A stretch of 64,000 nt of DNA from Vulcanimicrobiota bacterium (lineage in GTDB: Bacteria; Vulcanimicrobiota; Xenobia; Xenobiales; JADMJV01). Below are positions 1 to 64,000 of this stretch, in pieces. The first letter of the stretch is position 1. Every line of letters begins with the position of its first letter. The stretch lies in NCBI GenBank assembly GCA_050250895.1, contig JBFWNU010000003.1, positions 746,109-810,108 on the forward strand, read 5' to 3'. A model generated the notes under the pieces. It saw only the letters and a program-made list of their open reading frames with translations. It was not told the DNA's origin and did not search any database. Both the position numbers and the translations under genes were made by a program.

Positions 1-171
1 GGCCGAGGCCAGGGCCACCCGCGACCAGTTGGTGGTGCGGGGGTGGGGCGCCTCGGCGACGAGGCTGAGCGTCACGCTGTCAAGAGTTGCCTCGGGTGGG
101 CAGGCCGAAGGCTGGGGCGGCAGACGAAGCGGCCGCGCCGACGGCGAAGTGGGCGTGAACTGGACCCTCAT
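1..171 (-). CDS. Hypothetical protein, 5' part only (runs off window): MRVQFTPTSPSARPLRLPPQPSACPPEATLDSVTLS...
   Basis: Translated by hand; ATG at 171 lies 6 nt after a TAGACT -10-like box; frame open to the window edge; not in the ORF track. Confidence 0.6.
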   Translation of the reverse strand, partial: MRVQFTPTSPSARPLRLPPQPSACPPEATLDSVTLSLVAEAPHPRTTNWSRVALASA

Positions 172-275
172 GGGTCGAGTCTAGCCAGATCGGCCGGGAG
201 AGAGGAGCTGAGGTTGTAAACTTCCCACCGACGAAAGTCACATCGCTTTCGTCAAACTTGCAGTAGGCTGGTGCT

Positions 276-701
276 ATGAAGCGATGGGAAGTCCTGATGT
301 TGATAGCCCTGGTGGCCGTGGTGGCCGGATTCCTTCGGCCTGGGCCGTCGAATCTGGTCAAGCTCGGCGATTTCGCGCTGGGAACGCCGCGCCCCGAGAT
401 CGAGCAATCTCTAGCCGGACAGAATTGGTTCGGCTACGACGATAGGATCCTGTGCGAGCAGACGTTGCTCTTCGCCAACGGACATCTTTGCGCCGTCATC
501 GGGACCGAACTCGAAGTGGGCGACTATACCCTCGAAGCGGGCGAGTACATCGGAGAGGTCGAGCGGATTCTCGGTTCCCCCCGAGCCCAAAAGCGCGACC
601 ATGAGGGCCTGCTCGTGAGCTATGCCGAGGCCGATGTCTGGTTCGCTGATGGCAAGCACGCTACGGAGTTCCGCATCGGCAACTGGGCTCACTGGCCCTG
701 A
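276..701 (+). CDS. Hypothetical membrane-anchored/exported protein
   Basis: N-terminal hydrophobic helix MKRWEVLMLIALVAVVAGFL; TAGGCT box 6 nt upstream of ATG. Confidence 0.7.
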   Translation: MKRWEVLMLIALVAVVAGFLRPGPSNLVKLGDFALGTPRPEIEQSLAGQNWFGYDDRILCEQTLLFANGHLCAVIGTELEVGDYTLEAGEYIGEVERILGSPRAQKRDHEGLLVSYAEADVWFADGKHATEFRIGNWAHWP

Positions 702-1612
702 CCCACTTCCACCTGGCGATCCAGGGACTGATCGGCGAACGAGCAGGGATCCTCCAGCGGCTCGAGATGGGTAAAGATGGTGCTTCCCTCGACCGCCTGG
801 CGGATGTCCGACTCGATGCGCTCGAGCAACTGATGACCGCGCTGAACCGACCATTCTCCTGGTACTAGCACGTGAAACGAGATGAAACTGCGGGCTCCAG
901 CCCGACGGGTGCGCACAGCGTGAAAATCGACCCCGTCGCGGTGGCGATAGCCGTCGAGAATAGCGGTCAGGCTCTCGCGGTCGATCGGGGGTAAGGAAGC
1001 GTCCAGCAATCCCTCGGCGGCTTTGCGCAGGAGGCCGACTCCGGTTCGCAAGACATTAAGGCCCACCAGGCAAGCCACCAGCGGATCCAGCCATTGCCAT
1101 CCGGTGAGCACCACCCCGCCCAGCGCCACCAGTACGCCCAGGGTGGTCCAGATATCGGTGGCCAGGTGATGGGCTTCGCCCTCGAGGGTGAGGGAGCGAT
1201 GAGCCTTGCCGGCCTTCCACAAGATATAGGCCGTCACCCCATTGAGGCCGGCGGCTCCGAGCGAAACCAGCAGCCCTTCGCTCAGGGCGGTCAGCTCTTG
1301 AGGATGCAGGGCGCGACTGGCAGCCGAACCCATGATGCCCAGCGAAGCAAACAGGATGACAGCCCCCTCGAAGCCTCCGGCAAAATACTCGATCTTGCCG
1401 TGCCCGTACTCGTGCTCTTCGTCGGGAGGCTGGGCGGCAAAGCGCAACGAGAAGAAGGCAACGGCCGCTGTGGCCAGATTGGCCAACGACTCGAGGGCGT
1501 CAGACAACAAACCGACCGAGCCGGTCAATTGCGACGCGAACGCCTTCAGGCCCAAAGTGAGCACGGCAACCACCAGCGACAGCAGGGCATATCGGCTCAA
1601 GTCTCGTTCCAC
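689..1612 (-). CDS. Cation diffusion facilitator family transporter (FieF/YiiP-like)
   Basis: SVGLLSDALES, PPDEEHEYGHGKIE and HLATD motifs; 6 TM segments; C-terminal dimerisation domain (HLEP). Confidence 0.93.
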   Translation of the reverse strand: MERDLSRYALLSLVVAVLTLGLKAFASQLTGSVGLLSDALESLANLATAAVAFFSLRFAAQPPDEEHEYGHGKIEYFAGGFEGAVILFASLGIMGSAASRALHPQELTALSEGLLVSLGAAGLNGVTAYILWKAGKAHRSLTLEGEAHHLATDIWTTLGVLVALGGVVLTGWQWLDPLVACLVGLNVLRTGVGLLRKAAEGLLDASLPPIDRESLTAILDGYRHRDGVDFHAVRTRRAGARSFISFHVLVPGEWSVQRGHQLLERIESDIRQAVEGSTIFTHLEPLEDPCSFADQSLDRQVEVGQGQ

Positions 1613-1684
1613 TCTTCAAGCTTCGTTCACAGGCATAGGCAACCTTCCCCAGGGGTCGTTGGTGGAAGGGCCGAAACTGGGCCG

Positions 1685-2728
1685 ATGCCTTTGCACAGCC
1701 AGCGTCTCGAGGCTGGCCCGGTCTCGAGCTTTTATCACTTCGGCCCCGGCTTGTTGGGTCGTCTCGAGCGTTTTGTCGAGCATCATTCCCGGCTGGTGGT
1801 GGTCAGCGATCGCAACGTCGCCGGCCTTTACCAGGCCAAGGTTTCAGTTCCGGCCGAATGGCTGGTGATCGAGCCCGGCGAGGCCAGTAAATCGCTCGAG
1901 CAAGCTCGCGAACTCTATCGCCAATTGGCCCAGCTCAAGGTCGATCGTTCGGCCGGCTTGCTGGCGGTAGGAGGCGGAGTGGTGGGGGACCTGGCTGGTT
2001 TCGTGGCGGCCACCTATCTGCGTGGCATTCCCTTCTATCAGGTGCCCACCAGCCTGTTGGCCATGGTCGACTCTTCCATCGGGGGCAAGGTCGGTGTCGA
2101 CCTGCCCGAGGCCAAGAACCTGGTGGGAGCCTTCTATGCCCCACGCTCGATTCTGGTCGACCCCCACTGCCTGGATACTCTTCCCCAGGAAGAGATCTCG
2201 GCCGGGATGGCCGAGGTGATCAAGCACGCCTTGCTTGATGGGGAAGAACATCTAGCTTCCATCGAGGCCCTCACCCCAGCCCAGCCCACCTGGGAGTTCG
2301 TCTATCCCAGCGCCCAGGTCAAGATGGGTGTGGTGGCCCGCGATCCCAAAGAGGCAGGGGAACGGGCCTATCTCAACCTGGGTCATACCCTGGCCCACGC
2401 CCTCGAGACGGTCTCGGATTATGGCCTCAGCCATGGGCAGGCTGTCTCTATCGGCCTGATTGCAGCGGTGCGCCTGGCCCGTCGCCTGGGACATCTCGAG
2501 GTCGATTACGAGCCACGATTGCTAACGTTGCTGGAGAGATGGCGCTTGCCCACCCGCCTGGAACGAGACTATGGCTGGCCGCAAGTGCTCGAAGTCATGG
2601 CCCGCGACAAGAAGAATCGCGACGGGCAGTTGACCTTCGTGCTGCCGCAGCGCCCGGGTCAGGTTGAAGTGGTACGGGGAGTCGACCCGGCCCGGGTCGA
2701 AGAGGTCTATCGAGGTCTTTGTTCGTGA
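1685..2728 (+). CDS. aroB: 3-dehydroquinate synthase
   Basis: GGGVVGDLAGF, PTSLLAMVDSSIGGK, KNLVGAFY, LNLGHT and DKK motifs; start trimmed to ATG 1685. Confidence 0.95.
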   Translation: MPLHSQRLEAGPVSSFYHFGPGLLGRLERFVEHHSRLVVVSDRNVAGLYQAKVSVPAEWLVIEPGEASKSLEQARELYRQLAQLKVDRSAGLLAVGGGVVGDLAGFVAATYLRGIPFYQVPTSLLAMVDSSIGGKVGVDLPEAKNLVGAFYAPRSILVDPHCLDTLPQEEISAGMAEVIKHALLDGEEHLASIEALTPAQPTWEFVYPSAQVKMGVVARDPKEAGERAYLNLGHTLAHALETVSDYGLSHGQAVSIGLIAAVRLARRLGHLEVDYEPRLLTLLERWRLPTRLERDYGWPQVLEVMARDKKNRDGQLTFVLPQRPGQVEVVRGVDPARVEEVYRGLCS

Positions 2729-3144
2729 AAGCGCTGGTCATCAACGGTCCCAATCTGAATCTGCTCGGCAGCCGCGAACCCGAGGTCTATGGCCGGGTCG
2801 ATTACGCCGGTCTGGTGACGATGATCGAGACCTGGGCCGCTGAACTCGAACTCGAAGTCGAGTGTTTTCAGAGCAACTTCGAGGGCGAATTGCTCGACCG
2901 GCTGCAGGCTGGTGACTACGACTTCGCCGTGCTCAACCCGGGAGCTCTGACCCACACCTCGGTGGCCTTGCGCGATGCTATCTCGGCGGTGGCCAAGCCG
3001 GCCTACGAGGTGCATATTTCCAACCTCTACGCTCGCGAGACCTTTCGGCATCACTCCACCATCAGCCCGGTCTGCGTGGGGGTGCTCAGCGGCCTGGGAT
3101 TGCTCGGTTACAAGCTGGCCCTGACGGCGGGAGCCCAGCGGTGA
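2725..3144 (+). CDS. aroQ: Type II 3-dehydroquinate dehydratase
   Basis: NGPNLNLLGSREPEVYG, NPGALTHTS, EVHISN and RETFRH motifs; GTGA overlap with aroB. Confidence 0.95.
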   Translation: MKALVINGPNLNLLGSREPEVYGRVDYAGLVTMIETWAAELELEVECFQSNFEGELLDRLQAGDYDFAVLNPGALTHTSVALRDAISAVAKPAYEVHISNLYARETFRHHSTISPVCVGVLSGLGLLGYKLALTAGAQR

Positions 3145-4025
3145 GTCTGGTCGGCTTCATCAACCTGCTCAAGCCGCCCTCGATGACCTCGGCCCAGGCC
3201 GTGGCATTCGTGCGGCGCCGTCTGCCCGGGCGGCTGAAAGTGGGTCATCTGGGTACGCTCGACCCCCCGGCGGTGGGCGTTCTGCCGCTGGCCGTGGGCG
3301 CGGCCACCCGCTTGATCCCTTTCTTGCCAGAGGCGCGCAAGGCGTATCGGGCCGAGGTCTTGCTGGGCTACACTTCGGACACCCTCGACCTGGCCGGTCA
3401 GGTGGTCTCGAGCGGGGTCACTCCCGATTTCGAACGGACCGCTATCGAGCGAGCCCTGGCGCCGTTTCGAGGCACCATCATGCAGACTCCCCCGCGGGTC
3501 AGCGCCATTCGGGTGGGAGGCCGCCGCAGCTATGATCGGGCTCGCCAGGGCGAGGATTTCGAGCTGGACGCTCGTCCCACCACCTACTATCAGGTCGAGT
3601 TAGTCGAGGCCGACGGCCCACGTCTGGTGCTCGATGTCGAGTGCGGGTCGGGCACCTATATTCGCTCGTTGGTGCGTGATTTGGGCGAGGCGCTGGGCTG
3701 CGGTGCGGTGCTGTCGTTTCTGATTCGAGTGCGCAGCGGACCCTTCTGGCTGGCCCGAGCGGTGACCCTGGAGGAGGTCCAGGAGGCGGCTCGCACCGAG
3801 ACGTGGGAACGTGTCCTACTGGCCTGCGATGAGGTGCTGTCAGAGTTGCCGCGCTGCCCTGACCCGGGTCAATCCTTTCAGAAAGGGCTCGAGTTGAGGA
3901 TCACTCCCCCCGAGGGGGTGGGTGAGGGAGACCTGGTGCTGGTGGGCGAGACCCTGGGCCGGCTGGTCCATCCCGACGGCCTGGTCAAGACTCTGGCCCG
4001 CGCTCCGAAAGGCTTACGATTATGA
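3141..4025 (+). CDS. truB: tRNA pseudouridine(55) synthase
   Basis: KVGHLGTLDP, QTPPRVSAI and CGSGTYIRSL motifs. Confidence 0.93.
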   Translation: MSLVGFINLLKPPSMTSAQAVAFVRRRLPGRLKVGHLGTLDPPAVGVLPLAVGAATRLIPFLPEARKAYRAEVLLGYTSDTLDLAGQVVSSGVTPDFERTAIERALAPFRGTIMQTPPRVSAIRVGGRRSYDRARQGEDFELDARPTTYYQVELVEADGPRLVLDVECGSGTYIRSLVRDLGEALGCGAVLSFLIRVRSGPFWLARAVTLEEVQEAARTETWERVLLACDEVLSELPRCPDPGQSFQKGLELRITPPEGVGEGDLVLVGETLGRLVHPDGLVKTLARAPKGLRL

Positions 4026-5308
4026 GCTTGCGTGCAGCCATGCTGTCTCCTCATCCGCCCTTGTTGATCCCCGAAATCGGACGGGAGCGAGCGGCCCAGG
4101 TGGCTGCCACCAGCCAGGCCCTCGAGGAATTGGCTGCTCGCGTGGCCAGGCTGGCCCCCCAACGACTGGTGGTGATCACGCCCCACGGCGAGGGGCACCC
4201 GCGCGCTTTGCGGCTCTACGCTGAGCCGGTGGTTCGGGGTGACTTTCGGCGTTTCGGAGCTCCCCAGGTAAGCTTCGAGATCGAGGTCGACCTCGATTTC
4301 ACCACCCGTCTGGCCAGGGTGGCCCGAGCCTCGGGGTTCGACTGTGTGACCGAGGGGGCCGCCCCCCTCGACCACGGGCTCATGGTCCCGCTCTATTTCT
4401 TGCGCCAGGCGGCCGTGCTCACGCCGGTGGTCATCATGTGCGTATCCGACCTGGCACCCCGCCAGCACTATGAGCTGGGGACCGTCCTGAGCGCCGTCAT
4501 CGAAGAAGACCCATCCTCCACCGTGGTGGTGGCCTCGGGAGACCTCAGTCACCGATTGATCGCGAGCGGACCCTATGGGTTTGACCCGGCCGGACCCGAG
4601 TATGACCGTCAGGTCTGTGAAGCGATCGCTCCCCTGCGTCGCCGCAAGTTGATGGACATTCCCGCCGGACTCGAGAACAAGGCTGGGGTCTGTGCCTCGC
4701 GTCCGCTGGGATTGATGCTGGGCATGGTGCCCGAAGGCTTCCGCTCGCGGCTGCTTTCCTACGAGGGACCTTTTGGGGTCGGCTATGCCGTGGTCGAACT
4801 GTCCCCCGAAGTCGAGCCTGTTCGCCTGGCCCGTCGGGCCATCGAAGATTGGGTCAGACATCAACGGATGCTGACTCCCGGGCAAGTTTTCGAGCCTATG
4901 CTCGAGCAGCCCTCGGCCGCCTTTGTGACCCTCAAGCGCGATGGCCAACTGCGGGGTTGCATCGGCACCCTCGAGCCGGTGGCTCGGCGGCTGGCCGACG
5001 AGATCGCCCGCAATGCCGTGGCCGCCTGCTCGCAAGACCATCGATTCTCTCCTCTGACCATCGCCGAACTCGAAGACCTGCAAGTCTCGGTCTCGGCCCT
5101 GCATCCGCCCGAGCCGACCGAGCCCGAGCACCTCGACCCGGCCCGCTACGGAGTGGTGGTCCGGCAGGGGCGCAAACGGGGACTGCTGCTGCCGGGTATC
5201 GAACAGATCCAGACGATCGACGAGCAGCTTTCGGCGGTGCGGCGCAAGGCCGGTATTCGCGGCCAGTTCGACGGACTGTGGCGATTCGAGGTGACGCGAT
5301 GGGATTGA
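4022..5308 (+). CDS. AmmeMemoRadiSam-type fusion: LigB/Memo-like domain + AMMECR1 domain
   Basis: N-terminal PHPPLLIPEIG, LDHG and ASGDLSH; C-terminal FVTLKRDGQLRGCIGT, D(H)RF and GLLLP. Confidence 0.85.
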   Translation: MSLRAAMLSPHPPLLIPEIGRERAAQVAATSQALEELAARVARLAPQRLVVITPHGEGHPRALRLYAEPVVRGDFRRFGAPQVSFEIEVDLDFTTRLARVARASGFDCVTEGAAPLDHGLMVPLYFLRQAAVLTPVVIMCVSDLAPRQHYELGTVLSAVIEEDPSSTVVVASGDLSHRLIASGPYGFDPAGPEYDRQVCEAIAPLRRRKLMDIPAGLENKAGVCASRPLGLMLGMVPEGFRSRLLSYEGPFGVGYAVVELSPEVEPVRLARRAIEDWVRHQRMLTPGQVFEPMLEQPSAAFVTLKRDGQLRGCIGTLEPVARRLADEIARNAVAACSQDHRFSPLTIAELEDLQVSVSALHPPEPTEPEHLDPARYGVVVRQGRKRGLLLPGIEQIQTIDEQLSAVRRKAGIRGQFDGLWRFEVTRWD

Positions 5309-6876
5309 GGCTCAAAGGCCAACTATTGGCTCTCTTTGTCGTTCTCTTTTCCACCGCGCTGTTAATCCTTAGCTACTTCAACCTCAGCGTGCTGAGTCTC
5401 TCCAACACCCTTTCGGCCGAGGAAGGGGCCCGCTCCACTGCCTCCAAGGTGCTCCAGCAGGTCACCAGCCTGGTGCCCCTCGACAGCAGCCAGCCGGCCA
5501 TGGACCTTGCCACTCGCCACGAAGAGGTGGCCGCCGTGCTCGAGACAGAAGAGGTCAAGGCCCTCGAGGTGCTCGGTCCCGATGGCGGTCCTCTGATGAA
5601 GTTCGGGGTTAGCGGCGATGACCCCGAGGCCCGACGCGAGACCCTGCAAGAAGTAGCCCGCAATCGATTGCCCACCGACTATCTGGTGGCCTACGAAGCT
5701 TCGGGCGACTCAGAAGGGCATCGGATCGAGCGTCTCGTTTCGGGTGGCAATCGTCCCGTTAGCTTCGAACTCTACGCGCCTCTCACCGTGATCGGCGCGG
5801 GCTACGCAGGCCCGGCCGGCTTCGTCCACGTCTCGATCGAGATCCCGCGAGCCCCCTTGCGACTCAAGCTGGTGGCCATGATCAACCTGGTGCTGGCGGG
5901 CACCTTTTTGATCACCTCGGTGTTGGCCACCAATCTCTGGGGTGAGCACGCCATCAATCGGCCGCTGGAAGGCCTGGTGGAAGCCATGCATAACCACTTC
6001 CACGCTCAGCCCATGGGAGAGGAGTTGCACTCCAACAACGAGTTGGTCAACCTCTCGAAGACCTTCAACCGGATGGGTCTGGATCTGGTCAAATACCAGC
6101 GAGAACTCGAGGCCAAGACTCATCGCCTCGAGCAGGCCAACGAGCGCTACAAAGCCCTAAACGAGCAACTCGAGCACAAGGTCGAGGAAAAGACCCGCGA
6201 CATGAAGGAGTTCTTTTCGCTGGTCACCCACGACCTGCGCATTCCGCTGGCGGCCATCCAGGGCTATACCGACCTGCTCAAGCGCAAACAAGATCAGCTC
6301 GACGAGAAGCAGGTCAAGTTCGTCAAAAGCATCGGCGTGGCCAACAGCCATGCTCTCGAGCTGGTGCGGAACTTGCTCGAGGCGATGAAATACGAGTTCG
6401 GCGATCCTCAGATCGTCACCCAGCGCTTCGAACTCGACGAACTGGTGGACGAAGTGGTTTCGCAGCTCTCGGCCGAGGAGACGGGTCCCCGCATCGAGGT
6501 CGACCTCGAGGACGACCTGGTGGTCGATGCCGACCGCACTCGCATCAGCCGCGTGCTCACCAACCTAATCGGTAATGCCATGCGTCATTCGTCTTCGAGT
6601 GAACGGGTCGAGGTGCGAGCCCGGCGTCGCGGCGAGAAGGTAGAGCTAGCCGTGGCTGACGACGGTCCCGGCATTTCGGCCGAGCATCTGCCCCTGCTTT
6701 TCGAGAAGTTCAAGCAGTTCCCATCCGAGGCCGGTCCTTCCTCGGGCCTGGGTCTGGGACTTTACATCGTGGGCAAGATCGTGGAAGGCCACGGTTCTAG
6801 AGTCGAGGTCGAGAGCGAACTCGGCAAAGGCACCTGCTTCCGTTTCCTTCTCGACATCTATCAAGAACCCGGCTAG
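5299..6876 (+). CDS. Membrane sensor histidine kinase (2 TM, HAMP-like, HisKA, HATPase)
   Basis: THDLRIPL H-box, NLIGNAMRH N-box, DDGPGI and GLGLGLYI; start trimmed to ATG 5299. Confidence 0.92.
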   Translation: MGLRLKGQLLALFVVLFSTALLILSYFNLSVLSLSNTLSAEEGARSTASKVLQQVTSLVPLDSSQPAMDLATRHEEVAAVLETEEVKALEVLGPDGGPLMKFGVSGDDPEARRETLQEVARNRLPTDYLVAYEASGDSEGHRIERLVSGGNRPVSFELYAPLTVIGAGYAGPAGFVHVSIEIPRAPLRLKLVAMINLVLAGTFLITSVLATNLWGEHAINRPLEGLVEAMHNHFHAQPMGEELHSNNELVNLSKTFNRMGLDLVKYQRELEAKTHRLEQANERYKALNEQLEHKVEEKTRDMKEFFSLVTHDLRIPLAAIQGYTDLLKRKQDQLDEKQVKFVKSIGVANSHALELVRNLLEAMKYEFGDPQIVTQRFELDELVDEVVSQLSAEETGPRIEVDLEDDLVVDADRTRISRVLTNLIGNAMRHSSSSERVEVRARRRGEKVELAVADDGPGISAEHLPLLFEKFKQFPSEAGPSSGLGLGLYIVGKIVEGHGSRVEVESELGKGTCFRFLLDIYQEPG

Positions 6877-6982
6877 CGGCTTTCCGAGGGGGCCGCAATG
6901 CGGGCCATCGGAGTTTAGGATTCTATTTGGGATTGTCGAGCCGGGAGGTGACGTGATGTTGGGACTGGCACGCAACCATCCA

Positions 6983-7726
6983 TCAGCGCATATTGGTTAC
7001 GAAGTCCGTTCGGTTGGTTAGGCGTCTAAAGAGCCCTCTCAGGAGCCCGGGGTAGTCCGTATCTTCCTTGAGCAAGAGTTCTACGCCTTCGGCGCCACTG
7101 CACTTGTATTCTCTCCAAAGTCGCTGTATGGCTCGAAGCCTGAGTTCGACACGACGTTGCTTATTCAGGTCGAAGAGTAAAATCGTCATACTTCCACGCT
7201 CGCTTCCATCGAGTGCTTCAACCTTGCCGTCAATTTGAAGCAAGATGTGCTGCTCCGGGTTGTCTTGACAAGGGTCTAAAAGAGCGGGCTTCTCCCGGGA
7301 CAGGTCCGAACTCGGTCCCATCGCCCTGGTTGACTCGTCCAGAAGTGGGAAGCAACAGCCTTTTCCAAGGGCGCCGGCCGCCGGGCGATACGGATCGATT
7401 CGGCGTTGGTTACAGCCAGAGCAGGCGGGGTAGAGGTTGAGCCATTCATACGCCAACCAATAATAACCTGGATGCGCGGGAGCCTCGAAAACAGCGCTGC
7501 TCGGCCGGAAATGATCAACCTCAAATGTGCCTCCGAGGTATATCTCGCAATAAGCGCATCTGTCGCAGAAGAGTCGGTCGAGGCACTGCTTGACTGGGGG
7601 CGAGCCGTAAATCCGGCTGCTACGGCGGTGCTTATTACCGTCTGCTCTCGCTCGCCTGGACCACGTGGCGAGCATCACCGCGGATTCTTCCGGTAACTCT
7701 ACCTGGCTGCGATCTACATACCTCAC
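6983..7726 (-). CDS. HNH endonuclease (PtuB/Septu-like partner)
   Basis: CAYCE...EVDHFRP...GYYWLAYEWLNLYPACSGCN; GTGA-coupled to the upstream ATPase. Confidence 0.88.
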   Translation of the reverse strand: MRYVDRSQVELPEESAVMLATWSRRARADGNKHRRSSRIYGSPPVKQCLDRLFCDRCAYCEIYLGGTFEVDHFRPSSAVFEAPAHPGYYWLAYEWLNLYPACSGCNQRRIDPYRPAAGALGKGCCFPLLDESTRAMGPSSDLSREKPALLDPCQDNPEQHILLQIDGKVEALDGSERGSMTILLFDLNKQRRVELRLRAIQRLWREYKCSGAEGVELLLKEDTDYPGLLRGLFRRLTNRTDFVTNMR

Positions 7727-9546
7727 GTCGTAAGAAGAGTCTGGGTCAAACGGCTAAGCTCTAGCCGTTCCTCGGGACTAAGGCAGTCTGCGGACTTGTT
7801 CATTAGTTCCTTCCAACGGTCAATCTCCCGTTGTCTTTGCGGGGGGTAGATTGTCGCATCGAAGAGTTCGGGGTCCGAAGTAATATCATCAATCGTCATG
7901 CCGGTCATCCTTGGTGCTAAATGCCAGGCAATGGTGTTCTTCTCTCTCTTCAGTACAATCAGTTCGTCCGGCTCTACTCCAAGGGCCAGAATTGGGCTGT
8001 GGGTCGTTCCCACCAACGTCAGAAGCGGAAAGGCCGCCTTTAGCTGCTGCATCAGTTCGACCTGAAGTTTCGGGTGAAGGTTGAGCTCCAGTTCGTCAAT
8101 CAGGAGTATGCCGCAAGGCATTGGGGGATCTGAGGCCAACTCGCTCTGAAGGAACGCCGCCAGCCAAAGGTCCAGGAACCATTGTAGAGTCAGCCTGTAG
8201 CCATCAGCCCAGCTTGACAGGGGAAACTCAGTGCCCCCATGAAACACTTGGTACGCACCTCGGGCATCCGCTGAGATTGAAAAGTCCTCTAGCTTCATGC
8301 TTCTTTTGAAACTGTCAATCAGCCACACGGCCAGGTCCGGTCGTGCGCTTCGGAGCCTCAATAACGCGGTCTCGGAGTCCACCATCGGAACGTTGTATCG
8401 GAATAACGACGAGACCGCTCTGATCTTTGGGTCGTCTCGTAGATTCACTGTTCCATCTGTGTTTCGGCCAGATCCGTATGCGTATACCCGTACAAGCGCC
8501 CGCTCGGAGGGAGTCCCTAATGTCTCGATTAGTTCCGAGCCATCCGGTTGTCCTCGAATCTTGGCGATGAATGACAGGGTTTCTCCCTCAGCGCTCAGGC
8601 GAACCTCTACTGTGCCTTCCTGTTCTGAGTCACGCAGCATACGGGCCATCGGAGTAGAGAGGAGAGTTTGAGCCTGCGCCTGAGGCAACATAGCCAGGGC
8701 CACGCACCTCAAGATAGTGCTCTTCCCTGTACCGTTTGCTCCGATAATCATCGCTGAACTCAGTCCATCATCGGACGCTTGCCAGTTGAAGTCCTCGAAG
8801 CCGCGGATGTTCGTAAGCTTCAGGGCCTTCAACCTTGGCCGTGAAATCAAGGTGACCGGCTTACTCTGAGGGAGACTGGCGTGCTCGACCGACATTTCAT
8901 CTCGGACGGAACGAGCCCATTGGTCGGCCAATGTTCTGAATTCCGAGATGGTCTTGACGGTAACGCTCTCGTGGGAGCGATCGCGGCCAGGTCTCAACTC
9001 ACAGGTCGCTCCGACATTCGAAGGAGAAAACCTCGCCGTATAGTTCTCCCCACCAAAGCTCAGCTTCACCTCCAAGTTCGTGTCGGAGTCCTCCCAAACA
9101 GCGGTTTCTAGGGAGATGTTCTCAGTCTTCAGGGCTTTAGCTATAGCGTTGAGTTCGCGCCGTGTGGCCGTCACGAGGAGCGCTTTCTTGCGAGAACTAA
9201 CTTCGGTAGGCCACTCCTCGAAGGTTTTTCGGAGCTCCGCGACGCGTCGGGCCCAGGCGCCAAAGGCGCTTTCAACGTCCGCGAATTTGGGCGCAGCCAG
9301 CTGGCCCGTTTCGAAGGGACGCAACCCGGGGTTAAAGGCTATGTCTCGGTGCTCACCCTGAATAGCGCCACAGGCGAACCAGCTGCCGCTCCGCAGGTCG
9401 CAAAGTAGATCAGATGTTCGCAGGGAGGAATGCCTGGCATAGCGGGGCACGGGAAGTGCTTTGCTCCAGCTGAAGCTCGCAGGGTCGAGCCCGTGCTGTA
9501 CCAGGAGCGCGAGTAGATGCTCTCTCTGGGATTTCTTAAGATGCAC
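7723..9546 (-). CDS. ABC-type (AAA_21-like) ATPase, PtuA/Septu-like, with ~230-aa N-terminal extension
   Basis: Walker A GANGTGKS, signature-like SSWADGYR, Walker B LLIDELELNLHP, H-loop TTHSP. Confidence 0.88.
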   Translation of the reverse strand: MHLKKSQREHLLALLVQHGLDPASFSWSKALPVPRYARHSSLRTSDLLCDLRSGSWFACGAIQGEHRDIAFNPGLRPFETGQLAAPKFADVESAFGAWARRVAELRKTFEEWPTEVSSRKKALLVTATRRELNAIAKALKTENISLETAVWEDSDTNLEVKLSFGGENYTARFSPSNVGATCELRPGRDRSHESVTVKTISEFRTLADQWARSVRDEMSVEHASLPQSKPVTLISRPRLKALKLTNIRGFEDFNWQASDDGLSSAMIIGANGTGKSTILRCVALAMLPQAQAQTLLSTPMARMLRDSEQEGTVEVRLSAEGETLSFIAKIRGQPDGSELIETLGTPSERALVRVYAYGSGRNTDGTVNLRDDPKIRAVSSLFRYNVPMVDSETALLRLRSARPDLAVWLIDSFKRSMKLEDFSISADARGAYQVFHGGTEFPLSSWADGYRLTLQWFLDLWLAAFLQSELASDPPMPCGILLIDELELNLHPKLQVELMQQLKAAFPLLTLVGTTHSPILALGVEPDELIVLKREKNTIAWHLAPRMTGMTIDDITSDPELFDATIYPPQRQREIDRWKELMNKSADCLSPEERLELSRLTQTLLTT

Positions 9547-9659
9547 CAGCCTAGACTTCCGTGTTTTGTTTATAGCTCCCTCCTGTATATGCGCTTCCCG
9601 AACCCGGACCGCCCTCAGCTTTCCGAAAACTTTCAGACCGATTGCCTAGACTACCGGTA

Positions 9660-10607
9660 ATGAATACGGTCCATTTCGCCGCGCCCCGTTACCAGCCGCC
9701 GACCCAGGGAGTTCCTCAGAGCCCCCCGCCCGGCGCCAACAATCCCTACGCCTTCCAACCGCCTCAAGAGACCTTCGTACCCACTACCGAAGCTCCGCCG
9801 GCGCAGAAGTCGTCGGGCTGGAAGGCCAAGTTGGGTCTGGGATTGGCGGCTCTGGCCGTGGGCACCGGCCTTGGTCTGACCGTGGCCAACCAGCAGGGAC
9901 CGAGCGTTTCCCAGGTCGAGGTGAACAATCCCACCACCCTCACCTCTGAAGCCGTTCAGGACAAGGTTTGGGACGGCTGGCAAGCCGAAAAGGTGAGCCT
10001 GATGGTCGAGCCGACCACCCGCGACTTCGGCGACTTCGCCAAGCGCACGGCCGTCAATGACTACACCGTCAGAGATACCAAGAGCGATGGCTGGAACACC
10101 ATCGGCATGGAACTTTTCAACCAGGTGCTGGCCGTCGACGGCAACGAGGTCTACGCCTCGCGGGCCGCCGAGTCGATGCAGCTCGACTTTCAGACCGACG
10201 CCGTCACCAATTGGCGCGGTCAGGTACGCCTGTCGCCGGCCGGTCAATCGGGCCCTTACGTTTCGGTGGCCGTGGGCGAGACCTTCGTCTTCGACCAGAT
10301 CGGCGGCAACGCTCGCTCGTATCTACAGACCATCGACACGCGCACCGGCGAGACCGTCACCCTCGACAAACTGGTCGGCCAGGAGAAGTTCAATGACCTG
10401 GTCAACGTGGTGGCCGGCAATCTGATGACCCGCACCGACGGCGATGTTTACCTCAACCCGGGCACCCTGTCCGAGCACGTGCGCAACTCCTTTGCACTCG
10501 TCCAGGAGAACGGGGAAACCAAAGTGGTGGTGGCCATTCCCGCCGAGGCTCACTTCGCGGCCGGCTCGGTGGCCGAGTTCACCTTCCCGGCTCCACCTCT
10601 CAACTAA
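9660..10607 (+). CDS. Hypothetical protein: Pro/Gln-rich N-terminus, one TM, C-terminal DUF3298/RsiV-like region
   Basis: TM LGLGLAALAVGTGLGLTVA; TIDTRTGETVTLDKL motif; ATG 7 nt after TAGACT. Confidence 0.7.
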   Translation: MNTVHFAAPRYQPPTQGVPQSPPPGANNPYAFQPPQETFVPTTEAPPAQKSSGWKAKLGLGLAALAVGTGLGLTVANQQGPSVSQVEVNNPTTLTSEAVQDKVWDGWQAEKVSLMVEPTTRDFGDFAKRTAVNDYTVRDTKSDGWNTIGMELFNQVLAVDGNEVYASRAAESMQLDFQTDAVTNWRGQVRLSPAGQSGPYVSVAVGETFVFDQIGGNARSYLQTIDTRTGETVTLDKLVGQEKFNDLVNVVAGNLMTRTDGDVYLNPGTLSEHVRNSFALVQENGETKVVVAIPAEAHFAAGSVAEFTFPAPPLN

Positions 10608-10647
10608 GTACACAGGGTTGCAGCCCTCGGGCCACGAAACGTAGCTC

Positions 10648-11325
10648 GTGTCCGAATCCATCAAGATCGTCATTGCCGACGACATGCCGCTCTTTCGCGA
10701 GATGCTGATTCACACTCTTGACGATGAAGAGGACATCACCGTCCTGGGCGAGGCCTCCGATGGTGAAGACGCGGTCAATCAGTGCAAGCAGTTGGCTCCC
10801 AACATCATCATCCTGGATGTCGAGATGCCCAAGATGAACGGGGTCGAGGCCACCCGCGCCATCGTGGCCAGTTGTCCGGCCACCCGAGTGGTCATCTTGA
10901 CCGCCTACGAAGACGATGAGCTGATTCTCGAATTGGTCCAGGCCGGCGCCACGGGGTATCTGGTCAAGGACACACCGGTGGATGACGTGGTCAAAGCCAT
11001 CCGCGTGGCTCACACCGGCGAGTCGCTGATTCAGCCGCGAGTTGCCCAAAAAATTCTCAAGATGATGGCCAACATGGGCCAGACCAGCGAGAAAGAGCCG
11101 ACCGGCGATCTAGCCGAGAAGCTGTCCCTGCTTACCTCACGCGAACTCGAGGTGTTGACCGCCATCGGGCGGGGCCTCAACAACAAAGAAATCGCCGATA
11201 CGCTGTGCATCGGCGGCACCACCGTCAAGACCCACGTCACCCGGGTCATGAGCAAGCTCAACCTGCGCGACCGGGTCGAGGCCGTGCTCTTCGCCGTGCA
11301 GGCCGGCCTGGTCAACCCGAGCTAG
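10648..11325 (+). CDS. NarL/LuxR-family response regulator
   Basis: IVIADD, ILDVEMP, GYLVK receiver motifs; LTSRELEVL...NKEIA...TVKTHV HTH. Confidence 0.95.
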   Translation: MSESIKIVIADDMPLFREMLIHTLDDEEDITVLGEASDGEDAVNQCKQLAPNIIILDVEMPKMNGVEATRAIVASCPATRVVILTAYEDDELILELVQAGATGYLVKDTPVDDVVKAIRVAHTGESLIQPRVAQKILKMMANMGQTSEKEPTGDLAEKLSLLTSRELEVLTAIGRGLNNKEIADTLCIGGTTVKTHVTRVMSKLNLRDRVEAVLFAVQAGLVNPS

Positions 11326-11326
11326 C

Positions 11327-11700
11327 GTTTTAACCGCGGAGGACGCGTAGGCGCGGAGGTGGGGCGCTTTCGTCGTGGGTTGCGCTGGCAGGGTCGGTTC
11401 AAGGTTCTGCAACCATAGAAGAGATGGGTTGAGGAACTCGCGACGACCAAAAGTGGGCGGTTGGTCGGGTTAACTCGATTATTGGATCGAGGATAGGATG
11501 GAAGGCTGGTGCCTGCGAGGGTCCGCCTCAACCGGGGGTGAACCCCTCGAGGTGGGCGCCTGCTGGAGTTTAACCGCGGAGATACCGCGGACGCGAAGCG
11601 CGGAGGGGTGGGCGGTTCGGCATGGGTGCCGAGAGCGCCCGTGCCAGGGGCGGTAAGAAGTATCAACACGGAGATCAGGAGAGCACGGAGAAGTGGGCGC
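11327..11700 (+). repeat. Three degenerate copies of an (TTT)AACCGCGGAG...GCGCGGAG-type intergenic repeat
   Basis: Copies near 11328, 11569 and 11666: aaccgcggaggacgcgtaggcgcggag / aaccgcggagataccgcggacgcgaagcgcggag / aacacggagatcaggagagcacggag. Confidence 0.6.
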
Positions 11701-11784
11701 AACTGGAGCGCTAGCGGCTGAGCGACTTCTTGGGTTGGCCGGCGTGACTGGCACGCAACTCCTCATCGATGGCGCGGCCGGTCG

Positions 11785-12110
11785 GGCACTTCCAGCTGGA
11801 AGACGTTACTTCCGTGCGGAAGACCGGCGGCGAGCCGGGGTCGGGGCGGGTCACAGGCCTCACCAGGTCCGCCCCAGCAAGGCGGCGATTCGGCAACTAG
11901 TGGCGCGGTGCAGCGGCTTTGGCCAGGTTTGGCGGGTTGAACTCGGAGTACGGCGCCGTGTAGCGCCGAATTCGGCACCTGGTGGTGCCGTACTCGCCTG
12001 GCCGGGCCACTTCCAGCTGGAAGACGCTTCTTCCGTGCGGAAGACCGGCGGCGAGCCGGGGGGTCACAGGCCTCACCAGGTCCGCCTCAGCGAGGCGCCT
12101 CGGCGGCGGT
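11785..12110. repeat. Modular palindromic repeat cluster: ~90-bp direct repeat with CTTCC-N4-GGAAG palindromes flanking a GTACGGC...GAATTC...GCCGTAC palindrome
   Basis: cacttccagctggaagacg...cttccgtgcggaagaccggcggcgagccgggg...ggtcacaggcctcaccaggtccgcc at ~11788 and ~12008; central module at ~11948-11993. Confidence 0.85.
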
Positions 12111-12212
12111 TTTACATCGGGCGCCCACCGATCCCGGGTGAGCGCCGACCCCAACCCCGCGCCCCCCGCGGAACCCCGCGGTGTTCTCTGGAGCGAAACC
12201 CCCGAAGAGCAC

Positions 12213-13433
12213 TCACCTCGGCAAGAACACGCGAAAGACGCTGCCCTCACCCTCGCGGCTGGTGACCTCGATGCGGCCGCCGTGGCTTTCGACGAGACGA
12301 CGCACGATCCACAGGCCCAGGCCGCTGCCGCGGATGTCGTCGGGATGGACCCGGACATACGGTTCGAAGAGGTGGGCCAACCCGTCTTCCGAAATGCCGC
12401 GGCCCTGATCTTTGACCTCGAGCCAGACACCGGGCCCGGTGGACTCGGCCGAGACCGTGACCGAGCCGCCGCTGGGGGAGTATTTGACCGCGTTTTCGAG
12501 CAGGTTGGCCAGCACCTGACGCAAACGGTCTGAATCGGCCGAGACCATGGTTTCGGCCGGGACCTCGTTGAGGAACTCGAACTGCTGGCGACGGGATGGA
12601 GAAAGATAGCGCTCGAGGTGGTGCAGTTCTTCGGCTACCATGGCGTGCAGGTCGAGTTGCGATTTGACCAGGTTGAGCTTCTCGTTTTGACCCAACTGGT
12701 TGGCATCGAGATACATGGCCACCAGGCGCTGGGCCTTGCGCAGCGCCAAGCCCATGTCGTCCATCAACTCGCTGTCAGCCCCGCTGGCCCGCAGCACCGA
12801 CAGGCCCGTTTTGAGCACGGTGAGCGGGCCCTTGAGATCGTGCGAGGCGATGGCCATGAAGGCGGCCATCGCGTTGCGGTAGGCTTGCTCTTCGTGCTCG
12901 CGTCGCAGCGATTCTTCGCGCTCGGCCAGCAGGCGGGTGTTCTCGATACAGATGGCCGCCTGGGCCGCCAACGACGGTAGGATCTCGCGATGGCCGTCGT
13001 TGAAACGAGCGGTCAGCTGGCTATCGAGATAGAGCAAGCCGAGAATCTTGTTGTGGCTCGTGAGCGGTTCGCAGATGATCGATCGCAACCCGCGCATCTC
13101 GACGCTCTGCGAGGGGTTGGGTTCAGAGAGGGCATCGACCCATTCTAATCCGCACCGGGCGACCAGGGTCTTGAGGATGACGGTGCGACTGGCTCCGAAG
13201 CCAACCGAATTTGCGTGGTCCGGTTCTAGTTGGTAGGCGGCTCCGACCCGCAGACGTTCAGGCAGAGGCAAGGTCTCGTCGGGGTCGAGCAAAAAGAGAT
13301 AACCGCGTTCGGCCCCAGAAATCTCGACGGCGGCCTCGATGATCTGCTTCAGCAGCGGCGCCGGGGCCTGGACCCGGGTCATCGAACGGGTGATTTCGAT
13401 GAGCCGCTTGAAAGGATCGACGGTGGTTTCCAC
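12213..13433 (-). CDS. Cytoplasmic GAF-domain sensor histidine kinase
   Basis: GAF (GAERGYLFL...LGLLYLDS...AAQAAICIEN), SHDLKGPL, NLLENAVKY, DQGRGI, GSGLGL. Confidence 0.92.
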   Translation of the reverse strand: METTVDPFKRLIEITRSMTRVQAPAPLLKQIIEAAVEISGAERGYLFLLDPDETLPLPERLRVGAAYQLEPDHANSVGFGASRTVILKTLVARCGLEWVDALSEPNPSQSVEMRGLRSIICEPLTSHNKILGLLYLDSQLTARFNDGHREILPSLAAQAAICIENTRLLAEREESLRREHEEQAYRNAMAAFMAIASHDLKGPLTVLKTGLSVLRASGADSELMDDMGLALRKAQRLVAMYLDANQLGQNEKLNLVKSQLDLHAMVAEELHHLERYLSPSRRQQFEFLNEVPAETMVSADSDRLRQVLANLLENAVKYSPSGGSVTVSAESTGPGVWLEVKDQGRGISEDGLAHLFEPYVRVHPDDIRGSGLGLWIVRRLVESHGGRIEVTSREGEGSVFRVFLPR

Positions 13434-13515
13434 CTACCGTATTTCCATGGTCGGGGGGGGCTTCCTTCGCTGTCAAAGGCGTTCTCGAGGCTAGCGCACC
13501 CGGCTCGAGTCGAGC

Positions 13516-14037
13516 CTATTGCTTCAGGTTATAGCGGTAGAGCCCATCCAGATTCTCGATCAGAGCTTTGGTCCGGGTCGAACTCTCGTGTCGGGCTCCT
13601 AGCAACCTTACCTGTTGCAGGTGGATGCGTCGCAAGATCACGATCGTGTCGCGCATCTGTTGTTTTTCTTTACGGGCGTGAGCGGCGCGGGCTTGCTCGA
13701 GACGCTTGCGCCCCTCCGGACCGGGCTCGGAGCGAGTGGGTTCGGGCTCGCGCCTCTGCTTCCAGGCCCGGGCTCGAGCCTTGTGCGTTTCCACCGCCAA
13801 CTCGGCCAACATCATGCGTTCGGCGCGACCGGCCTCGCTTTGGGCTGCATGCAACCCTTTGGATTTCTCCAGGAGTTCGAGCGTCTCCAGGTAGAGCTGG
13901 CTAGCCTCCTGATATGCTTTGGCTTTGGCCTGTTTGCGAGCCTGGATCATGGTCTTGGCCCAGGCCGGGCGGGGGAAATCAGCCAACGCACACAGGGATG
14001 TCGCGACCAAAACCAGCACGAGCCAGACGTTTCGCAT
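13516..14037 (-). CDS. Hypothetical secreted helical protein
   Basis: Signal peptide MRNVWLVLVLVATSLCALA; start trimmed to ATG 14037. Confidence 0.65.
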   Translation of the reverse strand: MRNVWLVLVLVATSLCALADFPRPAWAKTMIQARKQAKAKAYQEASQLYLETLELLEKSKGLHAAQSEAGRAERMMLAELAVETHKARARAWKQRREPEPTRSEPGPEGRKRLEQARAAHARKEKQQMRDTIVILRRIHLQQVRLLGARHESSTRTKALIENLDGLYRYNLKQ

Positions 14038-14077
14038 ACTGAGATGATTCGCCGCCCCCCCCGTCCGTGCGCGGTAG

Positions 14078-15073
14078 TTAGTTCCAACCAGCCTCTTCGA
14101 GCAGTCCGCGCAGTTTCGCCAGGGCCCGCACTTCTTGTTGGCGGATCGCTTCGCGCGACACTCCGAACTCGGCCGCCACTTCGTTGAGGGTGCGACGCTC
14201 TTCGCCATCGAGGCCATAGCGCAGGACCAGAATCGTTTGTTCTTTCACACTCAGGTGGGACAGGGCCCAGCAGAGATCGGATTGATCAAGGTCGTTCGAA
14301 TCGAGACCCGGGCTGGCCGGTAGGAGGTCACCGAGGCATGTCTCTGAGCCGTCTCTGCCCACCGGAGTCTCGAGCGAGACGGGCGCCTGAGCGATGCTGA
14401 GGATTCCGCGCAGGCGCTGCAACGCTTGGGACTCTAGCTCGGCCACCTTGGCCTTGACTCGGGGGTCGGTGACGCTCAGCTTGCGGCGCATCGAGCGCGA
14501 CATCTTGCGGCACACTTTCTCTGGCGAGATCGGCAAAAGCTCGCGACTGGCCTCGTCGAGATCGGGACCAGCCCCGGTGGCCGTGGCGGCGTCCGAGGAA
14601 AGACGGGAGAACTTTTGCACGATGTCATTGACGTGCACAGGCAGACGGATGGTCCGGCCCTTGTTGGCTAGCGCCCGGGTCATGGCCTGGCGGATCCACC
14701 AGCAAGCGTAAGTGGAGAAACGGCATCCTTTGTCGGGATCGAACTTGTCCACCGCTTCGATCAAGCCGATGTTGCCTTCTTGAATCAGATCCTGAAACGC
14801 CATGCCCGTGCCGACGTATTTCTTGGCCATGCTGATGACCAGCCGCAGGTTGGCCTCGGTCAATTGCCGTCGAGCTTCTTCGTCGCCGGCCTGAACCCGT
14901 CGGCCCAGCTGCACTTCTTCGTCGCGGCTCAGCAGCCCCTGGGTCTTGACCTCGCCCAGATAGGTTCCCAGCGAGTTGACCGGACTGTCGTTTCCGCGTC
15001 GGCTCAGCAGCCGCGCTTTGGGTGAAACTTTTTCGGGATTTTTTTTCTCGAGAGCTAGCATTTTCTCCACCAC
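14078..15073 (-). CDS. RpoD/RpoS-like (group 2) sigma-70 factor
   Basis: Region 1.2 [50 protein letters not shown], region 4 [18 protein letters not shown]; no region 1.1. Confidence 0.92.
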
Positions 15074-15189
15074 CTGCTATCATCATAGCTAAGGCCTGTC
15101 CAGGCATCGTCATCCCGAAGTAGGATCTTGGCGTACTACCTCAGGGGGAGCTGAAGGAGTTTCCCCATCGTTGTGACACTCTCTCAGGT

Positions 15190-15936
15190 ATGCCCAAGCA
15201 GCGTGACGAACTCCGTTTCCTCTTGATTGAATGTCGGCTCGATCAGCGCATGATCGACCACGAGCGCGATTGTCTTGCGCGCGCCGGCCAGCTCTCTAAC
15301 GAGCAGTTCGAGATTCTCGATCTGACCAAGCAGTCCATCAGTCCCGACCTGCTCGACCGGTACGACGGCGTCTTTATCGGGGGGACCGGTGACTACTCGG
15401 TGGCCCAGGACCGCCCCGAGTTCTTCGCCCCCCTGGTGGACCTGACTCGGGAAATGCTGACCAAGAAGGTTCCCCTGATGGGATTGTGCTACGGTTTTCA
15501 CCTGATGGCGCACGCCGTCGGTGGCAAGGTCGAGACCAGAGAAGACCTCGAAGAGACTGGGACCTATCAGGTCAACCTTACTTCTGAAGGTCAACACGAC
15601 GAGATTTTGGGCGGGCTCGAGGCTTCGTTTCCCGCTCAGCAGGGTCACCACGATGTGGTCATAGACATGCCCGGCGAGTTCGTCCGCCTGGCCGGTAGCG
15701 AGCGTTGCCGCTGGCAGGCCTTTCGTCATCCCGAGGCGCCCTACTACGGGTTGCAGTTCCATCCTGAGCTCCGCCGCGAAGACTTCATGTTGCGCATGCA
15801 AGTCTATGCGCAGAGCTACGCTTCTACGCCCGAGGCTTACGCCGAGATCGACGCTCGGGTCAAAGAGACCGAGAATCAGGAAGTCATTCGTGCTTTCGTC
15901 GACAAGATCGTGATGGGTCAACCCGTCAGCGGTTAA
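15190..15936 (+). CDS. Type 1 glutamine amidotransferase (GMP-synthase-like GATase)
   Basis: GLCYGFH nucleophile elbow and QFHPE catalytic motif. Confidence 0.88.
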   Translation: MPKQRDELRFLLIECRLDQRMIDHERDCLARAGQLSNEQFEILDLTKQSISPDLLDRYDGVFIGGTGDYSVAQDRPEFFAPLVDLTREMLTKKVPLMGLCYGFHLMAHAVGGKVETREDLEETGTYQVNLTSEGQHDEILGGLEASFPAQQGHHDVVIDMPGEFVRLAGSERCRWQAFRHPEAPYYGLQFHPELRREDFMLRMQVYAQSYASTPEAYAEIDARVKETENQEVIRAFVDKIVMGQPVSG

Positions 15937-18028
15937 CCACCAGGCGGTGGCCGGCCACGGTGGCCCCGGTCGGGTTGCACACCATGGGGTCGAGTTCGAC
16001 TCTGGCCACGCGGGGATTGGCCACCAGCAGGCCACCCAGCCGTTCGATGGTCTCGAGAGCCGTCAATTCCGGCTCGAAGCCCAGCTGTTCCAGAGTCGAG
16101 GCGAGCGTCGCGCGGCTGGCTGGGCACAGTCGCCAGAGTGTGTCTCGATAGTTGCGAAACGCCATCAAAGGCCCGTATTCCGGGTGGTTGAGCCCGCGCA
16201 CGAAGAGCCGATCGCCGGGTGGTCTGGGTTCGATAAGGAACATGGTTTGGCCGTCGAGGCCTCGCTCGGAAAGCTCGACCAGGATGCGATGCTTTCGCTC
16301 TTCGTTGGTGATCCGCAGAATCTCGCGGCTGGGACGCAACTGAATGATGACAGGATAGCCCTGGTCCTGGGCGTACCAGTCGATATCGCGAAGACTATGC
16401 AGTTCGACCTCTTCCAACAACGGCAAGCCATACTCTTTGAGCACTTTGCGGCAGACCTCGTCGTCGACGGTGAAGCTCTTGCCGCCCGCGGCCGGCGGCG
16501 GTTGCTCGAGGGGGCCCCGCTCTTGACGCTGGCCGAAGGTGCGCGAGCCCAGCATCAAATTTGAGGCTTTGAGACTGCTGCCTTCGAGGCCGAGTTCCAT
16601 CTCGAGCACGCGCGAGGCACGGCGCAAGCCCGGTGGCAGAGCCACCGAGGTCTCCTCCAACTGTTGGGCCCGGTCGTGCAGGGTCGACAGCAGCAGCACC
16701 CCTTCGCCCACCGACTCGGCCGTCAACAAGCCTGATTTCTGACAGTAGTGGCGCAAGTCTGGACAGTTCTCCAGCACCATGACGATGGGTCTTCCGGTAG
16801 CCTGTTGAATTCGCTCAGCGGCCTGGCCCAACTCCACCACATCCAGGTCGACGGCGATGACCAGGCCGGAGTTGACCTGCTGTGAGGTGAGGGCGGCGTC
16901 GACCAGTTCGACGCTGGCGTATTCGCGAAAACTTTCGGTCACGTCGATGGGGTTGTTGAGCGAGCCGTGGTGGGGGACGCAGCGCTCGAGCCGGGTCAAG
17001 GCGGCCGCCTCGAGGCGGGGCAACTCAAGGCCTGCCTGGGTGCAGAAATCGGCAGCCAGGGCACCGGCTCCGCCGGAATTGGTCAAGATTACGGTCGAAC
17101 GGCCGGCGGGCAGACGCTCTCCTACCCGCCAGTGAGCCTCCATGCGACGCACCATTTCCGGCATGTCCCGGGCCACCGTCAAACCCGCCTGGCGCAGCAA
17201 GTCTTCCAGGCGCACATCGGAGCGGGGGGCTCCGGTGTGGGCCGCGCTGGCCTGCATGCCGGCCTCGGTAGTACCCAACCGCATCACGATCAGCGGCTTT
17301 TGACGCGACAGGCGCACGGCCGTGTCGAGCCAACGCCGGCCGCCGGTGCCGCCCCCCTCGAGAATCAGGCCAACCATGCGCGTCAGAGCGTCGTTGGCGA
17401 AGAAATCCAGCCAGTCGGCCGGGGTCAGGTCAGCGCAGTTGCCCAGTCCGATCATGGTCTGCACGGAAATGCCCCGGGTCTCGAGCATTCGCATGGCCAT
17501 CTGAGCCAGTCCGCCGCTCGATGACAGCAAGGCCACCCCGGCTTTCTGGGTGGGACTGGGGCGGCCGCCCGCATCGAAGCTGAGGTTGGCCAGGGTAGCG
17601 TTGAGGCCTGAGTAGGTGCGCATCACCCCCGGCGAGTTGGGCCCCACCATGCGGGCCCCGTTGTTCTTGACCTGGGCGATGAGTTTGGCCTGGGCATATT
17701 GGCCTTCAGGACCGGTTTCGGCAAACCCGCCGCTATAGACCACCAGGTTGCGGATCCCTCGCCCCAGGCAGGCTTTGACCTGATCCGGCACCCGATGAGA
17801 GGGATGGGTGATCAGGGCCAGTTCAGGGACCTCTGTGAGCGCCTCGATCTGCTCGAAGACCTCTAAGCCGTCAATCGGTTGGCCCACCGCGTAGAGATGG
17901 CCACGGTAACCGCCGGTGCGGAGGTTGTGCAACAACCGGTGGGTGGGGTTGGCCCGGTCAGAGGACACTCCGACCACCGCGATCGAGCGCGGCGAGAGCA
18001 TTGGACCGAGTTCATGGGTCGTGGCCAT
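15926..18028 (-). CDS. Acyl-CoA synthetase (NDP-forming) family protein with degenerate ATP-grasp C-terminus
   Basis: PRSIAVVGVS CoA-binding domain, GFAETG, GPNSPG, SAAHTGA phospho-His, TNSGGAG, NPIDV. Confidence 0.82.
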   Translation of the reverse strand: MATTHELGPMLSPRSIAVVGVSSDRANPTHRLLHNLRTGGYRGHLYAVGQPIDGLEVFEQIEALTEVPELALITHPSHRVPDQVKACLGRGIRNLVVYSGGFAETGPEGQYAQAKLIAQVKNNGARMVGPNSPGVMRTYSGLNATLANLSFDAGGRPSPTQKAGVALLSSSGGLAQMAMRMLETRGISVQTMIGLGNCADLTPADWLDFFANDALTRMVGLILEGGGTGGRRWLDTAVRLSRQKPLIVMRLGTTEAGMQASAAHTGAPRSDVRLEDLLRQAGLTVARDMPEMVRRMEAHWRVGERLPAGRSTVILTNSGGAGALAADFCTQAGLELPRLEAAALTRLERCVPHHGSLNNPIDVTESFREYASVELVDAALTSQQVNSGLVIAVDLDVVELGQAAERIQQATGRPIVMVLENCPDLRHYCQKSGLLTAESVGEGVLLLSTLHDRAQQLEETSVALPPGLRRASRVLEMELGLEGSSLKASNLMLGSRTFGQRQERGPLEQPPPAAGGKSFTVDDEVCRKVLKEYGLPLLEEVELHSLRDIDWYAQDQGYPVIIQLRPSREILRITNEERKHRILVELSERGLDGQTMFLIEPRPPGDRLFVRGLNHPEYGPLMAFRNYRDTLWRLCPASRATLASTLEQLGFEPELTALETIERLGGLLVANPRVARVELDPMVCNPTGATVAGHRLVVNR

Positions 18029-18099
18029 CGGCCTCTGGTTCGACTCGCCCCGGGGGGTCCCCTGGGAGGAAGTCGTGGGGTCCGCGGGAAGGGGGAGGC

Positions 18100-19224
18100 G
18101 TGTTTGACGGACTGGTTCCAGACTACATTCAACGCCTTCGGCCCTACAAGGCGGGCAAGCCTATCTACGAGGTCCAGGCCGAGTTCGGCCTCGAGCGAGT
18201 CTATAAACTCGCCTCCAACGAGAATCCCCTGGGGCCGTCCCCCATGGCCATCGAGGCCGCTGCCGCCAGTCTGGCCGAGTGCCATCGTTATCCCGACCCG
18301 CACGCCCTCAAGTTGCGCCGAGCCCTGGCCGAGCGGTTCAACCTCTCCACCGACAATGTGATCGTGGGGGCCGGTTCCGAAGGCATCATGGCTAACATCG
18401 TGCGCGTTTTCCTCCAGGACCACGACGAGGTGTTGACCTCGGACGCCGCCTTTTTGGGATTTCCCATTCTCTGTCGCGCCCGAGGTATCGAGCCGATCCG
18501 GGTGCCGCTCATCCAATACCGATTTCACCTCGATGCCCTGGCCGACCGGATCACCGAGCGCACCAAACTGATCTATCTGTGCAACCCCAACAATCCCACC
18601 GGCACCATTTTCACTACGGCTGAATTCGACCGCTTCATGAAGCGGGTGCCCCACCGCGTGCTGGTCATTCAAGATGAGGCCTACTGCGAGTTTGCCGCCA
18701 GTCAGCCCGAATATCCCGACTCGATGGACTATCGCTACGACAACGTGATCACCTTGCGCACTTTTTCCAAAGCTTATGGTCTGGCCGGTTTTCGGGTCGG
18801 CTATGGCTTTGGCCACGACGCGTTGATCACCAGTCTGTGGAAGGTCAAATTGCCCTTCGAGCCCAGCGCCCCCGCGCAAGCGGCGGCCACCGCCGCCCTG
18901 GAAGACAGCGAATTTCTGGTGCGTGCCCTCGAGACCAACCAGCGTGGCCTGGACTATCTCTATCGCGAACTCCGGCGCCTGCGCCTGGAGTATGTGCCCT
19001 CCTACGCCAACTTCGTGATGGTCGCCCTCGATTCGTCCGCCCAGGTGGACCGTCTGTTCTCGGCCATGCTGGCCCGAGGGGTGATCATCCGTCCTCTCGA
19101 GCAGGCCGGCTTGCCCCACTGTTTCCGGATCACGGCTGGCTTGCCCGAGGAGAACCAGGCCTGTATCGAGGCTCTGGAAGCCGTGCTTACGGCAGGAACG
19201 CTGGCCGTCGATGCGAACGACTGA
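18100..19224 (+). CDS. hisC: Histidinol-phosphate aminotransferase
   Basis: KLASNENPLG, CNPNNPTG, DEAY, RTFSKAYGLAGFRVGY; GTG start after GGGGAGG. Confidence 0.93.
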   Translation: MFDGLVPDYIQRLRPYKAGKPIYEVQAEFGLERVYKLASNENPLGPSPMAIEAAAASLAECHRYPDPHALKLRRALAERFNLSTDNVIVGAGSEGIMANIVRVFLQDHDEVLTSDAAFLGFPILCRARGIEPIRVPLIQYRFHLDALADRITERTKLIYLCNPNNPTGTIFTTAEFDRFMKRVPHRVLVIQDEAYCEFAASQPEYPDSMDYRYDNVITLRTFSKAYGLAGFRVGYGFGHDALITSLWKVKLPFEPSAPAQAAATAALEDSEFLVRALETNQRGLDYLYRELRRLRLEYVPSYANFVMVALDSSAQVDRLFSAMLARGVIIRPLEQAGLPHCFRITAGLPEENQACIEALEAVLTAGTLAVDAND

Positions 19225-19226
19225 AC

Positions 19227-19856
19227 GTGCTTTTTGACCCGGCCACATCCGACGATTGGCGACCCGCTTACAAATTGCTGACCGGGGCCGTGGTTCCCAG
19301 GGCGATCGCCTTCGTGTCGACAGTCTCGGCCGCAGGGGTACCCAACCTTGCTCCTTTTTCGTTCTTTACGGCTGTCTGCGCCAACCCACCCACGATTCTG
19401 TTTTGCCCCATGCGGGCCGGTGAAGAGGGCAATAAGAAAGATACCTTGCGCAATATTGAAGAGATGGGCGACTTTGTGGTCAATGTTGTCACCGAGAAGC
19501 TAGCCGAAGACATGAACCGATGCGCCACCGATTTTCCCTTTGGGGTCAGCGAGTTTTCCGAGGTTGGGTTGACCCCGGCCGCTTCGAGTGTGGTTCGTTC
19601 GCCTCGGGTCGCCGAATCACCGATTTCCATGGAGTGTAAGCTTCGGCAAGTGATTACCGTGAGTGAAGCCTCGGGTGGAGGCTCGGTTGTGCTCGGAGAG
19701 GTAGTAACCTTCCATGTCGAGGACGACCTGTTCGATGATTTTCGTGTCGACCTGGCTAAGCTCGCCCCTATCGGGCGTCTGGCCGGATCGAGTTACACCC
19801 GCGTGAACGATCTGTTCGAGATGACGCGGGTCCCTTACGCCTCTCTCCCGAAGTAG
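19227..19856 (+). CDS. Flavin reductase-like (FMN-binding split-barrel) protein
   Basis: VVPRAIAFVST, NLAPFSFF, KDTLRNI, ESPISMEC, PIGRLAG; start trimmed to GTG 19227. Confidence 0.88.
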   Translation: MLFDPATSDDWRPAYKLLTGAVVPRAIAFVSTVSAAGVPNLAPFSFFTAVCANPPTILFCPMRAGEEGNKKDTLRNIEEMGDFVVNVVTEKLAEDMNRCATDFPFGVSEFSEVGLTPAASSVVRSPRVAESPISMECKLRQVITVSEASGGGSVVLGEVVTFHVEDDLFDDFRVDLAKLAPIGRLAGSSYTRVNDLFEMTRVPYASLPK

Positions 19857-19862
19857 TAGTAG

Positions 19863-22800
19863 ATGGCTTCCTCCAGTTCCGCTCATACTTTGCCTGGTAG
19901 TGATGTCGATACCGACCGCTACCTGGTTTGCCTTGTCGCTGCGGCCATCGCCGGAGAGGCCACCTTTGTCGAACTCGAGGTCTCCAAGCAGGGCACCGAA
20001 GCCCGCTTTGACGGCAGGTTCTATAAGGCCGAAGACTTCGAGACCATGGCCGGGGCCGACCCTGGCGAAGAGAGGGATCGCTACGGTCTGGCCGTGACTC
20101 TGGGTATCCTCATGGCTCGCGAGCCTCACAAGCTGAGTCTCGAGTCGTGGAACGGTTCATCCGGTGCTCGCATCAAACTCCATGACGGCAGTCTGCGGGT
20201 CGAGAGGCTCACCAAGTGTCCCTGGAAAGGTGGCGACGCCGGCAACCGTTTGCGAGCTCAATTCCAATCTGTCTGGAAACGCGAGTTTTTTGGCAAGACC
20301 AGTGACGAGCCCCTGCCCGAGGGTGACCTGGTGGCCGAACTGTGCGAGCTGGCACCGTGTCGGATCGAACTTAACGGCAAGTCGATCGTCAAGCCGGTCG
20401 ATCCCGGTCTTAGCTTTCTCTGGGTTTTTCTCGCTCCCGAAGAGTCGCATCGCGCTTTGCGTCTAAACCCGGTTTCGCCCGAGGCCAAAATCGAGCATCG
20501 CGTCAAAACCGAAGGCGCCTACTCGGCCGTGCTGGCCCTGGGCGGAGACGACGGCGAACTCGAGGTGGTGGCCAACGGAGTTCGCTTTCCCGTCGAGATC
20601 CCGTTGCTCGCCGACCTGGGCTTCCGCGGCGTCATCGCCTGCACCGAGCTAAACCTTTCAGAGGACCTGACCGAACTCGAGGAGGATGATCTATTCGAGG
20701 CCCTGCTTACCGAGGTCGAAAGCGACGTTTTGGCCCTCACCCCGGTCATCCTCGAGAACTTCGAGAAGGCCGACGACGAGGTCCGTCAGGGTCTGTTATC
20801 GGGGCTCGACACCGTGGTCGAGATGCACCGCTCCTCGTCAGAGTTCCAAGAAGCCCTTCAGCTACTCGAGCGACTCTTGCAAGCTCGCCAAAAGGCCTAC
20901 GGCGAGCACGATCCGGCCGTGGCCGAGACGCTGACCGCCCTGGCCGGCGTCCATGAAGCCCTGGGTCAGTGGGAAGAGTGCTGTCGCTGTTACGAAGCGG
21001 CTGTTCGCATCTGGGACGAAGCAGAGGAGCCCGATTTGCGCAGCCTTGCCGTTTGCCTTAACGGCCTGGCCCAGATCTATTACACAGCCGAAGAGTTCGC
21101 CGCTTGCGAGGAATTGGCCGCCCGGGCTCTCGAGATTCGCCGCCAGATCCATGAGGCAGACGAACTCGAACTCGGCATCAGCTGCGAACTGTTGGGGCGC
21201 GTGTATTCGACCCTTTACAGCTATCCTCACAAACGGTTTCTCGAGGTCGAGAAGCTGTATCAGCAAGCCCTCAAGATCCTCGAGAAGAACTACGGCAGCC
21301 ATCACGCCGACGTGGCCGTGGTGCTCCACGACCTGGGCGAGTATTATCGCGGCCAGAGACGCTTTGAGGAGGCCGAGACGGTCTATCTTCGTTCGCTGGC
21401 GATTCGCGAGAAGCTGCTGGGGGGCAGCGACCCGATGGTGGGAGAGACCCTCGACACGCTGGGGTCGCTTTATGAAGACCAGGGCCAGAGCACCAAAGCC
21501 GGTCGCTACTACCTCAAAGCGCTCCAGATTTGGGACAAGATCCTTGGTCCCGAGCATCCAGAAGTTGCCCAGCGGCTCAACAACCTGGTAGTTCTCTATC
21601 GCGTCTACGGCAAGTATGCCGAAGCCGAACCCCTGTACGAGCGTATTCTCACCATCCGCGAACAGACACTGGGGGCCGACCACCCGGAACTGGTCTCCGA
21701 TCTGGTCAGCATGGCTTTGCTGTTTCAGGTGCAGTCGAAGTATGACGCGGCCGAGAAACAGTTCTTACGAGCCCTGGCCATTCTCGAGAAGGCCCACGGC
21801 AAGGACGCCAAGGTCACCGACCTGGCCTGGATTCACAACTTGTTGGGCGCTCTCTACGACGAGCAATACAACTTCAAGAAGGCCGAGGAACACCTCAACC
21901 GGGCCCTCGACCTGTGGACCTGCGTGCTCGGGCCAAAGCACCCTGATGTGGCTGAGTGTCTGGACTATCTGGTGCGCCATTTTCGCATTCAGCAACGCTA
22001 TAGCGAGGCAGCTCCGCTGGCTCAAAAGGCGCTGGCCGTCAACGAACAGTTTTTTGGCACCAGCCATCCGGTCCTGGCCACCAGCTTGAACACTCTGGGC
22101 GACCTTCTGCGCCTGGGCGGCCAGCCCGACCAGGCTCGACCTCTCTATCGGGCAGCCTGGGAGATTCGCACCCGCAGTTCCAACGCCCCCGACTCGGTAG
22201 AACTCACCCCCAGCCTCGAGCAGATCGGCGACAGCCGCTTCACTTCCTCGCGGGTGGGCGCCGACCAACTTCATCGCGAGGCAGTCGAGCCGTCGCGCGA
22301 ATACTCCCGTTACATGGAGGCCGAACACCTTTATCTGCGGGCTTTGTTCACCCGTGAAGAGGTGCTGGGGCCAGGCCACCCCAACAACGCGCGCACCCTC
22401 GACTGTCTGGCCGACCTCTATCGCACCCATCACAAGTTCGAGGGCGCCGAAAGCCTGCACGAGCGCTCGTTGGAGCTGCGCCGAAAGAGTCTGGGCCGCG
22501 AACATCCGGACACCCTGGTCAGCCTGCGCAATCTGGTCGAGACCTATCTGATGCAGCAGAAGTTCGCCCAGGCCGAACCCCACGCCAAGAAGTGGCTGGA
22601 GGTGGCCCAGTTGACCGTCGGCGAAGAACACCTCGAGACGGCCAACGCCTATTTCGCCCTGGCCCCGATTTACGAGCACAAAGGCGATCCCAAAGTGGAA
22701 GAAGCTTATCGTCGCTCGATGGAGATTCGCCAGAAGCTGCTGGGGGTCGAGAATCCAGACTTTGCCACCAGCCTGGCCGAACTCTTGCGTGTGCGCGGCG

Positions 22801-23000
22801 ATTTCGAGCAGTCGGCGAAGTTGTATAGCTTCGTAGTCACCTCGATGGAGGAGGCGCTGGGGGGGGATTCGATGGAACTGATCCCGGTGCTCGAGAAGTA
22901 TGCCAGCGTGCTCAAGAAGATCGGCAACGAGGAAGAAGCCGTTCCTTACGAGACCCAGGCCATGGTGATGCGAGTCCAGTATGGGCTGGACTTTCACTAG
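19863..23000 (+). CDS. Large tetratricopeptide-repeat protein (kinesin-light-chain type) with ~300-aa N-terminal domain
   Basis: Many ~42-aa repeats LGxxHPxVAxxLNNL...AExLYxRALxI. Confidence 0.88.
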   Translation: MASSSSAHTLPGSDVDTDRYLVCLVAAAIAGEATFVELEVSKQGTEARFDGRFYKAEDFETMAGADPGEERDRYGLAVTLGILMAREPHKLSLESWNGSSGARIKLHDGSLRVERLTKCPWKGGDAGNRLRAQFQSVWKREFFGKTSDEPLPEGDLVAELCELAPCRIELNGKSIVKPVDPGLSFLWVFLAPEESHRALRLNPVSPEAKIEHRVKTEGAYSAVLALGGDDGELEVVANGVRFPVEIPLLADLGFRGVIACTELNLSEDLTELEEDDLFEALLTEVESDVLALTPVILENFEKADDEVRQGLLSGLDTVVEMHRSSSEFQEALQLLERLLQARQKAYGEHDPAVAETLTALAGVHEALGQWEECCRCYEAAVRIWDEAEEPDLRSLAVCLNGLAQIYYTAEEFAACEELAARALEIRRQIHEADELELGISCELLGRVYSTLYSYPHKRFLEVEKLYQQALKILEKNYGSHHADVAVVLHDLGEYYRGQRRFEEAETVYLRSLAIREKLLGGSDPMVGETLDTLGSLYEDQGQSTKAGRYYLKALQIWDKILGPEHPEVAQRLNNLVVLYRVYGKYAEAEPLYERILTIREQTLGADHPELVSDLVSMALLFQVQSKYDAAEKQFLRALAILEKAHGKDAKVTDLAWIHNLLGALYDEQYNFKKAEEHLNRALDLWTCVLGPKHPDVAECLDYLVRHFRIQQRYSEAAPLAQKALAVNEQFFGTSHPVLATSLNTLGDLLRLGGQPDQARPLYRAAWEIRTRSSNAPDSVELTPSLEQIGDSRFTSSRVGADQLHREAVEPSREYSRYMEAEHLYLRALFTREEVLGPGHPNNARTLDCLADLYRTHHKFEGAESLHERSLELRRKSLGREHPDTLVSLRNLVETYLMQQKFAQAEPHAKKWLEVAQLTVGEEHLETANAYFALAPIYEHKGDPKVEEAYRRSMEIRQKLLGVENPDFATSLAELLRVRGDFEQSAKLYSFVVTSMEEALGGDSMELIPVLEKYASVLKKIGNEEEAVPYETQAMVMRVQYGLDFH

Positions 23001-23004
23001 GGAC

Positions 23005-23034
23005 TTGACAGAATCGACGCAGGTCGCTACTAAT
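23005..23034 (+). promoter_or_regulatory. Sigma70-type promoter of rpmG
   Basis: Perfect TTGACA, then 17 nt, then TACTAAT; GGAGG RBS before the TTG start. Confidence 0.6.
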
Positions 23035-23062
23035 AGAAAGATTCCGACGGAGGACTAGAGTT

Positions 23063-23245
23063 TTGGCTAAGAAGAAAGAAAATCGCGTCATTATCACGCT
23101 GGAGTGCACCGAAGCCCGCAAGGAAGGCAAGTCGCCCTCTCGCTACGCTACCACCAAGAACCGTCAAAACTGCCCCGAGCGCCTCGAGGTCAAGAAATAC
23201 AACCCTTACCTCAAGCGGCACACCGTGCACAAAGAGATCCGCTAA
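23063..23245 (+). CDS. rpmG: 50S ribosomal protein L33 (lacks the CxxC pairs; C- type)
   Basis: [10 protein letters not shown]...RYATTKN...[19 protein letters not shown]. Confidence 0.96.
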
Positions 23246-23266
23246 GCTCGCGCTCTCCATAGCTAC

Positions 23267-23292
23267 AAAGGACAGCCACGGCTGTCCTTTTT
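23267..23292 (+). terminator. Rho-independent terminator after rpmG
   Basis: aaaggacagc-cacg-gctgtccttt followed by T-run. Confidence 0.85.
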
Positions 23293-23354
23293 GCGTTGGG
23301 GAGCGCGGCGCCCGGTTGCCCGGTCGCGCCAGCCGATGTGACCGCGGGGAGAGA

Positions 23355-25200
23355 GCTAGACTTCCGCGCGGAAGTGGGCTGGTCGACTTGGCAGGGTGTG
23401 CTCCCGAGTGGCCGGGCCGGGACAGGCCACCGGGGGTCGCCGCGCGGGTCGGGACAAGCCGCCGGGCGGCGGCCCGGGTTGTGCGCCGTACACCAGGCAA
23501 ATCGAGTTGTGCGGCGCACACTTGCGCCGTACACCGGCTAAATCAGACTGTGCGGCGCACAATCGCCGGGGAAAGCGAGCAAGCGTTCGGCCGGGCCAGA
23601 CCGCCGGCGACTCGCCGGGGGCCTGGCTTTGTCGGCCAGGTCGTGCCGGCCACCGGCCGTGAGGGCTAGACTTCCGTGCGGAAGTGACCTTGGCTGGTGC
23701 AACTCGCCGGGCCTGGCGGGCGGCGGGCCAGCGGGCGGCGGCTCGGGCTGTGCGCCGTACACCAGGCAAATCGAGCTGTGCGGCGCACACTTGCGCCGTA
23801 CACCGGCTAAACCAGACTGTGCGGCGCACAATCGCCGGGGAAAGCGAGCAAGCGTTCGGCCGGGCCAGACCGCCGGCGACTCGCCGGGGGCCTGGCTTTG
23901 TCGGCCAGGTCGTGCCGGCCACCGGCCGTGAGGGCTAGACTTCCGTGCGGAAGTGGCCGCTGGTCGAATCGCCGTGGGCCGCCGGGCTTGTCGGCTCGGT
24001 GGGCCGGCCACCGGCCGCGACGGGCTAGACTTCCGCGCGCAAGTGGCCGCTGGTTGGTGCAACTCGCCGGGCCTAGCGGGCGGTGGGCCAGCGGGTGGCG
24101 GCTCGGGCTGTGCGCCGTACACCAGGCAAATCGAGTTGTGCGGCGCACAATCGTTGGGAAAAGCGAGCCAGCGTTTGGCCGGGCCAGACCGCGGCGACTC
24201 GCCGGGGGCCTGGCTTTGTCGGCCAGGTCGTGCCGGCCACCGGCCGTGAGGGCTAGACTTCCGTGCGGAAGTGGCCGCTGGTTGGTGCAACTCGCCGGGC
24301 CTGGCGGGCAGAGGGCCAACGGGCGCCCCGGGTTGTGCGCCGTACACCAGGCAAATCGAGTTGTGCGGCGCACACTTGCGCCGCACACTGGCTAAATCAG
24401 ACTGTGCGGCGCACAATTCGCTGGGAAAGCGAGCAAGTGTTCGGCTCGGGCGGCGGCCCGGGTTGTGCGGCGTACACCAGGCAAATCGAGCTGTGCGGCG
24501 CACACTTGCGCCGTACACCGGCTAAACCAGACTGTGCGGCGCACAATCGTTGGGAAAAGCGAGCCAGCGTTTGGCCGGGCCAGACCGCGGCGACTCGCCG
24601 GGGGCCTGGCTTTGTCGGCCAGGTCGTGCCGGCCACCGGCCGTGAGGGCTAGACTTCCGGGCGGAAGTGGCCGCTGGTTGGTGCAAGCCGCCGGGCGCCG
24701 GCCCGGGTTGTGCGCCGTACACCAGGCAAATCGAGTTGTGCGGCGCACACTTGCGTCGTACACTGGCTAAATCAGACTGTGCGGCGCACAATTCGCTGGG
24801 AAAGCGAGCAAGTGTTCGGCTCGGGCGGCGGCCCGGTTGTGCGGCGTACACCAGGCAAATCGAGCTGTGCGGCGCACACTTGCGCCGTACACCGGCTAAA
24901 CCAGACTGTGCGGCGCACAATCGTTGGGAAAAGCGAGCCAGCGTTTGGCCGGGTCAGACCGCGGCGACTCGCCGGGGGCCTGGCTTTGTCGGCCAGGTCG
25001 TGCCGGCCACCGGCCGTGAGGGCTAGACTTCCGTGCGGAAGTGACCTTGGCTGGTGCAACTCGCCGGGCCTGGCGGGCGGCGGGCCAGCGGGCGGCGGCC
25101 CGGGTTGTGCGCCGTACACCAGGCAAATCGAGTTGTGCGCCGTACACCGGCTAAATCAGACTGTGCGGCGCACAATCGCCGGGGAAAGCGTAACGCCCGG
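23355..25200. repeat. ~1.85-kb mosaic array of palindromic modules (REP/BIME-like)
   Basis: Module A gctagacttccgtgcggaagt (~7x); 8 hairpins TGTGCGCCGTACA-ccaggcaaatcgag(t/c)-TGTGCGGCGCACA; 7 hairpins TGCGCCGTACA-c(c/t)ggctaaa(t/c)cagac-TGTGCGGCGCA; GC-rich linker modules; higher-order duplication of ~375 bp. Confidence 0.92.
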
Positions 25201-25255
25201 CCGCGGGGCGAGGCCGCGGCGGCTCGCGGGGAGAGAACTCGACGCGAAGGAGGCG

Positions 25256-25684
25256 TCAGTCGGTCAGGCCGGCCACATCGTGGCCCAGGCCATGGCGGAT
25301 GAACTGGCCACCGACTTCGGCGATGGGGCCGGCCAGGGCGTTGGCGCCGGCCACTACGCCAGCGGCGGTAATGGCGGCCACGGCGGCGGTGTTCTTGAGC
25401 ACTTTGGCGCTGGTTTCGGGGGCGGCTTCGTGGGCGAACTGGACCACGGCCACGCCAGCCGAGATGGGGGCGGGAACGCCGATCAGGGTCAGGCCGGTGC
25501 CGGTGATGGCGGCTCGCTTGGCCGCCTCGAGTGGTGACATCCGATTCTCGGCAGGAGGCTCGGAGAGAGGACTGGGGGTGAAGCTTTCTTGGGGGTCGGC
25601 CGGGGCGGTCTCGGCCGGCTGGGAACGAGCAGTGAAGGGGCGAGTTACCCCGGCGACCAGGTTATGAAAGGTCTTCTCGATCAC
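25256..25684 (-). CDS. Hypothetical protein: disordered N-terminus + two Gly/Ala-rich hydrophobic segments
   Basis: ORF track; GTGA-coupled to the upstream gene. Confidence 0.7.
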   Translation of the reverse strand: MIEKTFHNLVAGVTRPFTARSQPAETAPADPQESFTPSPLSEPPAENRMSPLEAAKRAAITGTGLTLIGVPAPISAGVAVVQFAHEAAPETSAKVLKNTAAVAAITAAGVVAGANALAGPIAEVGGQFIRHGLGHDVAGLTD

Positions 25685-25989
25685 TCTTCGTCGTCGTCGT
25701 CAGGAGGGGTCCAGACGAATTTTTCGGGGTCGCCCATCTCGGCGCTGGCCGTCTGAATCTCTTCATCGTCGGTCAGGGCGTCAAGGCTTTGGAGAATCGT
25801 CTTAGACAGGGTCAAGGACTTCTTGCTGCCAAAGACCGACTCCCACTGTTCCCTTTCCAGGCGCAGCACCAGGATGCCTCCGCAAACCACGCAGTGATAC
25901 CGGATGCTGGACGGCGAGAAGCCCGAGAGCTTCATGTCCTTGATCTGGCATTTATGGGGAAACAGTTGCCCCGTTGTGCGAACTTTCAT
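25681..25989 (-). CDS. Small hypothetical protein with putative Zn-ribbon (HxC...CxxC) and acidic tail
   Basis: FPHKC...YHCVVCGG; GGGAGGGG RBS. Confidence 0.72.
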   Translation of the reverse strand: MKVRTTGQLFPHKCQIKDMKLSGFSPSSIRYHCVVCGGILVLRLEREQWESVFGSKKSLTLSKTILQSLDALTDDEEIQTASAEMGDPEKFVWTPPDDDDEE

Positions 25990-26022
25990 CCCCTCCCATT
26001 CTTGAATCCGACACAGAGACCT

Positions 26023-26685
26023 TCAGGGGAAGATAATGACCTCCGCGCCCACCGGCACCTCGCGATAAAGCCTTTCCGCAACAGGGTTTTCGAGGGCAAT
26101 GCAACCGAGGGTCCAGTCTCTGGAAGCGCCCCCGCCGTGAAGGCCGACCGACCCTCCCAGCCGAGTGCGGGCGTAAGGTCGATGACCGGTGGCCGACTGC
26201 AGGTGTAGACCCCACCACTCCACCCAGGAGATGATACCCTGGCGGCGCGCGCGGTCGGCGTCGGCCGGGCCGGGATATCCGATGCCGAGCCAGCGATGGA
26301 AAGCGGCCGGGTCTTTGTCGGTGACGCGGTAGCAGCCAACCGGAGTGCGCATGTCCCCCTCGCGACTCTTGGCGCCGGCCGGGCAGCCCCCGAGGGCGAC
26401 GGGCGCCGAGAAATCAACTCGGCCATCACGACGCAGTTCGAGGCGACGTTCGCCTTTGAAGACGAGTATCTGGATTGGTACCGGGGGCGGTGAGAAGGCC
26501 TGGGCTATAGGCAGAACGGCCAGACCCAACAGGGCCACCAGACGGGCGGGGCGACCCAGCTTGAGCAGACCGACCAGCAGAAGAGGCGGCCCCAGCCAGG
26601 TCTCGAGTTGGGCCAGGGACACTGGGAGCCAGCCCGCGTAGAGGAACGATTCAAGCAGGCCGAAGAGCAGCAGATAGGCGTTCAT
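26023..26685 (-). CDS. YkuD-family L,D-transpeptidase with N-terminal membrane segments
   Basis: KSREGDMRTPVGCY, IGYP and LHGG...WTLGCIAL catalytic motif. Confidence 0.85.
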   Translation of the reverse strand: MNAYLLLFGLLESFLYAGWLPVSLAQLETWLGPPLLLVGLLKLGRPARLVALLGLAVLPIAQAFSPPPVPIQILVFKGERRLELRRDGRVDFSAPVALGGCPAGAKSREGDMRTPVGCYRVTDKDPAAFHRWLGIGYPGPADADRARRQGIISWVEWWGLHLQSATGHRPYARTRLGGSVGLHGGGASRDWTLGCIALENPVAERLYREVPVGAEVIIFP

Positions 26686-26716
26686 GTCCCAGAGAGTCAG
26701 CGCGGGACAAAAAAGT

Positions 26717-27151
26717 TCAGCGCCGGATGGGCACCACCAGCACCGGCAAGAAGGCGTGTTGGAGGATCCAGTGGCTGACGCTACCCACTAGCAGATCATA
26801 GACGGCTCCGTGCCCGTGCGAGCCGATGATCAGCTGGTCGACCCCGAGCTTGGCCGCTTCTTCGAGCAAGGTCTGGCCGGTGGCGCCCTGGACCAGCAAG
26901 GCAGTGGCGTCGATGTTCGATTGGCGCAGCTTGTCGGCCGCTTCTTGCAATTCGCGATGCTGCTCGCGGTATTCGTGGGCCACCGCATCGCGGACCGATT
27001 GGGGGCCCACTTCATAGCCGACAAAGTCAGGGTCGGGGGCGACCACGTGGATGAGAAAGAGTTTGGCACCCAGGCTGCGCGCTTGCTGTTCGGCAACCGT
27101 GAGCAGGGCCTGGGAAGCCGTCGAGAAGTCGAGGCCGACGAGGATCTTCAT
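26717..27151 (-). CDS. Universal stress protein
   Basis: MKILVGLDFS...IIGSHGHG...LLVGSVS...PVLVVP; ATGA overlap with mog. Confidence 0.92.
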   Translation of the reverse strand: MKILVGLDFSTASQALLTVAEQQARSLGAKLFLIHVVAPDPDFVGYEVGPQSVRDAVAHEYREQHRELQEAADKLRQSNIDATALLVQGATGQTLLEEAAKLGVDQLIIGSHGHGAVYDLLVGSVSHWILQHAFLPVLVVPIRR

Positions 27152-27672
27152 GTTTTCTTCTTTCCCGGACGAAAGGCCGAAGGGCTTTCCAGATAGGGGC
27201 CTTCCATCAGTTCGATGCAGTACGGAATGGCCGGAAACACGGCTTCGAGGCAATCAGCGATGGCGGCCGGCTTGCCGGGAAGGTTGAGGAACAGGCACTG
27301 GCCGCGGGTGCCGGCGGTCTGGCGCGAGAGGATGGCCGTGGGCACGATCTTGAGCGAGGCTGCTCGCATGGCCTCGCCAAAGCCGGGGAAGAGGCGATGG
27401 CAGACCGACTCGGTAACCTCGGGAGTGATGTCGCGGGGAGCCGGGCCGGTGCCGCCGGTGGTGACCACCAGGCAGCAACCGGTCTGGTCGGCGAGCTCGA
27501 CCAGCGTGTCGCGCACTACCTCGCTCTCGTCGGGAATGCAGCGATAGTGCTCTTGCCAGGGCGAACTCAGGTGCTGGTTGAGCCAGTCACGAATGGCCGG
27601 ACCGCCGAGGTCTTCGTAGACGCCCGCGGCGGCCCGGTCGCTGACCGTGACGATTCCGATGTGTGCTTGCAA
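27148..27672 (-). CDS. mog: Molybdopterin adenylyltransferase
   Basis: TVSDRA, TTGGTGPAPRDITPE, PGFGEAMR, TAILSRQ, NLPGKP. Confidence 0.94.
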   Translation of the reverse strand: MQAHIGIVTVSDRAAAGVYEDLGGPAIRDWLNQHLSSPWQEHYRCIPDESEVVRDTLVELADQTGCCLVVTTGGTGPAPRDITPEVTESVCHRLFPGFGEAMRAASLKIVPTAILSRQTAGTRGQCLFLNLPGKPAAIADCLEAVFPAIPYCIELMEGPYLESPSAFRPGKKKT

Positions 27673-27675
27673 AGA

Positions 27676-29088
27676 CTAGGCTCGAGGAGGAGTCGGGCCA
27701 GGGGCGGCCGGTCCCTGGTCGATCACCGGACGAGTCTGGCCGGGCCGTTCGCGCTGCTCGCGACCGGGCTCGGTGCGGGGGCCTTCCTGGCCGCCCTGGC
27801 CGCCTTCCGGTTTGACCGGTCCGGGCTGTCTGCCTTTTTGCTCGATGCGAGTGGCCTCGGGCGAGACGTCCAGGCCGCCCTGTTTGTTGAGCCGCATATC
27901 TCCAGGGCGAGGCGGGGCGCTGGGGTCGCGAGGACGCAGGTCGGTGAGGCCTTCGACGGTGGCGCGGCCTGAATTGAGGCCCGATTCCATCGTGTTAAGG
28001 GCGTTGAGCAACTTGCCCCCCTTGAGGGGCGGCGGGCCTTCGGCGGCCTTTTGGAGCATTGCGTCCATGCCCTTGGCGTCGAGCTTGGGGTTGCTGCCCA
28101 TCATGTTGGCTCCTTTGGTGAAAGCAGCCATGCGGTCGGCCGACGAGGCGGCGTCGTCTCCGGGGAAGCGGGTCTTGATGGTGTCGGCCAACTGAGACAT
28201 CTCTCCCACCTTCATGTCGGGGCGTCCCGAGAGAACCTTGGTGGCTTCAGCGAAGCCGGTGGCTACTTGACCAGCGCGGCCGGGGTCTTTTTCGCCACCG
28301 AGTTTGCCCACCGATTCGGCCAGCTTGCCAACTTCGTCGGGGCGAATATCATGGCGCTTCTTGAGCAGCTCGGCCCCGTTTTTGAACATGTCGACGGCAG
28401 CCGGGCCGGCTTGCTCGCCGCCCTGGCCTTTGGTTCCGCCCACGGCGTTGGTCATCTTGCTCATCAAGTCGACGGCGTCGGCGGGGCGGATGTCGCGGCG
28501 CTCGGTGAGCAGGTCCATAGCCGTGTCGGTGGCCTGTTTGGCCAGACCCGGGTTGCGCAGCATCTTGGTGAAATTGCTGCGCATGGCCGAAAGTTCGCTG
28601 GGCTGCACGTCGGTGCGATTGGTGAGCAGTTCTTGCGAGCGGGGGTCGAAGGCGGAAGGGTCGATACTGACCTTGCCGTCGCGGGTGCGGCTGACGAAGT
28701 CGCTCACTTTGAGGTCGGTGCGCGACTCGAGTAGCTTGCTGATCGAGTCGAGCGCTTCCGGACGGCGGAGCAGCGGCATCGCTTCACCGACGGTCAGCGA
28801 CGGTTGGGAGTGGGCCAGGCTTTCGAGGGCCGAACCGCCGCCGAGGCTTTGCAGTTCTTCGGGTTTGAGCTCGGAAAGCAAGCGGTTGGAACCGATACCG
28901 CTGTTGTTTTGGGCAGCCGTTGGCGCGCCGGCCACCCCGGCCAGGCCGTTGTGAATCTGGTTTGAGGTCAAAAGGGCGTTAAGTTGTTGGGGGTTTTGGG
29001 GGCCTCCCTGGGGCACGGCCGCAGGCGCGCCGCCCTGGAGTCTGGGGGCCTGCACCGGGCCTCCGCCTTGAATATGTTGAATCGCCAT
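27676..29088 (-). CDS. Hypothetical protein with ~45-aa helical repeats and low-complexity termini
   Basis: Recurrent LLxxRxD(I/L/V/M)xxx(E/D); AGGAG RBS before ATG 29088. Confidence 0.75.
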   Translation of the reverse strand: MAIQHIQGGGPVQAPRLQGGAPAAVPQGGPQNPQQLNALLTSNQIHNGLAGVAGAPTAAQNNSGIGSNRLLSELKPEELQSLGGGSALESLAHSQPSLTVGEAMPLLRRPEALDSISKLLESRTDLKVSDFVSRTRDGKVSIDPSAFDPRSQELLTNRTDVQPSELSAMRSNFTKMLRNPGLAKQATDTAMDLLTERRDIRPADAVDLMSKMTNAVGGTKGQGGEQAGPAAVDMFKNGAELLKKRHDIRPDEVGKLAESVGKLGGEKDPGRAGQVATGFAEATKVLSGRPDMKVGEMSQLADTIKTRFPGDDAASSADRMAAFTKGANMMGSNPKLDAKGMDAMLQKAAEGPPPLKGGKLLNALNTMESGLNSGRATVEGLTDLRPRDPSAPPRPGDMRLNKQGGLDVSPEATRIEQKGRQPGPVKPEGGQGGQEGPRTEPGREQRERPGQTRPVIDQGPAAPGPTPPRA

Positions 29089-29141
29089 GAGAAATACACT
29101 CCTAGTCAGTTCTGATTCTTTCACGACAAATGGCCGCCTGG

Positions 29142-29798
29142 TCAACCCCCCGGGTCGTAGCGATCTTCGATGGAATTCTCGACCACGTCAACCCATTCCC
29201 ACTCCTCGTCCTCACCCACTTCTTCATCGGCGTCCACCAGCACCCAGGTCCACTCTTCCTCTTCTTCGCTCTGGCGGAACTCTCGCACATGCTCGGTGTG
29301 GACTGGCTCAGGATCCGAAACGACCGGGCTCCAGCGCGGATCGAGCCGGCGCAGATCGAGCAGAAAACTGGTGTCGAGGGCTTTGCCCTCGGGCTGGGGG
29401 ATTGGCTTGGGCAGGGGGGATTCGGCGTTGGGCCAGGGTCGGTCGCGAGTGTTGAAGTACTCTTCGAGTTCTTCTTCCAGGCCACGCTCCCGAGCGATCT
29501 CCGAGAGCCTCTTATACAGCTCGGTTTCGCTCTCGTTGCCACGACCGAAAGGCAATTGCTGCAAGCAGGGGATGAGGCACTCGTCGGGCAGGGCGTCGGC
29601 CGATTCGAGGGCCTCGGCCAGCTGATCCATCCCGGCCAGATTGAGGGCCAGGTACATTAGCGCCACCGGAGATTCTTCTTCGAACATCTCGAGGACTTCG
29701 ATGCAGAGTTGCTCTCCTTCGGCGAAGTGGCCGGGCAGATAGAGCGACTCGATGGTCTCCTCGAGGACCTCCAGGTCGTTGGGGCGCGCGTCAGTCAT
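29142..29798 (-). CDS. Hypothetical acidic protein with TPR-like N-terminus
   Basis: Helical N-terminal half; Glu/Trp-rich tail EEEWTWV...EEWEWV. Confidence 0.7.
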   Translation of the reverse strand: MTDARPNDLEVLEETIESLYLPGHFAEGEQLCIEVLEMFEEESPVALMYLALNLAGMDQLAEALESADALPDECLIPCLQQLPFGRGNESETELYKRLSEIARERGLEEELEEYFNTRDRPWPNAESPLPKPIPQPEGKALDTSFLLDLRRLDPRWSPVVSDPEPVHTEHVREFRQSEEEEEWTWVLVDADEEVGEDEEWEWVDVVENSIEDRYDPGG

Positions 29799-30435
29799 CT
29801 TCCCGCACCTGGGCGATCCATTGCTGGGCTCGAACCAGAAGCTTGGCGCCCTCGCGCACGGATGCCTCGCCCGTGTCGAGGAGATCCTCGGTGTCTCTGG
29901 TTACCCCCGTGCGAATGTCGGCAAGTCCCTTCTCGAGCCGATCAATGCCAGCGTAGAACAGTTCGAGCAGGCCGGGATTCACGTCGTCGAGACCCCGGTA
30001 AGACTCGGCCATGGACCGGAGGTTCATCGTGTTGCCTTCGACATAGCCCAGCTCCATCAAGAAGTGGTCGCGTCCCAGCACGGTCAAGCGATATTGCTGC
30101 AGCCGCTCGAGCAGACGTTGAAAATTTGGAGGAAGCAGATGCTGGGGCTGGGGTCGTCGCGGCCGGCCGGCGGAAAGCTCGCTGAGCGCCTCTTGAGTGG
30201 GTTCGGCCAGCTGCTCTACCGTCTGCAAGTCACCGGTCTCGAGGGCGTCATAGATAGCGTTGAGTAACTCGCTGGCTTCGAGAAGAAGGTGGCGTCTCTG
30301 GCTGTTCGAGTCTTCGTCGACGAGACGTTGGTAGGCCTTCTCTATTTTGGTCAGCCTGTCATCGAGATAGCCGGAGAGTTCTTCGATCGAGAGTGCCTCG
30401 TCTAGGTACTTCTGCACCATTACCAGGAATGACAC
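29791..30435 (-). CDS. Hypothetical helical protein (two related helical domains)
   Basis: ORF track; amphipathic helices; overlaps the start of the next gene. Confidence 0.7.
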   Translation of the reverse strand: MSFLVMVQKYLDEALSIEELSGYLDDRLTKIEKAYQRLVDEDSNSQRRHLLLEASELLNAIYDALETGDLQTVEQLAEPTQEALSELSAGRPRRPQPQHLLPPNFQRLLERLQQYRLTVLGRDHFLMELGYVEGNTMNLRSMAESYRGLDDVNPGLLELFYAGIDRLEKGLADIRTGVTRDTEDLLDTGEASVREGAKLLVRAQQWIAQVREDD

Positions 30436-30479
30436 GGTCCCGAGGGCTTCCCCCCGGGACCGATGATTCCTCTGTCAAC

Positions 30480-30839
30480 TCAGGCTGCGGCGTACTGGCT
30501 GAGCACGTCCTTATTGCGTGCGATCAGGTCTCGGGCCGCTTCTAGGACATCGTGAGCCTCTTCGGCCTGATAGACGCACTGGACCAGCTTTTGCTCGTCG
30601 GGGGTCTCGAGAAACTCGAGGATGCCCTCCAGGCTGCTGTAGTAGAGTTGCATCGCCTCGAGCGTCAACTCTTGAGCCTCGCGCACTCCGGAACTCTGGG
30701 TGGACGCGCATTGATGGCTGGCCTCCTCCAGGTCGCCCAGAAGTTCGTGAATGAACTCGGTCAGGGCTTCGTTGTCGGCCAGGGGGTGAAGGAGCAATCC
30801 TTCAACGATCTCTTCGATGATCAGCTTGCAGCTCTGCAT
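30480..30839 (-). CDS. Hypothetical helical-bundle protein
   Basis: TAATG translational coupling to the upstream gene; GGAGGTG RBS. Confidence 0.75.
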   Translation of the reverse strand: MQSCKLIIEEIVEGLLLHPLADNEALTEFIHELLGDLEEASHQCASTQSSGVREAQELTLEAMQLYYSSLEGILEFLETPDEQKLVQCVYQAEEAHDVLEAARDLIARNKDVLSQYAAA

Positions 30840-31825
30840 TAGTTTTCACCTCCTACAGTCTCGTTTTCGGCCGGGGCGACGCCGATGGGGGCGGGCCAGG
30901 GATCGATTTGGATGGGACCGGGGTTAGGACGCCAGGGGTCGAGATCCCAGGGGCGGGGCGGCTTGGGGAAGGGGAATTCGAACTGGCGCTGGTCTTCGTG
31001 GTGGTCAAAGTAGATAGGGCCGTTGGAGTCGTAACCGATGAGCACGCGAGTGTCGGTGCTGCCGTCGTCGTTAACGGTGGTCTTACTACTCTTGTCGGGG
31101 AACTGCAGCCCCATCGGTCCCTGCTTGAAGGTGGCGACCTCCTGGGTCGGACGACCTTCGGAATCGAGATCGTAGGTCTCGACGCGACGGTCCTGGAAGG
31201 GCGCGTCGGTCGACTGGCTGACCTTCGTGCCGTCCATATCGAGGGTGGTCTTGAATTGCGAGCCGAGGATTCCGCCACCCTGGCGCTCGACGTGGACCTT
31301 GTTGGGGTCGTTCTCGTTGTAGGTGACGGTCTTGACGCCGCCGTCCTTGCTGCGAGTGGTGACGGTGACTTCGCCGTCTTTGCCGCGCTCGATGGTCACC
31401 TCGTCGCCGTTGGATAGCTTGTGGGGGCCGGGGCCGTACTCTTTGAGTTGATCGGCGAGCCGAACGGCGCTGGCGCGCTCGCGGTAGGCTTCGTTCTGAA
31501 GGTCGCGGTAGCGGGTTTTGATGTCGCGAGCCTTGTCGTTGTCAAAGAAGTTGGGCTCGGTGGCTTCCCGCACCCGGCGGGCGGGGTCGGGGCGCAGGAT
31601 GCAGTCGAGACGGTCCAGGCGGCCGGCAGCGTCGCCGTCGAGGCGCTCCGAGACATCGAGCAGCCCGTTGTAGTCCTGTTGCTGAGCCTGGACTTGCTCG
31701 GGCGAGAGCTGTTCGAGGGGGGAGAGGGTCGCGCTTTCGACTCGGGCGTCCAGATTGCTGAGGCGGCTATCGCGCACCTGAGTGCTATCGGTGCGGGGTG
31801 TGAGAGTGAATCGAGCGGCGTCCAT
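30839..31825 (-). CDS. Hypothetical protein with beta-hairpin-like 'DG.V/T' repeats and Pro-rich tail
   Basis: AAGGAG RBS; TACAAT -10-like box upstream; host-like codon usage. Confidence 0.75.
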   Translation of the reverse strand: MDAARFTLTPRTDSTQVRDSRLSNLDARVESATLSPLEQLSPEQVQAQQQDYNGLLDVSERLDGDAAGRLDRLDCILRPDPARRVREATEPNFFDNDKARDIKTRYRDLQNEAYRERASAVRLADQLKEYGPGPHKLSNGDEVTIERGKDGEVTVTTRSKDGGVKTVTYNENDPNKVHVERQGGGILGSQFKTTLDMDGTKVSQSTDAPFQDRRVETYDLDSEGRPTQEVATFKQGPMGLQFPDKSSKTTVNDDGSTDTRVLIGYDSNGPIYFDHHEDQRQFEFPFPKPPRPWDLDPWRPNPGPIQIDPWPAPIGVAPAENETVGGEN

Positions 31826-32024
31826 CTTGGTTTCTCCTTCGTGTCTTTCGGGTGTGTCTTGATTGTAGCCAGGTCATGTTGCGACGATGTGTCTGGATTG
31901 TTACGCTTTTTCGGAGCCCTTCTGTAGTTGTTGTTTCTGGTGAAATATGCGCACTTTAAGGTGTTGCAATGTTGATGGGGAGACAGGTAGGGGAGGCCGG
32001 CTTCGGGTGAGAAAGGGGCCGTTT

Positions 32025-32825
32025 ATGCCGATTGCACCGACTCATTTTCAGTATTCTTTCGATTCCGACTCGGGCGTGGCCGTGGTGACCCTGAGCCGGC
32101 CAGACCGTCTCAATGCTCTGACTTTCGAGGTCTATCGAGAGTTGCGTGAGGTCTTCGACGCTCTCGACACCGAGCCGGGCGTGCGGGTCATCATCCTGAC
32201 TGGCGAAGGTCGCGGCTTTTGCTCCGGGGGCGACGTCGAGTCGATCATCGGAGAACTCTTTGCCCGGGATTTTCGCGGCTTGCTGGATTTCACTCGCGAC
32301 ACAGGGGCCCTGATCATCTCGATGCTGCGCTGCCGAAGACCCATCATCGGCGCTCTCAACGGCCTGGCCGCGGGCGCGGGGGCGGTGATCGCCTCGGCCT
32401 GCGACATTCGCATCGCTTCCGAGAAGGCAAAGATCGCCTTTCTGTTCAGTCGAGTGGGATTGTCGGGCGCCGACATGGGAGCCTCCTGGTTGTTGCCCCG
32501 CTTGATCGGGCAGGGACGGGCCCTCGAGTTGTTGATGACCGGCGACTTTCTCGACGCGCTCGAGGCTGAACGAATCGGTCTCTACAATCGGGTGGTAGAG
32601 CCAGAAAAAGTGATGGAAACGGCGATGGAATGGGCACGTAAGCTGTCGAAAGGTCCCAGCTTCGCCCTCGAGATCACCAAGAAGATGGTGCTGCGCGAGG
32701 CGGCCATGGATCTCGAGACGGCCATGGCCTATGAAACCGACATTCAAGCGGCTCTGATGCTGCATCCTGACTTTCGCGAGTCCTACGACGCCTTCGTGGC
32801 CAAGCGCGAGCCGGAGTTTCTGTGA
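32025..32825 (+). CDS. Enoyl-CoA hydratase/isomerase family protein
   Basis: LSRPDRLNAL, FCSGGDV, GLAAGAG, CDIRIA, GLSGADMG. Confidence 0.92.
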   Translation: MPIAPTHFQYSFDSDSGVAVVTLSRPDRLNALTFEVYRELREVFDALDTEPGVRVIILTGEGRGFCSGGDVESIIGELFARDFRGLLDFTRDTGALIISMLRCRRPIIGALNGLAAGAGAVIASACDIRIASEKAKIAFLFSRVGLSGADMGASWLLPRLIGQGRALELLMTGDFLDALEAERIGLYNRVVEPEKVMETAMEWARKLSKGPSFALEITKKMVLREAAMDLETAMAYETDIQAALMLHPDFRESYDAFVAKREPEFL

Positions 32826-33958
32826 GGGTCGAAACCGCGCCCGTTCGGGCTTTTCTAGAGCCTCACCATCACCAGCTGGCGGATCGGCTCGAGCAGTTTG
32901 CCGCGGCTCAATCCGACCTGCCCAACCTTCATGACGACGAACAAGCCCGAGTTCAGGCTCGAGTCTGGCTCGAGCGACTGGGGCAGGCCGACCTTATCGC
33001 TTACGGTGTGGGGACTCCCGACATGCGGGCCGTCTGCCTCATCCGCGAGGTGCTGGCCGCCACTTCGACGCTGGCGGATTCGGTCTATGCTTTACAGTGT
33101 TTGGGCTCGCTGCCGATCATGCTGGCCGGCAGCGCCGAACAGAAGGAGTTGCTGAACGCGGTGCGCGCCGGCCAGACTATGGCTGCCTTCGCGATGACCG
33201 AGGCCGAGGCCGGTTCAGACGTGGTCTCGATGAAGACCTCGGCCCGTCCTGAAGGGCACGGTTTCGTGCTCGAAGGCGAGAAGTGTTTTATCACCAATGC
33301 CGGTCTGGCCGACTTCTACACCGTCTTTGCCAAGACCGACGCCATGGCCGGCCACCGCGGCTTGTCTTGTTTTCTGGTGAAGGCCGACAATCCGGGGTTA
33401 CGCTTTGTGGGGCCCCAGGTCATGAGCGCGCCCCATCCCCTGGGTCGGATCGCCTTCGAGCAGTGCCGGGTGCCCAGAGAAGCCCTCGTTGGCGAGCTGG
33501 GTCAGGGCTTCAAGCTCGGTATGATGACCCTGGACTATATGCGTTCGACGGTCGGAGCGGCCGCCTGCGGCATGGCCGCCCGAGCCCTGGCCGAGGCTAC
33601 CCAGCACGTGAGGGCGCGCCGCCAGTTCGGTAAGGCGCTGGTCGAATTTCAGCTGGTTCAACACCGTCTGGCCGGCATGGCCATCGAACTCGACGCCTCG
33701 CGACTGCTGGTCTATCGAGCCGTGTGGGAAAAGGACGCTGGGGCTGCGCGGGTCACTCTCGAATCGGCTATGGCCAAAGCATTTGCCTGCGAGGCGGCCC
33801 AGAGGGTGGTGGACGCGGCCATTCAACTCCACGGCGGCGCGGGCGTCATGCGCGACAGCGTCGTGGACCATCTTTATCGCTCGGTTCGGGCCCTGCGGAT
33901 CTATGAAGGGGCCACCGATATCCAGCACCTGGTCATCGCCCGCGAGTTGGTTAAATAG
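32822..33958 (+). CDS. Acyl-CoA dehydrogenase
   Basis: AFAMTEAEAGSD, GEKCFITNA, RRQFGK, IQLHGGAG, RIYEGATDIQ. Confidence 0.93.
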   Translation: MRVETAPVRAFLEPHHHQLADRLEQFAAAQSDLPNLHDDEQARVQARVWLERLGQADLIAYGVGTPDMRAVCLIREVLAATSTLADSVYALQCLGSLPIMLAGSAEQKELLNAVRAGQTMAAFAMTEAEAGSDVVSMKTSARPEGHGFVLEGEKCFITNAGLADFYTVFAKTDAMAGHRGLSCFLVKADNPGLRFVGPQVMSAPHPLGRIAFEQCRVPREALVGELGQGFKLGMMTLDYMRSTVGAAACGMAARALAEATQHVRARRQFGKALVEFQLVQHRLAGMAIELDASRLLVYRAVWEKDAGAARVTLESAMAKAFACEAAQRVVDAAIQLHGGAGVMRDSVVDHLYRSVRALRIYEGATDIQHLVIARELVK

Positions 33959-34009
33959 CGAATGATGTGGATCATTGGAGCAAGGCGCCCAACCCGCTAA
34001 ACTTGGGCT

Positions 34010-34393
34010 ATGAAATGGCATGTATTTGAAGTGATGCATCGGGGCGCATTTTGCGCCCAGCCCGACAACTCTCTAGCCGAACTCGTTCAAGAGCTCAAAG
34101 CTCGCAAGATCTCGGCCGCGCCGGTGGTCGACCGAGAAGAAAAGCTGGTAGGGGTCATCTCCTTGCGCGACGTGGCCCTGGCCAGGCCCGAGCAGTTGGT
34201 CAAGGAGGTGATGAGTACTCCCGCTATCACCGTCGATCAGGCGGCCACCATGCCGACGGTCTTGAAGTTATTCGAAAAACACAAGGTGCATCGCCTGGTG
34301 GTCACCCATCAGGACCGTGTGCTCGGAGTGCTCTCACTGGTCGACCTGCTGGGTCCGCTGGCCGAGGCATATGTTTATCCAAACTTCAGCTAG
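34010..34393 (+). CDS. CBS-domain pair protein
   Basis: ISAAPVVD...LVGVIS; VHRLVVT...LGVLS. Confidence 0.88.
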   Translation: MKWHVFEVMHRGAFCAQPDNSLAELVQELKARKISAAPVVDREEKLVGVISLRDVALARPEQLVKEVMSTPAITVDQAATMPTVLKLFEKHKVHRLVVTHQDRVLGVLSLVDLLGPLAEAYVYPNFS

Positions 34394-34430
34394 TGGGGGA
34401 GCGACCGCGTCGTCTGTAGAACCGTTCCAG

Positions 34431-34550
34431 ATGACACAAGACGCTCACTCTGATAAAAAGAAGGGCTGCTGCGGTTGCCCATGCTGCAGCCTCCTGGTGG
34501 TCGGATTCTTTTCCACTCTCGGCTTTCTGCTCTATCAGTTCCTGTTCTAA
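34431..34550 (+). CDS. 39-aa Cys-rich single-TM membrane peptide
   Basis: MTQDAHSDKKKGCCGCPCCSLLVVGFFSTLGFLLYQFLF; ends 3 nt before the next ATG. Confidence 0.55.
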   Translation: MTQDAHSDKKKGCCGCPCCSLLVVGFFSTLGFLLYQFLF

Positions 34551-34553
34551 ATC

Positions 34554-35678
34554 ATGCGCATCACCATTTTGGGCGGAGGCCCGGCCGGTCTCTATTTCGC
34601 TATTCTGATGAAGCGCCTCGACCCGAGCAACCAGGTGAGGGTCTTCGAGCGAAACCCCAGAGGGAGCACCTTCGGTTGGGGGGTGGTTTTCTCCAGTCAG
34701 ACCTTGACTTCGCTGGCCCAGGCCGACCCTGCCAGTCACGCTGCTATCACTGCCAGTTTCCAGCTCTGGGACAACGTCGATGTCGTTCATCGAGGACAGA
34801 AGGTGACGATTCGGGGCAATCGATTCGCCGGCATTGCTCGACTGGCTTTGCTCGAGATTCTGGTCGAGCGCTGCTACGAACTGGGGGTTGAACTCGAGTT
34901 TGGCCACGAGGTAATCGAAATCCCCGACCTGGCCGAGACCGACTTGCTGGTCGGTGCCGACGGTGTCAACAGTCGCACTCGCGAAGTCTTCGCCGACACC
35001 TTCAAGCCCCAGGTCGAGCAAGCCGCCAACCACTACATCTGGCTGGGAACACGGCGCCTTTTCGATGGCCTCACCCTGACCTTCCGCGAGACCGTCAACG
35101 GGCTCTACATCGCCCACTCCTACAAGTTCAGCCCCGAGCTGAGCACCTTCATCGTCGAATGCGACCCCGACAGTTTCGCGCGGGCCGGTTTTGAAGATTT
35201 GGACGAACAGGGCACGCTACGCGCCCTGGAGGCAGTGTTTGCCGAGGATCTCGAGGGGCACCCTTTGTTGTCCAACCACGCCCGCTGGATTCGATTTGTC
35301 AACGTGCGCAATCATAACTGGTATCACCCCAAGGTCGTGCTGTTGGGCGACGCTCTGCATACCGCTCACTTTTCCATCGGGTCGGGGACGAAACTGGCCC
35401 TCGAGGATTCGATTGCCCTGGCCGAATGCTTTGGCCAGAACGGCTCGGTGAGCGAGGCTTTGCAGGACTTTGCCACCCAGCGCAAGCCCTATGTCGACGC
35501 CTATCAAGAGATCGCCAACGAGAGTCGCGAGTGGTTCGAGACCGCTGGCGAGCGCACCCATCTTCAGCCCATCCCGATGGCATTTGCGACCATGACTCGA
35601 AACGCCAAAGTGGATCTCGAGAACCTGCGCCAACGCGACCCGGAGTTCGTGGAACGTTACCTGGCCACGGTCTCTTGA
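34554..35678 (+). CDS. FAD-dependent monooxygenase (N-terminal-domain homologue of anthraniloyl-/salicylyl-CoA hydroxylases)
   Basis: GGGPAGLYF, TFGWGVVFS, GADGVNS, GDALHTAHFSIGSGTKLALED. Confidence 0.88.
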   Translation: MRITILGGGPAGLYFAILMKRLDPSNQVRVFERNPRGSTFGWGVVFSSQTLTSLAQADPASHAAITASFQLWDNVDVVHRGQKVTIRGNRFAGIARLALLEILVERCYELGVELEFGHEVIEIPDLAETDLLVGADGVNSRTREVFADTFKPQVEQAANHYIWLGTRRLFDGLTLTFRETVNGLYIAHSYKFSPELSTFIVECDPDSFARAGFEDLDEQGTLRALEAVFAEDLEGHPLLSNHARWIRFVNVRNHNWYHPKVVLLGDALHTAHFSIGSGTKLALEDSIALAECFGQNGSVSEALQDFATQRKPYVDAYQEIANESREWFETAGERTHLQPIPMAFATMTRNAKVDLENLRQRDPEFVERYLATVS

Positions 35679-36598
35679 AGCTCGACCTGGACGATATCGA
35701 GGCTGCCAGGGTTGCGCTTCCCGACAGCGTCGTCTTGACCCCGGTGCTCCACGGGCCTCTGGGCATCTGGTGCAAGTGCGAGAACCTTCAGCGCACCGGC
35801 GCCTATAAGATTCGGGCGGCCTATACGGCGCTTCAACGTCTGACAGCCGAGCAGAGAAGAGCCGGGGTGGCTCTTAGTTCTTCGGGGAACTTCGCTCGGG
35901 CCATGGCCACGGCGGCCCGCGACCTGGAGCTGCAGGCGACCCTGGTGATGATGGAGAGTACCGACCCCTACAAGGTCGAATGGACCCGGTCGATGGGTGG
36001 CCGGATCGTGTTCTGCGAAGACCGCTACGAGGCGCGCTACGAGACCCTGGCCGAGTTGGCTCAGCAGGGCCTGACCGTGATCGACCACCGCGACCATCCG
36101 GATGTCATCGCCGGCCACGCCACCATCGGGCTGGAACTGCTCGACCAGTGTCCGCGCATGACCGAAGTGGTGATTCCGGCCAGCACCGGGGGATTGTTGG
36201 CCGGAGTGGCCCTGGCCGTCAAATCGCTGCGACCCGACGTGAAGGTCTATGGCGTCCAGCCGTCGGGCTCGCGGGCCTGTGTCGAGTCTTTTCGGCTGGG
36301 CCAAATGGTCTGTGTGCAGACCGATACCATCTGCGACGCGCTCACGGCCAGTTCGCCGGGACGGTTGCCTTTCGAGCTGATGCAGCGCTGGGTCGACGAC
36401 GTGATCGAGGTCTCGGAAGAGGCGGTTCGACTGGCCGTCAAGACCTTTGCCACCGAAGCCAAATTGGTGGTGGAGCCCGGGGGCGCCGTCGGCCTGGCCG
36501 CCCTGCTCGAACGGCGCCTGCCAACCCGGCCGGGAACGGTGCTGCTGGTGAGCGGTGGCAATATCTCGCCCGAGCGGTTGGCCGAGATTTTAGCGTAG
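35675..36598 (+). CDS. PLP-dependent threonine/serine dehydratase family protein
   Basis: KCENLQRTGAYKIR, SSGN, GGLLAG, EPGGA, SGGNI; TTGA overlap start. Confidence 0.9.
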   Translation: MKLDLDDIEAARVALPDSVVLTPVLHGPLGIWCKCENLQRTGAYKIRAAYTALQRLTAEQRRAGVALSSSGNFARAMATAARDLELQATLVMMESTDPYKVEWTRSMGGRIVFCEDRYEARYETLAELAQQGLTVIDHRDHPDVIAGHATIGLELLDQCPRMTEVVIPASTGGLLAGVALAVKSLRPDVKVYGVQPSGSRACVESFRLGQMVCVQTDTICDALTASSPGRLPFELMQRWVDDVIEVSEEAVRLAVKTFATEAKLVVEPGGAVGLAALLERRLPTRPGTVLLVSGGNISPERLAEILA

Positions 36599-36973
36599 CA
36601 GGTTGGTGACCTGCTCGATGATGTCGGCTGAGTCGGGCCGGATTAACGCCAGGATCGAGGCGTGGCGGATGATCAAGAATTGGTGGTTCTGATACTGGAT
36701 CTCGACCGCCTCGTTGCGGACGAAAAAGGCGAAGTCGCCCGCCTGAGCCTGCATCGGCAAGTAGCGCACGGCTTCGTCGGGCTTGCTCCACGGTTCGTCA
36801 GAATACTCGGGATTGGCCATCAGGTAGCCCGGACCCACCCGCACCACCCGGCCGCCGCGAACCTGTTCTTTCTCGGTGACCGTGGCCGGCAGCACCAGGC
36901 CAGACTGCGTCTTTTGCTCGCCGTCGGCGGGGTCGATGAGGACCCGATCTCCGACTAGTATTAACTCACCCAT
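36590..36973 (-). CDS. groES: Co-chaperonin GroES family protein (stand-alone)
   Basis: GDRVLI...KTQSGLVLP...GRVVRVGPG...GD; start trimmed to ATG 36973. Confidence 0.82.
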   Translation of the reverse strand: MGELILVGDRVLIDPADGEQKTQSGLVLPATVTEKEQVRGGRVVRVGPGYLMANPEYSDEPWSKPDEAVRYLPMQAQAGDFAFFVRNEAVEIQYQNHQFLIIRHASILALIRPDSADIIEQVTNLLR

Positions 36974-37017
36974 GGGCGGGCCGATTCGTGTTCTGGGCAC
37001 GGTGGACCTGTGCCCAC

Positions 37018-37046
37018 AAAAAAACGGCGGTCTTACGACCGCCGTT
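37018..37046 (-). terminator. Rho-independent terminator
   Basis: Minus strand AACGGCGGTC-GTAA-GACCGCCGTT-TTTTT (10-bp stem, GNRA loop). Confidence 0.85.
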
Positions 37047-37062
37047 CACGCGCCGGGGTAAT

Positions 37063-37236
37063 CTAGAGCTCGATTTCCACGAGATCCGGGTCGCGGGTGA
37101 CCATCTCGATGGCTTCATCAACGATGAGGTTATGTTTCCCACTAGCGTGGATGGGATGGTCGTTGGCGACGGCGTGCCAGAGCGCATCTTCAAACTCGGC
37201 GATGCCGAAGACTTCACAATATTCCCGGAGAGTCAA
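37063..37236 (-). CDS. 57-aa acidic small protein missed by the ORF track
   Basis: MTLREYCEVFGIAEFEDALWHAVANDHPIHASGKHNLIVDEAIEMVTRDPDLVEIEL; AAGGGGG RBS, TTG start; flanked by a promoter and a terminator. Confidence 0.7.
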   Translation of the reverse strand: MTLREYCEVFGIAEFEDALWHAVANDHPIHASGKHNLIVDEAIEMVTRDPDLVEIEL

Positions 37237-37398
37237 CCCAATTACCCCCTTTTCTGCCCCGTCCCCGAGTCCGGACCCAAACCTTGGCGTGGTTTGGGCC
37301 TGAACACGGGTGAGGGCTCTTTCCCAATCTACTTTGGCGAGAACCGCTTCGTCCTCGCACGTCCCTGGGGGCGTATTCCAGTTCGACGTGTCTACTAG

Positions 37399-37427
37399 AG
37401 ACTAACAGTAATGCTGTCGGCTGGCAA
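37399..37427 (-). promoter_or_regulatory. Sigma70-type promoter for the 57-aa gene
   Basis: TTGCCA-N17-TAGTCT with extended -10 TG. Confidence 0.7.
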
Positions 37428-37575
37428 TGGTATGGATCTACTAGTCGAGTTAAACTGGCAGACGTCTTTTTGGAAGCTCTTCGGTTGTTTTGCTTTTTTG
37501 TTAAGGGATCTTTGAATGCAGTCTGTCTTCTGTGTCAGTTTGGCAGTGTTGGTGGGAACAGTTATATTGCAACTG

Positions 37576-38370
37576 TTATTTCTGGTAGAATTCTCCCAAC
37601 CTGGCCAGATAGCCGACCTCGTCCATGAAGCCGGCGTTGCGAACGATGCGGGTCGGCCGGGCCAGGGGGCTCCCTTTGGTGACCAGCGTGGTGAAGCAAT
37701 CGATGAGCCTTTTTGCTCCCCAGTTCACGAGTTCCTGAGAAGTGCAAACCAGCTCGGCCGCCTCGGCCATCGCTCGAAATTTTGCGGCCGTCACGGTGGG
37801 TGCTCGCCACTGACTGAGATCGATGAGCCCAAGCCGATTGAGGCGCACACGGGTGGGCTCGGGCACAAGGCCGGTCAGGGTGAAGTAGAAGTCGTACTCA
37901 CCCAGGTTGGAATGGTGCAAGAAGGCTCCGCCGCCCGGTCGCAGCACCCGAGCGATCTCGTGGAGATAGGCTTCACAAACATCAGCTTCGGCCAACACCA
38001 GGCTTTCGAACGAGAACACGAAGTCGACCGAGCCGTTCTCGATGCTGGGCAAACTGCGGCCATCCGTGAGTTCAAAGCGCAAATGGGGTTGGTCGGCGAA
38101 ACGCTCCCGGCAGGCCTCGACACATTTGTCGACCAGATCGAAGCCCACCAGGCTCTGGCACGAGCGGGCTAGATGATGGGCAAAACGGCCGAAGCCCGAA
38201 CCGATCTCGACGATGCGCTCGGCGGGCAGAAACTGGCGCAGGCGGGGATAGATGCAGGCCTGCCACTGAAAGGCCGAACCCCCTTCACCCCAGCCTTTGG
38301 ACCATTCTTCGCCGCCTCGACTCCAATCGTAGGACTGCCAGAACGATCGGTTCTCCTCCAGGCTTGCCAT
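37576..38370 (-). CDS. Class I SAM-dependent methyltransferase
   Basis: VEIGSGFGR, GFDL, SVDFVFS, EIARVLRPGG; start trimmed to ATG 38370. Confidence 0.88.
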   Translation of the reverse strand: MASLEENRSFWQSYDWSRGGEEWSKGWGEGGSAFQWQACIYPRLRQFLPAERIVEIGSGFGRFAHHLARSCQSLVGFDLVDKCVEACRERFADQPHLRFELTDGRSLPSIENGSVDFVFSFESLVLAEADVCEAYLHEIARVLRPGGGAFLHHSNLGEYDFYFTLTGLVPEPTRVRLNRLGLIDLSQWRAPTVTAAKFRAMAEAAELVCTSQELVNWGAKRLIDCFTTLVTKGSPLARPTRIVRNAGFMDEVGYLARLGEFYQK

Positions 38371-38480
38371 GGTCTTTAGATCGAGGCGCGAACGATGATT
38401 CCTTCCAATTTGTCCAGGTGGCAGGCTAAGCAGCGCGCCGGGCAGAAACGCGCCCCTCAAATCACCACGCAGGAGGAGTC

Positions 38481-40739
38481 ATGTCCCACCAGATTCAGCG
38501 GGCTGCCGTGATCGGCTCGGGCACCATGGGGGCCGGCATCGCCGCTCACCTGGCCAACGCCGGCGTACCGGTGTTGCTACTCGATATTCCAGCCGACGGC
38601 AAAGACCGCAACGCCATCGCCAAAAAAGGCCTCGAGCGGCTGCAAAAGAGCAAGCCGGCCGCTCTGATGGACAAGTCGCGTCTCGGACTCATCGAGATCG
38701 GCAATACCGAAGATGACCTGGCCAAAGTCAAACAGGTCGACTGGGTGGTGGAAGCCATCATCGAAAAGCTCGGCCCCAAGCAAGAACTGCTCGCTAAGCT
38801 CGAGGACCTGACCGGGCCCGATACCATCGTCAGTTCGAACTCCAGCGGCATCCCCATGCAGCTTCAGCTCAAGGGCCGGTCGGACGCCTTCAAAAAGCGC
38901 TTCCTCGGGACTCACTTCTTCAACCCCCCGCGCTATCTGCACTTGCTCGAGCTGATCCCCACCCCGGACACGGCGCCCGAGGTGATCGACTCGATCGCCG
39001 AGTTCGGCGACCGTGTTCTTGGCAAAGGCATCGTGATGGCCAAAGACGTGCCGGGATTTGCGGCCAACCGGGTGGGCCTCTACTGCGTGGCTCGGGCCAT
39101 GAAGGTGATGCTCGAGCTCGAGCTGACTCCCGATGTGGTCGACGCCATCACCGGACCGCTGATCGGTCGCCCCAAGAGCGCCACCTTCCGCACCATGGAC
39201 CTGTCGGGAGTCGATATCTGCTATACCGTGGCCAGCAACCTGGCTCAGGCTACGGGCGAGGACGTGGCTCTGCCGGAAGTGGTCAAGAAACTGGTCGACG
39301 AAGGGCGTCTGGGCGAGAAATCCGGCCAGGGTTTTTACAAGAAAGTGAAGTCCAACGGCAAGTCTCAGATTCTGACCCTCAACCTCGACAACTTCGAGTA
39401 TGAAGATCGTGGCAGCGTGCGCCTGGAAGAGGTCAAGCCGCTGCTGGCCTTGGCCACACCCGAGCAGCGCATCGAGGCTCTGCTCAAGAGCGACGGGCCG
39501 GCCGGAGAGTTCACCCGCCGCACTCTCTTTCACCAGATTCACTACGCCGCTTCCAAGGTGGGCGAAGTAGCCACCAGCGCGGCCGATGTCGACAACGCCC
39601 TCAAGTGGGGCTTTGGCTGGGAGGTCGGCCCCCTCGAGTTGGCCGAGCACCTGGGCCGCGAGAAAGTGGTCGAAGCCTTCAAAGAGCGCGGCCTGGATGT
39701 GCCCGCCTATTTCAAGAGCGACCGCCCCGCCTCGTCGGCCAACGGCCTGGTGGTGGTCAAGCGCCTGCATCAAGACAACCGGGTGGTCAAGACCAACTCG
39801 GACGCTTCCTTGCTCGACCTGGGCGACGGTGTGGCCCTGCTCGAGTTTCACTCGAAAGCCAACTCCATCGGCCAGAAGGTGCTCGAGATGTTCGACACCG
39901 CCGACGAGATCGTCAAGAAGGATTTCGTCGGTCTGGTCATCGGCAACCAGGGGCAGAACTTCTGCGCTGGGGCCGACATCAGCATGATCTTGCGCCTGGC
40001 TCAAGAGCAGAACTTCGAGGAGATTCGCCGGGCTGTCGGCATCTTCCAGGGCATGACCAGCCGTCTGCGCTACTGTCCGTTCCCCACGGTGAGCGCGCCC
40101 TTCGGGATGACCCTGGGCGGCGGCTGCGAAGTCATGCTGTGGTCTGACGAAGTGGTGTCGGGCGGCGAACTCTATACCGGTCTGGTCGAGGTCGGCGTCG
40201 GCATTCTGCCGGCTGGCGGAGGCACCACCGAGATGCTGATCCGCAAGAGCGAGCAACTCTTACCTGGAGCCGACCCGTTTACGGCCGTCCAGGCTGCTTT
40301 CGAGCTGATCGGGATGGGCAAGGTCTCGACCTCGGCCCTCGAGGCCCGCCAGATGAGCTTCTTGCGTCCGTTTGACCATATCTGTATGAATCACGACCGG
40401 CTCATCAGCGAAGCCAAAGCCCGGGTGCTGGCTCTGGCCCCCGGCTACACCGCGCCCCCACGTCGCCAGGTGAAGGTGCTGGGAGAGGAGGCCTACGCCA
40501 ATCTCTCGGCTGGCGCCTACATGATGAAAGAGGCCGGTTACATCACCGAGTACGAGTATCACCTGGCTCGCACCATCGCCAGGGTGCTCAGCGGCGGCAC
40601 CATGAACCGGTCCGACACCGTCGACGAGTCGGTGCTGCTCGAACTCGAAGGCGAGGCCTTCCTGTCGCTCTCGGGTGAGGCCAAGACGCAGGAGCGCCTG
40701 GCCCACACTCTCAAAACCGGAAAGACTCTGAGGAACTAA
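38481..40739 (+). CDS. fadN: 3-hydroxyacyl-CoA dehydrogenase/enoyl-CoA hydratase (FadN-type)
   Basis: [49 protein letters not shown]; AGGAGG RBS. Confidence 0.93.
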
Positions 40740-40741
40740 TC

Positions 40742-41923
40742 ATGCATAACGGTAAAACCCCCGTGATCGTCAGCGCCGTGCGCACCCCGGTGGGCCGCGG
40801 CCGTAAGGGTAGCCTGGCGGCCACCCGCCCCGACGACCTGGCCGCCCTGGTCATGAACGCTGCCCTGGCCAAGGCCAGGGTGGCTCCCGAGATGGTCGAG
40901 GATGTGGTCTTCGGCTGCGCCATGCCCGAAGGCGAGCAGGGCCTCAACGTGGCCCGGCTGGCCGCCCTGCTGGCCGGCTTGCCGGTGGAAGTGCCGGCGG
41001 TGACCGTCAACCGCTTCTGCTCATCCGGTTTGCAGGCGGTGGCCATGGCGGCCCAATCGATCGCCACCGGCATGACCGACTGCGCCATCGCCGGCGGAGT
41101 CGAGTCGATGAGCATGGTGCCGATGACAGGCTATCACCCTTCCATGAATCTGCGCTTGTTCGAGCTGAACCCGGGAGCCTATCTTGGCATGGGCCTGACG
41201 GCCGAGAACCTGGCCAGCAAATACAGCATCTCGCGTCAGGAGCAAGACGAGTTCGCCCTGGCCAGCCACCAGCGCGCCGCTGCCGCTATCGAGGCCGGCA
41301 AGTTCAAAGACGAGATCGTGCCGGTGGAAGTGCGCTTTGACCAGCGCAAAGGGGCCAAGGTCGAGTCGAAGATGATCACCTTCGACACCGACGAACTGGT
41401 GCGCTCGGATACTTCGATGGAGGCGCTGGGCTCGCTCAAGCCTTCGTTCAAGCTGAAAGGCTCGGTCACTCCCGGCAACTCGTCGCCGATCTCCGACGGA
41501 GCGGCGGCTTTGGTGCTGATGAGCGCCGACAAGGCAAAAGCCGAGGGCCTCGAGCCCCTGGCCGAGTTCGTGTCGTTTGCGGTAGCCGGTGTGCCCCCCG
41601 AGATCATGGGCATCGGGCCGGTGGCGGCCATTCCCAAAGCCCTGGCCAAGGCCGGCCTCAAGCTCGACGACATCAAGGTGATCGAGCTTAACGAAGCCTT
41701 TGCCGCTCAGAGCCTGGCCGTGCTCAAGGAGATGAACATCCCCCTCGACCGGGTCAATGAGAACGGCGGCGCCATCGCCCTGGGCCATCCCCTGGGCTGC
41801 ACCGGGGCCAAGCTCTCGGCCACCACCATCCACGAGCTACGCCGCCGCGGCGGCGGCTACGGCATGGTGACGATGTGCATCGGCGGCGGCCAGGGCGCAG
41901 CCGGCATTTTCAAGGTGAACTAG
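40742..41923 (+). CDS. fadA: Acetyl-CoA C-acyltransferase (thiolase)
   Basis: [35 protein letters not shown]. Confidence 0.95.
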
Positions 41924-42060
41924 CCGTCTTCCGCGAGCTTGGCTGGCCAGCGCGCTCGGCGGGCTTGGCTGGCCGACGCGCTTGGCGGGCTTGGCGGGTA
42001 CGGCACCAGGTGGCGCCGAATTCGGCACGTGGTGGTGCCGTACGGCGGTGGGGCTGGCCT

Positions 42061-42164
42061 GGTCAAGGCATTTCCAAGGCCCCTCGGTTAGGATTAGCTC
42101 AGTGAGATGAGCAAACGGTTGGAACTCGGAGGCCCCGGAAACGGGGCCTCTTCCTTTTATTCCC
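42061..42164 (+). ncRNA. Candidate promoter + short RNA + terminator cassette, copy 1
   Basis: CAAGG-N6-CAAGG, TAGGAT, then gaggccccg-GAAA-cggggcctc and a pyrimidine/U run. Confidence 0.5.
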
Positions 42165-42442
42165 GCGCGGTCGCTGGCCTCGTCTGGCTCGGCGGGCCTG
42201 TCGGGCGCGCCTGGCGGGCAGGGGTAGGGCCGTACGGCGGAGGCTCTCCTGGGCCGTCTTCCGTGCGGAAGTGCCTCGCCGCGGCCTGGGTGTGGCGGGG
42301 CTGGCTGGTTGCTCTTCCGTGTGGAAGTGGCCTCGGCCGAACTGCCCTGGCTGGCCGGCGCGCTTGGCGGGGCTGGCGGGTACGGCACCAGGTGGCGCCG
42401 AATTCGGCACTTGGTGGTGCCGTACGGCGGTGGGGCTGGCCT

Positions 42443-42546
42443 GGTCAAGGCATTTCCAAGGCCCCTCGGTTAGGATTAGCTCAGTGAGATGAGCAAACGG
42501 TTGGAACTCGGAGGCCCCGGAAACGGGGCCTCCTCCTTTTATTCCC
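42443..42546 (+). ncRNA. Candidate short-RNA cassette, copy 2
   Basis: Near-identical to copy 1. Confidence 0.5.
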
Positions 42547-42915
42547 GCGCGGGTCGCTGGCCTCGTCTGGCTCGGCGGGCCTGTCGGGCGCGCCTGGCGG
42601 GGCGGCGGGTAGGGCCGTATGGCGGAGGCTCTCCTGGGCCGTCTTCCGTGCGGAAGTGCCTCGCCGCGGCCTGGGTGTGGCGGGGCTGGCGGGTACGGCA
42701 CCAGGTGGCGCCGAATTCGGCACTTGGTGGTGCCATACGGCGGAGAGGCTGGCTGGTTGCTCTTCCGTGCGGAAGTGGCCTCGGCTGAACTGCCCTGGCT
42801 GGCCGGCGCGCTTGGCGGGCTGGCGGGTACGGCACCAGGTGGCGCCGAATTCGGCACGTGGTGGTGCCGTACGGCGGGGAGGCTGGCCTGGCCCGACTTC
42901 CGGGCGGAAGTGCCT

Positions 42916-43018
42916 GGTCAAGGCATTTCCAAGGCCCCTCGGTTAGGATTAGCTCAGTGAGATGAGCAAACGGTTGGAACTCGGAGGCCCCGGAAACGGG
43001 GCCTCTTCCTTTATTCCC
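42916..43018 (+). ncRNA. Candidate short-RNA cassette, copy 3
   Basis: Near-identical to copy 1. Confidence 0.5.
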
Positions 43019-43110
43019 GCGCGATCGCTGGCCTCGTCTGGCTCGGCGGTCCAACCGGGCCAGCCCAGCCCGCGAGCGGGTTCGGCCGGTCGAAGGACGA
43101 AAGGTGAACC

Positions 43111-44067
43111 ATGCGATGGCAATGGTTGATATTGCTCGTGTTGCTCGGTTGTTCGCCCAGGACCACCCCGGTCGAGACGCCCAAGATCGACGAAGCCTTC
43201 CGTCCGCCGGATGAGGCGGCTCGCCAGGCGGCCATCGGCGAGGTGCCAAGCGAGCAAAAGGCCTGGTTCTCCACGGCCCACTACGAGCCGATCCAGGAGC
43301 CTCACTCCATGGACTGGCTGGCCAATCAACACGAAGCCGGGCAGACTTTTGACGAGTTCGTAGCCTCTCAGCCCAATCGCCCGGAGGGGTCCCGGTCGGT
43401 GGTCTACTTCCAGCCTATCGGGGAGTTCGGCGAGGATGCGCCTTCGCGACAGAAGCTGAGCCAGTTCACCTCGGCCTTCTTCGGGCTCAAAGTCGAGTGG
43501 CTCGACCCGCTGCCGACCGAGGGCCTGGGCGTGACCGAGCGTCTCAACGAACTCGAGGGGGAGCGGCAGTTGTTGACCGGGGACCTGCTAAAAGCACTCA
43601 AGAAGCGACTACCCGATGACGCCTACTGCGAGCTGGGCGTGACCATGGCCGACCTTTATCCGCGCGAAGGTTGGAACTACGTGTTTGGGGCGGCCTCGCT
43701 CAAGGACCGGGTCGGTGTCTATAGCTTCGCTCGTTACGACCCGGCTTTCTACGGCAATGATCGCAAGGATGGCTGGCGCGAACTGGTGCTATTGCGAAGC
43801 TGCAAGGTGCTGGCCCACGAGACGGGACACATGTTCGGTCTGGCCCACTGCATCCACTTTGACTGTTTGATGAACGGCTCGAACCACCTGGCCGAGACCG
43901 ATTCCCATCCGCTCTTTCTTTGCCCTGTCTGCCTGCGCAAGCTGCATTCCAGCGTGGGGTTTGACCCGGTGGCGCGCTATCGGGCACTCGAGTCGTTTTG
44001 TCGCGAGAATGGTCTGAGCGGCGAGGCCCAATGGTTGCAGCGACGCCTGGCTGAGCTCGCCGAGTGA
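43111..44067 (+). CDS. Archaemetzincin-like zinc metalloprotease (peptidase M54) lipoprotein
   Basis: Lipobox LLGC; HETGHMFGLAHC...CLMN...CPVC; WNYVFG. Confidence 0.9.
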   Translation: MRWQWLILLVLLGCSPRTTPVETPKIDEAFRPPDEAARQAAIGEVPSEQKAWFSTAHYEPIQEPHSMDWLANQHEAGQTFDEFVASQPNRPEGSRSVVYFQPIGEFGEDAPSRQKLSQFTSAFFGLKVEWLDPLPTEGLGVTERLNELEGERQLLTGDLLKALKKRLPDDAYCELGVTMADLYPREGWNYVFGAASLKDRVGVYSFARYDPAFYGNDRKDGWRELVLLRSCKVLAHETGHMFGLAHCIHFDCLMNGSNHLAETDSHPLFLCPVCLRKLHSSVGFDPVARYRALESFCRENGLSGEAQWLQRRLAELAE

Positions 44068-44106
44068 CCCAACAGGACAAGGCTTTACCGACCCGAACGG
44101 GGTCAG

Positions 44107-45033
44107 ATGAAGAGACTGTTCTGGTTACTGGTGTTTTGCCTGGTCGGATGCAATCGCACTGTCGTGACCCCAGAGATCCCGCCGCCGTTGGGCGAACTCA
44201 AGTATCAGCTGCAAGGCTACTCGGCTGACGGCCAGCAGGCCTTTGCCACTGACTTGCCGGGCGAGGCACGGGCGCTGCTTGGGCCTGACGAGCAAGGCAA
44301 CATCTACGTGACCATAGACGCCAAGCTGCTAGCCTTTGATGGCAACGGTAACCCGGTGGGCAAGGCCCAGGAGCCGCCGGGCACCCCGCGGGCGTTAGCG
44401 GGCCAGACGATTTTCTGCCAGAGCGAGAGCGGTGTTAGCGCCTATGACCGCGAGGCCAAGAAGGAACTCTGGAGTCGGCAACTCGAGAGCCCCCTCTGGC
44501 TGACTCCCTCGTCCGACGGCTTACTGGTCGGGACGTCCACCGAGTGTCATCTGTTGGATGCCGAGGGCAAGGAGATCTGGAAGGATCAGTTCGAGTATCA
44601 GCCGGTGGGGGCGTCAGCCGCGGGCGGGAGGGTGTTCGTGACGGTCTCCAAGCCGGCGCTCTACGCCTATGACCTGAAGACCGGTAAGAAACTGTGGGAA
44701 AAGAGCTGGGACGGTGGCGAGAACAACTGGGTCGGCAGCGTGTCGACCCCAGAGGCGGTTTTTCAGTCGCTTAGTTCGGGTTTGACGGCGCTCAAAGCCG
44801 AGACCGGCGAGGAACTCTGGTCGTCACCGGCCGAGACCCGGATGATAGCCTACCAGGACGGCAAGGTCTTTGGTCAGGCTCATCTCCACAAGGGGGTGGT
44901 GGTGGATGCCCTGACCGGCGAAACCGTGGCGGAGTTCGCGATGCCAATGTTTGTAACCATCCCCCTGGTTGCCGCCGATGGCAAGTTCTTCGTCACCGGG
45001 AATGTGGTTCCCAAGCTGCCTCAGGAACAGTAG
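44107..45033 (+). CDS. PQQ-like/BamB-type beta-propeller lipoprotein
   Basis: Lipobox LVGC; repeated A(Y/L)D..TG..LW motifs. Confidence 0.82.
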   Translation: MKRLFWLLVFCLVGCNRTVVTPEIPPPLGELKYQLQGYSADGQQAFATDLPGEARALLGPDEQGNIYVTIDAKLLAFDGNGNPVGKAQEPPGTPRALAGQTIFCQSESGVSAYDREAKKELWSRQLESPLWLTPSSDGLLVGTSTECHLLDAEGKEIWKDQFEYQPVGASAAGGRVFVTVSKPALYAYDLKTGKKLWEKSWDGGENNWVGSVSTPEAVFQSLSSGLTALKAETGEELWSSPAETRMIAYQDGKVFGQAHLHKGVVVDALTGETVAEFAMPMFVTIPLVAADGKFFVTGNVVPKLPQEQ

Positions 45034-45094
45034 CTAAACTGTCCGTCGCCGTAAACGTGTGCGGCAGCGTCGGTGTCGACTTGCGGCGGAAGTG

Positions 45095-45197
45095 GGTCAA
45101 GGAATCTCCAAGGCATGTCGGTTAGGATTAGCTCAGTGAGATGAGCAAAACGGTTGGAACTCGGAGGCCCCGGCAACGGGGCCTCCTCTCTTATTCC
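45095..45197 (+). ncRNA. Candidate short-RNA cassette, diverged copy 4
   Basis: Same CAAGG boxes and TAGGAT; one-base insertion (gagcaaaacgg); hairpin loop GAAA changed to GCAA. Confidence 0.5.
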
Positions 45198-46405
45198 TGG
45201 AGCGGCCCCATGGGGCTGATCAGCTCACGCAGCGACTCGATGGGCACGGGAACCTGCGTCGGTTGACCATCGTGGAAGAGATCCACTAGCACTAGCTTCT
45301 TGGGAGTGAGGTAGAACTGGGGCTCCTGGTCGAGAAAGTCGTCCGCCATTTTGAACTGGTATTCTCGGTCGGCGATGGGCCCGGCGATCTCTCTGAGCTT
45401 GGGCAGAGTGTCGCCGATGTTGGCTTTGAAGAGATCGCGATAGTTGTCTTGCCGACCGGTGTGAAGGCTGATGTTGCGGGTGGTAAAGGTGCGATTGTGC
45501 GAGCCGGCGCCGCGCAGCTTGCCTGAACTCTTGTAGAGCACGCTGATATAGTCGGCGTCGAGGCGGGTCACTTCGAAGCTGCGAAATTCGTAGTAGTCGT
45601 CTTCCCATTGATAGGGCTTGGGTGGAAAGGCCTCCTCGAGTTCCTTATTGATCCTGGCCTGGAGCTCGGTGTCGACCATGCCGCGCAGTTGGGGATAGTA
45701 GCAGGTGCTATAGAATCTGCCCACGTGCACCTTGCGCCCTTTGGTGACCAGGCGGGGCACACCGGTGAGGTCGGTGAGCAGATGGGTGAGAGCCGCGTTC
45801 TTGACCTCGGCAAGGCCGCCGTCGTCAGACTTCAAGTGGCGGGCGATTTCGACCGCTTCGGGCCGGTGGACGTTGCAGACCAGCTGAATTAGAAAGATGG
45901 AACGCAGCTCGGCATCGCGGCCCGGTTCCTTGCGGTGGCCGAATTCTGCCTCAGACAGCCGTTGCAGACGAGCCCGGGTGTCGTCTCCGAGTTCGGCCAG
46001 GGCGCCTTCGAGGGCATAGCCGACGTCACGATGGGTTTCGACCCGCAGTCGCTGCCGCAGGGGGGCGACGGCGGCCGGCGAGTGGGTGCCACCGAGTAAT
46101 ACCGCGCTCACGTAACGCTCCCAGGGCTCGGGGCTCGAGAGCTGTTTGACCAGCACAGCCACCTGGCCGGGACCGACGCGCGCCCAGTCGCGGCGGGCCT
46201 GACGATAGCGACGCAGGGTGCTGGCGCTGGTGTAGTTGCCCAACTCGTCAAACTGCTGCCAGTAGTGGCGAGCCGGTTCGACAGTCTCCGTGGGCAGTTT
46301 GGCCAGCACGGCCTTGAGGCCGTCATCGCTGCCCCAGCCCTTCTTGAACTGGTCGGCCTGGGCAGCCAGGCTAGCGATGAGCAGGATGGCGAGTAGGCGG
46401 CGCAT
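45191..46405 (-). CDS. Secreted protein with HEAT-like repeats and C-terminal DUF3298/RsiV-like domain
   Basis: Signal peptide; WERYVSAVLLG...AVAPL; YPQL...INKEL...NISLHTG...DLF...FYLT. Confidence 0.72.
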   Translation of the reverse strand: MRRLLAILLIASLAAQADQFKKGWGSDDGLKAVLAKLPTETVEPARHYWQQFDELGNYTSASTLRRYRQARRDWARVGPGQVAVLVKQLSSPEPWERYVSAVLLGGTHSPAAVAPLRQRLRVETHRDVGYALEGALAELGDDTRARLQRLSEAEFGHRKEPGRDAELRSIFLIQLVCNVHRPEAVEIARHLKSDDGGLAEVKNAALTHLLTDLTGVPRLVTKGRKVHVGRFYSTCYYPQLRGMVDTELQARINKELEEAFPPKPYQWEDDYYEFRSFEVTRLDADYISVLYKSSGKLRGAGSHNRTFTTRNISLHTGRQDNYRDLFKANIGDTLPKLREIAGPIADREYQFKMADDFLDQEPQFYLTPKKLVLVDLFHDGQPTQVPVPIESLRELISPMGPLQE

Positions 46406-46525
46406 TGCAGGAAGTTCGCGTCCGGTCGGGGGCTCTTCCTTTGAGAGGCGAGCCTGTTGCGAGGTCGAAATTCTTTCCGGCCCTGGTCTTCGTGTTGGGG
46501 CTCGGCTATGGCTCGCTCTCGCTAC

Positions 46526-47128
46526 TCATCCTTTTGTATCAGAAGGCGCGAGAGAAAAGGCCAGCGTGAAAATGGCGGTCCAGGCCAGCAGGGCCAGCCA
46601 CCAGGGAAGGGACCGCTCCCCCAGCCACAGTTGCCGATGAGGATATTCCACCCGGGTCGACCAGACCCAACCATGGCCCACTCGCAAGCTGACTTGTTGG
46701 TCGCTCAAGAAGAGGGCGTATTCGCCCGCTCGCGAGGCTTTGACACGCCAGACTCTCTGGCCGTCGAGGGTTACCGGTCCGGCCTCGATGGTCACTCCTT
46801 CAGGCACTTCGAGGACGCTGCCGCGCACCAGCACGCTCTCGCCGACCCGCAGAGGCCGGGCGTGCCAGTAGCCATAAAGCGGAAGCACCACCCAGGCTAA
46901 CGGGATGAGAAAGGCCAGCCCCGGTCGCAGTAGTTGGCGGCCCCAGACCAGGCTGGCCCGCAACAGGTCGGCCAGGCAGGCCAGGATTTGGCGGGGCACA
47001 TCGCGGTAGAGCCCGATCTCGAGCAGATGGCCGACCACGCGCTGGCCGGCGGCCGGGTCGACCAGGCGTCGATAGAGCCATAGCCAGGCGACTGCCAGCA
47101 ATGCGCCACCGAGCGCCAGCCCGCTCAT
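46526..47128 (-). CDS. Conserved hypothetical membrane protein (3 TM)
   Basis: GHLLEIGLY...RPLRVGE...YP..LW...PWW; ATGA overlap with the upstream gene. Confidence 0.72.
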   Translation of the reverse strand: MSGLALGGALLAVAWLWLYRRLVDPAAGQRVVGHLLEIGLYRDVPRQILACLADLLRASLVWGRQLLRPGLAFLIPLAWVVLPLYGYWHARPLRVGESVLVRGSVLEVPEGVTIEAGPVTLDGQRVWRVKASRAGEYALFLSDQQVSLRVGHGWVWSTRVEYPHRQLWLGERSLPWWLALLAWTAIFTLAFSLAPSDTKG

Positions 47129-48786
47129 CGCAAGACTCGTCCCGGCAGGTGCGAGGGAAGGCCGAAGTGAGCCAGAATGGTGGGTGCCAGGTCGCGCAGG
47201 TGGGGATCGCTGACGTGGACGGCTTGATTGCAGAGCAGCACCCCCGGCACCAGTTCGGCGTCGATCAGGTGGTCGCCACTCCAGTGGTCGAGGTTGTCCG
47301 AGAGCACCTGGTCGCCGGCTTTGCCCAGGGCCGTCTGCCACGAGGCGCGATAGCCGCGCTCGTAGCCGATTAGCAGGTCGGGCCCGGTGGCCGGCCGTAC
47401 CACGCGATGGATGACCGGATGGTCGCCATCGCGCACGGCCAGCAGTCTTTGGCTCAGTTCGTCCCGCAGCTTGGAGTCGGGGTGGGTGAGGTAGAGGCCG
47501 TTGAATCCCACTGCCTGGGCCTTGCCGGCATAGCCGTTTTGGCCTAGCCAGGCGTTGAGGTCGAAGCTGCGATAGAAGGGGGCAAAGCCGTGGTCCGAGA
47601 CCACCAGCACCAGGGTCTTCGAGTCGGTCTTAGCGAGGATCATGCCGAGCAACTCGTCAGCCTGTTGGTAGGCCTTTTCGATGGCATCGGAGTGGCCGGG
47701 GGCCTGGAGCTTGTAGCCGGGATGCTGGGGGTCGCTGGCGCGCCAGTAGAGGTGCGAGATGATGTCGACCTGAGGGGTGTAAAAAAAGAGCAGGCCCGTC
47801 TTGTACTCGTCCAGGCTCTGGGCTAGCAGGCGCTTGCGCTCGGCGTAGACCAATTGGCTCTGGGTTAGAAACTCTTCGTCGTCGAACACTCCACTGGTTA
47901 GGGCCTTGGTGTCATCGGGCATGCCCTGGGTGTAGAACCGGCCGCAGTGGTGGTAGAGATGGCGGGCGAAGTCCTCGGGCGTGGCGATGGGCAGGCTGGG
48001 CCGGGCGGGATCGACGTTGAGAGGGCTGACATAGAGTCTGAACTCGGGCTCGGTGGCCTGTAGATAGAAGCGCACCATGCCGTCGACTCGGGTGAAGCTC
48101 ACCGGGACCCAGTCGCTCCACTGGCCGACTTTGAGCAACTCTTGCTGATCCTGAGTTCGGATGAAGGCGCTCTGTCCCTCAATGGCCACCTGGAAGGGAA
48201 CCGAATCACCGGCCGGACCCACCAGCGAGGCGCGGACCTGGCCGTCGTGCACCTCGACCGGCACGAAGCGGCCGCCTTCGAGTTCGCGGCGCGGGCCCGT
48301 GGAATAGAAGGAGAAGGTGCCGTAACTGCCCTCGAGATCGGGCACTCCCAGGCCGGCCAGAACCCGACCGCCAGGCTCGGGCGGAAAGTCGGCGGGTGTC
48401 TTGACCACGGTGACGGGTACCCGTCCGGCTAGTTCGAGCCAGAAGGGTTTGCCTTTGCGTTCGAGCTGGTATCTTCCATCTTTCACCGAGGTCAGCGAGG
48501 GGATGGCCTGGCCTTCGGGACCCCGGTGGAGAAAGTCGTGGATGCCGTGCTGGTCGGGGTCGAGACCGGTGACGAAGGTCGACCAGGCCACCGGGCTCTG
48601 GGGCGGATCGGTGGTGGCCAGGCGGGTTCGGTGGCCCAGACGCGCAAGGTTCGGCAGTTTGCCCTCGGCGATAAAGCGCTCGAGCAAGACCGGGTCACAG
48701 CCATCCACTCCGAAGATGACGACTTTCGGCTGGGGCTGCTGGCAGCCGCCCAGCAGCAGCAGCAAGCAAAGGAACACTAGACGCAC
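47125..48786 (-). CDS. Alkaline phosphatase superfamily (nucleotide pyrophosphatase/phosphodiesterase-like) lipoprotein
   Basis: Lipobox LGGC; FGVDG, TTDPPQSPVAWSTFVTG, DIISH, VSDHGF, SGDH. Confidence 0.88.
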   Translation of the reverse strand: MRLVFLCLLLLLGGCQQPQPKVVIFGVDGCDPVLLERFIAEGKLPNLARLGHRTRLATTDPPQSPVAWSTFVTGLDPDQHGIHDFLHRGPEGQAIPSLTSVKDGRYQLERKGKPFWLELAGRVPVTVVKTPADFPPEPGGRVLAGLGVPDLEGSYGTFSFYSTGPRRELEGGRFVPVEVHDGQVRASLVGPAGDSVPFQVAIEGQSAFIRTQDQQELLKVGQWSDWVPVSFTRVDGMVRFYLQATEPEFRLYVSPLNVDPARPSLPIATPEDFARHLYHHCGRFYTQGMPDDTKALTSGVFDDEEFLTQSQLVYAERKRLLAQSLDEYKTGLLFFYTPQVDIISHLYWRASDPQHPGYKLQAPGHSDAIEKAYQQADELLGMILAKTDSKTLVLVVSDHGFAPFYRSFDLNAWLGQNGYAGKAQAVGFNGLYLTHPDSKLRDELSQRLLAVRDGDHPVIHRVVRPATGPDLLIGYERGYRASWQTALGKAGDQVLSDNLDHWSGDHLIDAELVPGVLLCNQAVHVSDPHLRDLAPTILAHFGLPSHLPGRVLR

Positions 48787-50525
48787 AGGCTCTTGCCCTC
48801 CAGATAGTCGGGCCGGGGCACGCCCAGGGCCTCGAGGATGGTGGAAGCCAGGTCGACCAGGTGGGCCCCGCCGGCTAGCTCGCGGTTGGCCAGCAACACG
48901 CCCGGCACATGCTCGGGATGGAAGCAGTGGTCGGTCTGCCAGGCCGAGGTGTTGCTGCTAAAGACGGTCTGGCCGGCCTGGCCCTGGGCCGAGGTGCGGC
49001 TGGTGCGATAACCGGGACGATAGGCCAATACCAGGTCGGGAGCCTTGTCGCGGTAGGGGCCGTGATAGAGCGACGAGGATTCGAACACATCGAGCAGCGG
49101 TGATTCGCCGGTTTCGGGGTCGACCACCGCCAACAGCTCTTCGCGCAGACCCTCGGCGGGCCCCAGCAGATAAAGGCCCGAGAGCCCCAGCCCGTAGGCG
49201 CGGCTCTGGTCACGGTCGGGTGTCTCGCCGGCCATCACCAGATAGCCGCGCTCGATGAGCCAGGCGTTGAGGTCGAAGCTGCGTCGCCAGGGCCCGCAGC
49301 CGTGGTCAGAGAGGACGAGCAGCAAGTCGTCAGCGGTCAAGCGCGACAGGGTCTGACCCACCACTGCGTCGAGATGGACATAGAGGGCGTCGACCAGGGC
49401 CTGATCGTTGACTACGTGCTGGACCCGGTCGGGCGCGTCGAAGACCGCCAGGCAGAGCCCCTCGCTGGTGCGCTCGAGACAATGGAAGAACTGTCTTTCT
49501 CGCTCTTGTTCGATGGTGTAGACCTGTTCGAGGAAGGCCTCTTGCGAGAGCACCTCGTCAACGCAAGCGCCGGTATCCTCGGCCAGCCCGCAGGTGGCGA
49601 AAGGGCCGTGCAGTCGGGCCAGGGCTGGGGCGAAGCTGGCGGGCCACGAGACCGGCGCGGCCGGGCGGGCCGGATCGAGCTGGAGGGGAGTCATGTAGAG
49701 GTCGTTCTCGGGCAGCAGGGTGAAGCGGGCCAGCCCGGTGCATTTGCGAAAGCGGACGGTGAGCCAGGCGGTCGAACGGCCCGGCTCGAGTTCGACGGTA
49801 TGACCGGGTAATACCAGCTGCCGGCCCTCCAGACGCACCTCGAGCTGCTCTCCGGGCGGACCTTCGAGGCGGGCCCGCAGGCCGTTGCCAGAGGCCTGCC
49901 AGCGCACCAGTTGTCCGTGGGCCAGAGCCCGCTGTCGCGACGAGAAGAGAGTGTAGGTGCCCTGGGTGCCGCGCAGGTCAGGGGTTCCCATCGCGGCCAG
50001 TTGCAGACCAAAAAAGGGCTGGCAGGGCCAGCTCACCGGCACCCGCAAGATGTGGCTGAAGACCCCGTGTTCGCCCAGCACCTGCCAGAAGCTCTTGCTT
50101 TTGCGTAAGAATCGGGGCTTTCCCTCGACCACCTGCGAGAAGGACAGATAGGGGCGGTCGTGGCGGTCGCGGTGGATAAAGTCGAAGATGCCGTGACGGC
50201 CGGGATGGACCCCGGTGGCAAAGGTCGACCAGGCTACCGGAGAGAGCGGCGGACAGGTGGTGGCCAACCTCTGGTAGTGCAGGCTCTGCAGCTGTGGCAA
50301 CCGGCCTTCGCCCAGCAAGCGCTCGAGGGTGGTTGGCTCGAGGCCGTCAAGGCCCAGCACCACGACGCGCCGGGCCAGGGCTGGTTGGCGAGGCTTGGCC
50401 CGGCGGAAGAACCAGCGAACGGGGAGGGTGAGCAGGGCCAGCAGAGCGGCCAGAATGCCCACCAGGGTGGCCAGTACAGGCCCCCCCACAGCCAGACCCG
50501 GACCAGGACCGATATAGGCCAACAT
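48777..50525 (-). CDS. Paralogous alkaline phosphatase superfamily protein with N-terminal AYIGPG + TM
   Basis: LGLDG, TTCPPLSPVAWSTFATG, DRVQH, LSDHG, TDH. Confidence 0.88.
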   Translation of the reverse strand: MLAYIGPGPGLAVGGPVLATLVGILAALLALLTLPVRWFFRRAKPRQPALARRVVVLGLDGLEPTTLERLLGEGRLPQLQSLHYQRLATTCPPLSPVAWSTFATGVHPGRHGIFDFIHRDRHDRPYLSFSQVVEGKPRFLRKSKSFWQVLGEHGVFSHILRVPVSWPCQPFFGLQLAAMGTPDLRGTQGTYTLFSSRQRALAHGQLVRWQASGNGLRARLEGPPGEQLEVRLEGRQLVLPGHTVELEPGRSTAWLTVRFRKCTGLARFTLLPENDLYMTPLQLDPARPAAPVSWPASFAPALARLHGPFATCGLAEDTGACVDEVLSQEAFLEQVYTIEQERERQFFHCLERTSEGLCLAVFDAPDRVQHVVNDQALVDALYVHLDAVVGQTLSRLTADDLLLVLSDHGCGPWRRSFDLNAWLIERGYLVMAGETPDRDQSRAYGLGLSGLYLLGPAEGLREELLAVVDPETGESPLLDVFESSSLYHGPYRDKAPDLVLAYRPGYRTSRTSAQGQAGQTVFSSNTSAWQTDHCFHPEHVPGVLLANRELAGGAHLVDLASTILEALGVPRPDYLEGKSLCV

Positions 50526-50581
50526 CAGGCAATCATAACCGCTTCGCCAGGGTGGCGCAAACCGGTGGGGAAGTGTTGGGC

Positions 50582-51370
50582 GTGAACCATCTCGTCTGGC
50601 TGATCCTCGACAGTTGTCGCTACGATTCGTTCGTGGCCGCCAGCACGCCCAACTTCGATCGTGTGGGCCAGGTCGAGCTGCGCTATAGCTACGCCAGCTG
50701 GACGGCCCCCTCCCATTTGGCCTTCTTGATGGGCCTTCCGCCGCATCGCTCGCCGGCCGGCAAGTTTGCTTCCGAGGTCTATGCTGACGAGTTCGCTCAA
50801 TGGGGCCGTCGCCTGGGGGTCGAGACGCAGTTCGGGGACTTCGTACCCGAGTTGAGCCTGCCGTGCAAGCTGCGCAAGCTGGGCTATGCCACCCTGGCCC
50901 GGGTGAGCCTGCCGGTGCTCAACCCCCGTACACTGCTGTCGCGCTATTTCGACGATTACCGCCTGATGGAGCGCCACGACCAGTTCGCCGAAATGATCGA
51001 GGAACTCGAGTTTGGCGAGCAGCCGATGTTCGTGTTGTTCAATTTGGGCGAGACCCACTATCCCTATCGGTTGGATGACGCTCCTCGCCTGGCCGGCCTG
51101 CACGGAGCGGCCGGCGGCGCGCGGGCACCGGGCTTTTTTTCCAGCGAGGAGATGGAGAGAATGCGCCTGGCCCAGGTTCGGGCGGTGGAGCGAGTGGACC
51201 AGCTGTTCGGCCGGTTGCTCGATAAGGCGCCGGCGCACACGCACTTCCTCGTCTGCGCCGACCATGGTGAGCTGTTTGGGGAAGACGGATATTTCGGGCA
51301 CGGCCCGGTGATGCACCCCAAGGTCTTTGAGGTGCCGTTCTTGGAGGGAAGATGTTCGGAAATCGGGTGA
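50582..51370 (+). CDS. Short cytoplasmic sulfatase-like metalloenzyme
   Basis: LDSCRYD, ASWTAPSH, ETHYPY, ADHGELFGE...GH...VP; start trimmed to GTG 50582. Confidence 0.82.
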   Translation: MNHLVWLILDSCRYDSFVAASTPNFDRVGQVELRYSYASWTAPSHLAFLMGLPPHRSPAGKFASEVYADEFAQWGRRLGVETQFGDFVPELSLPCKLRKLGYATLARVSLPVLNPRTLLSRYFDDYRLMERHDQFAEMIEELEFGEQPMFVLFNLGETHYPYRLDDAPRLAGLHGAAGGARAPGFFSSEEMERMRLAQVRAVERVDQLFGRLLDKAPAHTHFLVCADHGELFGEDGYFGHGPVMHPKVFEVPFLEGRCSEIG

Positions 51371-51546
51371 AGTTGGATCAGGCCCTCTACGAACGGGCCT
51401 GCAAGGTGGCCGCTACGGCCGGGTTCTCGAGCGTGGAAGAGTTCGTCAATCACCTGGTCGAGCGCGAATTGGATCGGTTGGGCCTGGATGAGGAATTGGC
51501 CAGCGATCAGCTCCGCGAACGGTTGCGCGGGCTCGGCTATCTATAG
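51352..51546 (+). CDS. 64-aa protein: RHH-like N-terminus + C-terminal 'RERLRGLGYL' tail
   Basis: GGAGGG RBS; VKLDQALYER...AGFSSVEEFVNHLVE; tail typical of sulfatase C-termini. Confidence 0.75.
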   Translation: MFGNRVKLDQALYERACKVAATAGFSSVEEFVNHLVERELDRLGLDEELASDQLRERLRGLGYL

Positions 51547-53637
51547 GTATTGCAGGCTGCGCAGCTGGCGCTCGAGTTCAGCCTTGGGCAGGTTGGCGGG
51601 CGAGGCCTGGGTGCCGGGAGGCAAGAGCAACTCGAGTCGGGCTCTTAGTCCCGGCCGTTCAAAGGCGAGATTGTGCTTTTGCTCGGGGTCGCTGAGCAGG
51701 TCGTAAAGTTCTAGCGGCTGCAGCCGGTTCTGGGCGCTGGCGCGAGTGCGGATGAGCACGAATTGCTCCTCGCGCACGGCGTCGAGGTCGATCTGACCGA
51801 AGGCCGGGTTGAGAGCAGCCAGATCTGGACCCAGCCGCAGCGAGGCCTGACCCACTGGCGGCAAGGCCGCGCCGGTGAAGACGCGCCCTTGCATCTGCTC
51901 GGGGACCGGATGCCCGGTCCAGGCCAACACCGTGGGGGCCACATCGATATGGGTGAAGAGGCCATCGATTCGTTGGCCCGCCATCGCCTGACCAGGCAGC
52001 TTGACGATCGCCGGCACCCGCAAGACCTCCTGATAGAGCGACTGGCCGTGCTCGGTCGAGCCATGCTCGAGAAACTCCTCGCCGTGGTCCGAGACGAGCA
52101 CGATCAGGGTGTTGTCGTAGAGGCCTTTCGCCTTGAGATAGGCTAACAACTGGCCGAAAGCCAGATCATTGGCTTCGACTTCGGCCGCATACAGCGCTCG
52201 GGCTTGCTCCAGGCGAGTCGGTACGGTGGGATCGCGGTAGGAAGCGTCCCGGGCCAGGGCATGGAGTTGCTCGGAGTTGATGGCGGTCTGGCCCTCGGGA
52301 GCGTAGGGGCTGTGGGGTTCGAGGGTGTGCAGATAGAGAAAGAACTTGCCGGGCTTTTCCAGCCACTCGAAGACGGCCTCGTGCAGTTCTCGGGCCGAAG
52401 CGCCACTGCGCAGGTCAAACTGCGCAAAGCCCTGACCAAAGCCCGCCGCGGTCGAGATGAAGTCGTTGGCAACCACGGCCCGGGTGCGGTAGCCGTCCGC
52501 CTGAAACGGCTCGGGCAAGCGAGTGACCCCGGACCGCAGGGTATCGCCATAGTCCTGACAGCCGTGTTCGCGGGCCGGCAGCCCGGTCAGGATCGAAGCC
52601 ACCGCCGGCTTGGTCCAGCCGGCCGCCGCCTGAGCCTGGTAAAAGAGCACCCCGTCTTTGGCCAGGGCGTCAAAGTTGGGTGTGTGGGCTTTAGAGTTGT
52701 AGCACCCCAGGGCGTCGGCCCGCAGGGTGTCGACCACATAGATGAGCACGTTGGACTCGGTTTGGGCCGGGGGCAGCACGACCGGCGGGGCCGGGGGGGG
52801 AGGGGCCTGGAAGCGCACCAGTCGGCCTCGAAAGCGAAGACCCAACTGCCCCGAGATGGGCGCTTCGGTCACGGCCGTGAGGCGCAAAGCGCCCGGCGTC
52901 AGCGTCTGGCGGTGGGGCCCGGGCCCCTCCAGGGCGGCCTCGGCCGCCCCGCTCAGGCGCAGCTGCCACCCTTCCAGCGGCGGCGCCCCTTCCTCCAGCC
53001 AGGGTCTGAGCTGCTCGAGTTCAAGACGCATCCCCCCTTCGGCCGGTATTTCCAGGCACTGGCCGAAGGGCAGCAGCACCTCGTCCTTCTCCCTGGCCAG
53101 GCTGGCAGGCGAGTTTCCCGCCACCGTCACCGACAGTCCTCTCCAGCGCGTGCCTGGAGCAATTTTCAGGACCAACAGGTTCTCTCCCGGGCGCGTCTGC
53201 CCAGGCTCGGCAGTGGCCGTGAAGCGGGCCGGGCCCGCTCGCAGGTCGACGCCTCCTAAGGACTTTCCGTTGAGTTCGACGGTGCCCGTGCGAGGCTGGT
53301 CGCAGTCACCTTCGAGCAAGATGTTGACTCGGGTCGGCTCGAGCAAGTAGAACCGCAGTTCGGCCGCGTCCGAGGTGGTGGACAGCCAGCGATGGCGGTC
53401 TGAATCTTCCCACCCGGCCCCAACGAACATCTGGGTCTCGCGGTCTCCGACCGGAGTGGTCGGACCAAACAACGGACCGGTGCCGGCCCTGTCCACCAGG
53501 GAGGCAAGATCCACCACGGTGCGGGGGCGAAGCCACCACCAACCCGCCAGGGTGAGCAGGCAAACGACCACCAAAAAGCCGATCCGACGGACCACAACGG
53601 ACGATTCTGCAGGGTCGGGGTTGCCGCCTTTTCGCAT
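51541..53637 (-). CDS. Membrane-anchored sulfatase-like hydrolase/transferase (Thr at nucleophile position)
   Basis: NVLIYVVDTLRAD, GWTKPAVASILTG, EPHSPY, SDHGEEF..HG, ELYDL..DP.Q, tail RQLRSLQYL; alternative GTG start at 53595. Confidence 0.88.
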   Translation of the reverse strand: MRKGGNPDPAESSVVVRRIGFLVVVCLLTLAGWWWLRPRTVVDLASLVDRAGTGPLFGPTTPVGDRETQMFVGAGWEDSDRHRWLSTTSDAAELRFYLLEPTRVNILLEGDCDQPRTGTVELNGKSLGGVDLRAGPARFTATAEPGQTRPGENLLVLKIAPGTRWRGLSVTVAGNSPASLAREKDEVLLPFGQCLEIPAEGGMRLELEQLRPWLEEGAPPLEGWQLRLSGAAEAALEGPGPHRQTLTPGALRLTAVTEAPISGQLGLRFRGRLVRFQAPPPPAPPVVLPPAQTESNVLIYVVDTLRADALGCYNSKAHTPNFDALAKDGVLFYQAQAAAGWTKPAVASILTGLPAREHGCQDYGDTLRSGVTRLPEPFQADGYRTRAVVANDFISTAAGFGQGFAQFDLRSGASARELHEAVFEWLEKPGKFFLYLHTLEPHSPYAPEGQTAINSEQLHALARDASYRDPTVPTRLEQARALYAAEVEANDLAFGQLLAYLKAKGLYDNTLIVLVSDHGEEFLEHGSTEHGQSLYQEVLRVPAIVKLPGQAMAGQRIDGLFTHIDVAPTVLAWTGHPVPEQMQGRVFTGAALPPVGQASLRLGPDLAALNPAFGQIDLDAVREEQFVLIRTRASAQNRLQPLELYDLLSDPEQKHNLAFERPGLRARLELLLPPGTQASPANLPKAELERQLRSLQYL

Positions 53638-53675
53638 GGGGGACGGGCCTGCTTCGATGGCAAAGATCCAGCAGC

Positions 53676-54845
53676 TTGAGCGACCACTCCAAAAGCAGCG
53701 GTTTCTACTGTCCGGCCTTCGACGGATTGCGCTGTCTGCTGCTGCTTTCGATCCTCGAATTCCACTATGGCCTGGGGCGGGTGGCCCTGGAGAAAATCTG
53801 GTGGATGTCGTTTGCTTTGCCGTGCTTTTTCGTGCTCAGCGGCTATCTCATCAGCCACATCCTCTACGACTATCGCGAGCGGATGTCGCGGGGCCAGACC
53901 CTCAAGGCTTTCTACGTGCGACGCGCCCTGCGGATCCTGCCGGCCTTCTACGCCGTCTTGTTGGTGGCTCATCTGGTGGGCGGGGTTCCCTATCTGGGTT
54001 GGCAGTTGGCTTATGTCTTCAACTTCAAGCTGTTTGCCCTGAGCGACCCGTTCAACCGTCAGGCTTTCTACGAGTTCATGGGGCATGTCGACTTCAACGG
54101 GGCCCACCTGTGGTCGATGGCCGTCGAGGAGCAGTTTTATGTGCTTTATCCGCTGTTCGTCTTGCTCTTGCCCCGGCGCAGTCAGGGCTGGTTGTTGGCG
54201 CTCGGCATCGCCGTCTCGGCGGCCTTGCGACTCTATCTCCTCGACCAGCATCCCCACACCTGCTACGGTGTGCTCACGCCCGTAGCCGGTGAATTCATCC
54301 TGTGGGGTTGCCTGGTGGCCTGGCTCGAATCGCGAGATTTGCTCAAAGGGTGGAACGGAACAACCTGCTTCTACGCCGGCCTCGCTTTTTTCGCTCTGCT
54401 GGTGGTGACTCAGGGCGATGTCGAGAACTTTCTGTTCGCCCAGTGGAAGCCCCCCGCCAATATGACCTTCTTCGGGTTGGCTCTGGCCCTGGTGGTCTTC
54501 GGTCTGCGCCACAGTCCCGACCAATGGTACTCTCGGCTGCTGATGCAGCGGCCCCTGCGAGCGGTGGGCAAGATCGCTTATGGCGCTTATCTCTTGCATC
54601 CCTTCCTCAACCCGATGGTGGACGCGGTGCTGGTCCTGCTTCCGTGGCTGGCCATGATTCCCGGCATGCCACGGGCTCTACTGGGCCCGGTCTTCGCCAT
54701 CGGGGCGGCCGCCCTGATGTGGGTGAGCTTCGAGGGGCCTCTCAACCGTCTGCGCGACCGGGTGAGCCCGCTGCCTCAGAACAGAGCCAGCGAGGCCGAG
54801 GCGAACTCTGGGAACAGGTCGGGCGAGCCGACGCTGCCGCAGTAG
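53676..54845 (+). CDS. Acyltransferase 3 family (OafA/YrhL-like) membrane O-acyltransferase
   Basis: FDGLR, FFVLSGYLI, FYVRRALRILP, HLWSMAVEEQFY, GKIAYGAYLLH. Confidence 0.92.
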   Translation: MSDHSKSSGFYCPAFDGLRCLLLLSILEFHYGLGRVALEKIWWMSFALPCFFVLSGYLISHILYDYRERMSRGQTLKAFYVRRALRILPAFYAVLLVAHLVGGVPYLGWQLAYVFNFKLFALSDPFNRQAFYEFMGHVDFNGAHLWSMAVEEQFYVLYPLFVLLLPRRSQGWLLALGIAVSAALRLYLLDQHPHTCYGVLTPVAGEFILWGCLVAWLESRDLLKGWNGTTCFYAGLAFFALLVVTQGDVENFLFAQWKPPANMTFFGLALALVVFGLRHSPDQWYSRLLMQRPLRAVGKIAYGAYLLHPFLNPMVDAVLVLLPWLAMIPGMPRALLGPVFAIGAAALMWVSFEGPLNRLRDRVSPLPQNRASEAEANSGNRSGEPTLPQ

Positions 54846-55948
54846 TGGCTCAAGAGTTCGCGATAGTCGGTGGTCACCGGCAGGTCCATTCCGTCGACCA
54901 GTGCTTCGGCCGCTAGCCCCGGCCAGCGTCCATGGACCCGTCCGCCTCGCAGCTTGGCCCCCATCACCAGGCTGCACGAGGCCAAGCCGTGGTCGGTGCC
55001 GAGACTGCCGTTCTCGGCCAGGCGCCGGCCAAATTCGGTGACGGTCATGACCGTCACCCGCGCTTGCAGCGGGCCCAGGTCCCGCCAGAAGGCATCCAGG
55101 CTACCGGCCAGGTCGTAGAGCAACCGATTGAGCCCGATCAGATGACCAGGCCACTCGGCCAGAATCTGGCGTGAGTGGCTATCGAATCCCCCGAACTCGC
55201 AGTGGACGGCTCCCAACTCGACACCCTGCTTGAGTAAGAAGGCTACCACCTTGAGCTGCTCGGCCAGTTCGTTGTCGGGATAGTCCCGGGCGGGCCGATA
55301 GGAGCGCGGATTCAGTCCGGCCAGAATCTCTCGCAGCCGAGCCTGCTGGCGCGACAGACGGGCCACCGGATCGCTACCCTCCAGGGCCGGCGCCGTCCAG
55401 GGCTCAAGATCGTCTAGCTTGCGGGCCGAGAGCACCGGCCCCGGCCCCTGCAACAGGGTGGGCACGTGGGCCGCCGTCGACAGGGCCCACTGATGCTCTT
55501 GCAGATGGCGGTTGAGCCATCCCGGCGGCTGCCTTTCACCCCCGAGTTCGAGATAATCCTGGGCGATAAAGTGCGAACGCGACCTGTCGCTCGTGCCCAC
55601 CGCGCACACCGGCGCCAGGGTTCCCTCGCGATAGTGGGGCAGCAGCGCCCGCAGGGCCGGATTGAAGGCAAACTGCTCATCCAGACGCAGAGGCTTGAAC
55701 TCGCCGTCGGGCCGGGGCAGGGCCAGCCGCGGACGCAGCCGGTAATACTCGTTCTCTTGATACGGCACCAGCGCGTGCATGCCGTCCAGGCCCCCCCGTA
55801 AAAAGACCACCACCAACACCTCGCCCTGGGATTGATGGGCGGCTACCGAAGTCGGCGCCGAGCGGGGGTCGGCGCTGGCCCAGAAGCCTCCGCTCGAGAG
55901 GCCAAACAGGCTCAGGGCACCGATCTTGAGCACCTCGCGGCGACGCAT
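54776..55948 (-). CDS. DUF1501 domain protein (Tat signal)
   Basis: MRRREVLK; LVVVFLRGGLDG, RSHF..Q, GFDSH, TEFGRR..ENG..GTDHG. Confidence 0.88.
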   Translation of the reverse strand: MRRREVLKIGALSLFGLSSGGFWASADPRSAPTSVAAHQSQGEVLVVVFLRGGLDGMHALVPYQENEYYRLRPRLALPRPDGEFKPLRLDEQFAFNPALRALLPHYREGTLAPVCAVGTSDRSRSHFIAQDYLELGGERQPPGWLNRHLQEHQWALSTAAHVPTLLQGPGPVLSARKLDDLEPWTAPALEGSDPVARLSRQQARLREILAGLNPRSYRPARDYPDNELAEQLKVVAFLLKQGVELGAVHCEFGGFDSHSRQILAEWPGHLIGLNRLLYDLAGSLDAFWRDLGPLQARVTVMTVTEFGRRLAENGSLGTDHGLASCSLVMGAKLRGGRVHGRWPGLAAEALVDGMDLPVTTDYRELLSHYCGSVGSPDLFPEFASASLALF

Positions 55949-57306
55949 CAAGGCGCCTGAAAGTCCGGGCTGCTCAAGGCCAGGTCCAGCAACCGCCCGG
56001 GCTTGCCTCGGGCCGCCTCGAGGGCGGCCATCGTGTCGGCGGTTGCCTGACCCAACAGGTAGCGTTGCAAAGCTTGTTCGGGAGTGGCCGCCGGCGTCGC
56101 GAGGCTGGCAATGACCTGTCGGCGAGCCTTGAGCCCGACCGTCGACAACCAGGTCGAGGCGCGGTCGGGCCACCCCCCGGGATTGGGGCAATAGTAGGGC
56201 GAACCCATCTCTTCAATGGCAGCCACGGCCGCCTCGGGCACCGGCTCGGTGCCGCTGGCCGCCAGGGCCGAGCAGACGAACTGGGTCGGCGTGGCCAGCT
56301 TGGCGCCGCCCTCGCGAAATTCGGGCGAGTCGAGGATGACGCCCATCACCTCGGCGATCTCGCCCCCGCTGGCTAGATAGGTTTGGGCCGCCCGTTCGAC
56401 CAGGGCCGGCGGCGGGGTGTCGCTCACGAACCGGGTGACCAGTTTTTGACTGAGGAAGTGGGCTGTGGCCGGGTGGACCGCCAACATGGCGAGGGCCGCC
56501 TGTCCATCCTCCAGCGACTGGCCCAGAATGACCTGTGGCCCGGGGGCGTGATAGTCGGGATAGTACCGAAACTGCAGATAGTCGGGTTGACCGGGGTCGT
56601 TCTGGTAGGACCAGCCCGAGAAGAGGCGGGCACAGGCGACCACTTCAGCCTGGCTGTAGACGGGCCCGCAGGTGTAGAGTTCGAGCAGTTCGCGACCGAA
56701 GTTCTCGTTGACCGCCTGCCCGGGCGAAACCGTGTTGTCGAGGTTCTCGAGCACGGCCGGATTGGTCACCGCCACGCGTAACAGGTCGCCGAACTTGCCC
56801 AGGGCGTGGCGGCGCAGGTCGTCTTCAAGCCGGCCGAAGTTGCAGGCCACCACTTCGTTTTTGCGCGGGTCGGCGTTGAAGTGGTTGAACCAGAACTCGG
56901 TCATCACCTCGCGCAACTGCCATTTGCTGGTCAGCCCGCGCACTAGCCGCGCGCGTTGGCGCTCGCGCACCAGCACCTGGGTGGCCTGGGGGTGGTCCAC
57001 CAGGGCTCGGTAGATCTCGGCCGGGGGAAGCTCGAGATAAGGCAGGCTCTTGAGTTGGACTTGCACCGGCGGTTCGGGCCGCCGGTCGGGATGCAACTGT
57101 TCGGCCAGATAGGCATCGAGGCCCTGGTGACGAGCCGCCTGGAGATCCGCCTCGGTGGTGGCCATGCGAGTGCGACGCAGGGCTCGAACGGTCTGGTCCT
57201 CGTCGGCCCCGGCCCCGGTCAGGCAGACGAGTGCCAGCGCCAGACTCAGGAGCCGGCGCGTTCGACGCCGTTGACCGAATGAATACGGACGCTCTTGACG
57301 GCCCAT
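55948..57306 (-). CDS. DUF1800 domain protein
   Basis: QLREVMTEFWFNHF, LDN, NENFGRELLEL, HPATAHFLSQKL; start uncertain (ATG 57306 chosen). Confidence 0.85.
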   Translation of the reverse strand: MGRQERPYSFGQRRRTRRLLSLALALVCLTGAGADEDQTVRALRRTRMATTEADLQAARHQGLDAYLAEQLHPDRRPEPPVQVQLKSLPYLELPPAEIYRALVDHPQATQVLVRERQRARLVRGLTSKWQLREVMTEFWFNHFNADPRKNEVVACNFGRLEDDLRRHALGKFGDLLRVAVTNPAVLENLDNTVSPGQAVNENFGRELLELYTCGPVYSQAEVVACARLFSGWSYQNDPGQPDYLQFRYYPDYHAPGPQVILGQSLEDGQAALAMLAVHPATAHFLSQKLVTRFVSDTPPPALVERAAQTYLASGGEIAEVMGVILDSPEFREGGAKLATPTQFVCSALAASGTEPVPEAAVAAIEEMGSPYYCPNPGGWPDRASTWLSTVGLKARRQVIASLATPAATPEQALQRYLLGQATADTMAALEAARGKPGRLLDLALSSPDFQAP

Positions 57307-57710
57307 TTGTCCCCATTGCCGGCCATGTCGAAATCGAGCACCACCGGCACGTTGGTGGTGTCTTCGCCCAGGGTACCTTCGAAGGGGACCAGGGCGTGAT
57401 AGCGGCTGGCGTCGACCTTGTTCAACACCGGCGAGGCCGTCATCTTGAGATGCCACTCGCGGTCTTCAGACTCGGGGTCGGCGATGGGAAAGAGCCCCTC
57501 CACCGAGCGAAACTGAACGTAATACGACAAAGACGTCAGGATCTTTTCCTGTTCGGGCGGAGCCTTTGGCTGGGCCGGCGGAGGAGTGTAGGTGCGCTTG
57601 GGAGTGCTCTTGAAGGCGGGTGCGCTGCTACCGCCACCCCCGCCGCCCCAGGCCAGCACCAGCTGGGGAAGGAGCAGGAGGGTAAACACCAGGGCCAGAC
57701 TTTTCCTCAT
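57246..57710 (-). CDS. Hypothetical secreted protein
   Basis: Signal peptide MRKSLALVFTLLLLPQLVLA, then a Gly/Pro linker and a small beta-rich domain. Confidence 0.72.
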   Translation of the reverse strand: MRKSLALVFTLLLLPQLVLAWGGGGGGSSAPAFKSTPKRTYTPPPAQPKAPPEQEKILTSLSYYVQFRSVEGLFPIADPESEDREWHLKMTASPVLNKVDASRYHALVPFEGTLGEDTTNVPVVLDFDMAGNGDKWAVKSVRIHSVNGVERAGS

Positions 57711-57743
57711 CAGCCCTACTTTCGCCCACACGAGCGAATACCT

Positions 57744-58184
57744 TTAAGCGAGGTTGTGTTTGACGGCGACTTCGATGAGACCGCGGAAGGCTCCGCAGCC
57801 GGCCATTCCACCAACCACGGCGGCTCCTACGGGAGCTCCACCGGTAGCGGCGACCGAGCCGATCAAGGACCCGGTGGCAGCCAGGCTGGCTCCCGCGATG
57901 GCTCTCTCGACGAGAGTGCCGGGGATGTCGCTTTTGGCGCCCATGTAGGCGCCCACCACACCCGAGCCGGCCGCGGCTACCAGCGATCCGCCCGGTCCGA
58001 AGTAGTTGGCCACCGCTCCAGCGGCAGAAAAGCCACCTACGGTCAAAATGTTGCGACCGACGATGCCGAGATCTTCGACGGCAGTCTTGGTCCAGGAATC
58101 CCCGGCCGGTTGCTGGCTGGGAGCCTGCTGAGCCGCGGCGCGATAGGGGGTAGGGGTTTGACGGGGGACAGAAGAGATGTGCAT
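57744..58184 (-). CDS. Hypothetical Gly-zipper-like membrane protein with disordered N-terminus
   Basis: AAAGG RBS; MHISSVPRQTP...; Gly/Ala-rich hydrophobic helices. Confidence 0.72.
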   Translation of the reverse strand: MHISSVPRQTPTPYRAAAQQAPSQQPAGDSWTKTAVEDLGIVGRNILTVGGFSAAGAVANYFGPGGSLVAAAGSGVVGAYMGAKSDIPGTLVERAIAGASLAATGSLIGSVAATGGAPVGAAVVGGMAGCGAFRGLIEVAVKHNLA

Positions 58185-58266
58185 AACGAACCTTTCGTGC
58201 GTATTCTCTTCCGCGTGCCTTTTCAGGCTAGTGTAAGGGCCTGAAAAAAACCTGAATTACCCTGAG

Positions 58267-59127
58267 TTAAAGCAGAAAGTGCACGGCTGCCGCCGCCGCT
58301 GCCCCCAGCCCGATGCCGGCCACGGCTGCTCCCACTCCGGCCCAGACCGGACTGGTCTTGGCGGTGTGCTGCAGGGTCGGATAGGTGTAGTCACCGACCT
58401 TGCGCCAGCTGATGTTGGGATAGAAGTCGTGGTCGTAACCGCGCAGGGTCGACCAGGTCTCGCACACCTGGCGATCGTTGCCATTGGAGTCGTGCTCGGT
58501 ATGGCAGCGGCTCTCGTGCCAGACATCGGGATCGATGTCTTCGGTGTAGCCGGTCATGGTGGGATGCGAGATGTCGTCTTGCATCCAGACTTCTTCGATC
58601 TTATCGTCATCGACAGCCTTGTAGCCGATGAATCCCCCCGCCGCCGCACCCAGCAGGCCGCCGGCCACCCCGGCAATCGCTCCACCGGTGCCCGTCAGCG
58701 GCGCCATGGCCGCCAGAATGCCCACGCCGGCGCCAGCGCCGGCGGCCAATCCCAGGCCCAGGCTGGTAAAGAAACTCTTCTTCTGGTCGTAGGTCTTTTC
58801 GGTCAGGGTCTGGGTGACCGACTCCTTGCGAGGATTGTTGCTGTTGTCATAGACCGGCACATCGCGATAGACGCCCACCGGTCCCATCTCGCACGAGCCG
58901 CCGCCGCAACTGTAGTGGCGGCTGGAGCCGGTCCACCATCCCCAACCCGGCACGGGATAACTCCAGGCGTGCTCGTAATAGTCTTGCGGGATGCTGCCCA
59001 ATCGCTCTCTCGACAAGACGGGCTGGTCCCAGGTGCGAGTAATCGTCTTCTCTTCGCGAGGGTCGAACGGCAGGAGCTTTCGGCTCACCGGCCGAGGATT
59101 GCTGGGGGCTTCGGATGTGATGCGCAA
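58267..59127 (-). CDS. Hypothetical membrane protein with Gly-rich TM hairpin and two Cys-containing loops
   Basis: TTG start after AGAGGA; two TM regions; SCGGGSC and C...C segments. Confidence 0.72.
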   Translation of the reverse strand: MRITSEAPSNPRPVSRKLLPFDPREEKTITRTWDQPVLSRERLGSIPQDYYEHAWSYPVPGWGWWTGSSRHYSCGGGSCEMGPVGVYRDVPVYDNSNNPRKESVTQTLTEKTYDQKKSFFTSLGLGLAAGAGAGVGILAAMAPLTGTGGAIAGVAGGLLGAAAGGFIGYKAVDDDKIEEVWMQDDISHPTMTGYTEDIDPDVWHESRCHTEHDSNGNDRQVCETWSTLRGYDHDFYPNISWRKVGDYTYPTLQHTAKTSPVWAGVGAAVAGIGLGAAAAAAVHFLL

Positions 59128-59370
59128 GGGGGGGTCCTCTCTCTGGCGTGGACCCTGGCATCCTAACATCGCAAAGCTCGCAGGATTTTTCCGAAATGTA
59201 AAGGGCTCGCCTTCGCGGCGCCAAGGAGCCGAGCTGCGCTCGGAGATGGTAGTGGAGCTAGCTCCAAGAAGGGAGCCCTGACTTCGCTTGCGCTCGTCAG
59301 GGAGATGGGAGCGAGGTTCGCAGGCTCACCTCGAGATTTTGACGCTTCGCGTCGCCGGGCTTGGCCGGGG

Positions 59371-59455
59371 GTGTGCGCCGTACACTCGCTCCAACACAGT
59401 GTACGGCGTACACGTGCGCCGTACACCGAAGAAGCCACTCTGTACGGCGCACAAT
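59371..59455. repeat. Hairpin doublet of the 23-25 kb array family with different 15-nt spacers
   Basis: GTGTGCGCCGTACA-ctcgctccaacacag-TGTACGGCGTACAC then GTGCGCCGTACA-ccgaagaagccactc-TGTACGGCGCAC. Confidence 0.85.
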
Positions 59456-59665
59456 CCAAGTCTCCGGGCCGACGCCGCCGCCCGCCGGTTCGCGGACTCG
59501 CCAAGAGATGTGTCGGGGCAGTCGGGTGTGGCCGGGTCGCTTGGCCGGGCGGCCAAGCCGGGGGGACGCTACGGAAGCTAGGCGGAATGTCTAGAGAACT
59601 GGGGTGAGACGGCGAGTCCATGATGTGTCGGCTCAGATACATCCGTTTCAACGGAACTGTTTGAG

Positions 59666-60184
59666 ATGTTTCACCTTGTGAAAAGCCTCCACTTGATAGA
59701 CAAGAACTTCGACGCGACGGCGGATTGGCGAGGGCTTCCGCGGCACGGTGAACTGCAGGGCATCTACTCTGAGGGTTCCGAGACCTTCACCGTATCCGAT
59801 TTGGGAATCGGATTTTTTCTCCGCCAACAACCGACATTCGTGGAATATGACCAAATAGCGTCGTTCCTGCATCCAGTGTTCTCAGAGCTTCAGTTCTTCA
59901 AGATTCGCCTGCGGACCGGTCAAACCATAAGTCTCACTCGCTCAAGCTCCTTTTTTCGGTTCCTCGAGACTTTGGTGTTCGACCTCGCGACGGAGAATGG
60001 CTTTGAAGAAGTCAGTTGTGAACTTTGGGGAATTCCCGAAGATCTTCTAGCCCTTCCATCCGAGGAAAGGTTCGAAGCACTCTGTCGATACCGAGCTTCA
60101 CTGATGGACGGGGGACTTGACCCAGACGTCGTCGCACCCCTCCAAACGAGGACCCTAGGCCACGCCGCGGGACGTGAGCATTGA
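59666..60184 (+). CDS. Orphan hypothetical protein (lower GC)
   Basis: ORF track; atypical codon usage. Confidence 0.6.
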   Translation: MFHLVKSLHLIDKNFDATADWRGLPRHGELQGIYSEGSETFTVSDLGIGFFLRQQPTFVEYDQIASFLHPVFSELQFFKIRLRTGQTISLTRSSSFFRFLETLVFDLATENGFEEVSCELWGIPEDLLALPSEERFEALCRYRASLMDGGLDPDVVAPLQTRTLGHAAGREH

Positions 60185-60344
60185 CCCCGAGGTAGAGGGG
60201 AGTCGCTCAGAAACTCGGGCGTGCTCTGCCCGCGTCGAAGACGTAAACTGGTCGCGCGCTCCCGGCGGATGGAGGTTGGCGGCTACGGAATCCGAAGGGT
60301 TAGGGTAGAAGGGCCTTCTGGCTACTGCTAACGGAGGATGCCGT

Positions 60345-60965
60345 GTGTTCGGGTTTGTGAGGATAGTCCCAAAGGATGGAGGTCTGGTGCCGGACCTTCC
60401 CGCGGGCGCGTCGTTCGCCGTATTGGTCTATTCCAGGGATGGAAAGTGGGCCATCTGTGATTGGGATGCGGATGAGGACGAGGAAGAAGGAGTTCCCAGT
60501 TCGGGCCACCGCATAGAATTCGGCGAGAGGCTGAGGGCGATGGTCTATTCGGCGGAAAAATATCCACCGAGTCTGGTGCTGGGCCTACGGGCTGTGATGG
60601 ACCGTTTTCCAAAGGACCCAACACGCGAATCCGCTCGGCTGATTTTCGAGGAGCAACTGGCGGCCTCGATTTATTCTCTTCTGAAAGGACAGCGGACATC
60701 CCCCTTTCTTCTCGCCGAGGCGTCTAGAGGCGACTCAATAGACTTTGCCAAAGGCGAGTTTTATTGGGTCGTAGGGCGAACCGCGAGCACTCCGAGAGCT
60801 TACAGATACCTCCAGGAACGCGGCGACTATAGAGAGGGCGACGAGTTTGTCTACTGGCTCGACGACCGGTGGCTCGATGTCTTACCATCGACCGCCTTCT
60901 TCCTTGACGACCAGGCTTTGGCCGGGCTCCCCGTGCTGGAGGGTGAAGGTTTCAGATATGTCTAG
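60345..60965 (+). CDS. Orphan hypothetical protein (lower GC)
   Basis: GGAGGA RBS upstream; atypical codon usage. Confidence 0.65.
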   Translation: MFGFVRIVPKDGGLVPDLPAGASFAVLVYSRDGKWAICDWDADEDEEEGVPSSGHRIEFGERLRAMVYSAEKYPPSLVLGLRAVMDRFPKDPTRESARLIFEEQLAASIYSLLKGQRTSPFLLAEASRGDSIDFAKGEFYWVVGRTASTPRAYRYLQERGDYREGDEFVYWLDDRWLDVLPSTAFFLDDQALAGLPVLEGEGFRYV

Positions 60966-61135
60966 GCGATTGGCGGAAGCTCGTTGCTTTCACGCTGTCC
61001 CTCGACCGACACGGCTTCTAGCCCAATGAGCCAAACCAAGCACCCCATCCCTGACGAGCGAAGCGAGTTTAGCTCCCCTCTTGGAGCTCTGCTCCACTCC
61101 CATCTCCGAGCGCAGCTCGGCTCCCCTTGACCGCG

Positions 61136-61726
61136 TTAAGCGGTCAACAGCGTGGGGTTCTGGATGCGACGGCGGCGGGGGGCGGCCTGGCGGTCGGTGG
61201 TCTGGCCCAGGAACGACTCTACCAGCGGCTGCTCTTCACCGGGCTCGGTCGGATTGGTGATGGGCTTCTCGATCACGCCGGCCGAAGCTTCCTGACGCCG
61301 GGCGCGCCGTTGGAGAATCTCGTTGGCTTTGTCACTAAGATTGGTGGTGTCGCGCGGGGCCTCGGGGGCGCGGGTCTCGTTGTTGAGACCCAGCAAGGCC
61401 CGCAGGCCGTCGAGCGAACTCATGCCAGCGCCGCCAGCCGGCAGATTGGCGTTGGCGCCGCCCACCTGGTTGCGATTGCCCGAGGCTTTGACGGCCATTT
61501 CACGCTGCTGCAGCAGGAGCTCGGCGGAGCGAGGGTCTGACGAGGGTCCACCGCTTGGCGGCGGGGGAGGGGGAGGCGGAATCAGACCTTCCAGGCTCTG
61601 GCGCATGTTCTGGATGAGCGCCAGCAGTTCAGCTGCGCTGAACTGGCTCGAGGTATCCTGGCGCTGCTTGGTCGCCCGGACTTTTGACTCGATTCTGTTG
61701 GGGCCGATAGGTCCGATTTCCGTCAT
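61136..61726 (-). CDS. Low-complexity hypothetical protein with poly-Pro tract
   Basis: GGAGGA RBS before ATG 61726 (MTEIGPIGPNRIE...). Confidence 0.72.
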   Translation of the reverse strand: MTEIGPIGPNRIESKVRATKQRQDTSSQFSAAELLALIQNMRQSLEGLIPPPPPPPPSGGPSSDPRSAELLLQQREMAVKASGNRNQVGGANANLPAGGAGMSSLDGLRALLGLNNETRAPEAPRDTTNLSDKANEILQRRARRQEASAGVIEKPITNPTEPGEEQPLVESFLGQTTDRQAAPRRRRIQNPTLLTA

Positions 61727-61739
61727 AGTTCCTCCGTGT

Positions 61740-63227
61740 CTATCTGTTGGTGGTGGTCGAGCCCTGGCTGGCCAGAGCGGGAGTCCGGTTGGCGCCGAAG
61801 TTGGGCGTCTGGCTGACGACGCCACCCTCTTCACCGGTTTCGGCTTTGCGCAGCCCCTCTTCGACTTCGCCGCGCAGGCCCAGGATGCTCATCATCCGGC
61901 TTCGGGTTCGGGCTGCCTGGCTGGTCATCTGACCCATCTGGCGAGACAGATTACGCTGCTCGGCCTGATCGGCATTGCGCTCGGTATTGGCTTCAGATAC
62001 CTCACGCTGGGCGCTGGAGAGTCTTCCCCGGGCTTCGCCAAGACGGTTCTGACTATCGGAAAGCTGTTGTTCGGCCCGGCTATTCTCTTGCTGGGCCTGC
62101 TCTTGCTGGCGACGGGCAGAGTCGAGGCGCTGCTGGGCCGCTTGCAGTTCAGCCTGGGCGGCGGCCACCTCGGCCTGGGCGGCGGCTTTGGCCGAGGCGT
62201 CGTCAGAGTCGACGCGAGCGGCCTTGGCTTGCGCCGACGACAGCTTGCGCTGAGCGGTGTTGACCTGACTCTGCGAGACGCGTACTTCGCGGTTGGCCTG
62301 ACCTAGCTGTTGGCGAGCGTCGCTGAGCTTGCCTTTGTCGGACTGGACGGTAGCGTTGGCTTCCTGGGTCTCCTGGCTGGCCTGGGCCTCTTCGCCCCTG
62401 GCCTTCTCGGCCCGACCGGTCGATTCGCTGAGTTGCTGCTCGGCATTGGCCAGTTTCGACTTGGTCTCGCCTTCTTCGCTGTCGACCTTCTCGTTTTCGT
62501 TGCGAGCCCGACCCAGGGCGGCGTCGAGTTCGGCTTTCTTCTCTTTAAGTTCTTGCTTGAGGCGCTCTTGCTCAGCCCGGGTTTCGGGAGTGGCGCCGCT
62601 TTGAGCCGACTCGATCTCGTCGGTCAGGCCCTGGATCTCTTGACGTAGCGACTCGGTCTTTTGTTCGGCCGTCTGGGCGTTGGCACTCGACGAGTTCTGA
62701 GCTCCGGAGGAGGACGAGGCTTCGCCGGTGGATTGCTCGCCGCCGCGCGAACCGCCGTTGTCGTTATTGGCAATGGCTTCGTTGTTGCTCTCGCGATTGG
62801 CGGCCGAGGCTTCGGGCGCCGGCTTGGCGGCGTCTGATCCGATCTCGGAGAGTCCTACGTCGGCCTTGAGCGCCTCGGTCTCGGCCTTGGCCAGCTCGGC
62901 GTTGGCTTTGTCGATATCTTTGCCAGAAGACTTTTTGTCGGTAAGAGCTTTGTCGAGCTGAGTCTGAGCTTCTTTGGCCTTGAGTTCGGCGGCGTTGCGC
63001 TCTTCGATGAGTTTCAGTTCGAGACTCTGAGGGTCGCCAGCTGGCTTCTCGACCACGGCCGCGGGCTCGGGCTTGTTGCGGTTGTTGAAGAAGTCCTGAA
63101 CTGCGGCGACACTGGCGTCGGTAACCTGGGCCTCGATGGTTGGCGTGGCCACCGGGGGCTTCAGCTGAGGGTTGTTGTTAGCTGCTGCTGCTACGGCTGC
63201 AGCGTTCGGATCGACAGTCGTGGCCAT
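61740..63227 (-). CDS. Long Ala/Gln/Glu-rich coiled-coil protein
   Basis: Extended heptad-like repeats; no Sec signal; TAATG-coupled to the upstream small ORF. Confidence 0.8.
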   Translation of the reverse strand: MATTVDPNAAAVAAAANNNPQLKPPVATPTIEAQVTDASVAAVQDFFNNRNKPEPAAVVEKPAGDPQSLELKLIEERNAAELKAKEAQTQLDKALTDKKSSGKDIDKANAELAKAETEALKADVGLSEIGSDAAKPAPEASAANRESNNEAIANNDNGGSRGGEQSTGEASSSSGAQNSSSANAQTAEQKTESLRQEIQGLTDEIESAQSGATPETRAEQERLKQELKEKKAELDAALGRARNENEKVDSEEGETKSKLANAEQQLSESTGRAEKARGEEAQASQETQEANATVQSDKGKLSDARQQLGQANREVRVSQSQVNTAQRKLSSAQAKAARVDSDDASAKAAAQAEVAAAQAELQAAQQRLDSARRQQEQAQQENSRAEQQLSDSQNRLGEARGRLSSAQREVSEANTERNADQAEQRNLSRQMGQMTSQAARTRSRMMSILGLRGEVEEGLRKAETGEEGGVVSQTPNFGANRTPALASQGSTTTNR

Positions 63228-63415
63228 TAGCCTACCATCCCAACTCGCTCACCACTCTGGCGGCGGATGTTGTTGTGCATGTTGGGGCGCTCATTGGACC
63301 AGTTCACGCCCAGCATTTCACGGACATTGCCGAAGGAGCGCTCGTTCCAGTCCCGAGGGGTGGAATCGAACCAGCGAAGAGCACGGGTTGGACGCTTACG
63401 TTGGCCGAGATTCAT
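63227..63415 (-). CDS. 62-aa small protein leading the coiled-coil operon
   Basis: AGGAGG RBS, TAGACT box upstream, stop overlaps the next ATG (TAATG). Confidence 0.62.
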   Translation of the reverse strand: MNLGQRKRPTRALRWFDSTPRDWNERSFGNVREMLGVNWSNERPNMHNNIRRQSGERVGMVG

Positions 63416-63528
63416 AGAACTGACTTCCTCCTGCTTTCTGAACTCAGTCTATCTCGGAGCGGTTTCCGAAAAATTCTGGATAAGGCCGTTTTATGTAAAC
63501 AGTAAATGAACGAATTGCAACCGGCTTG

Positions 63529-64000
63529 TTAAAAGCCCCAGTAAAAGTGGGCCATGAGCATGGCCGCACTGAAGGTGACCAGCATCAAGCCGGCACCCAC
63601 CTTCACGAAGTCCTTGGCCTTGTAGCCACCGGGCCCCATTACCAGGGCGTTGACCGGATGCGAGACAGGGGTGAGGAATGCATTGGAACAGGCAATGGCT
63701 ACCAGCACGCCGATGCCGACCGGGTCGAGCCCGAGCTTGAGGGCGATTCCGATGGTGATGGGCCCGGCCAAAAGCGCCGTGACCTGGCCTCCCAGGACCT
63801 GGGCCAGAGCGGCGGTGGAGAGAAAGAAGGCGGCCACCAGGGCCAGCGGGCCGTAACTGAGGGTCCCGGCCAGGCTCTTGCCCACGATGTCGGTCCAGCC
63901 GGTCCGCTCGAGTGCGATGGCCATGGGACTCATGGCCGCGATGAGCACGATGGCCCGCCATTCAATCGAGGAATAGGCTTCGTCGGGAGTGAGGCAGCCG
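63529..64000 (-). CDS. SLC13/CitT-like permease, 3' part (5' end outside window)
   Basis: EAYSSIEW, LERTG, AFLTPVSHPVNALVMGPGGY...DFVKVG. Confidence 0.88.
   Translation of the reverse strand, partial: GCLTPDEAYSSIEWRAIVLIAAMSPMAIALERTGWTDIVGKSLAGTLSYGPLALVAAFFLSTAALAQVLGGQVTALLAGPITIGIALKLGLDPVGIGVLVAIACSNAFLTPVSHPVNALVMGPGGYKAKDFVKVGAGLMLVTFSAAMLMAHFYWGF

Follow-up and report, generated by a model that had tools for sequence, protein, structure and literature searches.

The cassettes and their surroundings

A repeat search of the window (the whole 64,000-nt stretch of DNA analysed here) returned a 103-nt repeat family with members at 42061, 42443, 42916 and 45095, and all four cassettes proposed in a preliminary description of this DNA were recovered at their positions. 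Copies 1 to 3 are 96-100% identical to one another and copy 4 is 73% identical, with a mean column identity of 85% in the alignment of the four, and a 27-nt core (TAGGAT...GAGCAAA) matched exactly 4 times in the window versus 0 times in 100 shuffles. In each cassette, two CAAGG boxes and a TAGGAT -10 hexamer precede a conserved 5' stretch, behind which lies a GC hairpin with a pyrimidine tail (Table 1). The boxes read TCAAGG and CCAAGG and lie 11 bp apart as proposed, with intervening bases that differ in copy 4 (AATCTC versus CATTTC in copies 1-3), and a scan of positions 41800-45400 gave no sigma-70 -35/-10 pair, in agreement with a -10 that has no -35 partner. The announced loop change from GAAA in copies 1-3 to GCAA in copy 4 was likewise seen, on a stem of 9-10 bp, and terminator prediction made a terminator-like call for all four hairpins.

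The three units of the array are spaced 382 and 473 bp apart and the fourth lies 2.2 kb away. GC-rich REP-like palindromes are found outside the predicted sRNA unit but make up the tandem 382/473-bp duplication. The gene of an M54 peptidase (43111-44067) begins about 95 nt past the end of the copy 3 predicted sRNA, and the copy 4 predicted sRNA adjoins the stop of a convergent gene (45191-46405, minus strand).

Table 1. Features of the four cassettes in the window, with predicted RNA ends
Feature	Position	Strand	Details
Copy 1 boxes	42063..42079	+	TCAAGG 42063-42068, CCAAGG 42074-42079; 11-bp period; about -38/-27
Copy 1 -10 hexamer	42089..42094	+	TAGGAT, 9 nt past box 2
Copy 1 predicted sRNA	42101..42160	+	~60 nt; putative start at the A located 7 nt past the -10; 5' core AGUGAGAUGAGCA; hairpin 42128-42151, then pyrimidine/U tail
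Copy 2 promoter	42445..42476	+	boxes 42445-42450 and 42456-42461; -10 42471-42476
Copy 2 predicted sRNA	42483..42543	+	hairpin 42510-42533
Copy 3 promoter	42918..42949	+	boxes 42918-42923 and 42929-42934; -10 42944-42949
Copy 3 predicted sRNA	42956..43015	+	hairpin 42983-43006
Copy 4 promoter	45097..45128	+	boxes 45097-45102 and 45108-45113; -10 45123-45128
Copy 4 predicted sRNA	45135..45196	+	linker with extra A; hairpin 45163-45186; loop GCAA
GC-rich REP-like palindromes	41930..42915	.	before and between copies 1-3; 46-nt palindrome, CTTCCG-N2-4-CGGAAG hairpins

Copies across the genome

Searching the 9.5-Mb genome with a regular expression and nhmmer, and again with a covariance model (R1), we retrieved 23 full-length copies, to which 3 partial ones are added; the four cassettes of the window are thus real but are not the whole set. 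Seventeen copies carry TTAACG/GTGACG boxes (class A), five carry TCAAGG/CCAAGG boxes (class B, including the four of the window), and a single odd AT-rich copy (C1:1438395) has TTAACA/GTAACA boxes shifted out of register. The CAAGG boxes are promoter-like, as had been suggested, but they represent a minority type (5/23 copies). They are kept outside the window, since the fifth class B copy, on another contig, has the same boxes and 5' core with a different hairpin. The idea that the array amplifies dosage holds in that the unit is multiplied, but this multiplication reaches far past the array. The cassettes belong to a multi-copy family of tiny stand-alone genes for predicted non-coding RNAs of about 60 bases, each with an unusual promoter and a terminator of its own.

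We also considered that the copies have no function as RNA and were spread by recombination, either as selfish or structural repeats (MITE- or REP-like) or simply as terminators or insulators for the genes beside them. Among nine class A copies located on four contigs, no more than 4 nt differ across the ~97-nt unit, spacer included, which points to recent spread or gene conversion; copies are often found next to REP-like arrays, and a co-oriented gene lies directly upstream of 12 of the 23 (own gene calls; the rest are in other arrangements), which would fit this explanation, as would the convergent gene at the copy 4 hairpin. The unit is nevertheless bounded exactly by box 1 and the T-run, neither terminal inverted repeats nor target duplications were seen, and the boxes are common to promoters of protein-coding genes. 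Between genera, moreover, the hairpin has a different sequence but the 5' 11-mer and the geometry of the promoter persist, which indicates selection on the transcript start and not on the terminator, and we regard the explanation as quite improbable. An association with insertion sequences or transposons was rejected, as an all-against-all BLAST of 17 neighbour proteins revealed no similarity among them.

Promoter architecture

Both classes share one geometry (box 1 at -38..-33, box 2 at -27..-22, 9 nt, TAnnnT, 7 nt, GTGAG). In 22 of the 23 copies of the genome and in relatives, the boxes are 11 bp apart and 9 bp upstream of TAnnnT, and the terminator follows 27-45 nt past the start; the -10 is constant only as T-A-n-n-n-T, its interior bases and the 7-nt spacer being variable. 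That the two CAAGG boxes act as a promoter element was borne out by the occurrence of the same boxes, with the same spacing and distance to the -10, upstream of 7 protein-coding genes in the genome. Tandem boxes are present in the cassette but not peculiar to it, as the architecture at -38/-27 is found genome-wide with at least 3 box sequences: exact TTCAG tandem pairs number 66-96, and period-11 repeats before TAnnnT are in excess over periods 8, 10, 13 and 14.

A period of 11 and a gap of 9, with direct repeats and no -35, is what a class II site of the OmpR/PhoB type looks like, and an attribution to this regulator family, which we infer from the geometry only, would fit. The genome has 29 Trans_reg_C matches, of which 26 are above the cut-off, and no regulator gene was found beside the box-bearing promoters inspected. 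Because tandem boxes are a general architecture here, a sigma-like or general factor might read them instead of response regulators.

The class A promoter pattern was counted 27, 31, 28, 17 and 4 times in five sRNA-bearing genomes (0 in controls), and 0, 0, 1, 0 and 0 times in five genomes of genus g2 that lack the sRNA. Downstream of class A boxes we found genes for a subtilase-like protein, a GntP-like permease, a PI3/4-kinase-like protein, a short histidine kinase and unknowns; with no phosphate gene among them, a Pho regulon was rejected for these boxes. We found no paper on promoters of the lineage or on such an RNA; the ProFinder preprint states that promoter lists for Eremiobacterota are often incomplete.

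Anatomy of the predicted transcript

Seven nucleotides after the -10 comes GTGAGATGAG, preceded by an A in 72 of 77 copies, and the exact string AGTGAGATGAG is present in 71 of these 77 distinct promoter-bearing copies. A metagenome scan that left the first 14 transcribed or spacer bases free gave 30 copies with the full architecture, 29 of them with AGTGAGAT. The first 11-13 nt of the predicted RNA (AGUGAGAUGAGCA) are thus nearly invariant. In the class A centroid fold no pairing involves the 5' 25 nt, and these roughly 25 unstructured nucleotides are followed by a terminator hairpin with compensatory changes: 91.5% of the cells of the helix are paired and in 6 of its 8 pairs both partners have changed (53 cells), a covariation reached by 0 of 500 shuffles, with slid controls dropping to 34-68% paired.

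A small protein gene opening at ATG-AGC (MSKRLEL... in the window copies, MSIGWT in class A) could in principle occupy the same stretch, the ATG overlapping the TGA (ATGA) and class A copies having a 6-codon frame. The linker between GAGCA and GGTTGGA differs, however, by 1-4 nt among copies, which changes the frame and the peptide after the second residue, so that no frame beyond MS- is conserved, and in many copies the frame passes through the terminator without a stop. The extra A of copy 4, which puts its ATG frame out of register in the alignment, is one case; the long MSKRLEL frame, against which the preliminary description had argued, is not conserved, and indels break every longer frame. 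We rejected the small protein on these indels and leave it next to no probability. The cassette is best described, as first proposed, as a stand-alone promoter-to-terminator unit for a short, predicted non-coding RNA.

Distribution and database searches

Using the covariance model, full-length copies were found only in two of the three genera of this uncultured bacterial family and in none of 85 genomes of other families. Genus g1 has full-length matches in G000 (the genome analysed here) and G001, and genus g3 has clear ones in 6 of 8 genomes, a seventh (G011) matching only a promoterless subfamily (E 0.0036); genus g2 gave terminator-like partial matches and one non-homologous hit, and nothing else. 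Class A boxes are conserved in two genera, and class B boxes were seen in this genome only, CAAGG-type boxes not being found in the 5 relatives searched. A BLAST search of 60 relatives with copy 4 gave no match, because the query was a minority class B copy; the covariance model later found the family.

Against Rfam 15, the 64-kb window had 0 matches at the gathering score, and at E<=10 the cassettes matched only sX12, at terminator level (21.5 and 17.9 bits versus a 106-bit cut-off). The RNA is thus undescribed, as had been claimed, in the sense that it has no match in Rfam.

A two-codon minigene and protein titration as alternatives

The nearly invariant 5' end contains GUG-AGA-UGA (start, rare Arg codon, stop), and this proximal frame, read as a leaderless minigene, might carry the function of the RNA: when transcribed massively under regulation, it would occupy 70S ribosomes, release and recycling factors, initiator tRNA or the single tRNA-Arg(UCU), and so brake translation. 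A start-sense-stop triplet is kept in 77 of 77 scanned promoter-bearing copies (73 GTGAGATGA, 2 TTGAGATGA, 1 GTGATATGA and 1 GTGAAATGA), its nine bases make up most of the invariant 11-mer, and among Arg codons AGA is used least (2.6 per 1000) and has one tRNA-Arg(UCU) gene. Leaderless starts are also heavily used, with 439 located 6 nt past TAnnnT. On this reading, hundreds of mRNAs would be translated leaderless in the organism.

The preliminary description had given the GTG the same geometry as the leaderless genes, which proved one base off: in crude gene calls, 439 starts lie 6 nt from the -10, 75 lie 7 nt from it and about 30-90 at other distances (background ~55), and the cassette GTG lies at 7 nt, an A filling the expected start position in 72 of 77 copies. 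The conserved block moreover continues past the stop (GAGCA or GAGTG), and if the choice of sense codon and stop did not matter, variation would be expected at AGA and TGA, yet 73 of 77 copies are identical there, against free variation in the hairpin, the spacer and the inner bases of the -10. Outside the 77-copy scan, one locus (L123) has AAG in place of GTG with boxes, -10 and terminator intact, another (L122) has AGA in place of TGA, and four of the five members of the promoterless g3 subfamily are without such a frame. We consider the minigene unlikely. Its stronger form, in which GUG-AGA-UGA on an RNA of more than 20 copies, switched on jointly by two signal-dependent promoters, is a natural chromosomal translational brake and not a pairing seed, receives little credence from us; if it were true, a burst of the RNA would deplete the pool of 70S ribosomes, of initiator tRNA or of the single tRNA-Arg(UCU).

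The conserved 5' tail could alternatively sequester an RNA-binding protein, CsrA or another, with copy number setting the capacity. The genome encodes CsrA (75.5 bits), and in genus g1 the single-stranded GGUUGGA block has one GGA. A protein ligand would also be in keeping with the many copies, the strong nucleotide conservation and the failure to detect an mRNA target. Known CsrA sponges have many GGA motifs located in hairpin loops. Here each RNA has only 1-2, none of them in a loop (GAAA, GCAA, GAUA, UAAC), and in many g3 copies the second block, GGA included, has changed (GCUGGUAC, GAGUUGGCUC) or disappeared, the 5' core, which has no GGA, being invariant. Given so few GGA motifs, which the sister genus does not conserve, the CsrA titration first envisaged is unlikely, and we hold protein titration in general to be improbable.

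Proposed mechanism and target search

On balance, and by a modest measure, we favour an undescribed regulator-driven family of "sibling" sRNAs acting through the invariant 5' end. The gene family, its anatomy, its conservation, the terminator covariation and the lack of a conserved longer frame are shown by the analysis; to these the proposal adds a start site, an activator, pairing in trans and targets, which we infer. Each cassette would be an independent gene for a non-coding sRNA of about 55-65 nt, transcribed from the A placed 7 nt downstream of the TAnnnT -10 and terminated at the GC hairpin and its U/pyrimidine tail. A search among sequencing runs gave no RNA run and a single DNA run, with a word share of 0.05. 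In place of a -35, an activator would be recruited by two direct-repeat boxes offset by one helical turn, with centres near -36/-25 and an end 9 bp upstream of the -10; most likely a tandem dimer of a winged-helix response regulator would bind there. As two box types drive the same RNA, two signals would converge on one RNA from many genes. The 5' tail would then serve as a seed for pairing with mRNAs in trans, probably helped by Hfq, which is encoded in the genome (85 bits); with a terminator and U tail and a conserved single-stranded seed, the RNA would share these attributes with Hfq-type sRNAs.

Candidate targets were sought among 7,871 start regions. By duplex energy there was no excess, the real seed falling within the range of 5 shuffled seeds (537 start regions below -22 kcal/mol versus 79-786), and 8 start regions contain the 13-nt complement with at most 2 mismatches versus 4.0 +/- 2.7 in 30 shuffles. 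None of 15 class A or B regulon genes was in the top 14% of predictions, no anti-Shine-Dalgarno motif was found in the seed, and of 3 orthologues 1 retains the best single target site (C4:530825). Six unrelated genes start with xTG-CTC-ATC-TC, which is complementary to sRNA nt 4-14. Among 101 genomes scanned, this leaderless start is found in 7 genomes without the sRNA and is absent from G001 and 7 of the 8 g3 genomes; its presence does not co-vary with the sRNA. None of these target searches gave support beyond chance or beyond an N-terminal motif that is phylum-wide.

Comparison with known small RNAs

The best reading by analogy is that the family most resembles the streptococcal csRNAs and the cyanobacterial NsiR1. 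According to PMC3091779, CiaR promoters have the repeat NTTAAG-N5-TTTAAG at 10 bp ahead of the -10, and the 2-6 csRNAs under their control measure 51-202 nt; the csRNA start is assumed 7 nt past the -10, and the genes end in an intrinsic terminator. The boxes also drive protein genes of the regulon. Both systems have sibling sRNA genes, a hexamer direct repeat (N5) that replaces the -35, and an intrinsic terminator. The boxes here are TTAACG-N5-GTGACG or TCAAGG-N5-CCAAGG, 9 bp upstream of the -10, and differ in sequence from TTTAAG. Unlike the 2-6 csRNAs of that account, there are 23 copies here and two alternative box types for one RNA; there is no kinship by sequence or in Rfam, and the lineage is uncultured and not streptococcal. 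Neither an anti-Shine-Dalgarno stretch nor CCUCC is present in the RNA, and the only complement to a start codon is a CAU in class A copies. A csRNA promoter is recognised by its hexamer direct repeat and a terminator within 250 nt, and these are found here; the lineage and the Shine-Dalgarno complement are not. Since the lineage is not streptococcal and CCUCC is lacking, the family may be csRNA-like in its working but is not a member of the csRNAs.

NsiR1 of Nostoc/Anabaena is described in PMC9045159 as ~60 nt long and present in 12 tandem copies, each with its own promoter. On that description, the ~60-nt length, tandem repeats, specialised promoter and terminator of each unit, and copies that are partly identical and partly diverged, are shared, and the three-copy array of the window matches its layout. 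Most copies here are, however, dispersed (19 loci), the promoter motif differs, there is no Rfam hit and no antisense partner adjoins the array; with no sequence relationship, the layout is NsiR1-like and the family is not a member.

Other classes are more distant. Hfq-dependent sRNAs of the RybB and OmrA/OmrB type have a 5'-terminal seed and a dedicated stress regulator. The RNA described here resembles them in that its single-stranded 5' end is conserved, its middle varies and it ends in a Rho-independent terminator with U tail, in a genome that encodes Hfq, but it is much shorter, has far more copies and lacks in silico target support. The lambda bar and AGA minigenes that trap peptidyl-tRNA come from phage or were built artificially, and they have a ribosome-binding site. 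The minigene considered here would, like them, place a start, a single sense codon (the rare AGA) and a stop near the 5' end of a short, highly transcribed RNA, but its frame would be leaderless and one base off the local register. CsrB/RsmZ sponges share the small RNA that could titrate a regulator, CsrA being encoded, but an array of GGA-loop hairpins is absent here and the single GGA is not conserved.

Significance

Almost nothing is known of gene regulation in this uncultured lineage. If the sibling-sRNA reading holds, its 23 genes would be among the largest such families described in a bacterial genome, and a conserved tandem-box regulon would have the sRNA as its chief product, with 17 of the 27 strict class A promoter matches in the genome, one RNA having been re-wired to a second, lineage-specific promoter type. 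The family offers a clean handle on an unusual type of promoter in which two boxes one helical turn apart replace the -35. Prediction programs that were trained on model bacteria may overlook such promoters. Given their small size, the RNA and its promoters lend themselves to work in vitro or in a surrogate host.

Cassette copies in the window and in its genome

A repeat search of the window returned a 103-nt family with members at 42061, 42443, 42916 and 45095, the same four copies that the preliminary description had presented as a cassette with paired boxes, a -10 without a consensus -35 and a GC stem closed by a GNRA loop. These elements were borne out: all four copies read TCAAGG, 5 bases, CCAAGG, 9 bases and TAGGAT, a scan of 41800-45400 found no canonical -35/-10 pair, and the stem measures 9-10 bp with a GAAA loop in three copies and GCAA in one. 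A 27-nt core has 4 exact matches in the window versus 0 in 100 shuffles, and 85% of columns are shared when the copies are aligned (n=4). Downstream of TAGGAT, seven bases lead to GTGAGATGAGCAAA(A)CGGTTGGAACTCG, the hairpin and a pyrimidine-rich tail; all four hairpins were scored as terminator-like by the scan tool. Coordinates of neighbouring and related features are collected in the table.

REP-like GC-rich palindromes of two families occupy the gaps between cassettes 1-3 (window 41930-42915). The core GGCGCCGAATTCGGC of a 46-nt palindrome occurs 17 times genome-wide (the half-site with ≤3 mismatches, 60 times), CTTCCG-N2-4-CGGAAG hairpins number 191 in the genome, and elsewhere in the genome both families are often tandem with periods of 120-200 bp, one array lying directly 3' of the sRNA copy C1:1054249.

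Using copy 4 as a BLAST query against the window's own genome (G000; 9.5 Mb, 17 contigs, numbered C1, C2 and so on), we retrieved a fifth copy on contig C4 that has the boxes and 5' stretch of the window copies and a wholly dissimilar hairpin (GGGGGCCC-GAUA-GGGCCCCC, then a T9 run). Weak partial matches were resolved by regular expressions and an nhmmer profile, giving 23 full-length copies and 3 partial ones, so that the four window copies stand as part of a larger set. By promoter, 17 of the 23 are class A (TTAACG and (G/T)TGACG boxes), 5 are class B (CAAGG boxes) and one, C1:1438395, is an AT-rich odd copy. Class B comprises the window copies and C4:344878; the CAAGG boxes of the preliminary description recur in one further copy, and 17/23 carry the other box pair. 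Geometry is the same in both classes (box 1 at -38..-33, box 2 at -27..-22, an 11-bp period, 9 bases, TAnnnT, 7 bases), as is the transcribed part: GTGAGATGAGCA, an A/T-rich linker of 1-4 nt, GGTTGGA(C/A)C, a hairpin and a T-run. Only the T, A and last T of the -10 are constant, and because the linker varies in length no frame is conserved past Met-Ser.

The copies in G000 are intergenic, 12/23 lying directly 3' of a co-oriented gene (crude gene calls), and the 17 neighbouring proteins compared gave no mutual BLAST hits. Nine class A copies on contigs C1, C3, C8 and C9 differ by 0-4 nt over a unit of ~97 nt, non-functional spacer bases included. These loci are unlinked, with unrelated flanks and neither terminal repeats nor target duplications; the near-identity itself indicates what would be recent spread or gene conversion, by unexplained means. 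Three class A copies are followed by another unit of ~190 nt whose 3' end is a decayed sRNA 3' part with the same terminator. Within this unit, CCAACCAA is complementary to UUGGUUGG of the sRNA; the unit might represent a longer RNA or a duplicate in decay.

Coordinates of features in the window (positions only) and in the window's own genome (contig:position)
Feature	Position	Remarks
fadB-like gene and thiolase gene	end at 41923	5' of cassettes 1-3
Cassettes 1-3	after 41923	set within GC-rich palindromic repeats
M54 (archaemetzincin-like) peptidase gene, then PQQ_2/BamB-like gene		between cassettes 3 and 4
Cassette 4		3' of PQQ_2/BamB-like gene; adjoins convergent gene
Units of ~190 nt	C1:1327925-1328151, C8:237474-237705, C8:368270-368503	behind class A copies
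Class B regulon genes	C1:816284-817408, C4:83758-84936, C3:836117-837028, C2:194907-196151
Genes with shared N-termini, among others	C5:154679(-), C6:394923(+), C4:530825(+), C4:298018(-), C4:322725(+), C3:47940(+)
MKPLQE(H/Y)TREAL genes	C2:344964, C2:473571, C8:364524, C2:284407, C7:432460, C4:518171, C6:593159

Conservation in relatives and metagenomes

No Rfam family matched the cassette RNA when the 64 kb window and the cassettes were searched. When 185,579 species genomes were scanned with a pattern, 23 loci matched. Of these, 11 lie in G001, a MAG of the same genus, and have class A boxes, a TAnTCT -10, the 5' stretch unchanged and a further distinct hairpin (ACCCCCGGG-UAAC-CCCCGGGGGU); the other 12 are singletons without the architecture, about the chance expectation for the pattern. 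We then built a covariance model on 25 of 34 copy sequences and searched 101 genomes (100 relatives and G000). Full-length matches were confined to the window's own family, with both genomes of its genus (g1) positive and clear full-length matches in 6/8 genomes of genus g3, where G011 has a match to a promoterless subfamily alone. Genus g2 gave terminator-like partial matches and one full-length hit (locus L129), which proved unrelated on inspection and was rejected as a family member. Five genomes of other families matched the hairpin part of the model alone.

In the g3 copies, class A-type boxes (either order), TAnnnT and the seven-base gap are retained and lead to GTGAGATGAG, preceded mostly by A (T or C in two copies of the g3 genome G005). 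Downstream they diverge, continuing with UAGUUGGACC, UAGCUGGUAC, AUUGGAUGGCC or the terminator at once, and their hairpins differ. In a metagenome scan that demanded the promoter and downstream block and left the transcript start free, 30 of 31 matches had the full architecture, and 29 of those 30 read AGTGAGAT; exact AGTGAGATGAG is found in 71/77 distinct promoter-bearing copies.

A diverged g3 subfamily reads GAGTGAA(A)TAAGCATAGTGG... followed by a terminator (loci L062, L126, L119, L130 and L110). It lacks class A boxes and usually lies 3' of CTTCAT; its RNA may be cut from a longer transcript or start at a different promoter.

Identity of the encoded product

Covariation of the terminator helix is strong: 6/8 pairs vary on both sides and 91.5% of cells are paired, a level reached by 0/500 shuffles, and the first ~25 nt of the sRNA are unpaired in the predicted fold. 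As judged from sequence, the hairpin appears to be required solely as a hairpin, and the whole pattern is what a transcribed small RNA whose 5' end is functional would leave. We consider the cassettes very probably to be sRNA genes; since the lineage is uncultured, direct testing is restricted for now.

Under another reading the conserved element would be a leaderless two-codon minigene, and GTG-AGA-TGA (or a TTG-, -AAA- or -ATA- version) is indeed present in 77/77 scanned copies. AGA is the least used Arg codon and is served by one tRNA gene, and leaderless translation is widespread in the genome (439 starts lie exactly 6 nt past a -10). The GTG, however, lies 7 nt past the -10, one base off the leaderless geometry claimed earlier for it, and an A fills the start position in 72/77 copies. 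Nucleotides are moreover frozen far beyond the need of a start-any-stop frame, conservation runs on beyond the stop, the start or the stop is missing from two copies that are intact in other respects, and 4/5 members of the related promoterless g3 subfamily have no such frame. We keep the minigene in play as a rival reading, though an improbable one. As for the suggestion of a GGA-rich RNA titrating CsrA, CsrA is encoded, but each RNA carries 1-2 GGA, none in loops and lost in g3, and a CsrA sponge is unlikely.

Promoter architecture and box regulons

Across G000, promoters occur in which two identical boxes at an 11-bp period take the place of a -35: identical 4-/5-mers spaced 11 bp apart and ending 9-11 bp before TAnnnT are in excess over periods of 8, 10, 13 and 14. 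The dominant box groups are TTCAG, the main class (66-96 exact pairs), CAAGG (12-15) and TGACG/TAACG (about 12-18), so the architecture is a general one, with class set by box sequence. The class B pattern has 12 sites in G000, at 5 sRNA genes and 7 protein-coding genes that include two NDH-2-like oxidoreductases with N-terminal extensions, a lipid desaturase-domain protein (PF10520), an alpha/beta hydrolase and small unknowns, content that hints at a membrane or redox stimulus. A loose class A pattern has 31 sites, at 17 sRNA genes and 14 others (at least two doubtful), among them genes for a subtilase-like protein, a GntP-like permease, a PI3/4-kinase-like protein, a short histidine kinase and unknowns. 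In five genomes that carry the sRNA, a stricter class A pattern was counted 27, 31, 28, 17 and 4 times (backward controls, 0), versus 0, 0, 1, 0 and 0 in five g2 genomes, so class A regulon and sRNA occur together. Searches of G001 and four g3 genomes found no class B promoters (4 matches, none with TAnnnT, versus 2 in the control), which makes it look as if, in the window copies, the RNA had recently been re-wired to a second factor.

Trans_reg_C matches number 29 in the genome, with roughly 19 strong OmpR-family regulators, and inspection of genes beside box-bearing promoters found no regulator tied to the boxes; a sigma-like factor might read them instead of a response regulator. Promoter predictions for Eremiobacterota are often incomplete, according to the ProFinder preprint.

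Base pairing and candidate targets

A 5' seed (the sRNA's 5' stretch), a terminator, a U tail and an encoded Hfq would fit a trans-acting sRNA. Duplex energies of the seed against 7,871 start regions showed no excess over shuffled seeds, the complement of the 13-nt seed was not enriched (8 versus 4.0 ± 2.7 in shuffles), the regulon genes were not among the predicted targets, and the best single target site was retained in only 1/3 orthologues. Among 8-mers that follow start codons, CTCATCTC ranks second in frequency (6 unrelated genes, at least 3 leaderless); the start codon and this 8-mer form one stretch complementary to sRNA nt 4-14. Its leaderless form does not follow sRNA presence, occurring in 7 sRNA-less genomes and being absent from G001 and 7/8 g3 genomes, and these starts fall within a broader set of M-(L/R/K)-I-x N-termini. 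We give action by base pairing, predicted here, roughly equal chances of being right or wrong.

Very short N-termini, identical down to the codons, are shared by unrelated proteins, namely xTG-CTC-ATC-TC (MLIS), xTG-AGA-ATC-CA (MRIQ/H) and xTG-AAA-ATC-GC (MKIA), 6 genes each. Many are leaderless, some continue with a linker and glycine zipper, and other families of the phylum have the leaderless ATG-CTC-ATC-TC start as well. The shared codons could mark a sorting signal or a context for leaderless initiation. Seven paralogous leaderless genes that start MKPLQE(H/Y)TREAL and have conserved upstream DNA in common are probably insertion sequence copies.

Relationship to known systems

Pho-box promoters contain a direct repeat of 11-bp period that ends about 10 bp before the -10, and the cassette promoters share this geometry with them and with those of CiaR. 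For CiaR promoters, PMC3091779 describes this repeat geometry. Among known systems, the nearest are the streptococcal csRNAs, which in the same source have promoter logic and sibling genes in common with the cassette family, and NsiR1, which according to PMC9045159 is ~60 nt long and comes as tandem units that each carry a promoter of their own, as in the window. The cassette RNA falls outside both, there being no sequence or Rfam relationship and the lineage being different. It is a new family of a kind already known and stands out by its copy number, by having two promoter types and by its tandem-box architecture.
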